IMG/VR virus record: IMGVR_UViG_2731957841_000002
Span: 1-9,726 of that record
Source: a virus
Taxonomy: Duplodnaviria > Heunggongvirae > Uroviricota > Caudoviricetes
Reading direction: 5' to 3' (one strand)
Length of the DNA: 9,726 nt
In this document: one piece after another, positions 1 to 9,726 of the stretch
How positions within the stretch are numbered: position 1 is the first letter of the stretch
How the letters are laid out: every line of letters begins with the position of its first letter
Translations under genes and position numbers: made by a program
The notes under the pieces: model-generated
Database searches by the model: none
Told to the model about the DNA's origin: nothing
What the model saw: the letters and a program-made list of their open reading frames with translations, nothing else

Positions 1-1155
1 ATGCTCACCGTTAAGCAGATTGAAGCAGCAAAGCCGAAAGAAAAACCATACCGCCTACTCGATGGTAATGGCCTGTACCTTTATGTCCCTGTGTCAGGGA
101 AAAAGGTATGGCAGCTTCGCTACAAGATTGACGGTAAGGAAAAAATACTGACCGTAGGAAAATATCCGCTAATGACTTTGCAGGAGGCAAGAGATAAAGC
201 ATGGACCGCGAGGAAAGACATCTCGGTTGGCATCGATCCGGTAAAAGCGAAAAAGGCTTCGTCTAACAACAATTCCTTTAGTGCGATTTACAAGGAATGG
301 TACGAGCACAAGAAGCAAGTCTGGTCAGTAGGCTATGCAAACGAACTTGCCAAAATGTTTGATGACGACATTTTACCCATCATCGGCGGTCTTGAGATTC
401 AGGATATTGAGCCGATGCAACTGTTGGAAGTAATCCGCAGATTTGAAGATCGCGGTGCAATGGAGCGAGCCAACAAAGCACGCAGAAGATGCGGCGAGGT
501 TTTCCGTTACGCTATTGTCACTGGTAGGGCTAAATATAACCCGGCACCTGACCTTGCTGACGCCATGAAGGGATACCGCAAGAAGAACTTCCCGTTTCTT
601 CCAGCAGACCAGATCCCGGCATTCAACAAAGCACTGGCAACATTTTCAGGAAGTATCGTATCGCTCATTGCGACCAAAGTTTTACGCTACACAGCCCTAA
701 GAACGAAAGAACTTCGCTCCATGCAATGGAAGAACGTCGATTTTGAAAACAGGATTATCACCATCGACGCCAGTGTGATGAAGGGACGCAAAATTCATGT
801 GGTCCCGATGTCAGACCAGGTGGTTGAACTTCTCACTACGCTAAGCTCAATCACCAAACCAGTCTCAGAGTTTGTTTTTTCCGGGCGCAACGATAAGAAG
901 AAGCCAATCTGCGAGAACGCGGTATTGCTTGTGATCAAACAAATCGGCTATGAAGGCCTGGAAAGCGGTCACGGATTCAGGCATGAATTCAGCACGATTA
1001 TGAACGAGCACGAATGGCCTGCTGACGCTATTGAAGTGCAGCTGGCACATGCCAACGGCGGATCTGTGCGCGGTATTTACAACCATGCTCAGTATCTCGA
1101 TAAGCGCAGAGAAATGATGCAGTGGTGGGCGGATTGGCTTGATGGGAAGGTGTGA
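1..1155 (+). CDS. intS: Tyrosine site-specific integrase, P4 family (IntS-like)
   Basis: 384-aa ORF. N-terminus MLTVKQIEAAKPKEKPYRLLDGNGLYLYV fits the P4-integrase arm-binding domain pattern. C-terminal catalytic region has GHGFRHEF (His/Arg) and RGIYNHAQY (candidate Tyr nucleophile). Symbol assigned from memory of E. coli IntS; not verified. Confidence 0.9.
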   Translation: MLTVKQIEAAKPKEKPYRLLDGNGLYLYVPVSGKKVWQLRYKIDGKEKILTVGKYPLMTLQEARDKAWTARKDISVGIDPVKAKKASSNNNSFSAIYKEWYEHKKQVWSVGYANELAKMFDDDILPIIGGLEIQDIEPMQLLEVIRRFEDRGAMERANKARRRCGEVFRYAIVTGRAKYNPAPDLADAMKGYRKKNFPFLPADQIPAFNKALATFSGSIVSLIATKVLRYTALRTKELRSMQWKNVDFENRIITIDASVMKGRKIHVVPMSDQVVELLTTLSSITKPVSEFVFSGRNDKKKPICENAVLLVIKQIGYEGLESGHGFRHEFSTIMNEHEWPADAIEVQLAHANGGSVRGIYNHAQYLDKRREMMQWWADWLDGKV

Positions 1156-1158
1156 GGC

Positions 1159-1218
1159 ATTAGCGCAAGACGAATCGACACCTTCGCCAGTTTTGAGTTT
1201 TTTTTGCGCTAATTTTTT
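1159..1218 (+). terminator. Candidate intrinsic terminator after integrase gene
   Basis: 10-bp inverted repeat ATTAGCGCAA (1159-1168) / TTGCGCTAAT (1204-1213) followed by a T6 run (1213-1218). The enclosed loop is long (35 nt), so the call is weak. Confidence 0.3.
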
Positions 1219-1252
1219 GCCACAATCATGCTCCAGGCAATGAAAGCAAGCT

Positions 1253-1275
1253 GATGGTAGGTTATGATTACCATC
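1253..1275. promoter_or_regulatory. Inverted repeat GATGGTA-N9-TACCATC upstream of acyltransferase gene (candidate operator or RNA hairpin)
   Basis: Perfect 7-bp arms at 1253-1259 and 1269-1275, about 33 bp upstream of the ATG at 1308, at the GC-content transition into the AT-rich cargo gene. Confidence 0.2.
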
Positions 1276-1307
1276 TAATATTTATTCTTAAATAAGATGA
1301 GTATAGC

Positions 1308-2402
1308 ATGACCCTAAATAATAAAAACCTTGACATTCAAGCGCTAAGGGCGGTAGCCATAATAATGGTTATTCTACAACATTATAGAAATAGATTACCT
1401 TCGCCAGATTGGTATTTGAGCAGTTTTAATTACGTTAATTATTGGGCTGGAGTTGATATATTTTTGGCTATATCTGGATATTTGATGGCTAAAAGCTTAA
1501 CTGGGGAAATAAAAAAAACCGGCAGAACAACTAAAACATTTTTATTATTTTTATCTAAAAGAATATTTAGGCTAGCCCCATGCTTACTTGTATGGGGCAC
1601 CATCTGTATAATAATCTCTTATTTTATGCAACCTTCTTGGGGTGTTTCACCTCTTAAATCATTCACTACGTTATATACATCCCTACTTGGTTATTCTAAT
1701 ATCCACTTCTATAGGTGCGCAGTAACAGCAAATGATTGTGACCAAATGAATGCGGTGACCTGGTCTCTATCTTTGGAATGGCAACTGTATGCTATAATTG
1801 CGGCAATCATGCTGCTCTTTAACAGGAAAAATCTGACGATTATTTTCATATTCATAGTAGCTATTGCATCTTTCCTGCCAGTAACTCAAATGTACTATCA
1901 ATCCATTGGTTGGTGGATTAGACCACAAGCATTCTTTCTGGGAGCAATTATATTCATAACTGGAAGCAAGTGTTATGTAAGCAATAAATGCACAAGACTA
2001 TTTTTTATTATAGTTTGCATTTTTGTTTTACTCGTTGCCCCTCAGCACTTTAACTATAGATTGACATTACCTGCGATTGGTTTTGCTGGTGCATTATTAT
2101 TTCTATGTTTTATTAGTGGTGGTGTGGTAGATAAAAAAGATAATCCAGCATATAAAATGCTGGACTGGATTGGGGATAGATCTTATAGCATTTATCTTTG
2201 CCATTTACCATTACTACATGTAACAAGGGAGGTTTTGAACAAACTCTCCCTTAATACCGTCATTTACGAAAACAAAGTTATATACTTCTTCGCTTTCATT
2301 CTTTTGCTAGTTGTCTTTTCTGATTTATCATATAGATATGTAGAAAAGAAATTTATAAGAACAGGGAGACTAATAATGAGTAAAAATATTTCACCACTAT
2401 AA
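1308..2402 (+). CDS. Integral-membrane acyltransferase, acyltransferase-3 family (Oac/OafA-like O-antigen acetyltransferase candidate)
   Basis: 364-aa ORF, very hydrophobic with multiple predicted TM segments. N-terminal motif LRAVAIIMVILQH matches the conserved R-x10-H region of acyltransferase-3 proteins. Strongly AT-rich relative to flanking genes. Sits in the integrase-proximal cargo slot. Confidence 0.8.
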   Translation: MTLNNKNLDIQALRAVAIIMVILQHYRNRLPSPDWYLSSFNYVNYWAGVDIFLAISGYLMAKSLTGEIKKTGRTTKTFLLFLSKRIFRLAPCLLVWGTICIIISYFMQPSWGVSPLKSFTTLYTSLLGYSNIHFYRCAVTANDCDQMNAVTWSLSLEWQLYAIIAAIMLLFNRKNLTIIFIFIVAIASFLPVTQMYYQSIGWWIRPQAFFLGAIIFITGSKCYVSNKCTRLFFIIVCIFVLLVAPQHFNYRLTLPAIGFAGALLFLCFISGGVVDKKDNPAYKMLDWIGDRSYSIYLCHLPLLHVTREVLNKLSLNTVIYENKVIYFFAFILLLVVFSDLSYRYVEKKFIRTGRLIMSKNISPL

Positions 2403-2576
2403 TTCATCAATATATTCAGGGGGCAAAAACCTACCCTCTGAATATGTATACCCAACACCAACAACGCTATTGTCGTCAAGCTTTATACAGAGATAATCAT
2501 CGTATTGTTTTCCATCGCCGTTCCATAATATAACGTTAATCACAACATCATTTTCTACCAATGCATATTTCATCAT
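2397..2576 (-). CDS. Small hypothetical protein (59 aa), translationally coupled to the upstream fibre gene
   Basis: Hand-translated: MMKYALVENDVVINVILWNGDGKQYDDYLCIKLDDNSVVGVGYTYSEGRFLPPEYIDEL. Its ATG (2576-2574) overlaps the fibre gene TGA (2575-2573) as ATGA. Below the length cut-off of the supplied ORF track. Its 3' end overlaps the convergent acyltransferase stop by 6 bp. Confidence 0.4.
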   Translation of the reverse strand: MMKYALVENDVVINVILWNGDGKQYDDYLCIKLDDNSVVGVGYTYSEGRFLPPEYIDEL

Positions 2577-3475
2577 GCATACTCCCAGATAAGAACAATA
2601 CCATTACCACCGGCGGCTCCGTTATATTGGGTGGCATTATTCACATATGCGTTAGCCCCACCGCCCCCAGCCCCGAAACCAGTCGGCAATACACCGATAC
2701 CCGCTGAGCCGTGTGGATTACCACCCACACCTAATGGACTATTACCTCCGCCACCAGAGATGATAGAGCTAGTCGATATAGCCATGCCAATAGTTGGATT
2801 CTCTCCAGAGAGATTTAAAATATTACCTCCGGATGCTATAGGAATTCCTGGTGAGTTCTGAATAATAGGAGGTACCCCATTTCCTGAACCACCACCAAAT
2901 CCACCGCCAGCGGTTATAGATCCGAAAGAAGATCCACCACCGTTTCCTCCATTACCGTTAACCCCACCAGCTCCACCAGCTCCAATGGTTACAGTATATG
3001 CTGAGTCTAAATTGGTGATACGGGATTTAGCGTAGGCGCCACCTCCCCCTCCACACCCAACTGCAACACTGGTAGAGTTAGTTGTACCAACCCCGCCCCC
3101 TCCTCCGCCTGCGCCTTGGACTTCAACAATAATGCTTTTCGTTCCTGGGGTTGGCGTATAAGTCCCGGATGTCGTTATTGTGCGAACACCAATAAGCCGT
3201 CCTGTTGCAGCCTGCTCTACCGCACTCGCTAATTGCGCAGAGAGCCCCGCAATATCACCATTATCTTTCACATCCTCACTGGTATTATCTGCGATAAACT
3301 GCCCCACAGCAGCCGCCATTGCCGTTCCTTGCCTCAGACCTTTGTTCACCTGAGCACTTGATGCCTTCCCCGATGTAAAGCCAGCAGATAGGACAGGTAA
3401 TGATTCCCAGTCTGTCTGAGTTGTTACGTTAGCACCAGAGCCAGTTGCAAATGGTTTAAATTCATTTTTAGCCAT
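2573..3475 (-). CDS. Glycine-rich phage tail-fibre-like protein
   Basis: Long GGxGG/GNGG tracts typical of phage fibre or collar proteins. N-terminus MAKNEFKPFATGSGANVTTQ. Start chosen at ATG 3475-3473, overlapping the upstream gene stop as TGATG. The ORF track's alternative start at 3493 adds 6 codons but has an SD only 1 nt from the ATG. Confidence 0.7.
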   Translation of the reverse strand: MAKNEFKPFATGSGANVTTQTDWESLPVLSAGFTSGKASSAQVNKGLRQGTAMAAAVGQFIADNTSEDVKDNGDIAGLSAQLASAVEQAATGRLIGVRTITTSGTYTPTPGTKSIIVEVQGAGGGGGGVGTTNSTSVAVGCGGGGGAYAKSRITNLDSAYTVTIGAGGAGGVNGNGGNGGGSSFGSITAGGGFGGGSGNGVPPIIQNSPGIPIASGGNILNLSGENPTIGMAISTSSIISGGGGNSPLGVGGNPHGSAGIGVLPTGFGAGGGGANAYVNNATQYNGAAGGNGIVLIWEYA

Positions 3476-4155
3476 CAGAGTAATTTCCCCCATGCTCCTA
3501 CATCAAAACCACTGATGAATTCGTTATCCATATCAAAACCAAAAAATTTTGAACCTTCCGATGGAGTTTCCACCGAAGGTGTTTCAATGCCACCCGCCCA
3601 CACACCGGCGGCTTTTACTGTGAGATACCCCTGTTTAATTGCCGCAATTAACTCACGCGATACATCTGAAATATCAGTATCAGGAAAGACCCAGACCGAT
3701 ATCGTCATGTCCTGGTTATCGACAATCTGCATTCGCAGCCCGGCTCCTGCTGTCGCCGTGTCAAGAATTGCCGGAAGCGAATCATTCCGTCCGTCCCAGT
3801 TATTAATCGCAATCTTCGCTTTAAGGATGACACGATAAGTTTCATCGCTGAGGTACATGTATCCGGAATCAGGATCGTATGGCCCCTGCCATACACCCTG
3901 ATCATATCCAAGCCCGTCGGTATCCCAGCTGAAATAGATACCTGAGATAGGCTGGCTGACAACACGGCTACGCCCGATCCACAATCCCAGAATGTCAAGT
4001 TGCACACCAACGGCAGAGTCAATATCAAATGCAGTAATCAGCCCTCTGGTGGCAGCCGCAACATCAATAAGCGGCCGGGTCATCAGATCAACATGCGCAA
4101 GAAATTTAGGTTTGGTGGCGTGGTAGTTCGTGATTAGTTCGGTGTATTTGCTCAT
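3475..4155 (-). CDS. Phage tail/baseplate-associated protein of unknown function (possibly DUF2612-type)
   Basis: 226-aa ORF in an operon with the fibre gene. ATGA overlap with the upstream 172-aa gene. Family assignment is from memory and tentative. Confidence 0.7.
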   Translation of the reverse strand: MSKYTELITNYHATKPKFLAHVDLMTRPLIDVAAATRGLITAFDIDSAVGVQLDILGLWIGRSRVVSQPISGIYFSWDTDGLGYDQGVWQGPYDPDSGYMYLSDETYRVILKAKIAINNWDGRNDSLPAILDTATAGAGLRMQIVDNQDMTISVWVFPDTDISDVSRELIAAIKQGYLTVKAAGVWAGGIETPSVETPSEGSKFFGFDMDNEFISGFDVGAWGKLL

Positions 4156-4670
4156 GACTCCACCGTTATAACGATATTTTCCGGGGTACAGGACGCAGAT
4201 TCGTTATATCTGATATCAATGTTTGATGACGACAAAGCCCCCGGGGATTTCCCAATCGTCAGTTCCTGAATATCGTAATAGCGTGCATTACCGGTTTTAG
4301 CGTTGGCATTATCCGGTTGTTTCTGGAACGCAACACTGCGTGCCGTGATGATGTCGCCGCTGACCTTGTTGCGGATCACGATAACGTTATTCCCCCATGT
4401 GGCAGAAGACTGGCTCTGTGCGTTATACGCCAGCGACAATTTTTTATTTGTCGGTGATGTCTTCAGAAGGTTAACGGTAATCGTCCCGCTTTTATCTGCA
4501 TGGAGACTGTGCATCACTTCGCCATCAGCACCGATGGTCATGGTGTTTTTAGGACCGCCCATCGCAACCACAATCCCCTCTTCAGAACTTGCAGAACCGT
4601 ACCCGAGGTCAATCGAACCGGTCGGCCCGGTCAGCGTCGCAGTGACATCCATAAAAGAATAGGTAGACAT
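4152..4670 (-). CDS. Phage tail-module protein, unknown function (172 aa)
   Basis: First gene of the leftward tail remnant. SD-like AAGGGGAAG upstream of the ATG at 4670. Coupled to the downstream gene. Confidence 0.7.
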   Translation of the reverse strand: MSTYSFMDVTATLTGPTGSIDLGYGSASSEEGIVVAMGGPKNTMTIGADGEVMHSLHADKSGTITVNLLKTSPTNKKLSLAYNAQSQSSATWGNNVIVIRNKVSGDIITARSVAFQKQPDNANAKTGNARYYDIQELTIGKSPGALSSSNIDIRYNESASCTPENIVITVES

Positions 4671-4680
4671 TCACTTCCCC

Positions 4681-4773
4681 TTAGCGAACAACGTTAATCT
4701 GTACGTCAGCGTAATGAACCGCGCCTGCAAGTTTTATTGCAGCCTGAATCACCGGAGCCTTAAGGGCGCACAT
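4681..4773 (-). pseudogene. Probable C-terminal remnant of a deleted late gene (30-codon ORF ending ...APVIQAAIKLAGAVHYADVQINVVR)
   Basis: Hand-translated frame reads like a genuine protein C-terminus and stops just before the RBS of the 172-aa gene. Overlaps the end of the truncated cro-like ORF in another frame. Confidence 0.3.
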
Positions 4774-4882
4774 AGATCCCCTTCACCTTGTCTGCGGTAG
4801 CTCCCTGTGTGCATCCAACTGCCTTAGCAAGTGTTGTTTGAGAGATATTCAGTGACTCTCGATATTTTCGTAGGTTGCTCAT
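4760..4882 (-). CDS. Cro-like HTH protein, apparently C-terminally truncated (40 aa)
   Basis: MSNLRKYRESLNISQTTLAKAVGCTQGATADKVKGIYVRP has an HTH (ISQTTLAKAVGC) and is divergent from cI, as cro is in lambda. GGAGGG lies upstream of the ATG. Shorter than typical Cro proteins (about 60-75 aa). The ORF track's 97-aa version runs upstream through the operator region. Confidence 0.5.
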   Translation of the reverse strand: MSNLRKYRESLNISQTTLAKAVGCTQGATADKVKGIYVRP

Positions 4883-4908
4883 ATGCCCTCCATAGTAACC
4901 ATGAAACA

Positions 4909-4937
4909 ATAATACGATATGTACTTTTAGAATGCAA
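4909..4937 (-). promoter_or_regulatory. pR-like promoter for the cro-like gene
   Basis: On the minus strand: -35 TTGCAT (4937-4932), 17-bp spacer, -10 TATTAT (4914-4909). The spacer contains a GTAC-centred motif shared with the pL region, a candidate operator. Confidence 0.4.
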
Positions 4938-4993
4938 ACAAAAAATACATCTTGTGCATGGATGGTTTTAGTACAGAGCGTAATAATAAGGGT

Positions 4994-5653
4994 ATGAAAA
5001 TGAAATGGTATGAACTGGCTAGATCCAGAATGAAAGAGCTCGGCATAACTCAAGAGAAGTTAGCTGAAGAGCTTGGTATGACGCAGGGTGGAATTGGTCA
5101 CTGGTTGCGCGGATCTCGTCATCCATCTCTTGACGAGATTGGTGTGGTGTTTAAATACCTTGGTATTGATAACGTCTCATTCAACCACGACGGTACATTT
5201 TCACCTGTTGGCGAATACTCATCTGCCCCCGTTAAAAAACAATATGAGTACCCTGTTTTTTCTCATGTTCAGGCCGGGATGTTCTCGCCTGAGCTTAGAA
5301 CCTTTACCAAAGGTGATGCGGAGAGATGGGTCAGCACAACCAAAAAAGCCAGTGATTGTGCGTTTTGGCTTGAAGTTGAAGGTAATTCCATGACCGCGCC
5401 AACAGGATCCAAGCCAAGCTTTCCTGACGGGATGTTAATTCTCGTTGACCCTGATCAGGCTGTTGAGCCAGGTGATTTCTGCATAGCCAGACTTGGTGGT
5501 GACGAGTTTACCTTTAAGAAACTGATCAGGGATAGCGGTCAGGTGTTCCTCCAGCCACTAAACCCGCAATATCCAATGATTCCATGCAATGATAGCTGTT
5601 CCGTAGTAGGGAAAGTTATCGCCAGCCAGTGGCCTGAAGAGACATTTAGTTAA
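4994..5653 (+). CDS. cI: CI-type prophage repressor (HTH N-terminal domain plus S24 LexA-like autopeptidase C-terminal domain)
   Basis: C-terminal half nearly matches lambda cI as I recall it: [50 protein letters not shown] (Ser nucleophile), FTFKKL (Lys), plus an Ala-Gly cleavage site in QAGM. N-terminal HTH domain is unlike lambda. Start placed at ATG 4994 (AAGGG upstream) rather than the TTG at 4952 in the ORF track. Confidence 0.9.
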
Positions 5654-5684
5654 CAGCCTCACCACTCTAAAACACACAACAATA

Positions 5685-5713
5685 ACCCGACCTTAGCGTC
5701 GGGTTTTCTTTTT
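5685..5713 (+). terminator. Intrinsic terminator downstream of cI
   Basis: Stem ACCCGAC (5685-5691) / GTCGGGT (5698-5704), 6-nt loop, then TTTCTTTTT (5705-5713). Confidence 0.6.
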
Positions 5714-5778
5714 CCAAAATATAAACCCATTAAATACAAAGCGTTATAAAAAACTAATTATATTTAGAACATTTTGTA

Positions 5779-5807
5779 TTGACTCGATAAAGTACAAATC
5801 GTACTAT
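5779..5807 (+). promoter_or_regulatory. pL-like early-left promoter
   Basis: -35 TTGACT (5779-5784), 17-bp spacer, -10 TACTAT (5802-5807). The downstream transcript start region ATCAGCAGGACGCACTGACC matches the lambda pL transcript start as I recall it. Confidence 0.5.
5791..5805. promoter_or_regulatory. Candidate repressor operator (palindrome AGTAC-N5-GTACT) overlapping the pL -10
   Basis: Perfect 5-bp inverted arms. Related AGTAC/GTACT motifs recur in the cro-cI intergenic region (4921-4925, 4970-4974). Confidence 0.3.
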
Positions 5808-5846
5808 TTAGCCATCAGCAGGACGCACTGACCACCATGAAGGTGA

Positions 5847-5877
5847 TGCTCTTAAAAATTAAGCCCTGAAGAAGGGC
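5847..5877 (+). promoter_or_regulatory. nutL-type antitermination site (boxA TGCTCTTAA plus boxB hairpin GCCCTGAAGAAGGGC)
   Basis: boxB (5863-5877) is identical to the lambda nutL boxB. boxA (5847-5855) differs from lambda CGCTCTTAA at its first base and resembles the rrn-type boxA TGCTCTT. Spacer is AAATTAA as in lambda. Confidence 0.7.
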
Positions 5878-6049
5878 AGCATTCAAAGCAGAAGGCTTTG
5901 GGGTGTGGTGAAGGGTTCATGGATGGGAATATGTCGCACGTAAAGCGGCGAGGCCTGCGGAACTATTGCCGAATTGAAGTCGGCCGAAGCAGGTCGAAAT
6001 GGGTCTCCCACCTACCACACCACCAAAGCTAACTGACAGGAGAATCCAG

Positions 6050-6253
6050 ATGGCAAAGCAATCAAAACCATCACCTACACCTGAACAGGTTCTAAAAGCA
6101 TTCACTGACGCAGCAATGCAGAAAAACACCGTGGAAGAGCTTAAACAGGCGTTCGCCAAAGCGTGGAAGATGCTCGAAGGAACACCGGAGCAGCACAAAG
6201 CGCAGGACGTTTACAACATCAGACGAGACGAATTAGAAGGAGCGGCTGCTTAA
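6050..6253 (+). CDS. Hypothetical small protein (67 aa) in the position lambda N would occupy; not N-like
   Basis: AGGAGA RBS and ATG context match the lambda N start region as I recall it, but the protein (MAKQSKPSPTPEQVLKAF...) has no arginine-rich motif. The ORF track's upstream extension from 5999 lacks an RBS. Confidence 0.6.
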   Translation: MAKQSKPSPTPEQVLKAFTDAAMQKNTVEELKQAFAKAWKMLEGTPEQHKAQDVYNIRRDELEGAAA

Positions 6254-6636
6254 TGGCACATTCGATTACTGTAAGACTAAACAAACCCGCAAGAGAGTTT
6301 CAGGCCGGGGAAAATATCGGATTCAACATCCGTGCTGGCGTTCAGTATTACGATCGCCAGACAAAAAAGAAAGAATGGACAAACTACAGCGCCGTTGTAT
6401 TTGCCAAGCCAGGAGCGCAAGCGGATTACTACCGTAGTGTTCTTGTTGAAGGTGGCATTGTGGAAATTACCGGAGAAAACATCAGGGTTGATGTTTATCA
6501 GGGGCAAAATGGTCAATCAATCACTCTTGAATTACTGAATGCAAAGATTGGATTTGCAACTTCAGGAAACAGCCAACAGCAGCAAAGTAGCAATCATCAA
6601 AATCATCCTGAATACGACGATTCAATTCCCTTCTAA
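6253..6636 (+). CDS. SSB-like single-stranded DNA-binding protein (short form, 127 aa) with conserved acidic C-terminal tip
   Basis: C-terminus ...PEYDDSIPF resembles the E. coli SSB tip DFDDDIPF, preceded by a Q-rich linker. The N-terminal ~100 aa is compatible with an OB fold (KEWTNYSAVVFAK, VEGGIVEITGE). TAATG stop/start overlap with the upstream gene. Confidence 0.7.
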   Translation: MAHSITVRLNKPAREFQAGENIGFNIRAGVQYYDRQTKKKEWTNYSAVVFAKPGAQADYYRSVLVEGGIVEITGENIRVDVYQGQNGQSITLELLNAKIGFATSGNSQQQQSSNHQNHPEYDDSIPF

Positions 6637-6659
6637 AGTAGCAAAATAAGGATTCCATT

Positions 6660-6953
6660 ATGCCAGCGCCTCTGTATGGTGCGGATGACCCGCGCCGCTG
6701 TTCCGGCAATTCCGTATCGGAGGTGCTGGATAAATTCAGAAAAAACTACGACCTGATAATGTCGCTACCGCAGGAAACGAAAGAGGAAAAGGAATTTCGT
6801 CATTGTATATGGCTTGCAGAGAAAGAAGAGCGCGAGCGAATTTACCAGACATCAATCCGACCATTCCGCAAAGCCACATATACCCACTTCCCTGAAATTG
6901 ACCCGCGCCTGCGTAATTACCGCTCACGCTATGGCGCTATCAGTAATGACTGA
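6660..6953 (+). CDS. Hypothetical protein (97 aa)
   Basis: AAGGA RBS 7 nt upstream of the ATG. Operon context. No recognisable domain. Confidence 0.6.
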   Translation: MPAPLYGADDPRRCSGNSVSEVLDKFRKNYDLIMSLPQETKEEKEFRHCIWLAEKEERERIYQTSIRPFRKATYTHFPEIDPRLRNYRSRYGAISND

Positions 6954-6963
6954 GGAATTAACA

Positions 6964-7254
6964 ATGAAAACAATGAAGCTAAACATCGACCTCGGAAAAT
7001 ACGTTATTACCGGAACCAAACACGACCTGATTCTTAGTGAAATAGGAATTATCAAAGAAGGTGAGAATGCAGGGAAAGAAACACTAAGTCGTATCGGTTA
7101 TTACAGCAAGTTTGAGCATCTGGTTAAAGAGTTATGCAACCGTGAAATTCTGTTATCTCAGGCGCAGACGTTACAGGATATTCAGCAGCATATCGAGACT
7201 TTATGTGTGTCACTTAGCATGGCTATTGACCAGTTCGTGGAGAGTAAATCATGA
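6964..7254 (+). CDS. Hypothetical protein (96 aa)
   Basis: GAGGAA RBS upstream of ATG 6964. The ORF track's longer version from 6814 overlaps the preceding gene and lacks an RBS. Confidence 0.6.
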
Positions 7255-7415
7255 GAGGACTTGCATACAATCCCGGCATTCTTCCGGCAGAAATGATTAT
7301 TCGCCAACGCGTAAAGCCAATGCCATCGAGAGAGGAATTGCTTAAGAGAAATTCTTTTCCGTCAGTAAATCAAAACAAATATCTGAATGCGATGTTGCGG
7401 AGTGGGAAAAAATGA
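7251..7415 (+). CDS. Hypothetical small basic protein (54 aa), translationally coupled at both ends
   Basis: Hand-translated: [58 protein letters not shown] overlap with the upstream gene stop and ATGA overlap with the downstream gene start. Below the ORF-track length cut-off. Confidence 0.35.
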
Positions 7416-7963
7416 AACAAATGTCACTAATTGAGATGGATGGTTTTCTGAAAGATAAATGCATCCCAAGTGATTTAAAGGTTAACGAAACAAACGCTGA
7501 ATATCTGGTGCGTAAATTTGCTGAAGCGGAGGCCAAGATTTCGGCTCTGTCCGAAGACCAGCAGAGAGCGATTGAGTCAATTAAGCAGGCTGATGCAGCT
7601 GTTAAGTTGGCACACGAGAAGTTTTCGGCGCTTGCGGCGGAGAATGCGGTAATGCTCGAAACTATTGAAGCCGTTCGCAGTGTTGCGGATAACTCCAGTG
7701 GAATTGCCGGATGGCATTTGAATGGCGATATCGCCACATGGGAAGAGATTCTTCCTGAAATTAACGATATCGAAACCCCAGCCACCGATGCTTTCCTGGC
7801 TGAAGTACGGGCGCAGGGGGTAGAGATGTACGCAGATAACCTCGACAACGTAGCAGACGACGCAGAACGAGGTGGTTTTGATTATGCCGTTAAGTTTCTA
7901 CGCAGTGAAGCGTCTAGTGTACGTTTGTTCGCCGACCAGCTTCGCAAAGGAGGCAACCAGTGA
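7412..7963 (+). CDS. Hypothetical acidic protein (183 aa)
   Basis: Operon context. GTGA overlap with the downstream gene. The antisense 168-aa ORF over the same region is low-complexity and judged spurious. Confidence 0.65.
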
Positions 7964-8484
7964 GCAAGATTGACTATCAGGCACTGCGTGAGTTAGCAAA
8001 ACAGGCAACACAGGGTGAATGGGTCGCATTTATTTCGCCGGGCAAATACGGCACGTACGCCGTACACACACCAGGTGATAATCATCACGGAGATATTGTC
8101 GACTGGCCAGGATTCGACGAACAGAAAAACGCAGAGAACAACGCTCGTTATATCGCAGCTTTCAACCCTGAAGTAGTGCTGGCACTGCTGGATGAACGGG
8201 AAAGAAACCAGCAATACATAAAACGCCGCGATCAGGAGAACGAGGAAATTGCGTTAACGGTAGGGAAGTTGCGCGTTGAGCTTGAGGCAGAAAAACAGCG
8301 GGCAAAGGATCTGTTTATGGAAAATGCTCGGCTTAAGTCAGGTATAGCCGGTCTGATACACCTCGGTATTCGATATGCAGATGTTGAGGTCATGAAAATT
8401 GCTGGAGATGCCCAGCTTTCTACCCCATGCACTGACAGCATCATAAACAGCATTGCAACAGGCATTCGCATCAAAGGAGAGTAA
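7960..8484 (+). CDS. Ead/Ea22-like early protein
   Basis: N-terminus [21 protein letters not shown] matches the conserved N-terminal signature of Ead/Ea22-like lambdoid early-left proteins as I recall it. GTG start with AAAGGAGG RBS. Confidence 0.75.
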   Translation: MSKIDYQALRELAKQATQGEWVAFISPGKYGTYAVHTPGDNHHGDIVDWPGFDEQKNAENNARYIAAFNPEVVLALLDERERNQQYIKRRDQENEEIALTVGKLRVELEAEKQRAKDLFMENARLKSGIAGLIHLGIRYADVEVMKIAGDAQLSTPCTDSIINSIATGIRIKGE

Positions 8485-8686
8485 TATGAGCAGGAATACG
8501 GGTTTGTAAAAGATAACGCTTGTGAAAATGCTGAATTTCGCGTCGTCTTCACAGCGATGCCAGAGTCTGTAGTGTCAGATGATGACCGTACTCAAACATC
8601 GGGTTGAGTATTATCTTACTGTTTCTTTACATAAACATTGCTGATACCGTTTAGCTGAAACGACATACATTGCAAGGAGTTTATAA

Positions 8687-8968
8687 ATGAGTATCAATGA
8701 GTTAGAGTCTGAGCAAAAAGATTGGGCGTTATCAATGTTGTGCAGATCCGGTGTCTTGTCTCCATGCAGACATCACGAAGGTGTTTATGTAGATGAAGGT
8801 ATAGATATAGAGTCGGCATACAAATATTCCATGAAGGTTTATAAGTCTAATGAAGACAAATCCCCATTCTGCAATGTGCGAGAAATGACTGATACCGTGC
8901 AAAATTATTATCACGAGTACGGTGGAAACGATACTTGCCCTCTCTGTACAAAACATATAGATGATTAA
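8687..8968 (+). CDS. Hypothetical Cys-containing small protein (93 aa), AT-rich
   Basis: AAGGAG RBS 8 nt upstream. Five Cys including a CPLC pair. Preceded by a 200-bp intergenic region and followed by tandem terminators, a moron-like arrangement. Confidence 0.6.
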   Translation: MSINELESEQKDWALSMLCRSGVLSPCRHHEGVYVDEGIDIESAYKYSMKVYKSNEDKSPFCNVREMTDTVQNYYHEYGGNDTCPLCTKHIDD

Positions 8969-8986
8969 ACCAAATATTACATAACA

Positions 8987-9015
8987 ATCCTCGCACTCGC
9001 GGGGATTTCTTTTAT
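8987..9015 (+). terminator. Intrinsic terminator (first of tandem pair)
   Basis: Stem ATCCTCGC / GCGGGGAT (one G-U wobble), 4-nt loop ACTC, followed by TTCTTTTAT. Confidence 0.5.
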
Positions 9016-9018
9016 CTG

Positions 9019-9044
9019 AACTCGCTACGGCGAGTTTTGTTTTA
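9019..9044 (+). terminator. Intrinsic terminator (second of tandem pair)
   Basis: Stem ACTCGC (9020-9025) / GCGAGT (9030-9035), loop TACG, followed by TTTGTTTTA. Confidence 0.55.
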
Positions 9045-9056
9045 TGGAGACAAGAA

Positions 9057-9401
9057 ATGTCAGATTTGGCTATGAAGGTTTTGAAATGGCAATCGACTAG
9101 CGATGTCAGTATCAGTAGCGCAACTCTTGCCTCAATCGCATGTGGACTGAAAAAGAATATCTATGGTCATCACTTCGGCGCTCCCCATGACGCAGCAGAC
9201 TTTCGGCGATGCGTTGCACTTGTTGAGCAGATTCCAGAAATCAGAGATTCATTCAACAAGGTTGCAAAGCGCGTTCCGGCATTCAAAGGAATCCTCAACG
9301 AATGGGATTCCCTCGTTGCTCTGTTGAAGTCTGAAATGAAGATACACGGAAACAAAGCACCAGAGACTTACAGAAGAATCAGCGAGCTACGCAAGGACTA
9401 A
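9057..9401 (+). CDS. Hypothetical protein (114 aa)
   Basis: GGAGA RBS upstream. Lies between the terminator pair and torI. A short hairpin (GCCTCA...TGAGGC, 9407-9425) follows it. Confidence 0.6.
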   Translation: MSDLAMKVLKWQSTSDVSISSATLASIACGLKKNIYGHHFGAPHDAADFRRCVALVEQIPEIRDSFNKVAKRVPAFKGILNEWDSLVALLKSEMKIHGNKAPETYRRISELRKD

Positions 9402-9525
9402 CCACCGCCTCACACTCGATGAGGCCTGTTCATTTCTCAAGATATCCAGACCTACCATTGCTGCATCAATGCGGCTTTTTATTGCCTGATTTGCAGGTTC
9501 AATTCCATATTCGGAGATAGCACTC

Positions 9526-9726
9526 ATGCAACACGAACTACAACCTGATTCACTGGTTGATTTGAAATTCATCATGGCTGATACTGGCTTCGGTAAGACC
9601 TTCATCTATGACCGGATTAAGTCCGGCGACCTGCCTAAAGCCAAAGTTATCCACGGACGAGCAAGATGGTTATATCGTGACCATTGTGAATTCAAAAATA
9701 AGCTCTTAAGCCGCGCCAATGGGTAA
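9526..9726 (+). CDS. torI: Excisionase / recombination directionality factor, TorI-like
   Basis: 66-aa protein MQHELQPDSLVDLKFIMADTGFGKTFIYDRIKSGDLPKAKVIHGRARWLYRDHCEFKNKLLSRANG matches TorI of E. coli KplE1 as I recall it. GGAGA RBS upstream. The window ends at its stop codon. Confidence 0.9.
   Translation: MQHELQPDSLVDLKFIMADTGFGKTFIYDRIKSGDLPKAKVIHGRARWLYRDHCEFKNKLLSRANG

Follow-up and report, generated by a model that had tools for sequence, protein, structure and literature searches.

A stand-alone acyltransferase-3 gene between the integrase and tail-fibre genes of an E. coli argW prophage remnant, a candidate for surface-glycan modification

Why does a decayed prophage keep a membrane acyltransferase gene beside its integrase gene, and what might the enzyme modify? 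The window, by which we mean the whole stretch of 9,726 nucleotides analysed here, is a ~10 kb prophage remnant at the tRNA-Arg gene argW of E. coli. It is 100% identical to an E. coli assembly contig, with the order argW-intS-AT3...torI-dsdC. The acyltransferase (AT3) gene is placed between the integrase gene and a glycine-rich tail-fibre gene on the opposite strand, and searches of the literature, whether for the gene, for its RefSeq accessions or for an argW acyltransferase, found no description of it. The features of this part of the window are as follows.

1..1155, plus strand: intS-type tyrosine integrase gene (Pfam Phage_integrase, Arm-DNA-bind_3 and Phage_int_M), the left end of the argW prophage.
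1156..1219, plus strand: terminator-like hairpin, with 10-bp perfect arms (1159-1168/1204-1213) followed by T6.
1240..1275, plus strand: weak sigma-70-like site (ATGAAA-17-TATGAT, 9/12) that shares positions with a 7-bp inverted repeat; a candidate promoter region.
1308..2402, plus strand: acyltransferase gene, encoding an AT3-only membrane protein of 364 aa; a candidate surface-glycan O-acetyltransferase.
2397..2576, minus strand: 59-aa ORF, matching phrog_14370 and phrog_18617, both of unknown function.
2410..2447, no strand assigned: hairpin with a 14-bp stem, 8 nt past the acyltransferase stop and within the last (3′) part of the convergent 59-aa ORF.
2573..3493, minus strand: glycine-rich tail-fibre gene (Pfam Gly_rich_2; PHROGs 863, 11303 and 1396; PGAP start 3475, 300 aa).
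3475..4155, minus strand: baseplate wedge protein gene (DUF2612/Phage_Wedge1; Pfam 9.7e-47), 75% identical in Atlantibacter.
4152..4670, minus strand: in-frame chimera of the N-terminal ~128 aa of the tail tube and the C-terminal ~44 aa of baseplate J, made by an 8.1 kb deletion.

The family assignment made in the initial annotation, an acyltransferase-3, is borne out by the Pfam profile PF01757 (Acyl_transf_3), which matches with E = 1.4e-28 and 100.4 bits against a Pfam cut-off of 31. The alignment runs from residue 8 to residue 341 and covers profile positions 2-324 of 326, and AT3 is the sole domain that Pfam finds in the protein. In addition, the protein matches phrog_3333, ‘O-acetyltransferase’ (2.5e-51); a search of NCBIfam returned no family and no equivalog model. 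Across 52 homologues (31-75% identity), residues R14, H25, D50, S56, G57, R85, R88, W152, E157, H299 and E346 are invariant. Specifically, R14 and H25 make up the R-X10-H motif that is absolutely conserved in TMH1 of AT3 proteins (PMC9833829), while R85-I-F-R88 corresponds to the RXXR motif located in TMH3 at the cytoplasmic face (PMC9833829), with both arginines invariant. Segment V49-D-I-F-L-A-I-S-G-Y58 corresponds to the AT3 motif V-X-X-F-F-X-(I/V/L)-S-G-(F/W/Y) (PMC9558356) with one conservative F-to-L change, and its residues D50, F52, S56 and G57 are invariant in the same 52 homologues. These AT3 motifs are essential or highly conserved (PMC9833829, PMC9558356).

The AlphaFold2 model of the acyltransferase has a pLDDT of 93.4 and a pTM of 0.91. 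It contains ten long helices (residues 8-26, 48-71, 75-107, 151-170, 173-187, 207-222, 227-247, 250-269, 292-313 and 323-360) accompanied by short loop helices, and the hydropathy peaks of the protein agree with the modelled helices. Ten TMHs are expected of AT3 proteins (PMC9833829), and the modelled protein has this ten-transmembrane-helix fold. In a Foldseek search against the PDB, human HGSNAT (8vli) is the best and only meaningful match, with a probability of 1.00 and a TM score of 0.48; there is no bacterial AT3 among the PDB matches, and a sequence search of the PDB found nothing. Judged by its sequence and its predicted structure, the product of 1308..2402 is a bona fide AT3 acyltransferase with intact catalytic motifs.

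The base composition of the gene sets it apart from much of its surroundings. GC is 0.339 in the acyltransferase gene and 0.382 in the spacer upstream of it, compared with 0.48 in intS, 0.48-0.50 in the tail genes and 0.45-0.52 in the neighbours overall. Because GC3 is 0.30 in the acyltransferase gene and 0.54 in intS, the AT-richness is compositional and goes beyond an effect of hydrophobic codons. The gene is therefore as AT-rich as had been remarked, but the contrast with the neighbours was drawn too sharply: the low-GC patch extends over the convergent 59-aa ORF (GC 0.35), and the glycine-rich fibre gene is also low by GC3 (0.34).

The spacer between intS and the acyltransferase gene contains one inverted repeat that stands out. 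The 10-bp repeat 1159-1168/1204-1213 was matched in 8 of 2000 dinucleotide shuffles, and 1156..1219 folds as RNA at −22.4 kcal/mol and is followed by U6. This significant hairpin directly after intS looks like an intS terminator. It lies just upstream of 1220-2450, the interval in which the initial annotation had seen an inverted repeat of the gene's own as a sign of independent regulation. The repeat within that interval, a 7-bp one at 1253-1259/1269-1275, is equalled in 204 of 2000 dinucleotide shuffles and is thus within chance, so that it lends no support to such regulation. The terminator-like hairpin is compatible with separate transcription of the gene and is not evidence of regulation; since it separates the gene from intS, the gene probably has its own promoter in the lysogen. 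A promoter scan of the spacer gave counts equal to shuffle expectation, and the weak consensus match at 1240..1275 occurs at chance frequency. No GATC sites are present in the spacer, and hence no Dam/OxyR-type phase-variation signature was found upstream; an Rfam scan of 1050-2700 returned no family. Within the coding sequence, an A8 tract (1511-1518) shows no length variation across 13 loci. Downstream, the hairpin at 2410..2447 folds at −18.7 kcal/mol on the plus strand and −17.8 kcal/mol on the minus strand, lacks a U-tail, and could act as a bidirectional terminator or as an RNA-stabilising hairpin.

The position of the gene is familiar from serotype-converting phages, as the initial annotation had supposed. 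The integrase is 99% identical to Int of phage Sf6 (379/384 residues, BLASTP) and is annotated as intS beside tRNA-Arg in strains PI24, E89 and TUM9812. In Sf6 the order is tailspike | oac-int-attP-torI, with the O-antigen acetylase gene oac in the slot directly after int, and in K-12 the slot straight after intS of KplE1 holds the gtr-type genes yfdG/yfdH/yfdI, in agreement with the initial annotation. Homology among the window, K-12 and Sf6 ends at the int stop codon. The spacers between int and cargo are of nearly equal length (152, 152 and 155 nt in the window, K-12 and Sf6); as they share no homology, we rejected a spacer or promoter in common with the gtr genes of K-12 or with oac of Sf6. 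A single gene stands between intS and the tail genes, not the three genes of a Gtr cassette, and no Gtr-type Pfam match was found there. By sequence, the locus thus has the layout of Sf6: carriage by a temperate phage, an int/att-proximal slot and an adjoining receptor-binding gene. The AT3 gene would be a third type of cargo, besides gtr and oac, in the Sf6/KplE1-type integrase slot at argW.

On the other side of the gene, the tail-fibre gene had been called a remnant. Its location is as described, but the gene has its full length, and the intact prophage of PI24 carries the same gene; its product is likely the receptor-binding protein of the parent myovirus. Comparison of translations with PI24 indicates that the label ‘remnant’ fits the other part of the tail module, from which 8.1 kb is lost: in a blastn comparison, window positions 4287/4293 join PI24 positions 17138 and 25230, and the resulting tail-tube/baseplate-J chimera means that the prophage is defective. 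The 59-aa ORF shares 6 nt at its 3′ end with the acyltransferase gene, and its start codon and the stop codon of the fibre gene run into each other in an ATGA. This ORF accompanies the acyltransferase gene in every E. coli copy.

Comparison with other prophages indicates that the conserved linkage of the AT3 gene is with the tail-fibre module, not with the integrase. A copy at the lambda att site, where intS is missing, still has the tail-fibre neighbour, as do those in Atlantibacter and in P2-like and Mu-like prophages, so the integrase-side slot proposed in the initial annotation is accurate for argW and does not describe the wider association. Specifically, several myovirus prophages that are unrelated to one another have homologues (34-60% identity) facing tail-fibre genes in convergent orientation. 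An Atlantibacter hermannii prophage carries the whole array of AT3, small ORF, Gly-rich fibre and wedge genes at 60, 48, 71 and 75% identity, respectively; 42-45% homologues in P2-like and Mu-like prophages are convergent to fibre or chaperone genes, as is the AT3 gene in 6 of 12 viral-contig clade members. With a tail-fibre gene as its conserved partner, this AT3 clade may be useful for predicting phage receptors and exclusion in phage therapy. Two homologues lie elsewhere. One of 55% identity in Pantoea dispersa is located between the his operon and gnd/glycosyltransferase genes, in the O-antigen region, and the closest one outside E. coli (75%) follows a bcsB-C-D-Z cellulose operon, away from phage or O-antigen genes.

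We consider it probable, by analogy with characterised systems, that the gene is a lysogenic-conversion ‘moron’ of a temperate myovirus, whose product acetylates O-antigen and thereby brings about superinfection exclusion and possibly a change of serotype. The parent phage would have carried it as a stand-alone AT3 enzyme of the inner membrane. If the AT3 model for OafB/Oac applies, the ten-helix bundle would admit cytoplasmic acetyl-CoA to a central cavity, where R14, R85 and R88 would hold the 3′-phosphate, with His25 at the periplasmic face. On the periplasmic side, a surface polysaccharide that is nascent or linked to a lipid would then receive the acyl group on a hydroxyl, the O-antigen repeat unit being the most likely acceptor. 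Once modified, the glycan would escape binding or cleavage by the Gly-rich receptor-binding fibre of the phage itself or by related phages, which would produce superinfection exclusion and could change the serotype. In strain E89, IS1 is inserted at window positions 1374-1382, in codons 23-25 including the His25 codon; this could be the loss of a surface-altering gene under selection, or it may be chance.

The acceptor proposed here is tentative, since AT3 acceptors are so varied that sequence cannot fix it: they include O-antigen, ECA, OPG, capsule, EPS and peptidoglycan, and also macrolides and Nod factors (PMC9558356). To call the gene a strong candidate for O-antigen acetylation, as had been done, is consistent with its family, motifs and slot; the strength of that wording is not, given that the function is inferred, that identity to Oac is 27% and that the hosts are O150 and O98. 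The host O-antigen clusters are O150 (PI24), O98 (TUM9812) and one IS-damaged cluster of mannose type (unlabelled), which led us to reject a link to one O-serogroup, and an O-antigen review contains nothing on O-acetylation in O150 or O98. Since these clusters differ, a strictly serotype-specific enzyme would not obviously be useful in all hosts. Three further observations count against the O-antigen reading: the 75% homologue near bcs, the near-identity of the E. coli copies, and a promoter at chance level.

We regard as unlikely, though as the most credible of the alternatives, that the acceptor is a glycan other than O-antigen, such as LPS core, ECA, colanic acid, group 4 capsule, cellulose or another EPS. 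In that case too a phage receptor might be masked, or else the effect could concern the biofilm or the envelope. That hosts of different O-serogroups (O150, O98 and the unlabelled one) keep the gene would be explained by a conserved acceptor, and enzymes of the AT3 family are known to modify ECA, OPG, capsule, EPS and peptidoglycan (PMC9558356). The 75% homologue directly after bcsB-C-D-Z, with a second AT3 gene nearby, also points this way; this adjacency, however, comes from two contigs of one organism and includes a 400-nt gap after bcsZ. Against a non-O-antigen acceptor, BLASTP with the housekeeping AT3 proteins of K-12 gave only fragments at E≥0.2 for WecH (ECA) and no match for OpgC (OPG), NCBIfam offers no equivalog, and one homologue sits in the his-gnd O-antigen region. 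Furthermore, the characterised phage-borne AT3 proteins in the O-antigen section of a review all act on O-antigen (PMC9558356).

It is doubtful that the enzyme, instead of aiming at one particular O-antigen, acetylates a sugar found on many E. coli surfaces (for example the reducing-end GlcNAc of most O-units, LPS core or ECA) which serves as the receptor of the Gly-rich fibre, making AT3, small ORF and fibre a portable receptor-mask module. Superinfection exclusion would then be independent of serogroup, and the trio would be exchanged as a unit between different myovirus baseplates.

The E. coli copies are all at least 99.5% identical, the gene is present in 4 of 5426 complete genomes, and an assembly collection has 367 blocks in which the exact protein is indexed. 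Isolates with the gene come from pig, bovine and human sources (including CSF) and belong to several serogroups. The minimal remnants in TUM9812 and MS15047 keep the acyltransferase gene with only the 59-aa ORF, MS15047 at a different chromosomal site, and homology to both contexts starts at 1158, which sets the left limit of the acyltransferase module that they have in common at ~1158. Every deletion derivative retains both prophage ends; retention in decayed prophages may reflect recent spread and a position by the retained int end, rather than selection.

That the gene is a passive passenger, functionless in its present hosts and surviving through recent spread beside an int/attL end spared by deletion, seems improbable to us. 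The near-identity of the E. coli copies leaves little time for decay, and the retained prophage ends, the copy already disrupted by IS1, the rarity among complete genomes and the want of a convincing promoter all fit such a passenger. Yet the ORF is intact with all catalytic residues while neighbouring tail genes are deleted or fused, and it is kept in the two minimal remnants, one of them elsewhere on the chromosome. In addition, the clade is under clear constraint across genera, with motifs invariant at 31-75% identity, and the number of assembly blocks with the exact protein counts against a passenger. Still far less probable is a substrate that is a small molecule or no carbohydrate at all, such as a lipid or an antibiotic-like glycoside, or protection of the lysogen through a non-catalytic effect at the membrane: the family does include macrolide and Nod factor acyltransferases (PMC9558356) and the AT3 acceptor site is not predictable, but in Enterobacterales a place beside the tail fibre on a phage is where receptor-modifying genes typically lie, the surroundings contain no biosynthetic cluster, and catalytic motifs conserved so strictly speak for catalysis.

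[quoted passage not shown] Such a system is textbook lysogenic conversion, and the conceptual gain is small.

Among known systems, human HGSNAT resembles the modelled acyltransferase in being a transmembrane protein that transfers acetyl groups in an acetyl-CoA-dependent manner, but it is larger, eukaryotic and lysosomal, with 14% identity and a partial fold resemblance. OafB (GtrC family II, Salmonella phage BTP1) and OafA share the AT3 domain, with R14 and H25 at identical residue numbers. OafB is a phage-borne O-antigen acetylase that protects against the tailspike of its own phage (PMC9833829, PMC9558356). OafA and OafB each possess an 11th helix and, fused to the AT3 part, a periplasmic SGNH domain, whereas the protein described here stops at residue 364, past its tenth helix, and is AT3 alone by Pfam, not an AT3-SGNH fusion of the kind seen in OafA, OafB and OatA.

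KplE1/CPS-53 carries GtrABS (yfdGHI) at the same site (argW-intS...torI-dsdC), in the same slot and after the same 152-nt spacer, and is likewise a ~10 kb defective prophage that retains its cassette. That cassette is a three-gene glucosylation system (GtrA flippase, GtrB and a serotype-specific GT) as opposed to one acyltransferase, and the K-12 spacer has a GATC site, unlike that of the window, with no homology past the int stop.

Sf6 is a close parallel. Its Oac (OacA) is also a stand-alone AT3 protein (333 versus 364 aa) and aligns with the acyltransferase at R-X10-H, RxxR and the glutamate of a C-terminal VEK(K/R)F. The two phages share attachment at argW, a 99% identical integrase, a gene after int that is convergent to a receptor-binding gene, a spacer of ~150 nt and torI/xis at the far prophage end. 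They differ in the spacer/promoter DNA, which is unrelated, in the GC of the cargo (0.42 in oac versus 0.34 here), and in the carrier, a contractile-tail myovirus with a Gly-rich fibre here and a P22-like podovirus with an endorhamnosidase tailspike in Sf6. By BLASTP, Oac is the one characterised AT3 protein of E. coli/Shigella with detectable similarity (27% identity, 53.5 bits, E = 1.6e-11, 19% gaps), and the best phage-database matches, which include BTP1 GtrC/OafB (~25%) and a phage ‘O-antigen acetylase’, reach 25-29%. With these identities and no NCBIfam family, orthology to a characterised phage O-antigen acetylase is not indicated; by sequence, the acyltransferase represents a lineage separate from Oac, with no close relative in deposited phages.

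Also related are the tail-fibre-adjacent AT3 genes of Atlantibacter hermannii, Serratia fonticola, Enterobacter roggenkampii and a P2-like metagenomic prophage, which belong to the same clade at 42-60% identity. These Enterobacterales genes share a low GC (0.33-0.38) and a convergent spot at the distal end of the fibre operon, and differ in their P2-like or Mu-like baseplate and fibre types and in their integration sites.

The gene under study encodes a protein of 364 residues:

1308..2402, plus strand, acyltransferase ORF (364 aa)

PF01757 (Acyl_transf_3) covers the whole domain of the protein, with 100.4 bits against a Pfam gathering score of 31, confirming the acyltransferase-3 (AT3) assignment proposed in the initial annotation. 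In a phage family search the protein matches phrog_3333 'O-acetyltransferase' (E=2.5e-51), while it matches none of the NCBIfam models. The gene has a GC of 0.339 and a GC3 of 0.299, as compared with 0.48 and 0.54 for the integrase gene intS and a GC of 0.48–0.50 for the tail genes. Because synonymous sites are AT-rich too, hydrophobic codons alone do not account for the bias. The AT-rich patch is larger than first described, since it includes the convergent 59-aa orf59 (2397..2576; GC 0.35) and the adjoining Gly-rich fibre gene (GC3 0.34), in which glycine codons lift the overall GC. Every acyltransferase clade member examined has a GC of 0.33–0.38, despite a locus GC of 0.35–0.58.

An alignment of 52 homologues (31–75% identity) reveals invariant positions including R14, H25, D50, F52, S56, G57, R85, R88, W152, S153, E157, H299 and E346. 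These map onto the published AT3 features, namely the 'absolutely conserved' R-X10-H of TMH1 (Arg14/His25 in OafB), the motif V-X-X-F-F-X-(I/V/L)-S-G-(F/W/Y), the RXXR of TMH3, the Trp138/Glu143 pair and a C-terminal glutamate (PMC9833829; PMC9558356), and R14 and H25 have the same residue numbers as their OafB counterparts. The AlphaFold2 model built on this alignment is confident (mean pLDDT 93.4, pTM 0.91) and is composed of ~10 long helices and short loop helices, in agreement with the ten-TMH AT3 fold. No PDB entry was matched by sequence, and the sole meaningful fold match of the model is human HGSNAT, a transmembrane acetyl-CoA-dependent acetyltransferase. As an SGNH domain is absent, the protein is an 'AT3-only' enzyme, like Oac.

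An E. coli assembly contig (L006, GCA_027987795.1) contains the window at 100% identity between tRNA-Arg/yfdC and dsdC, at the argW site that the defective prophage KplE1/CPS-53 occupies in K-12. There, in line with the initial annotation, the gtr-type glucosylation genes yfdG, yfdH and yfdI directly follow intS. The window's integrase is identical to Int of Shigella phage Sf6 at 379 of 384 positions (99%), and the final ORF of the window encodes the TorI excisionase. The layout of Sf6 (tailspike, then convergent oac, int, attP, torI and early-left genes) is the mirror image of that of the window, and both have early-left genes of the Ead/Ea22, DUF2737 and Abc2 types. According to the Kapi1 paper, Sf6, HK620 and KplE1 share their attP with the putative one of Kapi1, all being identical (PMC8787464). 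In alignments, homology among the window, Sf6 and K-12 ends at the int stop codon, beyond which lie three unrelated cargoes, so the slot behaves like a cassette site. Furthermore, strains TUM9812 (L002 12700-14000) and MS15047 (L004) carry an intS variant that is 96.7% identical and has a different 3′ end, followed by ~140 nt of extra spacer and then the identical acyltransferase module. Two integrase alleles thus meet the same module, indicating that the boundary at window ~1158 is a recombination junction.

Among 5,426 complete E. coli genomes, 4 contain the DNA module (window ~1158-2580). In the assembly collection, 367 index blocks list the exact protein, and all E. coli copies of the module are at least 99.5% identical. 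The prophage occurs in a full-length contractile-tail form (PI24, L009 and L011) and in four or more distinct forms with internal deletions (the window with L006 and L014; L010; L012; TUM9812). Compared with the intact prophage of PI24, the window has lost 8.1 kb, and this deletion fused the first ~128 aa of the tail tube in frame to the C-terminal ~44 aa of baseplate J (172-aa ORF, 4152-4670; junction near 4287-4293), and a second junction near 4767 joins the upstream region of the tube gene to the cro/cI region:

4760..5053, minus strand, truncated Cro-like HTH ORF, facing the CI/LexA-like repressor
4952..5653, intact CI/LexA-like S24 repressor (HTH_3 + Peptidase_S24)

The immunity region is kept in a defective prophage, where it might still confer immunity. 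MS15047, a CSF isolate (L004 9001-10605), has retained no more than the acyltransferase, orf59 and 190 nt of the fibre gene; this remnant sits between dacD and sbcB and is bordered by pieces of IS911 and of the arm-binding part of an integrase.

The gene had been placed between the integrase and a tail-fibre remnant. It does sit after the integrase, but the fibre gene beside it is intact and is its lasting partner. In L007 (GCA_900448065.1, 9700-21095), the acyltransferase/fibre/baseplate module lies beside bioA/ybhB in a hybrid prophage with a lambda-type exc/int pair at its far end, and all that is left of intS before the acyltransferase is a 3′ fragment of ~75 nt, so it is the tail-fibre end of the phage, rather than a functional integrase, that the gene accompanies. 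In related E. coli prophages that share this baseplate but have no acyltransferase, the position is taken by a conventional fibre, Tfa chaperones and an invertase. The same array is found in Atlantibacter hermannii (identities of 60% for AT3, 48% for the small ORF, 71% for the Gly-rich fibre and 75% for the wedge). Homologues of 42-45% identity, found in a P2-like prophage and in Mu-like prophages of Enterobacter roggenkampii and Serratia fonticola (the latter with a Gly-rich fibre), lie directly downstream of, and convergent to, fibre or fibre-chaperone genes. For 6 of the 12 clade members in IMG/VR contigs, the next ~2.2 kb downstream contain, on the opposite strand, a homologue of a fibre, chaperone or wedge gene. 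For orf59, the only matches are PHROGs that have no assigned function; its start codon shares an ATGA with the stop codon of the fibre gene, which suggests possible translational coupling to the fibre, and it is perhaps a small fibre chaperone or tip protein.

The upstream inverted repeat previously taken as a sign of independent regulation (7 bp, 1253-1259/1269-1275, within 1220-1307) overlaps a weak promoter-like site; a repeat as good arises in 10% of dinucleotide shuffles, so it is not significant and carries no weight. A perfect 10-bp repeat at 1159-1168/1204-1213 is significant (8 of 2000 shuffles). The 1159-1213 hairpin folds to -22.4 kcal/mol, is followed by U6 and begins at the start of the shared module, and a short-loop version precedes the acyltransferase in L007. 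It is probably a terminator-type element after intS, which would fit an acyltransferase gene that is transcribed separately, as the Sf6 annotation has it for oac. Another hairpin, with a 14-bp stem, lies just past the acyltransferase stop codon. The upstream region contains no GATC sites, and an Rfam scan returned no family. An A8 tract in the coding sequence (1511-1518, I-K-K codons) and a T8 tract in the upstream hairpin loop (1198-1205) do not vary in length among 13 E. coli loci, giving no sign of slipped-strand phase variation.

The acyltransferase probably O-acetylates the O-antigen, which would give superinfection exclusion; the core of the initial interpretation is supported, with corrections on the fibre linkage, the state of the fibre gene and the insignificant repeat. 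The stretch between the his operon and gnd of Pantoea dispersa (L023 6776-12471), where enterobacteria usually have their O-antigen genes, contains three AT3 genes next to glycosyltransferases: a 55% homologue and two others that are 30% and 23% identical to the window protein. The wzx/wzy genes are labelled O150 in PI24 and O98 in TUM9812 by PGAP, and neither cluster contains an acetyltransferase gene; a review of O-antigens that was searched gave nothing on O-acetylation in O150 or O98. The MS15047 cluster is mannose-type, has no serogroup label and is hit by IS1 and IS5, and its wzzB is frameshifted. These mixed serogroups would fit an acceptor sugar that they share, a conserved glycan other than O-antigen, or a gene that works in some hosts only. 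That the acceptor is another glycan is the less probable reading. The closest homologue outside E. coli (75%) is found 400 nt beyond a cellulose operon, bcsB-bcsC-bcsD-bcsZ (L015 8001-12645, L016). In its vicinity are a 370-aa ORF that lacks annotation and another AT3 gene, which is divergent, and this homologue may be connected with acylation of cellulose or EPS; other non-phage homologues adjoin IS elements or pagP. A functionless passenger is improbable, even with the E89 copy (L005 6228-6995) interrupted by IS1 at window 1374-1382 (codons 23-25, including that of catalytic His25), with a 9-bp target duplication and an N-terminally shortened protein annotated by PGAP.

Judged by sequence, the protein belongs to AT3 but is orthologous to no characterised enzyme. 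Of E. coli's own AT3 enzymes, OpgC gives no match and WecH yields fragmentary alignments only (E>=0.23). The best matches in 50,697 deposited phage genomes are 25-29% identical and include BTP1 GtrC/OafB and several genes annotated 'O-antigen acetylase'. The nearest characterised relative in E. coli/Shigella is Oac, that of Sf6 being 27% identical (53.5 bits). Both the slot and this kind of phage cargo are well known, and the acyltransferase adds a new, uncharacterised lineage to the latter.

Follow-up and report, generated by a model that had tools for sequence, protein, structure and literature searches.

The segment at 4681-4882 of the window, by which we mean the whole stretch of 9,726 nt that was analysed, is very probably a compound deletion scar in a decayed lambdoid prophage, left by three collinear deletions in an ancestor of ~42 kb. 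The original prediction held that a deletion had joined the immunity region to a tail remnant here, and its core claim stands; the 172-aa "tail gene", however, is not native and is a fusion of a tube gene with a baseplate-J gene. The scar itself is ordinary and of little weight. Weightier is its endpoint in cro, at which at least ten independent remnants with different partners break cro (GCTA/TC; here and below the slash marks the break). No prior description of a breakpoint hotspot in cro was found in the literature searched, so far as which shows this recurrent endpoint is undescribed.

Judged by its sequence, the window is an entire, very small cryptic prophage of the KplE1/CPS-53 type at argW. 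Its first and final genes are those of the recombination module:

1-1155, intS, integrase gene, first gene of the window
9526-9726, torI, excisionase (directionality factor) gene, final gene of the window

The KplE1/CPS-53 site and recombination module (intS, torI) of K-12 have been defined (PMC3509656). An NCBI draft assembly (L009), which was reached solely via exact-protein look-up, was identical to the window at 9726/9726 positions; the element was flanked there by a formate/nitrite-transporter gene and mlaA on one side and by a LysR-type gene on the other. The flanking genes in annotated relatives are yfdC, the tRNA-Arg gene (argW) and dsdC. Thus, as in other KplE1-type elements, intS lies beside argW at one end and torI at the other, between yfdC and dsdC. 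Further, the scar is not an assembly artefact, because the same 9726 nt were present in the draft assembly and the exact 40-aa protein described below was recorded from 36 contigs (P0001).

The same argW site is occupied in E. coli PI24 (NZ_CP074012.1, 1456318-1498514) by a full-length prophage of ~42 kb with ~75 genes. The first half of its gene order is intS, acyltransferase, fibre, wedge, baseplate, tape measure, tube (DUF3277), the gene at the sheath position (DUF3383), neck, major capsid and Gp24; the second half is scaffold, portal, terminase, lysis, Q, nin, replication, cII, cro, cI, early-left genes and torI. When the window was compared with this prophage, positions 1-4293 (intS, acyltransferase, fibre, wedge and the end of baseplate J) were 99.95% identical, 4287-4767 (tube and the end of the sheath gene) 99.8% identical, 4761-4799 (a relic of gp24) 100% identical and the torI arm 99.2% identical. 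The coordinates of these pieces on PI24 rise monotonically with order and orientation kept, the gaps being 8,098 and 4,417 nt, and cro of PI24 lies another ~16.8 kb from the gp24 piece. The PI24 prophage differs from the window in its immunity module (651-nt cI, 186-nt cro). It serves as a map of the lost genes, not as the literal ancestor, and the ~16.8 kb given for the cro-proximal deletion is an estimate from this relative with a different immunity region.

Relative to the full-length prophage, the window has lost cII, the replication genes, nin/Q, the lysis genes, terminase, portal, the head and neck genes and most tail genes, about 29 kb in total. The original prediction had everything between cro and the distal tail genes removed. 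The comparison with PI24 bears this out for cII/O/P/Q, lysis and head; the tail shaft, on the other hand, is partly kept, as ~26 sheath codons and the first 128 tube codons. The deletions are recent, because their flanks are near-identical to intact relatives (99.8-100%). The survival of the remnant says nothing about selection.

The junctions were resolved by base-by-base alignment on the cro-sense strand against the intact counterparts. Two of them enclose the gp24 relic:

4798..4799, Junction C, TA common to cro (GCTA/TC) and gp24 (GATA/CC), ~16.8 kb lost
4761..4762, Junction B, TA common to gp24 (CCTTA/TCC) and the sheath gene (CCGTA/AGG), 4,417 nt lost
4287..4289, Junction A, ATT common to tube and baseplate J, 8,098 nt lost
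4761..4799, minus strand, relic of gp24 (head cement/decoration): last base of codon 58, codons 59-70 and first two bases of codon 71

At Junction C, the cro parent reads ...CAGGGAGCTA/TCGG, the gp24 parent ...GGTGATA/CCGCAG and the product ...GGGAGCTA/CCGCAG. At Junction B, gp24 (...GCGCCCTTA/TCC) and the sheath gene (...GCCCGTA/AGGCTCC) gave ...CCCTTA/AGGCTCC. Junction A, 470 nt further on, joins tube (...GGTAAT/ACG) to baseplate J (...GGGAAT/GCA), with ATT as read on the plus strand; the C-terminus of the tube protein, the chaperone, tape measure, baseplate hub, spike and sheath initiator, and most of baseplate J were lost there. A single junction at about 4760-4785 had originally been proposed. 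There are instead two, at 4761-4762 and 4798-4799, with gp24 sequence between them, and the third at 4287-4289.

The relic is 35-39 nt long. It matched gp24 of PI24, CUPF09 and E89 at 39/39 positions and that of IAI1 at 38/39, that is, an internal stretch of gp24 at 97-100% identity (genome-wide E = 4e-9); the intact protein belongs to Pfam Phage_cement / XM1_gp53. On either side, 4600-4767 matched the 3' end of a DUF3383 gene, behind which a DUF3277 gene lies, at 99.4% identity, and 4798-4960 matched, at 100%, the beginning of a cro that encodes an intact Cro of 71 aa, together with the operator region. The match from 4798 onward took in a LexA-family repressor gene and, divergent from it, the beginning of a gene for a helix-turn-helix regulator. 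Given these matches, neither of the small ORFs here arose by chance. Three separate sets of E. coli genomes matched 4600-4767, 4761-4799 and 4798 onward, and no complete genome spanned all three. The flanks of the junctions, distant from each other in the intact prophages, were thus near-identical to them (99.8-100% to PI24/H5), with order and orientation kept and with short microhomologies (TA, TA and ATT), as expected of deletion junctions. No IS element or IS sequence was found at Junctions A-C. The three junctions were absent from 5,426 complete E. coli genomes, and exact-pattern scans for Junction C and for B and C together gave no match in species-representative genomes, JGI metagenomes or IMG/VR.

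The open reading frames (ORFs) at the scar are accounted for by these junctions:

4760..4882, minus strand, 40-aa ORF, MSNLRKYRESLNISQTTLAKAVGCTQGATADKVKGIYVRP: Cro 1-28, gp24 59-70 and a junction-made stop
4798..4882, minus strand, cro remnant: codons 1-28 and first base of codon 29, the N-terminal part of a 71-aa HTH_3 Cro
4681..4773, minus strand, 30-aa ORF, MCALKAPVIQAAIKLAGAVHYADVQINVVR: stops 10 nt before the ATG (4670) of the 172-aa ORF
4681..4762, minus strand, end of the tail sheath gene (DUF3383): last ~26 codons and stop
4152..4670, minus strand, 172-aa chimeric ORF: tube (DUF3277/KPP10_Orf10) 1-128 and the last 44 residues of baseplate J, in frame

Both small ORFs were as first described, and the 30-codon frame does end before the 172-aa gene at the coordinates given for it. 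The cro stump was 100% identical to the start of intact cro in E. coli H5 (L005 4004-4088) and ET776. Intact Cro of H5 has 71 aa, and its gene is followed by cII, two replication genes and ninB; the homologues in other enterobacteria have 69-72 aa. Residues 29-40 of the 40-aa ORF (TADKVKGIYVRP) are residues 59-70 of gp24, the relic being read in the cro frame, and its TAA stop (4760-4762) was created by Junction B from TA of gp24 and A of the sheath gene. Pfam HTH_3 matched the 40-aa ORF at residues 4-27 (profile 1-24 of 55; 22.9 bits, below the cut-off of 23) and intact Cro at residues 4-52 (47.8 bits). The ORF had been said to stop right after its helix-turn-helix. Its Cro homology in fact ends at residue 28, inside the recognition helix, so that only 24 of the 55 profile positions are covered; the ORF lacks the complete helix-turn-helix and the C-terminal helices of a Cro of ~71 residues. 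Cro is presumably dead, because the cut lies in the first turn of the recognition helix. A TTG-extended form of the 40-aa protein has been named from E. coli VL2732 (P0097).

The 30-codon frame had been taken for a genuine protein C-terminus, and this proved correct: it is that of a tail sheath protein. Residues K5-R30 coincided exactly with the C-terminal end of the DUF3383 proteins (381 aa) of IAI1/PI24, and the Pfam DUF3383 match covered profile positions 470-493 of 493. The intact DUF3383 protein matched the solved tail sheath proteins 7kh1 and 8hdr. Only ~26 codons of the full-length sheath (~381 aa) are left, without the native start; the ATG at 4773 that opens the ORF sits fortuitously in the gp24 relic. 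Hence the protein comparison proposed with the original prediction returned Cro homologues of 71 aa, not of 40 aa, and a sheath match for the 30-codon frame. The composition of the 172-aa ORF emerged when its protein was compared with the tube (146 aa) and baseplate J (399 aa) proteins of PI24, and the Pfam tube profile matched over positions 1-134 of 144. The exact 172-aa protein occurred in 70 blocks of the assembly index. Thus, the two ORFs that an annotator would call (40 aa and 172 aa) are both chimeras made by the junctions.

The ancestor would have resembled the PI24 prophage: a temperate phage of ~42 kb whose early region was lambda-like and whose tail was contractile. Three deletions of the same orientation, read in the PR direction, would have arisen by illegitimate joining at microhomologies of 2-3 nt. 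Junction C connects cro nt 83-85 to gp24 codon 59, with the removal of about 16.8 kb; Junction B connects gp24 codon 70/71 to sheath codon ~355, with the removal of 4.4 kb; and at Junction A tube codon 128 is followed by what is left of baseplate J, its last 44 codons, with the removal of 8.1 kb. With a modest preference, we read the short gp24 relic as the product of two successive deletions. In the complete genome of E. coli 730V1, cro was joined to Rz at the same endpoint (...AGATA/CACAAAGGAGCTTGCTGATG). Contigs L013-15 contained this cro-Rz junction and, 12-15 nt later, a second deletion into a P22-like gene 7. A stepwise origin of short relics is indicated, because 730V1 is a one-junction intermediate of L013-15.

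It is possible, although we consider it less than probable, that all three junctions came from one replication accident, in which serial microhomology-primed template switching (FoSTeS/MMBIR-like) copied the relic as a brief stretch and, 481 nt after the switch into the sheath gene, moved on to baseplate J. Such an accident would be in keeping with the small size of the relic (35-39 nt), with microhomologies of 2-3 nt and with switches that all run forward in one direction. Likewise, in ET776 cro is followed by a helicase relic of 174 nt and then by a baseplate gene. Further, intermediates for the present element were not found: no assembly with only one of Junctions A-C was present among the 5,426 complete genomes or in the protein database, and the latter contained no long Cro::gp24 fusion, the product of an intermediate with Junction C only. 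Missing intermediates are negative evidence only, however, and the analogous relic of L013-15, which has its one-junction intermediate in 730V1, arose stepwise. The events may have been three, in whichever order, or one complex event; two successive deletions remain our preferred origin of the relic.

When a large protein collection was searched with the 40-aa ORF and with intact Cro, many Cro fusions were found that diverged after the same residue, ...GCTQGA(28). The DNA of each fusion reads ...CAGGGAGCTA and then continues into differing sequence. Junction C coincides with this recurrent breakpoint (HS1), the partners at which were as follows:

gp24, in this window
end of the tube gene, in L010/11
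end of rusA, in L012, whose cI allele is just 92% identical
Rz, in 730V1/L013-15
cII codon 67, in L016
replicative helicase, in ET776, in a prophage at sbcB
four others, from the nin, Q-holin and tail regions, in L182-L185

The remnants that share the breakpoint derive from contractile-tailed, P22-like and lambda-like prophages at differing chromosomal sites. When the partner sites were aligned with intact references, TA directly preceded the retained sequence in 9 of 10 (P about 1e-10), and AT did so in the tenth (L016). The tetranucleotides at the TA sites were GATA (three times), GTTA (twice), and GCTA, GGTA, CTTA and AGTA (once each), with G at -4 in 7/9.

Breakpoint statistics were taken from 20 independent fusions in which the 5' part of cro is kept and the break lies in the interval nt 60-216. 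Within nt 84-90 there are eleven of these breaks, where 0.9 were expected (corrected P about 7e-8). A second, weaker cluster of three events lies at CGCTT(C)/, nt 113-114, and one event was detected at TTGCTA/, nt 58, so that each of the three GCTW motifs inside cro (nt 58, 85 and 113) has been used. Of 161 metagenomic and viral loci sampled without bias by anchoring on the start of cro, 159 had the gene intact; the breaks in the other two, both truncated, are at nt 58 and nt 90. The cro-bearing records among the 5,426 complete E. coli genomes were intact across the breakpoint in 775 of 777 cases, and the sole two truncated cro copies in complete E. coli genomes both break at the shared breakpoint. 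Neither further HS1 junctions nor a reciprocal class keeping the 3' part of cro were found in IMG/VR or the species representatives.

The left (cro) end of these junctions was never resected. The partners match cro over 2-4 bases on the left (6 nt in ET776) and have nothing in common with it on the right. The endpoint in cro thus appears non-random, and we infer a recurrent, unresected 3' end at GCTA/TC that would be joined to downstream TA sites. The pattern is consistent with a 3' end, fixed on the cro-sense strand, from which microhomology primes joining or template switching. We propose tentatively, as something short of probable, that GCTA/TC (cro nt 83-85) is a sequence-specific site of breakage or strand transfer, which acts more weakly at the two other GCTW motifs and joins to GNTA/, and which would provide lambdoid prophages with this common immunity module with a dedicated route by which cro and the lytic genes are lost and the repressor is kept. 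It could be due to a fork barrier, to a nick made site-specifically, or to a nuclease or transposase-like activity, so far unrecognised, that the host or a co-resident element supplies. Junction B, in which TA was joined to TA, is compatible with the same process.

An enzyme with sequence specificity might act at GCTA/TC and at GNTA/ pseudo-sites, which we regard as unlikely; examples would be a TA-targeting transposase, an endonuclease of the nicking or HUH type and a serine-recombinase-like activity. The identical unresected left end in ten independent joinings would be explained by such an enzyme, as would the preference for TA (9/10) and for G at -4 (7/9) at the partner sites, the use of all three GCTW sites and the TA/TA joint at Junction B. 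However, the remnants have no candidate enzyme gene in common, and no gene except cI was shared by all of them. The right flanks of the partners do not resemble that of cro, so that there is no two-sided recombination site; of the features of site-specific recombination, only the shared core dinucleotide was observed at cro nt 85. The microhomology also varies, from AT in L016 to 6 nt in ET776, and there is no hairpin, repeat or operator-like site at the spot: a stable hairpin was not predicted (z = 0.02), repeats were not found at the breakpoint, cro contains no copy of the operator motif AGTACAnAnCGTAnT, and inspection of the breakpoint revealed no Chi, Ter, GATC or IS-end-like sequence. Of the features of a nick or arrest hotspot, one fixed endpoint and one variable endpoint with few shared bases were observed.

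Three further candidates were rejected. A FokI/StsI-type GGATG site lies 10/14 nt upstream of the breakpoint; the partner sites are without it, and it was taken as coincidence. Imperfect inverted homology between the helix-turn-helix codons of cro and cI was too weak for pairing. Selection on a truncated Cro fails to account for nucleotide-level precision with unrelated tails.

On the other side of the scar, the immunity region includes the following features:

4909..4938, minus strand, PR-like promoter (TTTGCA, 18 nt, TATTAT), from a consensus scan only
4958..5653, plus strand, cI-type repressor, intact, 231 aa, Pfam HTH_3 and Peptidase_S24

The repressor matched lambda repressor (PDB 3bdn) with E = 5e-96, and in the C-terminal S24 autocleavage domain it hardly differs from lambda cI. 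The region as a whole (4798-6053) has no homology in PI24 and was 100% identical to the ET776 prophage at sbcB. Lambdoid phages are mosaic, and these identities would also be expected if the immunity module of one phage had been recombined with the tail genes of another, with no deletion in situ. We consider this very improbable. All four retained pieces keep the order and orientation of one intact genome, both ends (the intS arm and the torI arm) are PI24-like, and the same cro/cI module is also present in intact prophages, where it is followed by cII-O-P; a routine exchange of immunity modules before the deletions explains the difference from PI24. There is practically no chance that the two ORFs are halves of one frameshifted cro of ~67 codons with no deletion here, as the Cro-sized distance from 4882 to 4681 (202 nt) might suggest, because the second frame, in its residues 5-30, is identical to the C-terminal end of a sheath protein of 381 aa and bears no relation to Cro 29-71, and the DNA between the frames is gp24.

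From the gene content, all lytic, replication and morphogenetic functions appear to be gone, and the autocleavable cI and the operators appear to be kept. The element should therefore be a locked immune, non-inducible remnant that cannot switch to lysis. The predicted PR faces the cro stump, followed by the co-oriented tube::baseplate-J, wedge and fibre remnants and small downstream ORFs, and no terminator-like site was found on the minus strand between this promoter and position 4100. On SOS cleavage of the repressor, the predicted PR would transcribe the tail remnants directly.

The closest known counterpart is KplE1 (CPS-53) of K-12, which resembles the window in its argW site, its intS/torI module, its size of ~10 kb, its non-infectious state and the tail-fibre-end genes beside intS. 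In contrast to KplE1, the window has kept an intact cI, operators and a cro stump, and the deletions inside it are not those of KplE1 and are recent, with 99.8-100% identity to intact relatives. The acyltransferase gene of the window occupies the position of the gtrABS-like yfdGHI genes of K-12. The scar is a cleanly resolved case in which a 42-kb prophage was reduced to 10 kb, with the repressor, the integrase/excisionase module and an O-antigen-type acyltransferase left in place.

Engineered defective lambda lysogens, for example the cI857 delta(cro-bioA) prophage of recombineering strains, retain cI and lack cro and later genes. The window is similar to them in that the repressor and operators are kept, cro and the rightward lytic genes are removed, and the prophage can neither switch nor kill as long as the repressor controls its promoters. 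It differs in that those lysogens were built or selected in the laboratory, whereas the window is natural, with three junctions and with tail remnants downstream of PR.

Michel and Ehrlich reportedly showed that the nick sites of the M13 and pC194 origins are deletion hotspots at a fixed DNA end, and Bierne et al. are said to have found the same for the replication arrest site terB. The nick or arrest is known there, and so is the protein that makes it, whereas the cro site, which lies in the coding sequence of a repressor-family gene, is not known to have such a nick, arrest site or protein. The hotspots are nevertheless alike: one endpoint is fixed to the nucleotide, at GCTA/TC in cro, and the other is variable with few shared bases, at GNTA/. 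Prophage decay is usually viewed as random deletion filtered by selection. Ten independent deletions in prophages of myovirus, podovirus and siphovirus type that start within three bases of cro and land on TA point instead to a sequence-specific mutational mechanism. If confirmed, this mechanism would offer a testable handle on the disarming of prophages and a natural substrate for the study of microhomology-mediated joining or template switching in E. coli.

The cro endpoint at window 4796-4801 (GCTA|TC in the cro sense) was common to ten independent deletions, each of which joined cro to a different partner gene. The loci entered for this endpoint were L001, L010-L016, L041, L096, L182-L185 and L189. 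Nine of the ten partner sites, the sequences to which the 5' part of cro was joined, ended in TA, and seven of these nine possessed G at position -4. A second, weaker cluster of breakpoints lay 28 nt farther downstream in cro.

cro nt 113-114, CGCTT(C)|: second cro breakpoint cluster (loci L186, L187 and L188)

Further, the deletion in locus L096 ended at cro nt 58, and each of the three GCTW motifs inside cro (nt 58, the first cluster and the nt 113-114 cluster) therefore served as a deletion endpoint. The database protein P0092 represented a reciprocal fusion, in which Cro was retained from residue 37 on.

An independent remnant with the same build as the window was present in the sbcB prophage of E. 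coli ET776 (L001, 5269-6112). There, cro was broken at the hexamer used in the window, and its stump led into a 174-nt helicase relic, beyond which lay a baseplate gene. The cro-cI-N segment of this remnant was 100% identical to window 4798-6053. A cro-Rz junction and a truncated dsdC were common to E. coli 730V1 (L189) and loci L013-L015, and the latter had undergone an extra deletion, in which Rz was reduced to 12-15 nt. We concluded that these loci are an intermediate and derivative pair of decaying P22-like argW prophages.

A fourth internal junction of the element was located at window 6050-6053. At this site, the reading frame ran from the ATG and first G of the antiterminator N gene directly into an erf-family recombinase gene, of which the C-terminal ~67 codons were kept. 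This deletion removed N, cIII, kil and the greater part of erf. The "172-aa tail gene" (window 4152-4670) was composite: it began with residues 1-128 of the tail tube protein and continued in frame into the final 44 residues of baseplate J. An 8.1-kb deletion, with its join at window 4287-4289, made this chimera, and the public assembly index lists exactly this 172-aa protein in 70 of its blocks.

The repressor (window 4958-5653) was a hybrid. Its C-terminal oligomerisation and autocleavage domain was almost identical to the lambda cI counterpart (PDB 3bdn), and its N-terminal DNA-binding domain was of a different HTH_3 type. A candidate operator motif with partial dyad symmetry, AGTACAnAnCGTAnT, was repeated in two regions.

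4908-4984: candidate operator motif, beside cro/cI
5730-5805: candidate operator motif, downstream of cI and before the N stump

These two positions would fit OR and OL.

Two further ORFs were located in the left part of the window.

1308-2402: Acyl_transf_3 membrane acyltransferase (364 aa), directly after intS
2397-2576, opposite strand to the acyltransferase gene: 59-aa ORF, after the glycine-rich fibre gene

The 59-aa ORF, which overlaps the end of the acyltransferase gene and is annotated in relatives only as hypothetical, may be a tail-fibre assembly remnant. The acyltransferase could plausibly serve as an O-antigen acetylase. E. coli E89 has an IS1 element between intS and the acyltransferase gene, and the E89 copy of this gene is shorter than that of the window (939 vs 1,095 nt). 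In contrast to the window, KplE1 of K-12 possesses glucosyl-transfer genes at the position held here by the Acyl_transf_3 gene.

Follow-up and report, generated by a model that had tools for sequence, protein, structure and literature searches.

A probable VT2-Sakai/Nil2/683R2-type immunity module, with a repressor that joins a lambda-like C-terminal domain to an N-terminal domain of another type, in a degraded KplE1-like prophage

Positions 4883-5813 of the window (the whole stretch of 9,726 nucleotides analyzed here) contain a repressor gene that resembles lambda cI in its 3′ part, which raises the questions of what kind of repressor it encodes and what remains of the switch around it. We conclude, with a probability of roughly 0.88, that the region is the immunity module of the VT2-Sakai/Nil2/683R2 ('CI2c') group of lambdoid phages, lying within a decayed KplE1-like prophage, and that its mechanism would be lambda-like. 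The features are listed in Table 1.

Table 1. Coordinates of the features in and around the immunity module
Feature	Position	Strand	Remarks
cro remnant	4760-4882	-	40-aa ORF; first 28-29 codons (4795-4882) cro-derived, rest unrelated
pR-like promoter	4909-4938	-	-35 TTTGCA 4938-4933, -10 TATTAT 4914-4909; promoter scan
OR1 candidate operator	4910-4926		TAATACGATATGTACTT; perfect palindromic core; overlaps pR -10 and spacer; centre 4918
OR2 candidate operator	4943-4959		AAATACATCTTGTGCAT; abuts proposed pRM -35; centre 4951
Putative weak maintenance promoter pRM	4959-4987	+	-35 TGGATG 4959-4964, -10 AATAAT 4982-4987; read by eye
OR3 candidate operator	4969-4985		TAGTACAGAGCGTAATA; overlaps proposed pRM spacer and -10; centre 4977
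cI repressor gene	5000-5653	+	217 aa; ORF call, profile and alignment matches
N-terminal HTH_3 DNA-binding domain and first part of linker	5000-5242	+	residues 1-81
Lambda-type cleavage-site region and S24 C-terminal domain	5243-5650	+	residues 82-217
Intrinsic terminator after cI	5684-5715	+	hairpin 5684-5705 and T-run; lambda homology
OL3 candidate operator	5732-5748		AAATACAAAGCGTTATA; centre 5740
OL2 candidate operator	5765-5781		TAGAACATTTTGTATTG; overlaps pL -35; centre 5773
pL	5779-5814	+	-35 TTGACT 5779-5784, -10 TACTAT 5802-5807, inferred +1 5814
OL1 candidate operator	5790-5806		AAGTACAAATCGTACTA; perfect palindrome; overlaps pL spacer and -10; centre 5798
Lambda-type pL leader with nutL	5813-5907	+	98.9% identical to lambda 35583-35489
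nutL boxA	5847-5854	+	TGCTCTTA
nutL boxB	5863-5877	+	GCCCTGAAGAAGGGC
N'-'erf fusion ORF	6050-6253	+	lambda-type N ribosome-binding site and ATG in frame with last 66 erf codons

Two Pfam profiles matched the cI product. Residues 9-56 belong to HTH_3, with E = 8.3e-11 and 42.2 bits where the cutoff is 23, and residues 85-207 span the whole Peptidase_S24 profile (E = 1.8e-28). Its best relative of solved structure was the lambda repressor 3BDN (E = 5.5e-96), and the lambda C-terminal structures 1F39 and 2HO0 also matched (E = 1e-63 to 1e-83). The scissile bond, Ala92-Gly93 (5273-5278), and the dyad, Ser130 (5387-5389) and Lys173 (5516-5518), are both present as had been predicted; in the alignment they correspond to lambda Ala111-Gly112, Ser149 and Lys192 (mature numbering). 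Judged by these domains, the dyad and the scissile bond, the protein classes with the LexA/lambda-cI-type self-cleaving repressors (HTH plus Peptidase S24). Two other in-frame starts are available to cI. ATG 4994 (MKMKW...) is kept in Vibrio phage P2 and g341c. ATG 4958 would give a 231-aa form, which is present among database cluster members, and was rejected as the true start because it begins within OR2 and homologues have an MKMKW or MKW N-terminus.

In a global alignment, residues 82-217 were identical to lambda cI 102-237 at 132 of 136 positions (97%), bearing out the original prediction that the C-terminal ~135 aa are almost those of lambda; the four differing residues are C120, D152, D198 and S217. 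Over residues 1-81, 20 of the 81 aligned positions were identical to lambda (about 25-30%), and the first 60 residues contained 18 matches and 16 gap columns. DNA homology to lambda starts at 5243, which is codon 82, and extends to 5647 at 92.8% identity, whereas no DNA homology to lambda was found upstream of 5243. The pairwise alignment that had been proposed for locating the domain junction thus places it at this codon. The N-terminal domain had been called an HTH domain unrelated to that of lambda. It is indeed of another type, but by sequence it is a homologous Cro/cI-type HTH_3 domain, and the acidic positions of helix 2 are kept (Glu19 and Glu23 align with lambda Glu34 and Asp38). Because the type differs from that of lambda, immunity should differ as well. 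The features that mark the lambda immunity group, namely a lambda-type N-terminal domain, lambda operators and downstream rexA-rexB, were not found here, which places the module outside that group.

The description of the repressor as a 'hybrid' holds insofar as a lambda-like C-terminus is joined to a different N-terminus, an arrangement already stated in the literature (PMC3430580, 2012; PMC2629481, 2008). However, the word is a relative term without direction, since lambda cI may itself be the recombinant. According to this alternative, to which we give slightly less than even odds, the window-type pairing of N- and C-terminal domains is the older one and lambda cI took a different N-terminal domain through a linker crossover shortly before the cleavage site. 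Among the window, Nil2 and lambda, the C-terminal alleles are equidistant (92.2%, 90.5% and 92.9% nucleotide identity), and the N-terminal domain is of the window type in two of the three. The more distant g341c and epsilon34 repressors keep homology to the window protein across the junction; the g341c protein (55% N-terminal, 78% C-terminal) is collinear through it, reading PVKPQFEYPFF at the point where lambda homology ends. In phage L and Vibrio phage P2, too, a related S24 domain is joined to an N-terminal domain that is likewise related. The argument is nevertheless one of parsimony on five sequences; N-termini of the lambda type may have been paired with this kind of C-terminal domain for just as long, and the 3′ half of a g341c-like ancestor could have been converted by a lambda-like allele.

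The control regions and the N-terminal domain were compared with those of other phages. The candidate operators are 17-bp pseudo-palindromes of the type W-A-R-T-A-C N5 G-T-A-Y-T-W with the core TAC-N5-GTA. This core occurs six times in the window versus 1.4 expected, six was not reached in any of 200 shuffles, and three of the six copies fall within the two control regions. Perfect ARTAC-N5-GTAYT palindromes are present at only two places in the window, on the -10 regions of pR and pL, in agreement with the prediction that AGTAC/GTACT operators overlap these promoters. All six candidate operators correspond one to one to published VT2-Sakai 17-mers. Sites also coincide with operators annotated in the Stx1-converting phage AP005153; OR1 is both the operator annotated in AP005153 and the published VT2-Sakai OR1. 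The pR-like promoter coincides with the 'putative major rightward promoter' of the same record. The putative pRM matches 8 of 12 consensus positions by manual count and was unlisted in the promoter scan, where the threshold was 9. Its -35 agrees with that of the 'maintenance promoter for CI' in the AP005153 annotation, and its -10 falls within the -10 region given there.

The window and Nil2 differed at 1 of 60 positions within the half-sites and at 41 of 155 elsewhere in the control regions (Fisher p = 5e-6), and the OR2 half-sites were invariant although the spacer between them varies. An extra operator between OR1 and OR2 (4926-4942) was also considered and rejected; the sequence is not palindromic and is not conserved in Nil2. 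The lambda operator consensus TATCACCGCCAGTGGTA had no match in the window with up to three mismatches allowed. According to published values, lambda CI binds the VT2-Sakai operators only at 3.7-6.4 µM, whereas its OR1 and OL1 are bound at 0.2-0.35 µM. From OR1 to OR2 and from OL2 to OL3 the distance is 33 bp in the window, versus 24 and 20 bp in lambda, so that cooperative pairing may differ.

The N-terminal domain is 96-100% identical to that of cI in phi458, 683R2, Nil2 and many Stx phages, with 59 phage records at 95-99% and 4 at ≥99% identity. According to Villafane et al. (2008), N-terminal identity to a prototype of about 92% or more indicates the same specificity, and relative to the VT2-Sakai/Nil2 type the window domain lies above this value. 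Nil2 CI is identical to the window protein at 78 of 81 N-terminal (96%) and 131 of 136 C-terminal positions (96%). VT2-Sakai, Nil2, AP005153, Stx2 II, 1717 and 2851 ('CI2c', Smith et al. 2012) have the same architecture, operator half-sites and cro type as the window, where the cro type can be read from the first 28-29 codons only, on the strand opposite to cI, the rest being deleted. Nil2, the Stx1-converting phage, Stx2 II, 2851 and the PA series, which their authors equate with the Sakai Stx2a prophage, are about 92% identical to window 4795-5653. The Nil2 group thus differs by about 8% in nucleotides, and the OL region outside the operators is only 78% identical.

Closer relatives were found in phages vB_EcoP-683R2, Louie, Dewey and phi458, where the module is 99% identical, and vB_EcoP-720R6 is also among the closest. 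Window 4795-6053, which covers the cro 5′ end, OR, cI, the terminator, OL/pL, nutL and the N start, is 99.2% identical to vB_EcoP-683R2, and the 683R2 cI protein is one residue apart (window D152, E in 683R2). The plaque-forming, spontaneously induced phage phi458 has an N-terminal domain identical to that of the window cI. GenBank entries for the exact protein, named 'repressor protein CI' there, come from E. coli P4-96 and 3-105-05_S3_C2 (EST72679.1 and others); the protein belongs to a 90% cluster of 1686 members. The cro-OR-cI segment was matched in 1020 of 5426 complete E. coli genomes (about 19%). The N-terminal family extends to the epsilon34/g341c repressors of Salmonella P22-like phages (about 54% identity, with lambda-like C-terminal domains at about 78-81%). 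The operator proposed for epsilon34, WTACRAWWTGTAT, has the core ATAC-N5-GTAT as in the window (PMC2629481). For the epsilon34-type repressor, Casjens and co-workers predicted a different specificity and noted two unrelated genes in the rexAB position (PMC2629481).

Downstream of cI, the order is terminator, pL and a lambda-type nutL, in line with the original prediction that the first two follow the gene directly. The terminator hairpin has a folding energy of -12.4 kcal/mol (z = -4.1), and window 5676-5711 corresponds to lambda 35834-35799, the terminator after rexB, with one compensatory stem change. The absence of rexA and rexB was also confirmed; their best tblastn match in the window was no better than E = 1.5, and 1398 bp of lambda are replaced by 28 bp at this position. 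Nil2 and the Stx1 phage have a 173-aa ORF (ORF22/b63) between cI and pL and lambda has rexAB, whereas the window has none. Lambda homology picks up again at 5813. Lambda and the window are alike in the pL +1, nutL, the N ribosome-binding site and the type of terminator that follows the operon, and OR2 is placed similarly relative to pRM. At gathering thresholds, no Rfam family matched anywhere in the window.

The surroundings of the module are those of a degraded prophage. The window is bounded by intS (1-1155) and torI (9526-9726), as is KplE1/CPS-53 of E. coli K-12 (at argW), and a related element in strain E89 sits between tRNA-Arg and dsdC. The element is a degraded KplE1/CPS-53-like prophage that differs from KplE1/CPS-53 in that the immunity module is kept and an O-antigen acetyltransferase adjoins intS; the K-12 element has gtr-like genes in the acetyltransferase position and is not known to have a cI. 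Replication, lysis and head genes are missing from the window element, and the pRE/cII establishment pathway is deleted. The cro remnant shares its first 28-29 codons with the gene for the 71-aa Cro in phage 683R2, with homology starting at 4795; the recognition helix of the HTH is cut, and only the first 24 HTH_3 positions match (Pfam). The N'-'erf fusion marks a 2750-bp deletion by which N, cIII, kil and most of erf are gone. In the 683R2-group phages, by contrast, cro is complete (71 aa) and N, which is of the lambda type, has 107 aa. The remaining pL operon consists of an ssb-like gene, abc2, ead-like genes and torI. The defective-prophage context, with its truncated cro and deleted N, had been left out of the original prediction.

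By analogy with lambda, binding, cooperativity, pRM activation and cleavage can be predicted for this repressor as follows. Repressor dimers on the six candidate operators would turn off pR and pL. A dimer at OR2, whose center lies at about -43 if transcription starts at 4994, would activate the weak pRM via Glu19/Glu23, with transcription beginning at or near ATG 4994, and occupancy of OR3 would lead to autorepression of cI. Because 97% of the residues in the cleavage region and C-terminal domain are those of lambda, dimerization, cooperativity and OL-OR looping are expected to be as in lambda, and so is RecA*-stimulated self-cleavage, in which Ser130/Lys173 would cut at Ala92-Gly93. We found no report in the literature of the cognate repressor binding these operators or of RecA cleaving it. 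In the window copy the switch would be one-sided, with cro truncated, N deleted and the replication, lysis and head genes gone. Since cro is truncated and N is deleted, repressor cleavage could not lead to lytic growth. At most, the module would provide immunity to homo-immune phages and SOS-sensitive repression of the residual pL operon.

The cI gene could also be an inert relic without useful expression, intact only because the deletions are recent, an explanation that we consider unlikely. Neither of the flanking deletion junctions (4795 and 6053) was spanned in the 5426 complete E. coli genomes, and a 30-mer across the N::erf junction (6053) had no match in species-representative genomes. 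Window 4795-6053 is 99.8% identical to an apparently intact E. coli lambdoid prophage, in which the exact cI is adjoined by cII, O, P, N, cIII, kil and erf. This identity leaves little time for decay and points to recent deletions, so that the intact cI ORF is no evidence of selection. The establishment route through pRE/cII is lost, as noted above, but in lambda maintenance expression requires only pRM and repressor, and here the cI ORF is intact, as are the proposed pRM, the terminator and each of the six operators. Loss of repression by an antirepressor or another route instead of RecA-stimulated self-cleavage, as in Gifsy-type prophages, is very improbable. The four C-terminal residues unlike those of lambda could be taken to suggest it, but three of these changes are conservative and none of the four is near the cleavage site or the dyad. 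The site, the dyad and 132 of 136 C-terminal residues are those of lambda, and there is no antirepressor gene in the window. An assembly chimera or contamination as the source of the lambda-like 3′ half is excluded by the distribution of the gene, which is found contiguous in 63 phage records (≥95% N-terminal identity), in phage genomes at 99% and in about 1000 complete E. coli genomes, with the exact protein in GenBank.

The preferred reading, an immunity module of the VT2-Sakai/Nil2/683R2 group in a decayed prophage, thus makes the repressor an undamaged representative of a common type of prophage repressor that had been described before, and the prediction of this locus was correct but describes something ordinary. 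Known lambdoid mosaicism is seen again, with a crossover in the repressor linker and an immunity-module boundary at the pL +1. What lies between cI and pL varies from phage to phage, with rexAB in lambda, ORF22 in Nil2 and nothing in the window. That lambda's own repressor is perhaps the recombinant is one point of modest evolutionary interest. It is distinctly doubtful that the host now uses the kept cassette for phage immunity and SOS control of the pL operon or, separately, that mixed complexes form with lambda-type repressors. If it does, the cassette would protect against a very common E. coli phage group, whose immunity type is present in about one in five complete genomes, and the ssb-like gene, the anti-RecBCD gene abc2, the ead-like genes and torI, an excisionase/TorR inhibitor, would be under SOS control without a lytic outcome. 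Mixed dimers with lambda-type repressors could form because the C-terminal domain is essentially that of lambda; in polylysogens, such dimers or cooperative complexes would couple the stability of hetero-immune prophages. The result is useful for annotation, in that this defective KplE1-like prophage is not inducible to lytic growth but may still give immunity to VT2-Sakai/683R2-type phages, Stx-converting phages among them.

The immunity module considered here spans 4883-5813, and its repressor gene (features in the table below) encodes a protein whose residues 9-56 matched Pfam HTH_3 (E = 8e-11) and whose residues 85-207 matched Peptidase_S24 over its full length (E = 2e-28). The closest solved structure was the lambda repressor 3BDN (E = 5.5e-96), and the lambda C-terminal fragments 1F39, 2HO0 and 8GMU matched at 1e-63 to 1e-89. 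The original prediction, made from the sequence alone, described a nearly lambda-like C-terminus with an intact Ser/Lys pair and Ala-Gly site, and pointed to alignment as the means of placing the domain junction. Protein alignment with lambda cI from NC_001416 bore this out: residues 82-217 were identical to lambda 102-237 at 132 of 136 positions (the differences being C120, D152, D198 and S217), and Ala92-Gly93, Ser130 and Lys173 corresponded to lambda Ala111-Gly112, Ser149 and Lys192. Lambda DNA homology starts exactly at 5243 (codon 82) and extends to 5647 with 92.8% identity, which puts the junction within the linker, ten residues N-terminal to the scissile bond. In residues 1-81, only 20 of 81 aligned positions were identical, but the domain could be aligned with lambda through the HTH (ELG.xQExxAxxxGMxQxGxG). 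Judged from its sequence, the N-terminal domain is of a different sequence type, as predicted, but belongs to the same fold family as lambda's and is not "unrelated". Some GenBank entries give a 231-aa repressor, implying a start at ATG 4958 inside OR2; a start at 4994 or 5000 is more probable, since homologues share MKMKW/MKW.

Features of the immunity module and of the element that carries it
Feature	Position	Strand	Description
intS integrase gene	1-1155		Left end of element
cro remnant	4882 down to 4760	-	Short divergent ORF; only the first 24 HTH_3 positions matched
OR1	4910-4926		Predicted operator
OR2	4943-4959		Predicted operator
OR3	4969-4985		Predicted operator
Putative pRM	4959-4964, 4982-4987		-35 TGGATG, -10 AATAAT; 8/12 consensus matches
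cI repressor gene	5000-5653	+	217 aa; HTH_3 and Peptidase_S24
Terminator hairpin	5684-5705		Followed by T-run; -12.4 kcal/mol, z = -4.1
OL3	5732-5748		Predicted operator
OL2	5765-5781		Predicted operator
pL	5779-5784, 5802-5807		-35 TTGACT, -10 TACTAT
OL1	5790-5806		Predicted operator
torI	9526-9726		Right end of element

The window contains six copies of TAC-N5-GTA where 1.4 would be expected (0 of 200 shuffles reached six), and three of them lay in the two control regions. The extended palindrome ARTAC-N5-GTAYT was matched perfectly at only two places in the 9.7-kb window, one on the pR -10 (4911-4925) and one on the pL -10 (5791-5805), in agreement with the predicted overlap of AGTAC/GTACT-type operators with both promoters. 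Together with four weaker matches they form two triplets of predicted operators, which were fixed before any alignment was made. Between the window and phage Nil2, half-sites differed at 1 of 60 positions and the rest of the two control regions at 41 of 155 (Fisher p = 5e-6), with substitutions falling in the operators' central spacers and in the DNA between one operator and the next. Each of the three OR sites coincides with a "putative operator" annotated in AP005153, the record of the Stx1-converting phage; all six match the VT2-Sakai OR1-3 and OL1-3 17-mers one to one (PMC10742460, Table S1). Values reported for lambda CI were 3.7-6.4 µM on the VT2-Sakai sites versus 0.21-0.35 µM on its own OR1 and OL1 (PMC10742460); no lambda operators were found in the window. 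The more distant repressor of the Salmonella P22-like phages epsilon34 and g341c, with an N-terminal domain ~54% identical to the window's, has a proposed operator, WTACRAWWTGTAT, with the same core. Centre-to-centre spacings (OR1-OR2, 33 bp; OR2-OR3, 26 bp; OL1-OL2, 25 bp; OL2-OL3, 33 bp) are unlike those of lambda, so that the cooperativity pattern may also differ.

Given this architecture, the catalytic residues, the six conserved operators and the operator overlap with pR and pL, the remaining steps can be proposed by analogy with lambda. Repressor dimers would shut off pR and pL, and a dimer at OR2, its centre near -43 relative to a start at 4994, would switch on the putative weak pRM; Glu19 and Glu23, acidic positions of helix 2, are the counterparts of lambda Glu34 and Asp38 in the alignment. 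OR3 would be the autorepression site, and SOS induction would lead to cleavage at Ala92-Gly93.

Downstream of cI, the expected order of a terminator directly followed by pL, without rexAB, was found. A tblastn search of the window with lambda RexA and RexB gave nothing better than E = 1.5. A 22-bp stretch separates the cI stop codon from 5676-5711, whose lambda homologue (35834-35799) takes in the final bases of rexB and the terminator behind it; the stem carries a compensatory A:T-for-G:C change relative to lambda. Where lambda has 1398 bp with rexA and rexB, the window has 28 bp. The cI-pL interval (5654-5715) was compared with 3357-4400 of the Nil2 sequence and with lambda rexAB, and its cargo varies from phage to phage: none in the window or in phage vB_EcoP-683R2 (683R2), a 173-aa ORF22/b63 in both Nil2 and the Stx1 phage, a pair of unknown genes in epsilon34/g341c and rexAB in lambda. 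The window and lambda share the terminator that bounds it. Lambda sequence resumes at 5813, one base before the inferred pL +1, and identity was 98.9% over the leader and nutL (5813-5907) and 100% over the N ribosome-binding site and ATG (6016-6053). The lambda-type nutL (5847-5877) consists of boxA TGCTCTTA and boxB GCCCTGAAGAAGGGC; this boxA is one base off lambda's, CGCTCTTA, towards the rrn boxA consensus.

The immunity type is common, annotated and published. Window 4795-6053 was 99.2% identical to 683R2, with Louie, Dewey, 720R6 and phi458 similar, and 99.8% identical to an intact-looking prophage in GCA_000700185.1 that encodes the identical protein. Direct comparison of 4795-5653 with Nil2 gave about 92%; in a phage search, the Stx1-converting phage, Stx2 II, 2851 and the PA series matched similarly to Nil2 over 4798-5653; the PA series is identified by its authors with the Sakai Stx2a prophage. 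The cro-OR-cI segment was matched in 1020 of 5426 complete E. coli genomes, and GenBank lists the identical protein under the name "repressor protein CI" (90% cluster, n = 1686). Smith et al. (PMC3430580) stated that the lambda C-terminus is shared with a different N-terminus, and Villafane et al. 2008 (PMC2629481) did likewise for the epsilon34 repressor, whose N-terminal domain they related to those of L, VT2-Sa and Nil2. Phage phi458, whose N-terminal domain is identical to the window's, is live, plaque-forming and spontaneously induced. Both the observation and the interpretation in the original prediction are correct.

Which repressor is the hybrid is a separate question. The C-terminal alleles are equidistant in nucleotide identity (window-lambda, 92.2%; window-Nil2, 90.5%; lambda-Nil2, 92.9%). 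The g341c repressor, which shares 55% identity with the window's over its N-terminal portion and 78% over its C-terminal portion, is collinear with it across the junction, where lambda homology ends. On parsimony, these sequence comparisons tentatively suggest that lambda may be the recombinant and that the pairing of the window type may have come first.

The context missed by the original prediction is a truncated cro and an N::erf deletion in a small prophage-like element. Homology to the 71-aa Cro of 683R2 stops at 4795, about codon 29, beyond which the ORF enters unrelated DNA adjoining tail and baseplate genes. An identical copy of the 39 bp at 4761-4799 occurs within a "structural cement protein Gp24" pseudogene of the related E. 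coli E89 element, indicating that a deletion brought virion genes up against the early region. At 6053 a further deletion, of 2750 bp by comparison with the intact prophage, fuses the ATG of N in frame with the final 66 codons of erf (ORF within 6016-6253). It removed N, cIII, kil and the greater part of erf, so that nutL lacks its N gene, and no N gene was found anywhere in the window. The 67-aa ORF thus created is an artefact of the fusion rather than an N protein, and the junction showed only about 3-4 bp of microhomology. Both junctions were absent from the 5426 complete E. coli genomes, and the N::erf junction also from species-representative genomes. An SSB-like protein of 127 aa (6253-6636; PHROG single-strand DNA binding protein, E = 2e-28; C-terminal end DDSIPF), which had no Pfam match, is followed by abc2 anti-RecBCD (6660-6953).

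In the related E89 element, intS and torI lie between tRNA-Arg and dsdC, the KplE1/CPS-53 position. Window 1-4293 (intS, acyltransferase, tail-fibre and baseplate genes) was 100% identical to E. coli PI24, and no complete E. coli genome carried the whole 9.7-kb arrangement. An O-antigen acetyltransferase-like gene (1308-2402; PHROG O-acetyltransferase, E = 2.5e-51) adjoins intS, and E89 carries an IS1 insertion at its 5′ end. Comparison with PI24 and E89 showed that sibling elements at this locus have deletions different from the window's. The element is incapable of lytic growth; at most, its repressor can confer immunity and control the leftover pL operon.

Follow-up and report, generated by a model that had tools for sequence, protein, structure and literature searches.

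A lambda-type nutL site ahead of an apparent N–erf deletion junction in a lambdoid prophage remnant of Escherichia coli

What becomes of a lambda-type nut site when the gene that opens behind it is not N? The question is raised by a stretch of Caudoviricetes DNA of 9,726 nt (IMG/VR record IMGVR_UViG_2731957841_000002, positions 1 to 9,726; hereafter the window), in which a nutL-like element is followed, at the position where lambda carries N, by an open reading frame (ORF) for a 67-aa product. A sequence-only reading of the window had proposed that the nut site is that of lambda, that the N slot holds a non-N protein, and that the element either depends on N supplied in trans or carries its nut site as a relic of recombination. 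Here we examine the nut site, the sequence that follows it and the element in which it lies.

The nut site and the immunity region

The features that define the site and its promoter are as follows (window positions throughout, unless stated otherwise):

4798–4882 (−): remnant of a cro-like gene, its first ~29 codons; homology to the intact cro-like genes of phage Louie and the Br54 prophage ends at 4795–4798
4958–5653 (+): cI-type repressor gene with HTH_3 and Peptidase_S24 domains, matched over its full length (Pfam)
5684–5705 (+): intrinsic-terminator-like hairpin after cI (hairpin prediction)
5779–5807 (+): pL-equivalent, sigma-70-like promoter, TTGACT and TACTAT with a 17-nt spacer (promoter scan and alignment to lambda pL)
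5847–5877 (+): nutL as a whole (BLAST, alignment, fold and motif counts)
5847–5854 (+): boxA, TGCTCTTA, with 7 of 8 bases as in lambda
5855–5862 (+): nut spacer, AAAATTAA, identical to the spacer of lambda nutL and containing AUU, the NusA contact
5863–5877 (+): boxB, GCCCTGAAGAAGGGC, identical to the boxB of lambda nutL

All the parts expected of a nut site are in place. On the transcribed strand a boxA of the CGCTCTTA type lies upstream of boxB, the spacer between the two contains AUU, and boxB itself is a 15-nt hairpin with a 5-bp GC-rich stem and a GAAGA loop, which is also present in the minimum-free-energy fold of the leader. The site occupies an early-transcript position behind a repressor-controlled promoter, with cI immediately upstream: aligned to lambda pL +1, the transcript of the pL-equivalent would start at ~5814, ~34–64 nt upstream of nutL. 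BLAST matches 5813–5907 (pL start, boxA, spacer and boxB) to lambda 35583–35489 with 98.9% identity over 95 nt, and 6016–6053 (the N ribosome-binding site and ATGG) to lambda 35394–35357 with 100% identity over 38 nt. The sequence-only reading, which took ~90 nt from the transcript start and ~35 nt around the ribosome-binding site and ATG as those of lambda, was thus accurate, and in the alignment to the lambda pL–nutL–N region that it called for, boxA and boxB are conserved as it had read them. The only difference within the nut site is the first base of boxA, T in the window and C in lambda. This base varies among close relatives (C, G or T in the alignment); the published boxA–spacer of lambda nutL is cgcucuuaaaaauuaa, and the boxA of rrn operons, ugcucuuua, begins with the same base as that of the window (PMC2724277).

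The boxB sequence occurs once in the window, against 0.04 copies expected by chance, and the same search found neither a second nut site nor a nutR in the window. A boxA-like 9-mer at 1813 was rejected as a second nut site: it falls within the acyltransferase gene, and its occurrence is no more than chance predicts. An Rfam scan of the whole window (E ≤ 1) returned no match, and hence no nut or N-leader family. Judged by its sequence, the nutL of the window is a genuine lambda-type site and is intact.

The immunity region around it is only in part that of lambda. The C-terminal half of cI has 92.8% DNA identity to lambda cI (BLAST); the part of the repressor gene upstream of 5243 and the promoter/operator region have no lambda match at the DNA level. 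Because the N-terminal half of the repressor and the promoter/operator region are unlike lambda in this way, the repressor is probably heteroimmune to lambda, with a different immunity specificity. From a cursory operator search we note a motif, AAAGTACA, within CGATAAAGTACAAATCG (5786–5802) between the −35 and −10 of pL, that recurs inverted at pR/pRM (4915–4930); it may be an operator half-site of this immunity type. Beyond the cro remnant everything has been deleted, nutR included.

The N leader and the junction behind it

Downstream of boxB the window contains:

5878–6049 (+): N leader (alignment of leaders, folds)
6038–6043 (+): N Shine-Dalgarno, AGGAGA, within the leader
6050–6053 (+): N start codon ATG plus G, base 6053 being the apparent deletion junction
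6050–6253 (+): 67-aa fusion ORF, the N Met followed by Erf residues 136–201 (tblastn, PHROG)

The leader consists of two conserved stem strands (~5894–5911 and 6016–6036) around a variable central cassette (5914–6004). In the predicted folds of both the window and the lambda leader, which share the boxB hairpin and a long stem, the flanks GGCUUUGGGGUGUG and CACACCACCAAAGCU pair as the base of that stem; the ~35 conserved nt around the ribosome-binding site are therefore its 3′ strand together with the Shine-Dalgarno. We take this long-stem leader to correspond to the structured, RNase III-sensitive N leader. At least three leader alleles can be told apart: that of lambda, a Louie/HK97/933W type and a Br54 type (187 nt). 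They differ in the central cassette alone, as though, judging by the predicted folds, cassettes had been swapped within a conserved RNA stem.

The window carries the second of these alleles. In a five-way alignment (window, lambda, Louie, Br54 and the ET776 prophage remnant) positions 5740–6053 are base-for-base those of Louie and of ET776, and the likeness to Louie extends through cI, pL, nutL, leader and N start (99.0% over 4795–6053). Positions 5890–6053 are 100% identical to phages Louie, CL707 and vB_EcoP-683R2, the last two having been compared over this interval only, and 5896–6028 are 97% identical to HK97, 933W and many Stx phages. By alignment, then, the leader of the window is a common allele found upstream of lambda-type N. 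That the central leader (5914–6004) has no counterpart in lambda had been seen correctly in the sequence-only reading and is confirmed by BLAST and alignment; the idea that the leader marks a mosaic junction linked to the loss of N has to be given up, as the same allele precedes lambda-type N in Louie, CL707 and vB_EcoP-683R2.

The leader also contains a 44-aa ORF with a TTG start (5898–6032, +), Arg-rich (VKRRGLRNYCRIEVGRSRSK) and annotated as a hypothetical protein in Louie. It is probably no gene. As a substitute for N it was rejected on four counts: it matches no Pfam or PHROG family, it is located inside the leader stem, it is missing from the lambda and Br54 leader alleles, and in Louie it coexists with a real N.

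The break with N-bearing phages comes at a single base. Matches of the N type stop at 6053 and matches of the erf type start at 6053, across hundreds of genomes (5426 complete E. coli genomes were searched). Base 6053 is the last that the window has in common with its N-bearing relatives and the first that it has in common with erf, a microhomology of 1 nt; a single shared G at the junction indicates illegitimate recombination. After ATGG, lambda, Louie, Br54 and ET776 continue with ATGCACAAACACGCCGCCGCGA, which encodes MDAQTRRRER; read from the same ATG as GATGCACAAACACGCCGCCGCGA, it gives MDAQTRRRERR, the arginine-rich motif of lambda-type N, and in Louie this ATG opens a complete lambda-type N (Pfam N36). 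The window lacks N coding sequence after ATGG, in contrast to lambda, and continues with CAAAGCAATCAAAACC..., a sequence from within erf. The erf frame of mEp213 reads ...CAG CAG AAC GCA GTA GCA AAG CAA TCA AAA CCA..., and the window matches it from GCA onward. From 6053 the window is 97.2% identical over 1600 nt to the Br54 prophage from its erf onward (L002 4795 onward), and 98.5% identical to mEp213 erf. The interval missing relative to Br54, the closest intact relative with both N and erf and thus the one against which the deletion was measured, is L002 2856–4794, or ~1.9 kb: N, two hypothetical genes and erf codons 1–135.

The 67-aa ORF does not match lambda; tblastn aligns its product with the Erf proteins of mEp213 and Br54 at 98.5% identity. 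On the PHROG 1097 (Erf-like) profile it covers positions 187–250 of 251. The Pfam ERF domain (PF04404) spans residues 5–143 of the 201-aa Erf protein, and since the fragment comprises residues 136–201 it lacks essentially the whole annealing domain; it gives no ERF match, and full-length mEp213 Erf, run as a control, matches at 5.6e-44. By these matches the ORF is an erf-derived fragment and not a functional member of the ERF family.

Nor is N to be found elsewhere. The mark of the N family, an N-terminal arginine-rich boxB-binding motif, is absent from the 67-aa product, which has two Arg, and from the other pL-operon ORFs. Neither N36 nor N_peptide matched any pL-operon ORF, the 67-aa product included, in Pfam; the Louie and lambda N proteins, as positive controls, match N36 at ~1e-26. 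A tblastn search of all window frames with the N proteins of lambda, Louie, Br54 and mEp213 found nothing (best E = 0.06), and a hidden N gene was rejected after this search and after Pfam, NCBIfam and PHROG scans of the pL-operon ORFs found none. It had been claimed that the 67-aa product has no arginine-rich motif and that no ORF in the window looks like N, and both statements stand. The claim that the N slot holds a non-N protein stands in half: the ORF is not N, but neither is it a distinct gene, since in it the ATG of N continues, in frame, into the final 66 codons of erf.

We consider it very probable that nutL was orphaned by a deletion that joined the N ATGG to the middle of erf in a decaying prophage, and that the in-frame fusion is an accident. 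In the ancestor, lambda-type N would have stood directly after this leader. An illegitimate deletion would then have joined the fourth base of N (ATGG) to erf codon 136, with the loss of ~1.9 kb at 1 nt of microhomology, taking N and all early genes up to mid-erf and, by analogy with lambda, also the terminator after N. The 67-aa ORF would be what this left behind: the N ribosome-binding site and ATG, then the C-terminal tail of Erf. Of the two alternatives that the sequence-only reading had offered, that of a recombination relic is the one supported, given that N-type identity ends and erf begins at 6053. What speaks against an accident is that the junction lies exactly after the N start codon and in frame; the frame would be hit by chance in 1/3 of cases, the position more rarely still.

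There are two other ways of explaining the junction itself. The 67-aa ORF might be a selected small protein, for example an Erf C-terminal peptide with a modulating role in recombination or with the neighbouring SSB-like protein as its binding partner, expressed from the translation signals of N. The in-frame fusion fits this, as do the strong AGGAGA Shine-Dalgarno 6 nt upstream, the calling of the ORF as a gene on 22 contigs, and a stop codon that shares bases with the SSB-like start codon (TAATG), an arrangement also seen in intact erf–ssb operons. The overlap, however, is inherited from erf; the 3′ end of a normally placed erf matches the ORF at 98.5% identity, which leaves the ORF no sequence of its own; the ERF domain is absent bar its last few residues; and neither the junction nor a stand-alone version of the ORF occurs in any of 256 matching phage records or of the 5426 complete E. 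coli genomes. We regard a selected protein as very unlikely. The junction might also have been created by assembly or chimera formation: no junction-spanning sequence was found in the 5426 complete E. coli genomes (RefSeq) or in 50,697 phage records. Against this, public assemblies contain 22 contigs with a record of exactly this 67-aa protein, and of these we fetched eight loci from eight different samples. All eight carry window 5841–6075 exactly; one, a 426-kb metagenome scaffold (L006), contains the entire 9726-nt window at 100% identity (L006 3952–13677), and the other seven are 99.86–100% identical to the window over the overlap. A junction that recurs, context included, in eight assemblies, each from a different sample, is therefore no artefact, and that explanation can be regarded as refuted, its residual probability being negligible.

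One of these copies has an IS21-family element (IstB and transposase) inserted in the SSB-like gene (L008 5483–8055, at about window 6584–6597), which indicates that decay is continuing in the lineage.

The prophage remnant and its relatives

The intS ATG opens the window and the stop codon of a torI-type excisionase gene closes it; these two genes bound the element:

1–1155 (+): intS-type integrase, first gene of the element, 161 nt downstream of tRNA-Arg(CCT) argW (profile and context)
9526–9726 (+): torI-type excisionase (recombination directionality factor, RDF), last gene, adjoining dsdC (PHROG 66 excisionase; its counterpart in TUM9812 is annotated torI)

In the 426-kb scaffold yfdC and argW precede the element, and dsdC, dsdX, dsdA and emrYK follow it. 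The tRNA gene lies at L006 3716–3790 and intS at L006 3952–5106, immediately downstream and in the same orientation; the TorI-type RDF is at the opposite end, beside dsdC. From its genes and flanks the element is a 9.7-kb decayed lambdoid E. coli prophage at the argW/dsdC locus, the position of KplE1/CPS-53. The KplE1/CPS-53 remnant of E. coli K-12 presumably keeps gtr, tail-fibre and nin-region genes and is without the present cI–pL–nutL block. The two share their chromosomal site, a size of ~10 kb and an unusual recombination-module layout described for KplE1 (PMC2951348), in which intS, at attL, points into the element and torI closes it at the other end.

Decay has gone far. The remnant is without replication, late and most tail genes and without nutR, and it has no packaging or lysis genes. 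The cro-like gene is cut at ~4798. Another scar lies near 4290 (~4287–4293): strain PI24 matches 1–4293 at 100%, and it matches 4287–4767 ~8 kb away in the same prophage, from which it follows that tail/baseplate genes between the two have been lost in the window. The deletion of N looks like one of several random scars of this kind. A further scar lies at 4767–4797, where 30 nt (4768–4797) separate the tail-tube region from the cro remnant.

At the same argW/dsdC locus in E. coli TUM9812 (L014) a 3.6-kb remnant keeps only intS, an acyltransferase gene, three small ORFs and torI; there the recombination module and the acyltransferase have outlasted everything else. The acyltransferase, an Acyl_transf_3 membrane protein encoded directly after intS (1308–2402, +), is intact both here and in TUM9812 and may be a lysogenic-conversion (O-antigen acetylation) gene.

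The N-bearing relatives show what has been lost. Louie, CL707, vB_EcoP-683R2 and Br54 differ from the window in keeping full-length N and early genes between N and the recombinase gene; the Br54 prophage has the same erf–ssb–abc2 block and, in addition, a lambda-type N. vB_EcoP-683R2 is flanked by csc sucrose genes, which suggests integration in the argW region.

An independent parallel is the remnant in E. coli ET776, which is 100% identical to the window over 1256 bp (4798–6053), including the T in boxA. Its cro is truncated within 1–3 nt of the same point, and its N has also been destroyed by a deletion. It sits, however, at sbcB and has a recombinase of the Rad52 type rather than Erf, and its N deletion is a different one, from about codon 34 to cIII (~1.7 kb relative to Louie). 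N codons 1 to ~33, arginine-rich motif included, are kept (ET776 L005 6251–6360) and are annotated as an N pseudogene in RefSeq. As the two deletions differ, N has been lost with nutL kept at least twice on this immunity background. The shared cro breakpoint could go back to a common ancestor, with recombination afterwards, or mark a hot spot of breakage. Past that breakpoint (window 4795–4800; L005 4996–5000) the window continues with sequence from upstream of the tail-tube gene and ET776 with a DnaB fragment.

A similar arrangement has been built deliberately. In engineered pL–nutL cassettes (e.g., for recombineering, with an N–kil deletion) a gene replaces N at its ATG; there, as here, pL, nutL, the N leader and the N initiation codon drive a downstream recombination gene. 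Such cassettes carry complete genes, whereas the window has a truncated Erf tail and lies in a natural chromosome.

A nut site without N

The pL operon that remains behind the junction comprises, among others:

6253–6636 (+): SSB-like gene, normally found after erf (PHROG 44, E = 1.8e-28; same order in mEp213 and Br54)
6660–6953 (+): Abc2 anti-RecBCD protein (Pfam PF11043, E = 6e-65)
8687–8968 (+): ea8.5, a pL-side gene preceded by several ea-region genes
8986–9007 and 9018–9037 (+): tandem intrinsic-terminator-like hairpins with T tracts, between ea8.5 and orf114/torI

The tandem hairpins are those that the sequence-only reading had flagged as terminators at 8987–9044. Two relatives that carry N, mEp213 and the Br54 prophage, have the segment around them (8981–9059) as well, with 94.9% conservation. 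A third terminator-like hairpin lies at 9460–9475; all three are upstream of torI, and a promoter scan found no consensus promoter between the tandem terminators and torI. Most of the remaining operon (6050–8968) is upstream of the first predicted intrinsic terminators and, as far as terminators of this type are concerned, would therefore need no N to pass one.

When cI is inactivated, pL transcripts should still carry boxA and boxB, and Nus factors could bind the nut RNA. Lacking N, the polymerase would presumably stay unmodified and sensitive to termination; transcription would cover the erf remnant, ssb and abc2 through to ea8.5 and would then mostly halt at 8986–9037, before torI. In KplE1-type prophages excision is switched by expression of the RDF alone (PMC2951348), and the loss of N would consequently help to lock the remnant in place.

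Classical lambda genetics established that nut sites act in cis and that N is diffusible. The nutL of the window should therefore still respond to a lambda-type N from a co-resident phage: we see it as an orphan relic that probably keeps this response, and polymerase modified by N in trans might then read through the tandem terminators ahead of torI. A dependence on such N, as the sequence-only reading had it, is mechanistically possible; nothing in our analysis supports a selected function.

A functional role is nonetheless conceivable. The orphan nutL could act as a sensor, N supplied in trans causing read-through of 8986–9037 and expression of torI, with TorI and constitutively low IntS then excising the element, either as helper-dependent mobilization or as loss coupled to induction. 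The element looks as a trans-activated one would: the nut site is intact in all three parts, with a boxB that folds, cI is full length, pL is present, and intS and torI are intact as well. The position of the terminators just upstream of orf114/torI and the switching of KplE1-type excision by the RDF alone also agree with such a role. Donors are not rare, near-full-length lambda-type N being present in 322 of 5426 complete E. coli genomes (lambda-type nutL in 854). Yet we find no sign of selection, the fetched copies being near-identical over their overlap with the window and so offering no divergence on which relaxed selection on nutL could be tested. With replication, packaging and lysis genes gone, an excised element would mostly be lost; pL is kept silent by a probably heteroimmune repressor, so that N in trans would matter only during SOS; the N deletion resembles the other, apparently random scars; and Rho-dependent termination may dominate at the locus. 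We think a sensor unlikely. A related reading, in which the remnant is a listener that would express TorI and excise, or bring its Ea, SSB and anti-RecBCD genes to full expression, solely while a phage whose N has lambda specificity is active in the same cell, is a long shot. Were it true, the fate of the remnant would be coupled to induction of the helper, and its nut RNA might compete for N.

The preferred account, accidental deletion in a decaying prophage, is of a familiar kind, a regulatory site orphaned as a prophage decays. The nutL is that of lambda, the KplE1 locus is well studied, and the leader allele, the repressor and the erf–ssb–abc2 block are common in sequenced phages and prophages. 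New is only this N–erf deletion allele, absent from complete RefSeq E. coli genomes and present in several sequenced samples. For annotation the lesson is one of care: where an unfamiliar small ORF stands behind a conserved regulatory site, a deletion may have put it there, and no gene need have been replaced. The independent loss of N in two remnants with an identical immunity region also points to a recurrent route by which prophages are grounded, the cis site, repressor and recombination module surviving after N has gone. If orphan nut sites do respond to helper N in nature, they would provide a simple route of cross-talk between resident remnants and active phages.

Follow-up and report, generated by a model that had tools for sequence, protein, structure and literature searches.

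[quoted passage not shown] The question is raised by positions 6253 to 6636 of the 9,726-nucleotide stretch of DNA analysed here (the window). The first-pass annotation, which called the gene an orphan, had placed two answers side by side: the protein could be a decoy or modulator of the host proteins that interact with SSB, or it could be the leftover of a lost recombination module. We consider it highly probable that 6253-6636 encodes, in intact form, the HK97 gp40/HK022-type SSB of the lambdoid Rec module, hence a known and ordinary gene, and the decoy or modulator idea appears unlikely.

The reading frame itself is real. Located on the + strand, it specifies 127 amino acids followed by a stop codon at 6634-6636 and represents an ssb gene of the SSB-1b (HK97 gp40) type. 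Its ATG at 6253 overlaps, within the sequence TAATG, the codon that terminates the upstream ORF, and has GAAGGAG ahead of it; mechanical ORF calling had set a GTG start (6163-6636), in place of which the ATG is the biologically sensible one. The product divides into an OB-fold domain (residues 1-105; 6253-6567, +), a disordered linker rich in Gln, Asn and Ser (residues 106-120; 6568-6612, +; pLDDT below 50 at 108-121) and the acidic tip YDDSIPF (residues 121-127; 6613-6633, +), which is read directly from the sequence as the end of ...NHPEYDDSIPF. In all 127 of its 127 residues it is identical to an ORF of the phages HK022, mEp213 and PhiR12_2, the codon-level comparison with HK022 giving four synonymous and no non-synonymous differences. 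The exact protein sequence occurs on at least 1,000 contigs, and 320 homologues are retrieved at E ≤ 1e-3. The identity with HK022, the number of homologues and the match to the PHROGs family phrog_44 ('single strand DNA binding protein'; E 1.8e-28, residues 2-127) together place 6253-6636 far from a chance ORF. The gene is carried by 579 of 5,426 complete E. coli genomes, and in ten of ten rows sampled among these carriers it is labelled 'hypothetical protein' and adjoins an 'ERF family protein'. A run of six A residues lies inside the gene (window 6363-6368), and the ssb of phage HF4s (L002:3201-3596) has one A fewer in this run, with the effect that the gene is split into ORFs of 94 and 36 amino acids; the run thus looks like a slip-prone site of inactivation.

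Assignment of the protein to the canonical SSBs by direct sequence comparison was considered and rejected. Pfam returned no match at E < 0.1, the NCBIfam model TIGR00621 (ssb) scored 16.4 bits against a cutoff of 53.95, phmmer against the PDB gave one SSB at E 0.042, and the profile built from the SSB-1b homologues found no SSB in the PDB better than E 0.72. The Pfam family PF00436 is absent also from ten distant members of the SSB-1b family. By the thresholds of these resources, the sequence comparisons place the product outside the canonical Pfam/TIGRFAM SSB family.

The predicted structure tells more. The AlphaFold2 model, computed for the monomer from a 38-sequence alignment, has a mean pLDDT of 84.7 and shows residues 1-105 as a β-barrel and residues 108-127 as disordered. 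The strands of the OB domain comprise residues 3-8, 14-18, 21-34, 39-51, 69-74, 76-84, 87-95 and 98-103, and the only helix assigned by DSSP (55-63) sits between strands of the barrel, as in the OB topology. The OB fold, which the first-pass annotation had proposed to look for, is predicted with confidence. The 50 best PDB matches in Foldseek are, without exception, SSBs of bacteria or mitochondria or PriB (best E 2.9e-5, TM 0.4-0.55). An hhalign comparison of the SSB-1b family with E. coli SSB gave a probability of 84% and aligned W42 and F50, both conserved across the family, with W54 and F60, two residues by which E. coli SSB binds ssDNA; counterparts of W40 and W88 were not resolved in the same alignment.

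Conservation within the family follows the predicted architecture. The mean column entropy is 0.86 in the OB domain, 2.39 in the linker and 1.58 in the tip, and the linker is hypervariable in both length and sequence. PF or PY ends 81 of the 106 full-length homologues, in 78 of the 81 with at least two acidic residues just before, which marks the tip as conserved in the family; distant members end in DFDDDIPF, the same as host SSB. A longer subgroup (P0091, P0095, P0097, P0106-P0108, P0117 and P0118) ends in ...NFQQPR or ...FNQPQR and is without the acidic IPF tip, and the homologues P0101, P0102 and P0119 have DDIPF followed by 3-5 additional residues. In its overall layout the ssb product is thus built as an SSB, and it probably functions as one.

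The gene is flanked by a remnant of erf and by abc2, and the description of it as an orphan, like the statement that no recombinase was recognisable, does not hold. Immediately upstream, at 6050-6253 (+), lies an ORF of 67 amino acids that begins with the ATG of the antiterminator gene N and continues, in the same frame, with codons 136-201 of erf. Its residues 2-67 are identical in 65 of 66 positions to residues 136-201 of HK022 Erf, and the remnant aligns to the C-terminal part of phrog_1097 ('Erf-like ssDNA annealing protein'). The same 67-residue protein is found as KRR55707.1 of E. coli VL2732. Pfam detects no PF04404, the ERF annealing/oligomerisation domain, in the remnant, and erf codons 1-135 are deleted. 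The ATG at 6050 is the start of N in phage 720R6, and the native ribosome-binding site of N is retained as a strong Shine-Dalgarno sequence, AGGAG, 7 nt upstream of it.

The deletion junction is located at 6052/6053, where 683R2/720R6-like sequence on the left meets erf-like sequence on the right. The left side (4795-6053), which spans the cro remnant, cI, PL and nutL and extends 4 nt into N, is 99% identical to the phages 683R2, Louie and 720R6; from 6053 onward, the window follows HK022, HK446 and 720R6 through the 3' end of erf, ssb and abc2 at an identity of about 97-98%. Phage 720R6 possesses both halves, and the 1,939 bp that lie between them there, comprising N, an ORF on the opposite strand, two small ORFs and erf codons 1-135, are absent from the window. 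Microhomology at the junction is at most 1 nt, and the reading frame is continuous across it, ATG of N being followed by GCA AAG CAA..., which corresponds to A136, K and Q of Erf. The conserved order erf-ssb-abc2, together with this deletion of 1.9 kb from N through erf codon 135, bears out the suggestion that the SSB is the leftover of a lost recombination module. Because the 5' part of erf and N have been deleted, the SSB is an 'orphan' by decay and not by design. The earlier statement about missing genes stands to the extent that the window retains neither an annealing domain in intact form nor an exonuclease or O/P replication gene, and fails in that the erf remnant can be recognised. Likewise, a conventional recombinase partner next door, which the first-pass annotation took as speaking against its proposal, is essentially what erf provides, in truncated form.

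What is retained of Erf is, according to its model, a discrete domain: AlphaFold2 predicts a three-helix bundle with a pLDDT of 87 from a shallow alignment of 13 sequences. Foldseek with this C-terminal fragment found nothing significant in the PDB (best E 2.2), neither the C-terminal domain of Red-beta nor lambda Orf, and a homologue search with the 67-residue remnant yielded only 18 fragments. In Erwinia phage vB_EhrS_59, the C-terminal ~55 amino acids of gp42 (L017:1805-2668), a Sak4-like P-loop ATPase, are homologous to the Erf C-terminal domain at 51% identity. From this sequence relationship, the domain seems to have been shuffled between unrelated annealing-protein cores, and its occurrence at the end of gp42 suggests that it behaves as a portable partner-binding module.

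Downstream of ssb, the ORF of 97 amino acids at 6660-6953 (+) is abc2, a P22-type anti-RecBCD gene (PF11043, E 6.2e-65; phrog_656, E 4.1e-55). The first-pass annotation had proposed to search this ORF and one of 183 amino acids for annealing-protein folds, and neither has turned out to be an annealing protein. For the 183-residue ORF that identity was rejected by the profile searches: it matched only PHROGs of unknown function overlapping Ead/Ea22-type families, had no Pfam match, reached NCBIfam models only below threshold and had no sequence match in the PDB. The ORF of 96 amino acids at 6964-7251, a DUF5405 protein, is called 'replication initiation protein' in phrog_154 (E 1.9e-31) and hence in the RefSeq record of HK446; for a protein of this size in the ea region, the label looks doubtful.

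Further upstream, a promoter scan identified a PL-like promoter (TTGACT-17 nt-TACTAT) at about 5779-5808 (+), which overlaps an operator-like 20-nt sequence having its inverted repeat at OR (4908-4927; 90% complementary). Sequence inspection and a hairpin scan located the hairpin GCCCTGAAGAAGGGC at 5863-5877 (+), which we take to be a lambda-type nutL boxB; N, the protein expected to act on it, is deleted from the window. The gene of the cI-type repressor is intact (4952-5653, +; HTH_3 PF01381, E 8.1e-11; Peptidase_S24 PF00717, E 2.1e-28; phrog_4), its product carries the S24 autocleavage domain, and a terminator-like hairpin (5684-5705) follows it. On the + strand from 5808 to 8985, the terminator scan found no terminator-like site. 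The cro gene appears truncated (window 4760-4880, - strand); homology to the 720R6/683R2 immunity region begins at 4795, adjoining a tail-tube-like gene at 4152-4670. A second deletion junction lies near 4795, having left cI intact and cro broken.

The window as a whole is a complete, multiply deleted cryptic prophage of 9.7 kb, of the KplE1/CPS-53 type and inserted at argW. Over its full length it is 100% identical to positions 3952-13677 of a 427-kb scaffold (L011), in which the element starts directly after tRNA-Arg(CCT), with fadL, mlaA and yfdC upstream, and ends ahead of dsdC-dsdX-dsdA-emrYK. This argW site is that of the K-12 cryptic prophage KplE1/CPS-53. The two elements share the site at the argW tRNA-Arg(CCT) between yfdC and dsdC as well as the genes at their ends, intS at one and the 66-residue excisionase TorI at the other, and they differ in between: KplE1 of K-12 has yfd genes, whereas the window has an acyltransferase, tail and baseplate remnants on the minus strand, the truncated cro, the intact cI and the remnant of the PL operon with the erf C-terminal part, ssb, abc2 and ea genes. 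The acyltransferase (Acyl_transf_3 family; window 1308-2402) adjoins intS at the place where K-12 KplE1 has yfdGHI and is followed by remnants of a glycine-rich tail fibre and of a baseplate wedge. Over positions 1-4293, its left part, the window matches E. coli strain PI24 at 100% identity.

By analogy with related modules, the original function can be pictured as follows. In the intact phage, where erf, ssb and abc2 form part of the leftward PL operon, the OB domain of the SSB would coat single-stranded DNA that arises upon infection or induction. The flexible linker would present the acidic ...DDSIPF tip, a putative mimic of the host SSB tip, so as to bring its own annealing protein, Erf, and perhaps also partners of the host SSB to the SSB-coated DNA; Abc2 would meanwhile neutralise or hijack RecBCD. 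In the window, a single illegitimate deletion of ~1.9 kb has brought the ATG of N directly against codon 136 of erf, taking with it N, genes of the kil region and the annealing domain of Erf. Left over from this event would be a short operon just downstream of the cI-repressed PL, composed of the Erf C-terminal domain (67 amino acids), SSB, Abc2, ea genes and torI. We infer that this remnant operon is under the control of the repressor, can be induced by the SOS response and has ceased to need N; its transcription probably occurs only when the S24-type repressor is cleaved in the SOS response.

Such an arrangement invites the question of whether the host has made use of it. According to a reading that we hold to be very improbable, the operon has been domesticated, and the host keeps an N-independent, SOS-inducible mini-operon, with its SSB tip, its unattached C-terminal domain of Erf and its Abc2, as a decoy or modulator directed at the SSB interactome and RecBCD. 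The local organisation is compatible with it: the in-frame deletion puts a strong native ribosome-binding site and ATG before a confidently folded Erf C-terminal domain that is translationally coupled to ssb, no terminator is predicted on the way from PL to ssb, and the element has kept an intact repressor that can be cleaved. Besides the window, about 46 near-identical contigs of E. coli, from different samples, share the junction, the exact junction ORFs of 84 and 67 amino acids having been read on 24 and 22 of these contigs, respectively (Logan, ENA, NCBI), including E. coli VL2732. Over 3-7 kb, however, these copies show 0-1 SNP relative to the window, and being near-clonal, they indicate that the junction persists through recent common descent, not through selection or long-term maintenance. 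Against domestication there is also the distribution of the junction, all of whose recovered copies lie in draft or metagenome contigs, 5,426 complete E. coli genomes having yielded none, and the fate of one otherwise identical copy (L013:5139-8131), in which an IS21-family element (IstA/IstB) has inserted into the ssb linker (window ~6584-6597) with loss of the tip. A role of the operon as a defence system was rejected, since PADLOC matched no defence model to any of its genes. As to the free Erf fragment, the precedent of Red-beta also counts against domestication: its C-terminal domain makes the main contribution to binding the C-terminal peptide of SSB, and that domain alone did not bind the peptide (PMC7496540).

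Two other E. coli prophages have suffered independent damage to erf with ssb (127 amino acids) and abc2 intact (L019:8001-8922 and L020:7689-8997), one through a ninF-side deletion that left an ORF of 72 amino acids for the C-terminal domain and the other through a split of erf into ORFs of 57 and 97 amino acids. Their retention of the stretch from the C-terminal domain through ssb to abc2 is an anecdotal point in favour of domestication. The most specific version of the idea, an accidental SOS-inducible mini-operon of the N-ATG::erf-CTD fusion, SSB-1b and Abc2 that a host lineage has kept and that, when DNA is damaged, tunes both RecBCD and the SSB interactome, with the free Erf C-terminal domain and the SSB tip as a pair of soluble competitors, is likewise regarded as very improbable. 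None of the evidence indicates domestication or an acquired host function. Before a new role is suggested for an 'orphan' gene of a cryptic prophage, one should look for partner genes cut short where deletions have joined the sequence.

A different alternative concerns the protein's activity. The OB-fold protein might be something other than a general coat of single-stranded DNA, namely a RecBCD-directed accessory factor like P22 Abc1 or a PriB-like adaptor that uses the tip only for protein contacts. We judge this to be quite improbable. The gene occupies the slot of P22 abc1, the links to SSB by Pfam, TIGR00621 and the PDB profile are weak, and the family is small and discrete, with 213 representative clusters among 1.84 billion proteins. 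Equivalence with P22 Abc1 on the basis of the shared slot was nonetheless rejected: BLASTP gave no alignment at E ≤ 100, and Abc1, located between erf and abc2 in the P22-like PL operon just as the window ssb is, lacks both the acidic IPF tip and any detectable similarity to SSB-1b. The combination of linker and tip is a hallmark of bacterial-type SSBs and is kept even in distant members, and the alignment of W42 and F50 with aromatic residues of E. coli SSB likewise favours an SSB. A precedent exists in phage HK620, the protein of which, formerly annotated as 'abc1' in the equal slot, proved to be a true SSB (PMC5928155).

The reading as an ordinary SSB of the lambdoid Rec module is in line with what is known of the closest relatives. 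The ssb product is identical to HK97 gp40 in 120 of 127 residues (94%), and gp40 was named 'SSB-1b' in a 2025 survey of 325 lambdoid phages (Genome Res 2025, PMC12315714), based on a predicted structure that resembles bacterial SSB despite an identity of 15% or less; the naming relies on the prediction alone, no experiment on the type being cited there. The same survey describes an 'HK75-type' module, found in 27 phages, that consists of an anti-RecBCD protein, an SSB and an annealing protein and has no nuclease (PMC12315714). HK97 gp40 and the HK022 ORF share with the window the protein type, the erf-ssb-abc2 slot in the PL operon and the predicted SSB-like OB fold; unlike in these phages, only the final 66 codons of erf remain in the window, and N is missing. 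The gene order erf-ssb-abc2 is that of HK022, HF4s, 720R6 and HK97. In Vibrio phage K70, Erf (55% identical) is directly followed by an SSB-1b homologue (50% identical) with the tip ...DWDEDIPF, and this adjacency suggests that the pairing of erf with ssb is old. The tip of HK97 gp40 (L004:2787-3176, -) is altered to ...YDDSNPILI, whereas the window keeps ...YDDSIPF, and the acidic tip may therefore not be essential in every phage. With a product identical to that of a gene in a phage sequenced 25 years ago, and of a type since classed as a Rec-module SSB, the locus has little value as a discovery. It does expose a gap in annotation, Pfam being without a model for SSB-1b and the sampled RefSeq/NCBI rows giving 'hypothetical protein', which a family model would close.

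Compared with E. coli SSB, the window protein has the same three elements of OB fold, disordered linker and acidic tip (DDDIPF in the host, DDSIPF in the window), realised at only ~14-19% identity in structure-based alignments and in 127 instead of 178 amino acids; its linker comprises 15 residues and is rich in Gln, whereas that of E. coli SSB is rich in Gly, Pro and Gln. The SSB of HK620 (HkaK, 'SSB-2') likewise has its gene between that of an annealing protein and abc2 (order sak4-ssb-abc2) and carries an acidic tip ending in PPF/IPF. By description it is of another sequence type and not a homologue of bacterial SSB (PMC12315714), and its partner Sak4 is a RecA-like ATPase, whereas the partner in the window is Erf. 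The HK620 protein stimulates Sak4 via its last six residues (PMC5928155), and RecT proteins bind to SSB by recognising its C-terminal 7 residues (bioRxiv 10.1101/2020.04.14.041095). The HK620 SSB serves as the experimentally studied model of the probable action of the window SSB, and the compact SSB-1b family with its host-like tip would offer a clean test case for the reading of SSB tips by annealing proteins of the Erf class, following the work on Sak4 of HK620.

Follow-up and report, generated by a model that had tools for sequence, protein, structure and literature searches.

An abc2-DUF5405-DUF2737-EaE/Oad2 gene block in the early-left operon of a KplE1-type cryptic prophage

What do four closely packed early genes in a decaying prophage encode, and which process might they serve? 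In the window, the whole 9,726-nucleotide stretch of DNA analysed here, an initial annotation had singled out four chained ORFs in a lambdoid early-left operon, regarded none as recognisable, and proposed them as uncharacterised host-interaction or anti-defence proteins. We identify the window as a cryptic Escherichia coli prophage of the KplE1 (CPS-53) type and the four-gene block as an ordinary, already described module of P22/HK97/Sf6-type phage early operons. The block is probably the distal end of a recombination/anti-RecBCD module together with the first mosaic ea genes, from the PL operon of a Sf6/HK97/HK446-like phage and kept in the KplE1-type prophage (table 1).

Table 1. Positions and supporting evidence of the features in the window
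Feature	Coordinates	Strand	Evidence or remarks
cI-type repressor gene	4952-5653		Upstream of the PL-like promoter
Terminator of the cI-type repressor gene	5684-5705		Precedes the PL-like promoter
PL-like sigma-70 promoter, TTGACT-17-TACTAT	5779-5807	+	TACAAA/TTTGTA operator-like repeats flank and overlap the promoter
N start codon fused in frame to Erf residues 136-201 (67 aa), deletion scar	6050-6253	+	Comparison with intact locus L020; phrog_1097 (Erf C-terminus)
SSB-like protein, HK97 gp40 type (SSB-1b), 127 aa	6253-6636	+	phrog_44, E 1.8e-28
ORF1, abc2, anti-RecBCD protein 2, 97 aa	6660-6953	+	PF11043; phrog_656; PDB 8B1T/8B1U
ORF2, DUF5405 protein, 96 aa	6964-7254	+	PF17399; phrog_154; alignment; AF2 model
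ORF3, DUF2737 protein, 54 aa, pI 11, very basic	7251-7415	+	PF10930; phrog_1117; alignment
ORF4, EaE/Oad2-family protein, HK97 gp37-type allele, 183 aa, pI 4.5	7412-7963	+	phrog_614, E 4e-57
Swappable C-terminal cassette of ORF4, residues 136-175	7817-7936	+	Bounded by two invariant coding motifs, the distal one QLRKGG
Ead/Ea22-family protein, 174 aa, GTG start in GTGA overlap with ORF4	7960-8484	+	PF13935, E 5.3e-37, 127.9 bits
Lambda ea8.5-family gene	8687-8968	+	PF20735, E 1.1e-48
First + strand terminator-like hairpins	8986-9007, 9018-9037	+	Terminator scan; would end the PL transcription unit

Transcription unit and gene order

The four ORFs share one terminator-free stretch 3′ of a repressor-controlled PL-like promoter; from 5807 as far as 8986, a terminator scan found none on the + strand. 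Positions 5636-5913 align at 99% identity with the part of phage vB_EcoP-720R6 that spans cI, PL, and nutL. Within this segment, the hairpin GCCCTGAAGAAGGGC at 5863-5877 (+) is presumably a lambda-type nutL boxB; the terminator/stem-loop scan puts the stem-loop at the same positions on the opposite strand. N, the would-be user of this element, is gone: compared with the intact locus, a deletion of ~1.96 kb took out N, cIII, kil, a 56-aa gene at the gp33 position, and the first 135 erf codons. An origin of this deletion by microhomology was considered and dropped, the apparent 17-nt overlap being an alignment artefact and the true junction sharing at most one base. In HK620 the region removed between N and erf carries the tL terminators, so the block would be transcribed without N on derepression. 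An Rfam scan of the whole window returned no RNA family.

The proposed ORFs of 97, 96, 54, and 183 aa, all on the + strand, hold up as real genes under purifying selection: all have strong PHROG matches, three exceed the curated Pfam cut-off, and dN/dS against phage homologues ranges from 0.07 to 0.6 across the four. An antisense ORF (7342-7848, 168 aa) was rejected as a gene, purifying selection acting on the + strand frame. None of the four proteins matched an NCBIfam profile or, at E up to 0.01, a PADLOC defence-system model. Their position behind an SSB-like gene likewise stands; this SSB, of the HK97 gp40 type named SSB-1b (PMC12315714), is 98-99% identical to its HK446 and 720R6 homologues. 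As for the reported chain of overlapping stop and start codons, 4-nt overlaps do join ORF2, ORF3, ORF4, and the Ea22-like gene, with ATGA at 7251-7254 and 7412-7415 kept in related phages, but ORF1 and ORF2 do not overlap: the TGA stop of ORF1 (6951-6953) is followed by a 10-nt spacer with GAGGA and the ATG at 6964. An in-frame ATG at 6946 would extend ORF2 to 102 aa and into ORF1; the extra residues are missing in the homologues, which start MKTMKL or MKL, and ATG 6964 is favoured because the Shine-Dalgarno sequence is correctly spaced for it. The end of the unit at 7963 proved arbitrary, since the GTGA overlap carries the chain into the Ead/Ea22 gene.

The order abc2-(DUF5405)-DUF2737-EaE-like-Ea22 is common to HK446, 720R6, Sf6, P22, HK97, HK620, HK75, and ST104. 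Nor are the four ORFs novel; all belong to named, widely distributed families annotated in public phage and E. coli records, and the module occurs, at least in part, in about one third of complete E. coli genomes. Beyond the block, the first 31 nt of the Ea22-like gene after its initial base (7961-7991) are 100% identical to the Sf6 "bsq3" boundary sequence, and a segment of the same gene is 90% identical to lambda ea22. The block fills the interval that in lambda separates the recombination genes from xis, and ea22-like and ea8.5 genes come after it, as they do in the exo-xis region of lambda.

Abc2 and two small proteins

ORF1 is full-length Abc2, for which RecBCD binding and Chi alteration are predicted. 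It aligns with PF11043 over positions 1-97 of 97 (E 6.2e-65, 215.9 bits, cut-off 25), with phrog_656 (E 4e-55), and with P22 Abc2 in complex with RecBCD (PDB 8B1T/8B1U, E 2.8e-59); dN/dS is 0.09-0.2. So secure a match to a well-studied phage protein is of the kind that the initial annotation had itself named as a refutation, and the view that none of the four was recognisable does not hold. The assignment to the early-left (PL) operon of a lambdoid prophage was right, and Abc2 is the P22 functional counterpart of lambda Gam. ORF1 and P22 Abc2 are equal in length and share 93-95% of their residues. No difference falls within residues 1-64, which cover the RecC-contacting helices (modelled 3-52; 3-66 with PpiB); Pro68 is kept, and the five to seven substitutions fall within the disordered C-terminal third. 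In the solved structure of P22 Abc2 with RecBCD, helices contact RecC, and the host isomerase PpiB engages Pro68 (PMC9836394). Rather than blocking RecBCD, Abc2 steers it to the phage annealing protein (PMC9836394; PMC5928155). Abc2 and Gam both neutralise the threat that RecBCD poses to the phage, yet Abc2 has no sequence relationship to Gam, binds RecC, and leaves DNA entry unblocked. The operon place of ORF1 is that of P22 abc2, after the annealing-protein gene and the SSB/abc1 slot; unlike in P22, an HK97-type SSB replaces abc1 here, and the recombinase partner of Abc2, Erf, is truncated.

ORF2 is a small, acidic DUF5405 protein, supported by PF17399 (25.3 bits, cut-off 21.6), phrog_154 (E 2.4e-31), and dN/dS of 0.07-0.19. 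Sf6 gp24 and HK446 gp29 match it at 95-98% identity. Its AF2 model is confident (pLDDT 89.3, β4-α2 fold), and the best BFVD matches of the model are themselves DUF5405 proteins (TM 0.74-0.84). Comparison of junctions shows DUF5405 to be an optional cassette: where present, it fits precisely into the boundary between the abc2-distal Shine-Dalgarno/spacer and the DUF2737 start codon; P22, HK97, HK620, and HK75 lack it. The family is found in P2-like, N4-like, and other phages, in the early region of temperate as well as virulent ones. ORF2 is ~34% identical, and equal in size, to the orf83 product of P2 and the P2-like L-413C; orf83 has the TraR-like orf82 on one side and replication gene A on the other, whereas ORF2 follows abc2. 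Longer DUF5405 relatives drawn from a search of 1.8 billion proteins offered no informative domain fusion. DUF5405 is thus a confidently folded early protein of many unrelated phages without a solved relative.

ORF3 is a DUF2737 protein matching PF10930 over positions 1-53 of 53 (E 3.4e-32, 110.5 bits, cut-off 25), with dN/dS of 0.08-0.46. Identity is 77% with P22 Orf56 and 94% with the Sf6 and HK446 copies. P22 Orf56, HK97 gp38, and HK620 HkaI share its place and its ATGA coupling to the EaE-like gene, with no notable difference from ORF3. All DUF2737 homologues are small, stand-alone proteins. PDB sequence searches with ORF2, ORF3, and ORF4 gave no match below E 0.5, and our literature searches found no relevant paper on DUF2737, DUF5405, or P2 orf83.

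ORF4 and its cassettes

ORF4 is homologous to HK446 gp27 (Oad2, OLD anti-defence 2). Oad2 binds P2 OLD, an ABC-ATPase/TOPRIM tRNase, and prevents its activation; P2 OLD acts as an abortive tRNase that fires when RecBCD is compromised (July 2026 preprint, bioRxiv 10.64898/2026.07.10.737580). A screen of an HK446 library for OLD inhibitors yielded gp27 alone, gp28 and gp29 not being recovered; HK97 and HK75 are OLD-sensitive, the HK75 homologue fails to inhibit OLD, and the specificity of Oad2 is narrow (bioRxiv 10.64898/2026.07.10.737580). ORF4 occupies the identical place, between the DUF2737 gene and the next ea gene, and shares with Oad2 an N-terminus of 45 residues at ~90% identity, one internal motif, and a QLRKGGNQ tail, but its middle region and C-terminal cassette belong to other sequence types; overall identity is 40% by BLASTP (E 2e-37) and 46% by MAFFT. 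At the DNA level, short conserved islands match HK446 at 7766-7817 and 7927-8003. HK97 gp37 is far closer (84% identical, its middle region and cassette of the types in ORF4), followed by the HK75 homologue (68%, cassette type in common). With these relatives coming from OLD-sensitive phages, an anti-defence role of the window allele would be an extrapolation. HK97 gp37 and HK620 HkaH share mosaic family and gene place with ORF4, as does P22 EaE (phrog_614), although the latter has only one motif and an LRKG tail in common with it (29% identity).

Among 117 close homologues and phage alleles, made up of 109 proteins from the database, 7 alleles from phages, and ORF4 of the window itself, we counted fifteen unrelated cassette types, 23-67 aa long. 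The type of the window is the commonest (49 of the 117) and is also carried by HK97, HK75, and HK620; that of Oad2 is rare (2 of 117). The EaE/Oad2 family thus combines one conserved scaffold with at least 15 interchangeable C-terminal cassettes, the target being known for one allele only, and its variants provide a ready panel for matching alleles to the defence proteins they block. In the AF2 model of ORF4, a long helix over residues 26-93 follows the conserved N-terminus, and a linker of low confidence leads to a C-terminal helical hairpin; the model is confident only over residues 123-179, with low confidence elsewhere. Foldseek retrieved nothing from the PDB at E ≤0.001, only generic helical bundles, and no Pfam family, Ead_Ea22 (PF13935) included, matched ORF4 at E up to 0.1. 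In the literature we found no functional data on the P22 EaE, HK97 gp37, or HK620 HkaH alleles; the sole mention of hkaH and hkaJ was in a screen for filamentation, in which the neighbouring kil explains the phenotype.

Since the middle region of ORF4 is that of HK97 and its cassette that of HK97 and HK75, both phages being OLD-sensitive, ORF4 probably targets another variant or system and not P2 OLD itself. By analogy with Oad2, ORF4 would assemble into a coiled-coil oligomer and, through its variable parts, bind a defence protein guarding RecBCD or recombination and silence it. Silencing of such a guard would account both for the location of ORF4 beside genes that tamper with RecBCD and for the frequent swapping of its cassette. 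ORF2 and ORF3 would most likely be further small host-protein binders, co-expressed with the other genes. Regarding host interaction or anti-defence, the initial proposal was apt in that Abc2 acts on RecBCD and ORF4 is homologous to Oad2, while "uncharacterised" was wrong for ORF1. We can put forward only tentatively a more specific version, in which the HK97-gp37-type allele would inhibit not P2 OLD but a different defence protein, with the cassette and/or the middle region as specificity module, and in which DUF5405 and DUF2737 would be additional anti-defence or host-hijack factors. Possible targets in such a reading include a further system of the OLD family or of related ABC-ATPase/TOPRIM type, or some other guard of RecBCD.

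Alternative roles and present use

A role for ORF4 and its Ea22-like neighbour in modulating the lysis-lysogeny decision, as for the pro-lysogenic lambda Ea22, and not in anti-defence, seems to us distinctly improbable. Some database sources do name close ORF4 homologues "Ead/Ea22-like family protein", phrog_368 matches both ORF4 and its neighbour, the short N-terminus, coiled coil, and small C-terminal domain of ORF4 recall the three-domain description of Ea22 (PMC10834534), and the location of the gene corresponds to the exo-xis region, a region with genes that affect lysogenisation (PMC10834534). Yet, besides escaping PF13935, ORF4 has no detectable similarity to lambda Ea22 and aligns only locally and marginally with the adjacent Ea22-like protein (E 0.17), and Oad2, the sole family member tested experimentally, directly binds and inhibits OLD (bioRxiv 10.64898/2026.07.10.737580). 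For ORF2 and/or ORF3, we regard as unlikely a function as recombination or replication accessory factors, like P22 Abc1 and Arf, in place of antagonism of host defence. Both are placed directly after erf-ssb-abc2, the equivalent P22 module contains the poorly understood helpers Abc1 and Arf, and in P2-like phages orf83 runs up against replication gene A and overlaps its start. The label that PHROG gives to phrog_154 is "replication initiation protein", but we found no experimental basis for this label, the lone trace in structure searches being an annotation on phage phiKT. The optional nature of DUF5405 also speaks against such a function, as does the C-terminal half of DUF2737, which in the virulent Jerseyvirus SE2 also turns up beside genes for lysis and terminase.

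A further possibility, to which we give limited credence, is that the block is inert cargo of a decaying prophage, surviving only through its proximity to the attR end and without present function for cell or phage. The defective remnant of ~9.7 kb retains only three tail/baseplate genes, and, in addition to the loss of N through the first 135 erf codons and the resulting truncation of the Abc2 partner, sister strains bear other deletions, one of which takes out abc2 and ssb. Conversely, the ORFs from 6253 to TorI are intact throughout, as are promoter and repressor, and independently deleted variants agree at 100% identity from ORF2 to TorI, which is weak evidence of selection given that these variants are recent. 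The inert-cargo view bears on the present use of the genes and not on their identity.

Four genes of named families

Our findings place all four genes downstream of the SSB-like gene (ORF1 to ORF4) in named families, annotated already in public entries for phages and E. coli, and we hold these identities with high confidence; the block is an ordinary module, described before. Pfam matches above the curated cut-off were obtained for three of the four and strong PHROG matches for all. The initial annotation had found none recognisable and took them for candidate uncharacterised host-interaction proteins, a view that ORF1 contradicts at once: it matches PF11043 over its full length (215.9 bits) and the solved P22 Abc2 chain (8B1T/8B1U; E 2.8e-59), with residues 1-64 identical, Pro68 present and seven substitutions in the C-terminal third. 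At 94.8% identity to the P22 copy (tblastn against the P22 genome), ORF1 is identified as Abc2. In P22, P68 of Abc2 is engaged by PpiB, and the helicase and nuclease activities of RecBCD are little changed (PMC9836394), which fits a hijack that puts RecBCD at the service of the phage annealing protein; for HK620, and for lambdoid recombination modules at large, the same role is described (PMC5928155, PMC12315714).

On its matches to PF17399 (25.3 bits, cut-off 21.6) and phrog_154 (E 2.4e-31), and with 95-98% identity to Sf6 gp24 and HK446 gp29, ORF2 is a DUF5405 protein. Phrog_154 carries the label "replication initiation protein", behind which we found no experiment. The confident AlphaFold2 model (pLDDT 89.3) has four β-strands followed by two helices, with structural relatives in Bacillus, Lactobacillus and Cellulophaga phages. 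The family forms 964 clusters at 50% identity in a library of 1.84 billion proteins and was found in 157 phage records; among these are N4-like Schitoviridae, and P2-like phages in which the gene is orf83, between TraR-like orf82 and gene A. ORF3, a basic protein of 54 residues (pI 11, net charge +7.5), is assigned to DUF2737 by PF10930 (E 3.4e-32) and is 77% identical to P22 Orf56, with equivalents in HK97 gp38 and HK620 HkaI. Its homologues, present in 292 phage records, are always small stand-alone proteins with an invariant core, REE-L-R-SF, and the C-terminal half is also seen in the virulent Jerseyvirus SE2; a search found no relevant literature on DUF2737.

ORF4, very acidic (pI 4.5, net charge -15) and without a Pfam match, hits phrog_614 (E 4e-57) and has homologues in at least 7,996 clusters. 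Aligned with phage alleles (MAFFT), it is 84% identical to HK97 gp37, 68% to HK75 gp28, 66% to HK620 HkaH, 46% to HK446 gp27 and 29% to P22 EaE; by BLASTP the identity to HK446 gp27, which occupies the same genomic slot, is 40% (E 2e-37). A recent preprint recovered gp27 from a random HK446 library, screened in a recB mutant for relief of P2 OLD toxicity, named it Oad2 (OLD anti-defence 2) and related it to P22 EaE; Oad2 binds OLD directly and blocks tetramer activity (bioRxiv 10.64898/2026.07.10.737580, July 2026). Judged by these similarities, assignment of ORF4 to the EaE/Oad2 family is sound.

Features of the window
Feature	Position	Strand	Size	Remarks
IntS	1-1155			left end of remnant
Three remaining tail/baseplate genes	2573-4670	-	306, 226, 172 aa	Gly_rich_2; Phage_Wedge1; Phage_Tube_PhiTE
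Repressor (HTH and S24 peptidase)	4952-5653			intact, as is its own terminator
PL-like promoter	5779-5807			intact; TACAAA/TTTGTA operator-like repeats
SSB-like gene	6253-6636		127 aa	upstream of ORF1; phrog_44
ORF1	6660-6953	+	97 aa	Abc2
ORF2	6964-7254	+	96 aa	DUF5405
ORF3	7251-7415	+	54 aa	DUF2737
ORF4	7412-7963	+	183 aa	EaE/Oad2 family
TorI	9526-9726			right end; excisionase-like, response-regulator inhibitor

Junctions, selection and cassette mosaicism

All four reading frames of the initial annotation are present, on the plus strand, and the overlapping stop and start codons said to chain them are found, as ATGA, at ORF2/ORF3 and ORF3/ORF4; ORF1 and ORF2 do not overlap, the TGA at 6951-6953 being followed by 10 nt of spacer in which GAGGA stands seven bases 5' of the ATG at 6964. 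The limit drawn at 7963 is arbitrary, as a GTGA overlap leads on to the next gene (7960-8484). Upstream, a 23-nt spacer with AAGGA separates ORF1 from the SSB-like gene, which shows 98-99% identity with HK446 gp31 and with its counterpart in 720R6 and belongs to the HK97 gp40 type, named SSB-1b (PMC12315714). HK446, Sf6, HK97, HK620 and HK75 keep the stop/start overlaps as well as the spacer of 10 nt behind abc2. Pairwise dN/dS against phage homologues was 0.09-0.2 for ORF1 when set against close relatives, rising to 0.40 with the most diverged; for ORF2, ORF3 and ORF4 the ranges were 0.07-0.19, 0.08-0.46 and 0.38-0.62, respectively. The four are real genes under purifying selection.

DUF5405 is a precise optional cassette, lying between the abc2-distal spacer and the DUF2737 start codon (6940-6975 and 7230-7275). 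In HK97, HK620 and HK75, which are without it, a nearly identical spacer joins straight to the DUF2737 ATG, and P22 and ST104 have the same direct join with a more diverged spacer; by this comparison its presence or absence is a gene-sized indel at a gene boundary. The ORF4 family is itself strongly mosaic. Among 117 sequences (109 database homologues, seven phage alleles and the window's own), a conserved N-terminal stretch of 45 residues is followed by a helical segment prone to indels, a middle region that in 108 is of the window's type, an invariant 11-residue motif, a C-terminal cassette (23-67 aa; at least 15 types unrelated to one another), and a QLRKGG tail, likewise invariant, whose codons include the next gene's SD. 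In the AF2 model of ORF4, a long helix (26-93) and a linker of low confidence precede a helical hairpin (123-179) that is modelled confidently and holds the cassette; Foldseek returned nothing specific for it. The window's cassette is the commonest (49/117), common to HK97, HK75 and HK620; that of Oad2 is rare (2/117). Because both the cassette and the middle region of Oad2 are of other types, activity of the window's allele against P2 OLD seems unlikely. The homologue in HK75 shows 54% identity to Oad2 and no inhibition of OLD, and both HK97 and HK75 are OLD-sensitive (bioRxiv 10.64898/2026.07.10.737580).

A prophage remnant and its deletions

Along its entire length the window shows 99.99% identity to an E. 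coli assembly (GCA_049563155.1), where it lies between yfdC and dsdC-dsdX-dsdA, and by its content it is a whole KplE1/CPS-53-type remnant, from IntS to TorI. In another strain (L020) the operon is intact and runs cI, N, cIII, kil, a gene of 56 aa in the place of the OLD trigger gp33, erf (201 aa), SSB, abc2, DUF5405, DUF2737, ORF4, Ea22, ea8.5, a 114-aa gene and TorI. Against it the window is short of about 1.96 kb, comprising N and the three genes after it together with erf codons 1-135; at 6050-6253 Erf residues 136-201 follow in frame on the ATG of N, which keeps its ribosome-binding site, to make an ORF of 67 aa, with at most one base of microhomology at the junction (6052/6053). What we take to be a lambda-type nutL boxB, GCCCTGAAGAAGGGC, is intact at 5863-5877, and boxB and the N leader are thus retained in a window that has no N gene. 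A scan for plus-strand terminator-like hairpins found none between 5807 and 8986, and the tL terminators of HK620 lie within the region deleted here; we therefore infer that the block, if derepressed, would be transcribed without N, and the N-erf deletion may give distal PL genes N-independence. In other E. coli strains, three loci of the same prophage type (L016, L018 and L019; 7065-7553, compared with window 6053-6879) carry an independent deletion, with erf truncated at 139 aa and the SSB gene and abc2 gone. From 6879 to TorI (2,848 bp) they are 100% identical to the window, so the attR-proximal accessory genes survive in several decay variants.

Of 5,426 complete E. coli genomes, 1,744 have at least part of the block and 25 have all four genes together; in the assembly collection, the ORF4 protein in its exact form is indexed for 180 blocks.

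Possible roles and neighbouring features

The block is one terminator-free stretch below a repressor-controlled promoter, translationally coupled and with cassette mosaicism. Abc2 rewires RecBCD through RecC (PMC9836394), and the ORF4 homologue Oad2 neutralises a defence nuclease that fires once RecBCD is compromised (bioRxiv 10.64898/2026.07.10.737580). We suggest that phages tampering with RecBCD may put inhibitors of RecBCD-guarding systems beside their genes for recombination; among these inhibitors would be ORF4, its variable parts setting specificity, and ORF2 and ORF3 could be further small binders. By analogy with Oad2, an anti-defence role for the window's ORF4 is possible, if tentative; for ORF2 it is doubtful, and for ORF3 equally so. 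That ORF4 is instead an Ea22-like lysogeny modulator is improbable, as it neither matches PF13935 nor resembles lambda Ea22. That ORF2 and ORF3 help in recombination or replication, for which only position and the database label speak, we consider unlikely. For present use it is plausible that the whole block is inert cargo in its host, a reading that leaves the gene identities unchanged. Residual interest lies in the specificity of the EaE/Oad2 cassettes and the functions of DUF5405 and DUF2737.

Elsewhere in the remnant, a low-GC (~33%) acyltransferase-3 family gene (1308-2402, 364 aa) adjoins the integrase, in the slot of O-antigen modification genes in Sf6 and P22-like phages, and is probably a lysogenic conversion gene of O-antigen acetylase type. 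Sister loci have larger structural sets that include Baseplate_J as well as a sheath initiator; together with the remaining tail/baseplate genes these point to a structural module of contractile-tail type, not P22-like, and to a mosaic prophage. Between ea8.5 and torI, a basic 114-aa ORF (9057-9401) without a Pfam match, flanked by terminator-like hairpins, belongs to phrog_1229 (E 1.2e-49). Over its first 31 nt (7961-7991) the Ea22-like gene is identical to the boundary sequence annotated in Sf6 as "bsq3". Identity with lambda is 90% for 8176-8295, against part of ea22, and 94% for 8461-8700, against the ea22-ea8.5 interval; from these identities, 7961-7991 and 8176-8700 are clear mosaic joints.

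Follow-up and report, generated by a model that had tools for sequence, protein, structure and literature searches.

An exact copy of the lambda accessory gene ea8.5 in a KplE1/CPS-53-type defective prophage of Escherichia coli

Introduction

The morons of phages HK97 and HK022 are said to have been defined by Juhala and Hendrix, and the classical examples include bor and lom of lambda. The small gene ea8.5 has been present on lambda maps since the 1970s-80s and is classed as an early gene in the lambda literature. It lies in the exo-xis region, which is treated as a pL-transcribed part of the early-left operon (PMC4195576, PMC7093339). According to citing papers, this region has been implicated in cell-cycle synchrony and in a block that keeps the host from initiating replication (Sergueev et al. 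2002). The fold of two structures of the Ea8.5 family, PDB entries 2M7A and 2M7B, has been summarised as a hybrid of homeodomain and zinc finger (Kwan et al. 2013, as cited in PMC8614690, PMC7093339 and PMC3824215).

Here we analysed a stretch of viral DNA of 9,726 nucleotides (IMG/VR record IMGVR_UViG_2731957841_000002, positions 1 to 9,726), referred to as the window. A first-pass annotation of this DNA had drawn attention to a small cysteine-rich gene in its right part and interpreted it as a moron cassette, namely an accessory gene inserted into the early operon and expressed independently of it.

Results and Discussion

Identity and surroundings of the gene

The small cysteine-rich gene proved to be the long-known lambda accessory gene ea8.5, copied without change and lying in its canonical position. 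All 282 of 282 nucleotides of the ORF are identical to lambda (29374-29655, complement; NP_040611), and the shared DNA spans positions ~8461-9059 (lambda 29283-29870, complement), so that it takes in the last 24 nt of an ea22-like gene and reaches as far as the ATG of the gene that follows. Across this range the window differs from lambda by an 11-nt insertion right after the ea22 stop codon and by three SNPs in the terminator region. The translated ORF matched the Pfam family PF20735 (Lambda_ea8_5) with E=1.1e-48 (164.3 bits against a cut-off of 27, residues 8-93 of 93), and phrog_6325 with E=8.3e-54 over residues 1-93. Two antisense ORFs (8732-8956 and 8847-8996) were judged to be chance occurrences, the plus-strand ORF representing a verified protein family. 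The lower GC content that had been reported for the 93-aa ORF was borne out (38.7% against 46-48% in the neighbours): the upstream ea22-like gene has 48.4% and the downstream gene 46.1%, the GC3 of ea8.5 is 38.3%, and only 4% of 282-nt windows, with the acyltransferase island excluded, are equally AT-rich. Ea8.5 at this locus is an ordinary and already known gene, and probably no new independently expressed cassette. As a discovery it carries little weight, since its family is already represented in Pfam and by two structures solved by NMR, and the gain lies in the correct label and in several clarifications that are given below.

The window represents a KplE1/CPS-53-type defective prophage of E. 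coli, with intS at its left end and torI at its right end (Table 1). The best-scoring plus-strand promoter site of the window is the pL-like site (12.3-12.8 bits), which was matched by 1.3% of shuffles (p ~0.013). A simple scan of the plus strand between this promoter (5807) and position 8985 detected no terminator-like site. The element is internally deleted, with only a C-terminal fragment left of erf and no recognisable antiterminator gene after the promoter. Its nearest complete relative is a ~42-kb prophage located beside dsdC in E. coli PI24, which has the gene order ea22, ea8.5, 114-aa gene and torI. In no complete E. coli genome was 80% of the window present at a single locus.

Table 1. 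Features of the window, with positions counted from its first nucleotide.
Feature	Position	Strand or direction	Remarks
intS	1-1155		left end of element
Acyltransferase gene			left part of window; AT-rich
Tail/baseplate genes		-	left part of window
cI-like S24 repressor gene	4952-5653		in rightward part
Bidirectional terminator	5684-5705		
pL-like promoter, TTGACT-17-TACTAT	5779-5807	+	downstream of cI-like repressor gene
erf, C-terminal fragment	5999-6253	rightward	
SSB-like ORF		rightward	after erf fragment; DDSIPF tail by eye, no Pfam match
abc2		rightward	after SSB-like ORF
DUF5405-like ORF	6964-7254	rightward	
DUF2737-type ORF	7251-7415	rightward	phrog_1117 and matching PI24 gene
Two ea22-like genes		rightward	before ea8.5
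Conserved Ea22 3' tail	8461-8484	+	GIRIKGE + stop, GGCATTCGCATCAAAGGAGA; left boundary of ea8.5 module
Untranslated leader/intergenic region of ea8.5	8485-8686	+	AT-rich, 202 bp non-coding, 39.6% GC; 8499-8686 shared with lambda
Mini-ORF MSRNTGL + stop	8487-8510	+	7 codons; ATG where coupled gene starts in other prophages
Shine-Dalgarno AAGGAG of ea8.5	8674-8679	+	7 nt before ATG, read from sequence
ea8.5 CDS	8687-8968	+	ATG start, 93 aa; lambda nucleotide identity, PF20735, phrog_6325 and PDB 2M7A matches
Candidate zinc-ligand codons	C27 8765-8767; H30 8774-8776; C84 8936-8938; C87 8945-8947	+	invariance in 40 sequences
Intrinsic terminator 1 (predicted t3-lambda)	8986-9017	+	hairpin 8986-9007, 9 pairs, then TCTTTTAT
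Intrinsic terminator 2 (predicted t4-lambda)	9018-9047	+	hairpin 9018-9037, 8 pairs, then TGTTTTAT
114-aa phrog_1229 gene	ATG 9057	rightward	after ea8.5 terminators
torI	9526-9726		right end of element

A putative zinc site in a helical protein

Ea8.5 contains five cysteines at positions 19, 27, 62, 84 and 87, the last two of which form the pair C84-P-L-C87, as had been described. Exhaustive HMMER searches of 1.84 billion representatives revealed a small protein family of 73 clusters at E<=1e-3, nearly all of them 90-100 aa long; a word-indexed protein search returned near-identical fragments only. Among 40 aligned sequences, which are 27-61% identical to the query, no columns except C27, H30, C84 and C87 were invariant, and because these residues alone are invariant the metal site is assigned to the pattern C-x2-H...C-x2-C. 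C19 and C62 are variable across the 40 relatives and lineage-specific. Ligand conservation together with the published descriptions of the homologues makes C27, H30, C84 and C87 a probable zinc site. The proposal that CPLC is part of a metal site thus found support, C84 and C87 being invariant together with C27 and H30 and the solved homologues being zinc-finger hybrids; the site itself would be C27/H30/C84/C87 and not simply "five cysteines".

Phmmer searches against the PDB matched 2M7A over all 93 residues (E=2.5e-18) and 2M7B (E=9.5e-4). The former is ECO111_1119 of EPEC O111:H-, which belongs to the same family and shares length and C-x2-H...C-x2-C ligands with Ea8.5 at ~41% identity. The latter is PP_3909 of Pseudomonas putida, a family member of the same length with ~28% identity, for which the printed alignment ends at C84. 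An AlphaFold2 model based on the 40-sequence alignment reached a pLDDT of 86.7 (a single-sequence model, with a pLDDT of only 41, was unusable) and is mainly helical (H3-21, H41-54, H64-78, H85-92) with one short hairpin. Both 2M7A and 2M7B superpose on this predicted model, and they were retrieved when it was compared to the PDB with Foldseek (2M7A: E=8.9e-5, TM 0.65/0.69; 2M7B: E=6e-3, TM 0.59/0.68); beyond these two the search gave no match, the next entry having an E-value of at least 2. From the model we infer that the ea8.5 product shares the hybrid homeodomain/zinc-finger fold of 2M7A and 2M7B. A zinc-ribbon-like fold, for which the first-pass annotation had proposed a structure prediction, was rejected on the grounds of the mainly helical model and of PDB matches to Ea8.5 homologues only. 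A match to Prok-RING_4 (E=0.097) was below threshold.

Distribution of ea8.5 and exchange at the slot between ea22 and xis

Among 5426 complete E. coli genomes, the ea8.5 ORF was found in 246 and the leader (8499-8686) in 242. Copies of leader and ORF always occurred at 95-99% identity or better, and the leader co-occurred only with ea8.5 in these genomes. The earlier reading of ea8.5 as an accessory gene of atypical composition within the early-left operon is consistent with this distribution (246/5426 genomes) and with the unrelated genes that occupy this slot in other prophages. The comparison across relatives, which had been suggested as a check, showed that ea8.5 is sporadic and that its GC offset recurs in two diverged alleles.

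On the left side, four different ea22 variants converge on the conserved Ea22 tail right before the ea8.5 leader. The tail includes an AAGGAG which is the ribosome-binding site of the next gene in other prophages. Out of 103 distinct contexts of the tail in IMG/VR, seven contained an ea8.5-family gene and 96 did not; in the contexts lacking ea8.5, another gene mostly begins at the stop codon or a few bases from it, e.g. GTGATATG. On the right side the slot ends at a terminator cassette that is described in the following section. Ea8.5 with its leader thus represents one alternative cargo between two conserved boundaries, the Ea22 tail and the terminator cassette. These comparisons indicate that ea8.5 and its ~190-nt AT-rich leader travel as one mobile mosaic module (~8461-8980), and that the slot between ea22 and xis is hypervariable, with ea8.5 as one of many alternative cargoes.

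The placement ea22, ea8.5, xis also occurs in lambda, PI24, E2348/69, E189 and a K-12 lysogen, and ea8.5 was furthermore found in lambda-type and P22-type prophages at ybhC, torS, sbcB and dsdC. The statement of one review that ea8.5 is exclusive to lambda is contradicted by the copies in wild lambda-type and P22-type prophages. This clarifies that ea8.5 circulates as a module in such prophages and at several attachment sites. Remnants of ea8.5 were seen in mEp234 and in E. coli ST12468.

All 246 E. coli copies of ea8.5 are at least 99% identical, which therefore speaks for recent spread and holds no information on selection. Such recent spread would also be expected if ea8.5 were intact only through the recent arrival of the module and did nothing for host or element. 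The internal deletion of the element with its erf fragment, the lack of any complete E. coli genome with 80% of the window at a single locus, the remnants mentioned above and the finding by CRISPRi that ea8.5 is non-essential in lambda (PMC10695390) would fit this explanation. Nevertheless, we consider it very unlikely, as the ORF is intact and so are its Shine-Dalgarno sequence and the four metal ligands. Moreover, family length and ligands are kept over 27-61% identity, which argues for purifying selection on the Ea8.5 family as a whole, and the repressor gene and the pL-like promoter are retained, so that induction is still conceivable.

Two diverged alleles showed a similar organisation. 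At 51 IMG/VR loci the same slot holds the 2M7A-type allele (41% identity); its GC content is 38% with flanks of 41-51% (mostly 45-50%), its leader is ~114 nt long and has a GC content of 27%, and 18-19 nt past the stop codon the same terminator cassette begins. The second allele (54-56% identity) comes from Huaxiibacter chinensis and one viral contig. Its GC content is 42-44% where the flanks have 54-58%, its leader measures 113 nt, and a terminator of different sequence lies 6 nt past the stop codon. Its leader holds a TTTACA-16-TATTCT site 52 nt ahead of the ATG, the score of which is not above shuffles. The leaders of different ea8.5 alleles are barely alignable. Judging from these alleles, the recurrent anatomy of AT-rich leader, AT-rich gene and terminator is the best argument for the moron idea. 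In a locus search with a 3-sequence alignment, most matches were lambda DNA present as a contaminant in unrelated assemblies, and one was a genuine diverged locus.

The tandem terminators as part of the prophage backbone

The two hairpins behind ea8.5 (Table 1) are those of t3-lambda and t4-lambda except for one SNP each (PMC4195576 Table 4); t3 and t4 have been predicted behind ea8.5 in lambda from sequence (PMC4195576; Bloch et al. 2014). The 88-nt terminator segment folds with -27.3 kcal/mol (z = -5.1), and 0 of 200 dinucleotide shuffles were as stable. Downstream of the second terminator lie GGAG (9046-9049) and the ATG (9057) of the next gene. The terminator cassette (~75 bp, ~8981-9056) was detected at 3541 places in 2462 of the 5426 complete E. 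coli genomes (45%). The genes before it are diverse and encode DUF551 in strain 131, ASCH in O157:H7 FRIK804 and DUF4752 in E6; strain 120899 has an inverted gene at this place, and the cassette was also seen with no gene ahead of it. In every prophage compared, orf55 or the 114-aa gene comes next, and after that xis/int, of which four types were found. A homology break is located between the gene and the first hairpin, with identity beginning ~6 nt ahead of hairpin 1.

Because the cassette occurs behind unrelated genes, the tandem terminators are to be read as a backbone signal before xis/int and not as the tail of ea8.5. The comparison indicates that the putative terminators belong to the prophage backbone and are not part of the ea8.5 unit. 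The two terminators that had been noted immediately after the gene are thus present as hairpins, but they form a shared cassette and are not ea8.5's own. This clarifies their nature as a widespread signal ahead of xis/int in lambdoid prophages.

The leader and the expression of ea8.5

The intergenic region of about 200 bp that had been pointed out upstream of ea8.5 is present as a non-coding stretch of 202 bp; a promoter within it, which had been raised as a possibility, did not emerge from our searches. A consensus promoter scan of the plus strand over 8300-9726 found no site, and the best PWM site in the gap (TTCACA-16-TAGTGT, ~7.9 bits) was equalled or beaten by 54-68% of dinucleotide shuffles. 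For the leaders of the three alleles, the fractions of dinucleotide shuffles matching the sigma-70 PWM score were 0.68, 0.88 and 0.31-0.33, compared to 0.013 for the pL-like promoter as control. A promoter-like site on the minus strand (8510-8483) was judged to be chance, promoter-like sites being fewer than in shuffles. Distant blastn searches of the leader against phages retrieved lambda-type copies only. In the literature search, no mapping of transcription start sites in the exo-xis region was found. Independent expression of ea8.5 is unproven rather than disproven.

A function of the gap itself, as regulatory RNA, small peptide gene or decayed gene remnant, was also considered and appears extremely improbable. 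The 7-codon mini-ORF does have a good ribosome-binding site and starts exactly at the conserved position of coupled gene starts, and a 40-codon open frame in the leader runs on in frame past the ea22 stop. However, an Rfam search of the whole window at E<=1 gave no match, and the RNA fold of the leader showed no excess stability over shuffles (z = +0.28). A tblastn search with the 40-codon frame in 50,697 phage records found only lambda itself and one Klebsiella match at E=0.5, and in lambda an 11-nt deletion shifts this frame out of frame with ea22. The poor alignability of the different leaders also speaks against a function of the gap. With the same 11-nt deletion lambda lacks the mini-ORF, which is probably the vestigial start of a displaced gene.

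Expression of ea8.5 has been considered in several lambda studies. Its mRNA was below that of upstream ORFs, for which the authors blamed a predicted terminator between orf61 and orf73 (PMC4195576). From mRNA patterns of ea22 and ea8.5, the Wegrzyn group speculated on a regulation somewhat independent of N and cro (PMC7093339). Furthermore, ea8.5 or the exo-xis region on plasmids without pL led to phenotypes (PMC3824215, PMC4195576), which would fit an internal promoter or read-through from the vector.

An alternative explanation is that ea8.5 is expressed alone, possibly from the repressed prophage, by a leader with a weak, activator-dependent or non-sigma-70 promoter and with transcripts ending at the first hairpin. 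The exclusive movement of the leader with ea8.5 would be in line with this, as would the fact that three alleles with 41-61% protein identity have GC contents of 38-44% against 45-58% in the flanks, an AT-rich gap of 113-202 nt and a terminator 6-19 nt past the stop codon. The same holds for the Huaxiibacter allele, with its distinct terminator sequence and its TTTACA-16-TATTCT site, for the translational coupling of most neighbouring cargo genes, unlike ea8.5, and for the phenotypes caused by plasmid-borne ea8.5 without pL (PMC3824215). On the other hand, the promoter scores of all three leaders were no better than those of dinucleotide shuffles, the terminators behind the lambda and 2M7A alleles belong to the backbone cassette that other prophages share, and the literature puts the region under pL, with the low ea8.5 mRNA tracking upstream terminators (PMC4195576). 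Altogether we regard this explanation as unlikely. A bolder version, to which we attach a small chance only, would see Ea8.5-family genes as self-contained AT-rich units of gene and 110-200-nt leader that act on the host and have an unconventional promoter (activator-dependent, dependent on an alternative sigma factor, or H-NS-relieved), so that their expression would not require pL and might occur even in the repressed prophage. If so, ea8.5 would be a true early-region moron with the tandem terminators doubling as its stop signal, and the published hints for a host-acting Ea8.5 would be MinE and cell division or replication initiation.

In our view, the copy of lambda ea8.5 in this element is likely an accessory gene of the pL operon that arrived as a mobile module and encodes a small zinc-stabilised regulatory protein. 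Synteny and the lambda literature suggest that ea8.5 would be expressed as a delayed-early gene from a repressor-controlled pL-type promoter, for which 5779-5807 is the candidate. In complete phages, an antiterminator would carry transcription past the tandem terminators into xis/int. In the deleted element described here, transcripts from pL would reach ea8.5 and stop just behind it, because a recognisable antiterminator gene is lacking. Expression from the operon alone leaves the 113-202-nt AT-rich leaders of all three alleles unexplained, neighbouring cargo being usually translationally coupled.

The product would be a small protein of helical build, stabilised by a single zinc ion on C27, H30, C84 and C87. 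It may act as a small regulatory binder which lowers the CII-dependent promoters pI and paQ and thereby biases the decision between lysis and lysogeny; this is the least certain step of the proposed mechanism. Summaries of Los et al. 2008 in PMC7093339 and PMC3824215 state that extra copies of ea8.5 repress paQ and, weakly, pI. Yeast two-hybrid screens yielded many partners of Ea8.5, including Int, Q, Ren, Stf, Tfa and MinE, and Ea8.5 was flagged as promiscuous (PMC3224144). The functional evidence for Ea8.5 consists of overexpression and promiscuous yeast two-hybrid results (PMC3224144).

Comparison with known systems

The locus can be compared to several described systems. The classical morons resemble ea8.5 in their atypical base composition, in being present or absent at one position in close relatives and in having a terminator behind them. 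In contrast to these, ea8.5 has no detectable promoter, the terminators behind it are backbone, and it lies inside the repressor-controlled early-left operon. The interpretation as a moron cassette hence applies in part: the gene is a sporadic AT-rich cargo with its own leader, in which two diverged alleles are alike, but the terminators, the missing promoter signal and the assignment of the region to pL in the literature do not agree with it.

A further parallel is given by the other cargo genes of the exo-xis or ea region (orf60a, orf61, orf63, orf73, ea22, orf55, and genes for DUF551, ASCH and DUF4752 proteins), which are likewise small, non-essential, situated in the variable stretch of the pL operon and exchanged as mosaic modules at conserved boundaries. 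Most of these are tightly packed or translationally coupled, whereas the ea8.5 alleles alone stand behind a long AT-rich leader. The closest counterpart is lambda ea8.5 itself, with an identical CDS, a near-identical leader, the same tandem terminators and the same position after ea22. The differences lie in the surroundings: the copy described here resides in a defective prophage of KplE1/P22 type (intS/torI, abc2, erf fragment) and not in lambda, the upstream ea22 variant is a different one, and the gene downstream encodes the 114-aa phrog_1229 protein where lambda has orf55.

Distribution and loss of ea8.5

A 2021 review described Ea8.5 as 'exclusive to lambda', which is contradicted by our finding of an identical ea8.5 in wild prophages of P22 and lambda type, located at dsdC/argW, torS, sbcB and ybhC. 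Remnants adjoining the tandem-terminator cassette were also detected, namely the last 17 codons alone in phage mEp234 (JQ182732.1 23191-23241) and the last 32 nt alone in E. coli ST12468 (NZ_CP103694.1 3125844-3125875). These are deletion scars and indicate that ea8.5 has been lost from its slot in some lineages.

Exact lambda sequence furthermore occurred as low-coverage contigs in unrelated bacterial assemblies, among others of Shewanella, Pseudomonas, Oceanobacillus and Kitasatospora (loci L008-L027, L029 and L030 of our contig search), and within two phage records, MW057783.1 and OQ055246.1, which carry the names Campylobacter phage CJLB-4 and Xanthomonas phage vB_XooS_NR08. This is almost certainly contamination with lambda control DNA.

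Boundaries of the ea8.5 slot

Many unrelated genes follow the Ea22 tail with its stop/start overlap, a boundary sequence that is widespread. The conserved ATG at this boundary, where lambda has lost 11 nt, opens an ORF of just 7 codons (MSRNTGL) in the ea8.5 module. A 40-codon open frame lies in frame past the ea22-like stop codon in the window, whereas the same DNA is out of frame with ea22 in lambda; beyond this lambda DNA no homologue of the frame was found.

On the other side lies the tandem-terminator cassette, which includes the next gene's ribosome-binding site. It is conserved in 2462 of 5426 complete E. coli genomes with up to 6 copies per genome, and regardless of integrase type it always immediately precedes the final small gene ahead of xis/int. 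The phrog_1229 gene and lambda orf55 are alternatives behind the terminators, and E189 carries both.

Features of the window
Feature	Position	Remarks
intS	1-1155	
Acyl_transf_3 gene	1308-2402	directly after intS; GC 33.9%, GC3 29.9%
Bidirectional terminator	5684-5705	immediately after cI-like gene
Sigma-70-like promoter	5779-5807	TTGACT-17-TACTAT; after bidirectional terminator; strongest in window
ORF matching Erf-like proteins	5999-6253	
Ea22 tail and stop/start overlap	8461-8510	
40-codon open frame	8485-8607	
Tandem-terminator cassette	8981-9056	
phrog_1229 gene	9057-9401	114 aa; behind tandem terminators
Two terminator-like hairpins	9407-9425, 9460-9475	between phrog_1229 gene and torI
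torI	9526-9726	

Accessory gene candidates

The first-pass annotation had described the ea8.5 ORF as arranged like a moron, i.e. an independently expressed accessory cassette. The Acyl_transf_3 gene, probably an O-antigen-modifying conversion gene, is a far stronger moron candidate. Promoter-like and terminator-like sites surround this gene.

Internal deletion and ends of the element

The sigma-70-like promoter is probably the pL equivalent. The ORF matching Erf-like annealing proteins does so only over their C-terminal part (positions 183-250 of 251). The pL-proximal region was apparently joined to the end of erf by deletion, and any antiterminator, cIII and kil genes would thereby have been lost.

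The window as a whole looks like an internally deleted derivative, because two of its parts match the two ends of a ~42-kb prophage of E. coli PI24, one end with 100% identity over positions 1-4293 and the other with 99.9% identity over the ea8.5 region. No complete E. coli genome showed a single-place match to at least 80% of the window. The ends of the window coincide exactly with intS and torI, the same genes that bound the defective prophage KplE1/CPS-53.

Follow-up and report, generated by a model that had tools for sequence, protein, structure and literature searches.

The DNA analysed here, referred to as the window, is a viral stretch of 9726 nt that runs from the start codon of intS (position 1) to the stop codon of torI (position 9726). 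Up to the proximal part of its early-left operon it carries the following features.

1–1155: intS, tyrosine integrase
next after intS: acyltransferase gene
2573–4670, minus strand: three tail/baseplate gene remnants (KPP10_Orf10, DUF2612 and glycine-rich domains)
4760–4884, minus strand: truncated cro-like HTH ORF that abuts the baseplate/tail-fibre remnants
4958–5653, plus strand: gene for a cI-type repressor (HTH and S24 peptidase; Pfam Peptidase_S24 2e-28, HTH_3 8e-11)
5684–5705, plus strand: hairpin terminator 3' of the repressor gene (−12.4 kcal/mol, z = −4.4)
5779–5807, plus strand: pL-like promoter (TTGACT, 17-nt spacer, TACTAT; consensus scan) just 5' of a lambda-identical pL leader
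5847–5877, plus strand: lambda-type nutL with boxA TGCTCTTAA (5847–5855) and boxB GCCCTGAAGAAGGGC (5863–5877)
6050–6253, plus strand: deletion scar, an N'-'erf fusion ORF (blastn against the relative L128; PHROG match to the Erf C-terminus)

Judged by this gene content, the window is a 9.7-kb decayed prophage in which the repressor gene, pL, nutL and the distal operon have survived and N has been lost. The distal early-left operon reads erf remnant, ssb, abc2, DUF2737, two ea22-like genes, ea8.5, ORF114 and torI, and in related E. coli genomes torI is directly followed by dsdC, as in the cryptic prophage KplE1/CPS-53 of strain K-12. The whole window is absent from every complete E. coli genome in our collection (best coverage 47%), and strain PI24 carries a prophage of 42 kb that matches the left end of the window perfectly (1–4293, 100%) and the right end at 99.1%, which identifies the window as a heavily deleted member of the KplE1 family. 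The closest complete genome is PI24-like (NZ_CP074012). The entire pR operon, the replication and lysis genes and most structural genes are deleted from it. The immunity region of the PI24 prophage differs from that of the window, whose immunity/pL region instead matches prophages of the attLambda type, e.g. in strain Br_54_kylling. Since ends and immunity/pL region thus have different relatives, the remnant is itself a mosaic. The repressor gene is apparently intact, and its region shares 99.4% identity with the region of a 'LexA family protein' in L128. The hairpin behind it is flanked by U/A tracts on both sides and is therefore terminator-like on both strands.

The pL leader is essentially identical to that of lambda, with the lambda-type sequence retained to about position 5913. 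The boxB matches the nutL annotated in the lambda genome (NC_001416), in which our scan recovered the same hairpin. A first-pass annotation of this DNA had pointed to an upstream nutL in an operon without N, and both observations hold: boxA and boxB can be read directly in the sequence, and tblastn with the N protein of a relative found no N gene in the window. The deletion could be mapped: it fuses the N start codon in frame with the ~67 codons at the 3' end of erf. In blastn against L128, window 6005–6053 corresponds to the 49 nt up to the N start, and 6053–7649 aligns within erf; the remnant has lost N, tL1 and all else of the proximal pL operon down to mid-erf. Just upstream of the scar, 91 nt (5914–6004) have no counterpart in L128, which has 187 nt there. 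In the intact relative Br_54_kylling, the repressor, pL and nutL agree with the window at 99.4% and a lambda-type N gene lies just after nutL. The torI-bearing prophage of PI24 also encodes an N-like protein (phrog_271), and its pL operon contains at least six plus-strand terminator-like hairpins before torI. Directly 3' of this N-like gene lies a gene for a Nun-like transcription termination factor (L001 4698–5036; phrog_5632, 2e-69). Because the N gene is absent, N/nut antitermination would be non-functional in the remnant unless another prophage supplies N in trans.

The distal end of the operon is laid out as follows.

8687–8968, plus strand: ea8.5 (93 of 93 residues identical to lambda Ea8.5; Pfam Lambda_ea8_5 1e-48)
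8981–9050, plus strand: conserved lambdoid linker block comprising T1, T2 and a shared Shine-Dalgarno sequence (BLAST limits, also against L128)
8986–9016, plus strand: T1, a 9-bp hairpin (8986–9007) with the U-tract TTTCTTTTATCT (fold, annotation homology)
9018–9043, plus strand: T2, an 8-bp hairpin (9018–9037) with the U-tract TTTTGTTTTAT (fold, homology to lambda)
9044–9047, plus strand: GGAG Shine-Dalgarno sequence of ORF114, directly 3' of the T2 U-tract and the junction for differing downstream genes
9057–9401, plus strand: ORF114 (95% identity to phage 434 ORF114; phrog_1229)
9407–9425, plus strand: hairpin A, without a usable U-tract (conserved in 434, HK022 and K-12 KplE1; terminator score strongly negative)
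9460–9483, plus strand: t'I homologue, GCTGCA/TCAA/TGCGGC followed by TTTTTATT (−8.1 kcal/mol, z = −1.6)
9482–9494, plus strand: TTGC-N5-TTGC, remnant of the CII site of the pI promoter (alignment; the CII site is annotated in OL657226)
9526–9726, plus strand: torI, encoding the excisionase (recombination directionality factor), the last prophage gene (annotated in the best E. coli matches and in K-12)

The 88-nt gap between ea8.5 and ORF114 (8969–9056) is filled by two co-directional GC-rich hairpins. T1 consists of AATCCTCGC/ACTC/GCGGGGATT, i.e. 9 bp with a 4-nt loop, followed by TCTTTTATCT. T2 consists of GAACTCGC/TACG/GCGAGTTT, with 8 bp and a 4-nt loop, followed by TGTTTTATGG. The earlier claim of two consecutive stem-loop/T-tract terminators between a Cys-rich gene and a 114-aa ORF is thus borne out for both hairpins, and the fold energies proposed as a check agree with it: folded alone, T1 reached −13.1 kcal/mol (z = −6.1) and T2 −11.9 kcal/mol (z = −5.2), and none of 200 shuffles was as stable in either case. 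In the 101-nt intergenic RNA (z = −3.6) the two hairpins fold independently. A competing, attenuator-like T1/T2 fold was considered as well and is ruled out by the MFE and centroid structures, both of which show independent hairpins. The U-tracts lie on the transcribed strand and contain one interruption each, a C in T1 (TTTCTTTTAT) and a G in T2 (TTTTGTTTTAT); termination could therefore be only moderately efficient, with appreciable leak-through. On the opposite strand the sequence has no T-tract after either stem, which restricts the action of T1/T2 to the direction of the early-left operon. A search of the whole window against Rfam gave no match at the gathering score, and the sub-threshold matches within 8600–9726 were due to chance.

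We ranked the hairpins by a rough score of the d'Aubenton-Carafa type, which was combined with modern energy parameters and serves for ranking only: T1 received +12.7, T2 +15.7, the t'I homologue of the window +4.1, hairpin A −53, lambda tL3 +8.3 and lambda t'I +32. The scores of T1 and T2 are above zero and comparable to that of tL3. When the same simple scan was applied to the pL strand of lambda, it recovered T1 and T2 together with hairpins at the positions of tL3 and the tL2 cluster and at the site that aligns with t'I of 434; these names are our assignment, the lambda records carrying no such annotation.

Terminator-like patterns are not rare in a window of this size. We found 18 where shuffled sequences gave 8.0 ± 3.4, an approximately twofold enrichment, and some eight such patterns are expected by chance, which is the only point in favour of T1 and T2 being inverted repeats without function. 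The case against chance consequently rests on the paired sites and on their conservation rather than on the pattern. T1 and T2 are two strong sites 10 nt apart within one 88-nt gap, intergenic and on the same strand, their z-scores of −6.1 and −5.2 were matched by none of the shuffles, and they are conserved in hundreds of phages with pairing maintained. Chance is thereby effectively refuted, and its probability is negligible.

A scan of IMG/VR with the 16-nt linker that separates T1 from T2 yielded about 97 true homologues. Over 37 distinct sequences, pairing is preserved in 91.7% of stem cells, as compared to 37–55% when the partners are slid by 1–3 columns. One stem position of T2 is U-A in 42 copies, U-G in 39 and C-G in one divergent copy, and disrupted T2 variants are rare singletons. 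T1 occurs in several forms. Besides the major AATCCTCGC/GCGGGGATT stem there are at least three others, the 434-type ATCCTCG/CGAGGAT, CATCCCCGC/GCGGGGAT and an unrelated hairpin GAACCCGC/GCGGGTT, all of which are stable (−9 to −15 kcal/mol) and precede the same TTTCTTTTATCT tract. Two-sided covariation is confined to 3 pairs, a number that 64 of 500 shuffles also reach. This signal is weak because the copies are on average 91% identical, and the argument for structure therefore relies on retained pairing and hairpin replacement. Taken together, the canonical-looking T1 and T2 are almost certainly genuine intrinsic terminators. In many IMG/VR loci (L008–L127) the TAA stop codon of the upstream gene is separated from the T1 stem by only 1–3 nt (GAATAACAATCC). 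In such loci T1 could be masked by a ribosome that is just terminating, so that T2 would do the effective work, which may be why the terminators come in tandem. In the window, 17 nt separate the ea8.5 stop codon from T1, so such masking would not apply here.

The hairpins belong to a block that is well known from other phages. Over its 70 nt, the linker block (8981–9050) is 93–100% identical to lambda, 434, HK022, 933W, Sf6 and P22-like Salmonella phages. BLAST with the gap matched 314 phage records, including lambda, 434, HK022, 933W, VT2-Sakai, Sf6, mEp phages, BTP1 and ES18; most matches covered query 13–82, i.e. window 8981–9050, and lambda was 96% identical over 82 nt. Of 5426 complete E. 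coli genomes, 2462 (nearly half) contain the block as well. The homologue of T1 is annotated as 'tL4 terminator' in the GenBank entries of 434 (M60848) and HK022 (X51962), annotations that may themselves be sequence-based. T1 aligns with tL4 of 434 and HK022 without gaps and base for base except for loop and wobble changes; in these phages and in lambda, T2 follows at the same 10-nt distance, the U-tracts are the same, and the pair has the same place in the pL operon, upstream of orf55/ORF114, t'I and the excisionase gene. Lambda carries T1 (lambda 29335–29356) and T2 (lambda 29305–29324) between ea8.5 and orf55. The order in the window (ea22-like, ea8.5, T1, T2, ORF114, t'I homologue, torI) corresponds to the distal pL position expected of tL4. 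Unlike these phages, the window has no orf55, so that T2 abuts ORF114, its excisionase is TorI instead of a lambda-type Xis, its integrase gene is at the opposite end of the prophage and N is lost. Homology, annotation and cassette order together place T1/T2 in the known tL4 region of lambdoid phages, and by these comparisons the hairpins are the already annotated tL4 pair.

The same logic applies to the other terminators of the lambda pL operon (tL1, the tL2 cluster, tL3 and t'I), which are likewise intrinsic and overridden by nut-dependent processive antitermination. For tL3 and t'I there is published experimental support, with PMID 6305007 cited in record OL657226, whereas our searches of the literature returned no experimental termination results for tL4, T1 or T2, and their matches for tL3 were papers on plasmid construction. 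In the literature searched, both hairpins are mentioned solely in an in-silico table (Table 4) of Bloch et al. 2014 (PMC4195576), in which ARNold predicts both lambda hairpins as t3 and t4. T1 is the homologue of lambda t3 and T2 that of lambda t4.

A five-way alignment places the terminators in their cassette context:

lambda: ea8.5 – T1 T2 – orf55 – hairpin (t'I) – pI/xis
434 and HK022: X – T1 T2 – orf55 – hairpin – ORF114 – hairpin A – t'I – pI/xis
window: ea8.5 – T1 T2 – ORF114 – hairpin A – t'I homologue – torI
K-12 KplE1: yfdT/ypdJ – hairpin A – decayed t'I – torI

ORF114 has no Pfam family in our searches. It is widespread, always flanked by terminators and always close in front of the excisionase gene, regardless of the type of the latter. 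Of the structures behind it, hairpin A is probably not a terminator. t'I is annotated in M60848 and OL657226, and its homologue aligns at 9460–9483 of the window, where a C-to-T change that results in a G-U pair has weakened it slightly. In K-12 (L007 10190–10270) hairpin A is intact and the t'I stem has decayed (GCCGTCATAGAGCGTA). The adjacent CII site reads TTGC-N6-TTGC in lambda, 434 and HK022, and homology to these phages ends inside the TTGC-N5-TTGC of the window. With a spacer shorter by one base, and in a remnant that lacks cII, this site (9482–9494) is probably a fossil. Its counterpart in K-12 KplE1 is TTAC-N5-TTGC.

Homology to various phages begins 5 nt before T1 and ends right after the GGAG(A) 3' of T2, and the block also forms a mosaic joint. 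Upstream of it we counted 38 different contexts, and no fewer than six different genes follow GGAG. Mini-ORFs that were called from an ATG inside TTTTATGGAG downstream of T2 are spurious and were usable as context labels only. Among IMG/VR loci whose downstream sequence is long enough, about 26 have a lambda-type xis within 1.5 kb behind the block and about 17 a torI-type gene. Preceding both types, it forms a module that is independent of the recombination module. It is equally found in N phages, in P22-like phages, which use P22-type gp24, and in HK022, which uses put RNA. Occurrence in phages with differing systems makes the block independent of any one of them and fits generic terminators that are overridden by any processive antitermination. 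The ea8.5–tL4–(orf55)–ORF114–t'I module is thus a general excisionase-proximal feature of the pL operons of hundreds of lambdoid phages. This qualifies the initial interpretation of the tandem terminators as a gate on the excisionase: they do lie in the pL operon upstream of ORF114 and torI, but they are not a device specific to KplE1.

The sharp borders raise the alternative that the block is kept mainly as a recombination joint for the exchange of lambdoid cassettes, with termination as a secondary function. With many phages, homology is limited to exactly 8981 and 9050, 38 upstream contexts and at least six genes right after GGAG have been combined with it, and the absence of orf55 from the window maps to a repeated TTTTAT(T)GGAGA that is found 3' of both T2 and the orf55 hairpin in 434 and HK022. 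The latter suggests that orf55 was lost by deletion or cassette exchange through recombination between terminator–Shine-Dalgarno linkers. The stretches compared were window 9040–9056 and positions 350–370 and 540–566 of the 434 locus (L003), and the orf55-less junction recurs in 13 IMG/VR loci. A mere linker, however, would require neither stem pairing nor the replacement of T1 by other hairpins before the same U-tract. Moreover, the ea8.5, orf55 and ORF114 cassettes all end in a hairpin and a T-tract, which points to selection for termination. We therefore regard a predominant role as a joint as rather improbable, although it is compatible with the main explanation, that of an overridable terminator pair.

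Alternatively, T1/T2 could mark the end of an autonomous, moron-like ea8.5 cassette with a promoter of its own, or the hairpins could stabilise the 3' end of the ea8.5 mRNA, and neither version would make them checkpoints within the operon. ea8.5 is preceded by a 200-nt non-coding gap (8485–8686) with three 8/12 promoter-like sites, and lambda ea8.5 mRNA levels differ from those of the upstream genes (PMC4195576). Yet the gap contains no plus-strand promoter of 9/12, and the same block is found 3' of many unrelated genes and is thus not tied to ea8.5. Both versions of this explanation are very improbable.

We now return to the tL4 pair as terminators and to their consequences for torI. Between pL and T1 there is no other terminator-like site on the plus strand, which makes T1 and T2 the first intrinsic terminators on that strand. 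With N lost, pL transcripts should stop there. The start of ORF114 is 19 nt from T2, too close for a promoter in between, so the gene can be expressed only by read-through. For torI, a consensus scan between T2 and the gene found no sigma-70-like promoter of at least 9/12. The first-pass annotation had recommended a promoter search in 9402–9525, as a strong promoter immediately upstream of torI would make a gate irrelevant; our scan found no strong torI promoter in this stretch, and the best match is 8/12 and badly placed.

The terminators could nevertheless be irrelevant to torI if the gene were served by a weak promoter of its own within 9402–9525, or if Rho stopped transcripts of the N-less operon further upstream. 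The best candidate for the former is the promoter-like TTGCCT-18-CATATT (8/12) at 9482–9511. Its transcripts would start at or after the torI Shine-Dalgarno sequence (GGAG 9513–9516), yielding an almost leaderless mRNA that lacks this sequence, and no site reaches 9/12. The t'I homologue (9460–9483) lies upstream of this site and cannot block it, yet nothing suggests that the site is active. An independent torI promoter was accordingly dismissed on the basis of its 8/12 match and its placement relative to the Shine-Dalgarno sequence. As to the latter, untranslated stretches of the N-less operon could load Rho, which could act in the ~240-nt leader or in the 200-nt untranslated gap 8485–8686 and would render T1/T2 redundant. 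K-12 KplE1 lacks T1/T2, and its excision is still reported to be repressed by Rho. We consider it unlikely overall that T1/T2 has no bearing on torI.

Our preferred explanation is that T1/T2 is the tL4 pair of tandem Rho-independent terminators that is normally overridden by antitermination, and that an N-less remnant is left with silent ORF114 and torI; we assign it a probability of roughly 0.7. In a working phage, unmodified polymerase would stop at T1/T2, and polymerase that started at pL and was modified at nutL by N or an equivalent would read through. As only modified polymerase passes, ORF114 and the excisionase would be made only after the antiterminator has accumulated. In the remnant, inactivation of the repressor would lead to transcription from pL through erf'-ssb-abc2-ea22-ea8.5 that ends at T1/T2; behind these the t'I homologue would be a third barrier, though a weaker one. 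Expression of ORF114 and torI would then depend on leak-through or on N provided in trans by another lambda-type prophage. Efficient termination in vivo, activity of pL upon derepression and a limit on excision are what we infer from the DNA for this scheme. The resulting lock is a reasonable expectation, but it would be a by-product of N loss in a decaying prophage, neither designed nor a new regulatory device.

Regulation of excision by termination has precedents. According to papers that cite Menouni et al. 2013 (PNAS 110:14414), Rho represses excision of KplE1 (CPS-53) in E. coli K-12 and bicyclomycin raises the copy number of this prophage. The prophage family and the target, torI, are the same, and so is the principle that the prophage is maintained by termination ahead of its excisionase gene; termination is factor-dependent there and intrinsic here, and the DNA is different. 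K-12 KplE1 has yfdP-yfdT/ypdJ upstream of torI, lacks T1, T2 and ORF114, and shares with the window only the ~125-nt torI leader (9402–9525). The initial distinction between Rho-dependent control in KplE1 and intrinsic terminators in the window was therefore justified, but the two do not concern the same DNA. Since K-12 KplE1 keeps torI silent without T1/T2, silencing in this prophage family does not depend on these terminators. The comparison thus avoids a false link to the Rho-dependent control of K-12 KplE1. In Tn916 (PMC11658703) and in conjugation operons (PMC8955417), multiple terminators hold back spurious or premature expression of the genes for excision or transfer, and they are overcome by an antiterminator dedicated to this purpose. 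The elements and sequences are unrelated to ours and the likeness is one of concept only.

A stronger version of the preferred explanation would hold that in N-less remnants the tL4 pair and the t'I homologue form a decisive Rho-independent lock that uncouples torI from SOS-induced pL transcription and has been selected by the host. We regard this as doubtful. If true, E. coli would have a second route, parallel to the Rho-dependent one of K-12, by which it 'grounds' argW prophages, and the intact T1/T2 beside torI in decayed prophages would have been kept by selection at the level of the host. For the tL4 explanation itself, the immediate benefit is a correct annotation, beyond which it matters little: the Cys-rich gene is ea8.5, the 114-aa ORF is ORF114 of 434/HK022, and the hairpins are the tL4 pair and a t'I homologue. 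Still, a co-resident lambda-type phage could lift the barrier by supplying N in trans and thereby turn on torI, which would be a simple way in which a superinfecting phage might trigger the excision of such remnants.
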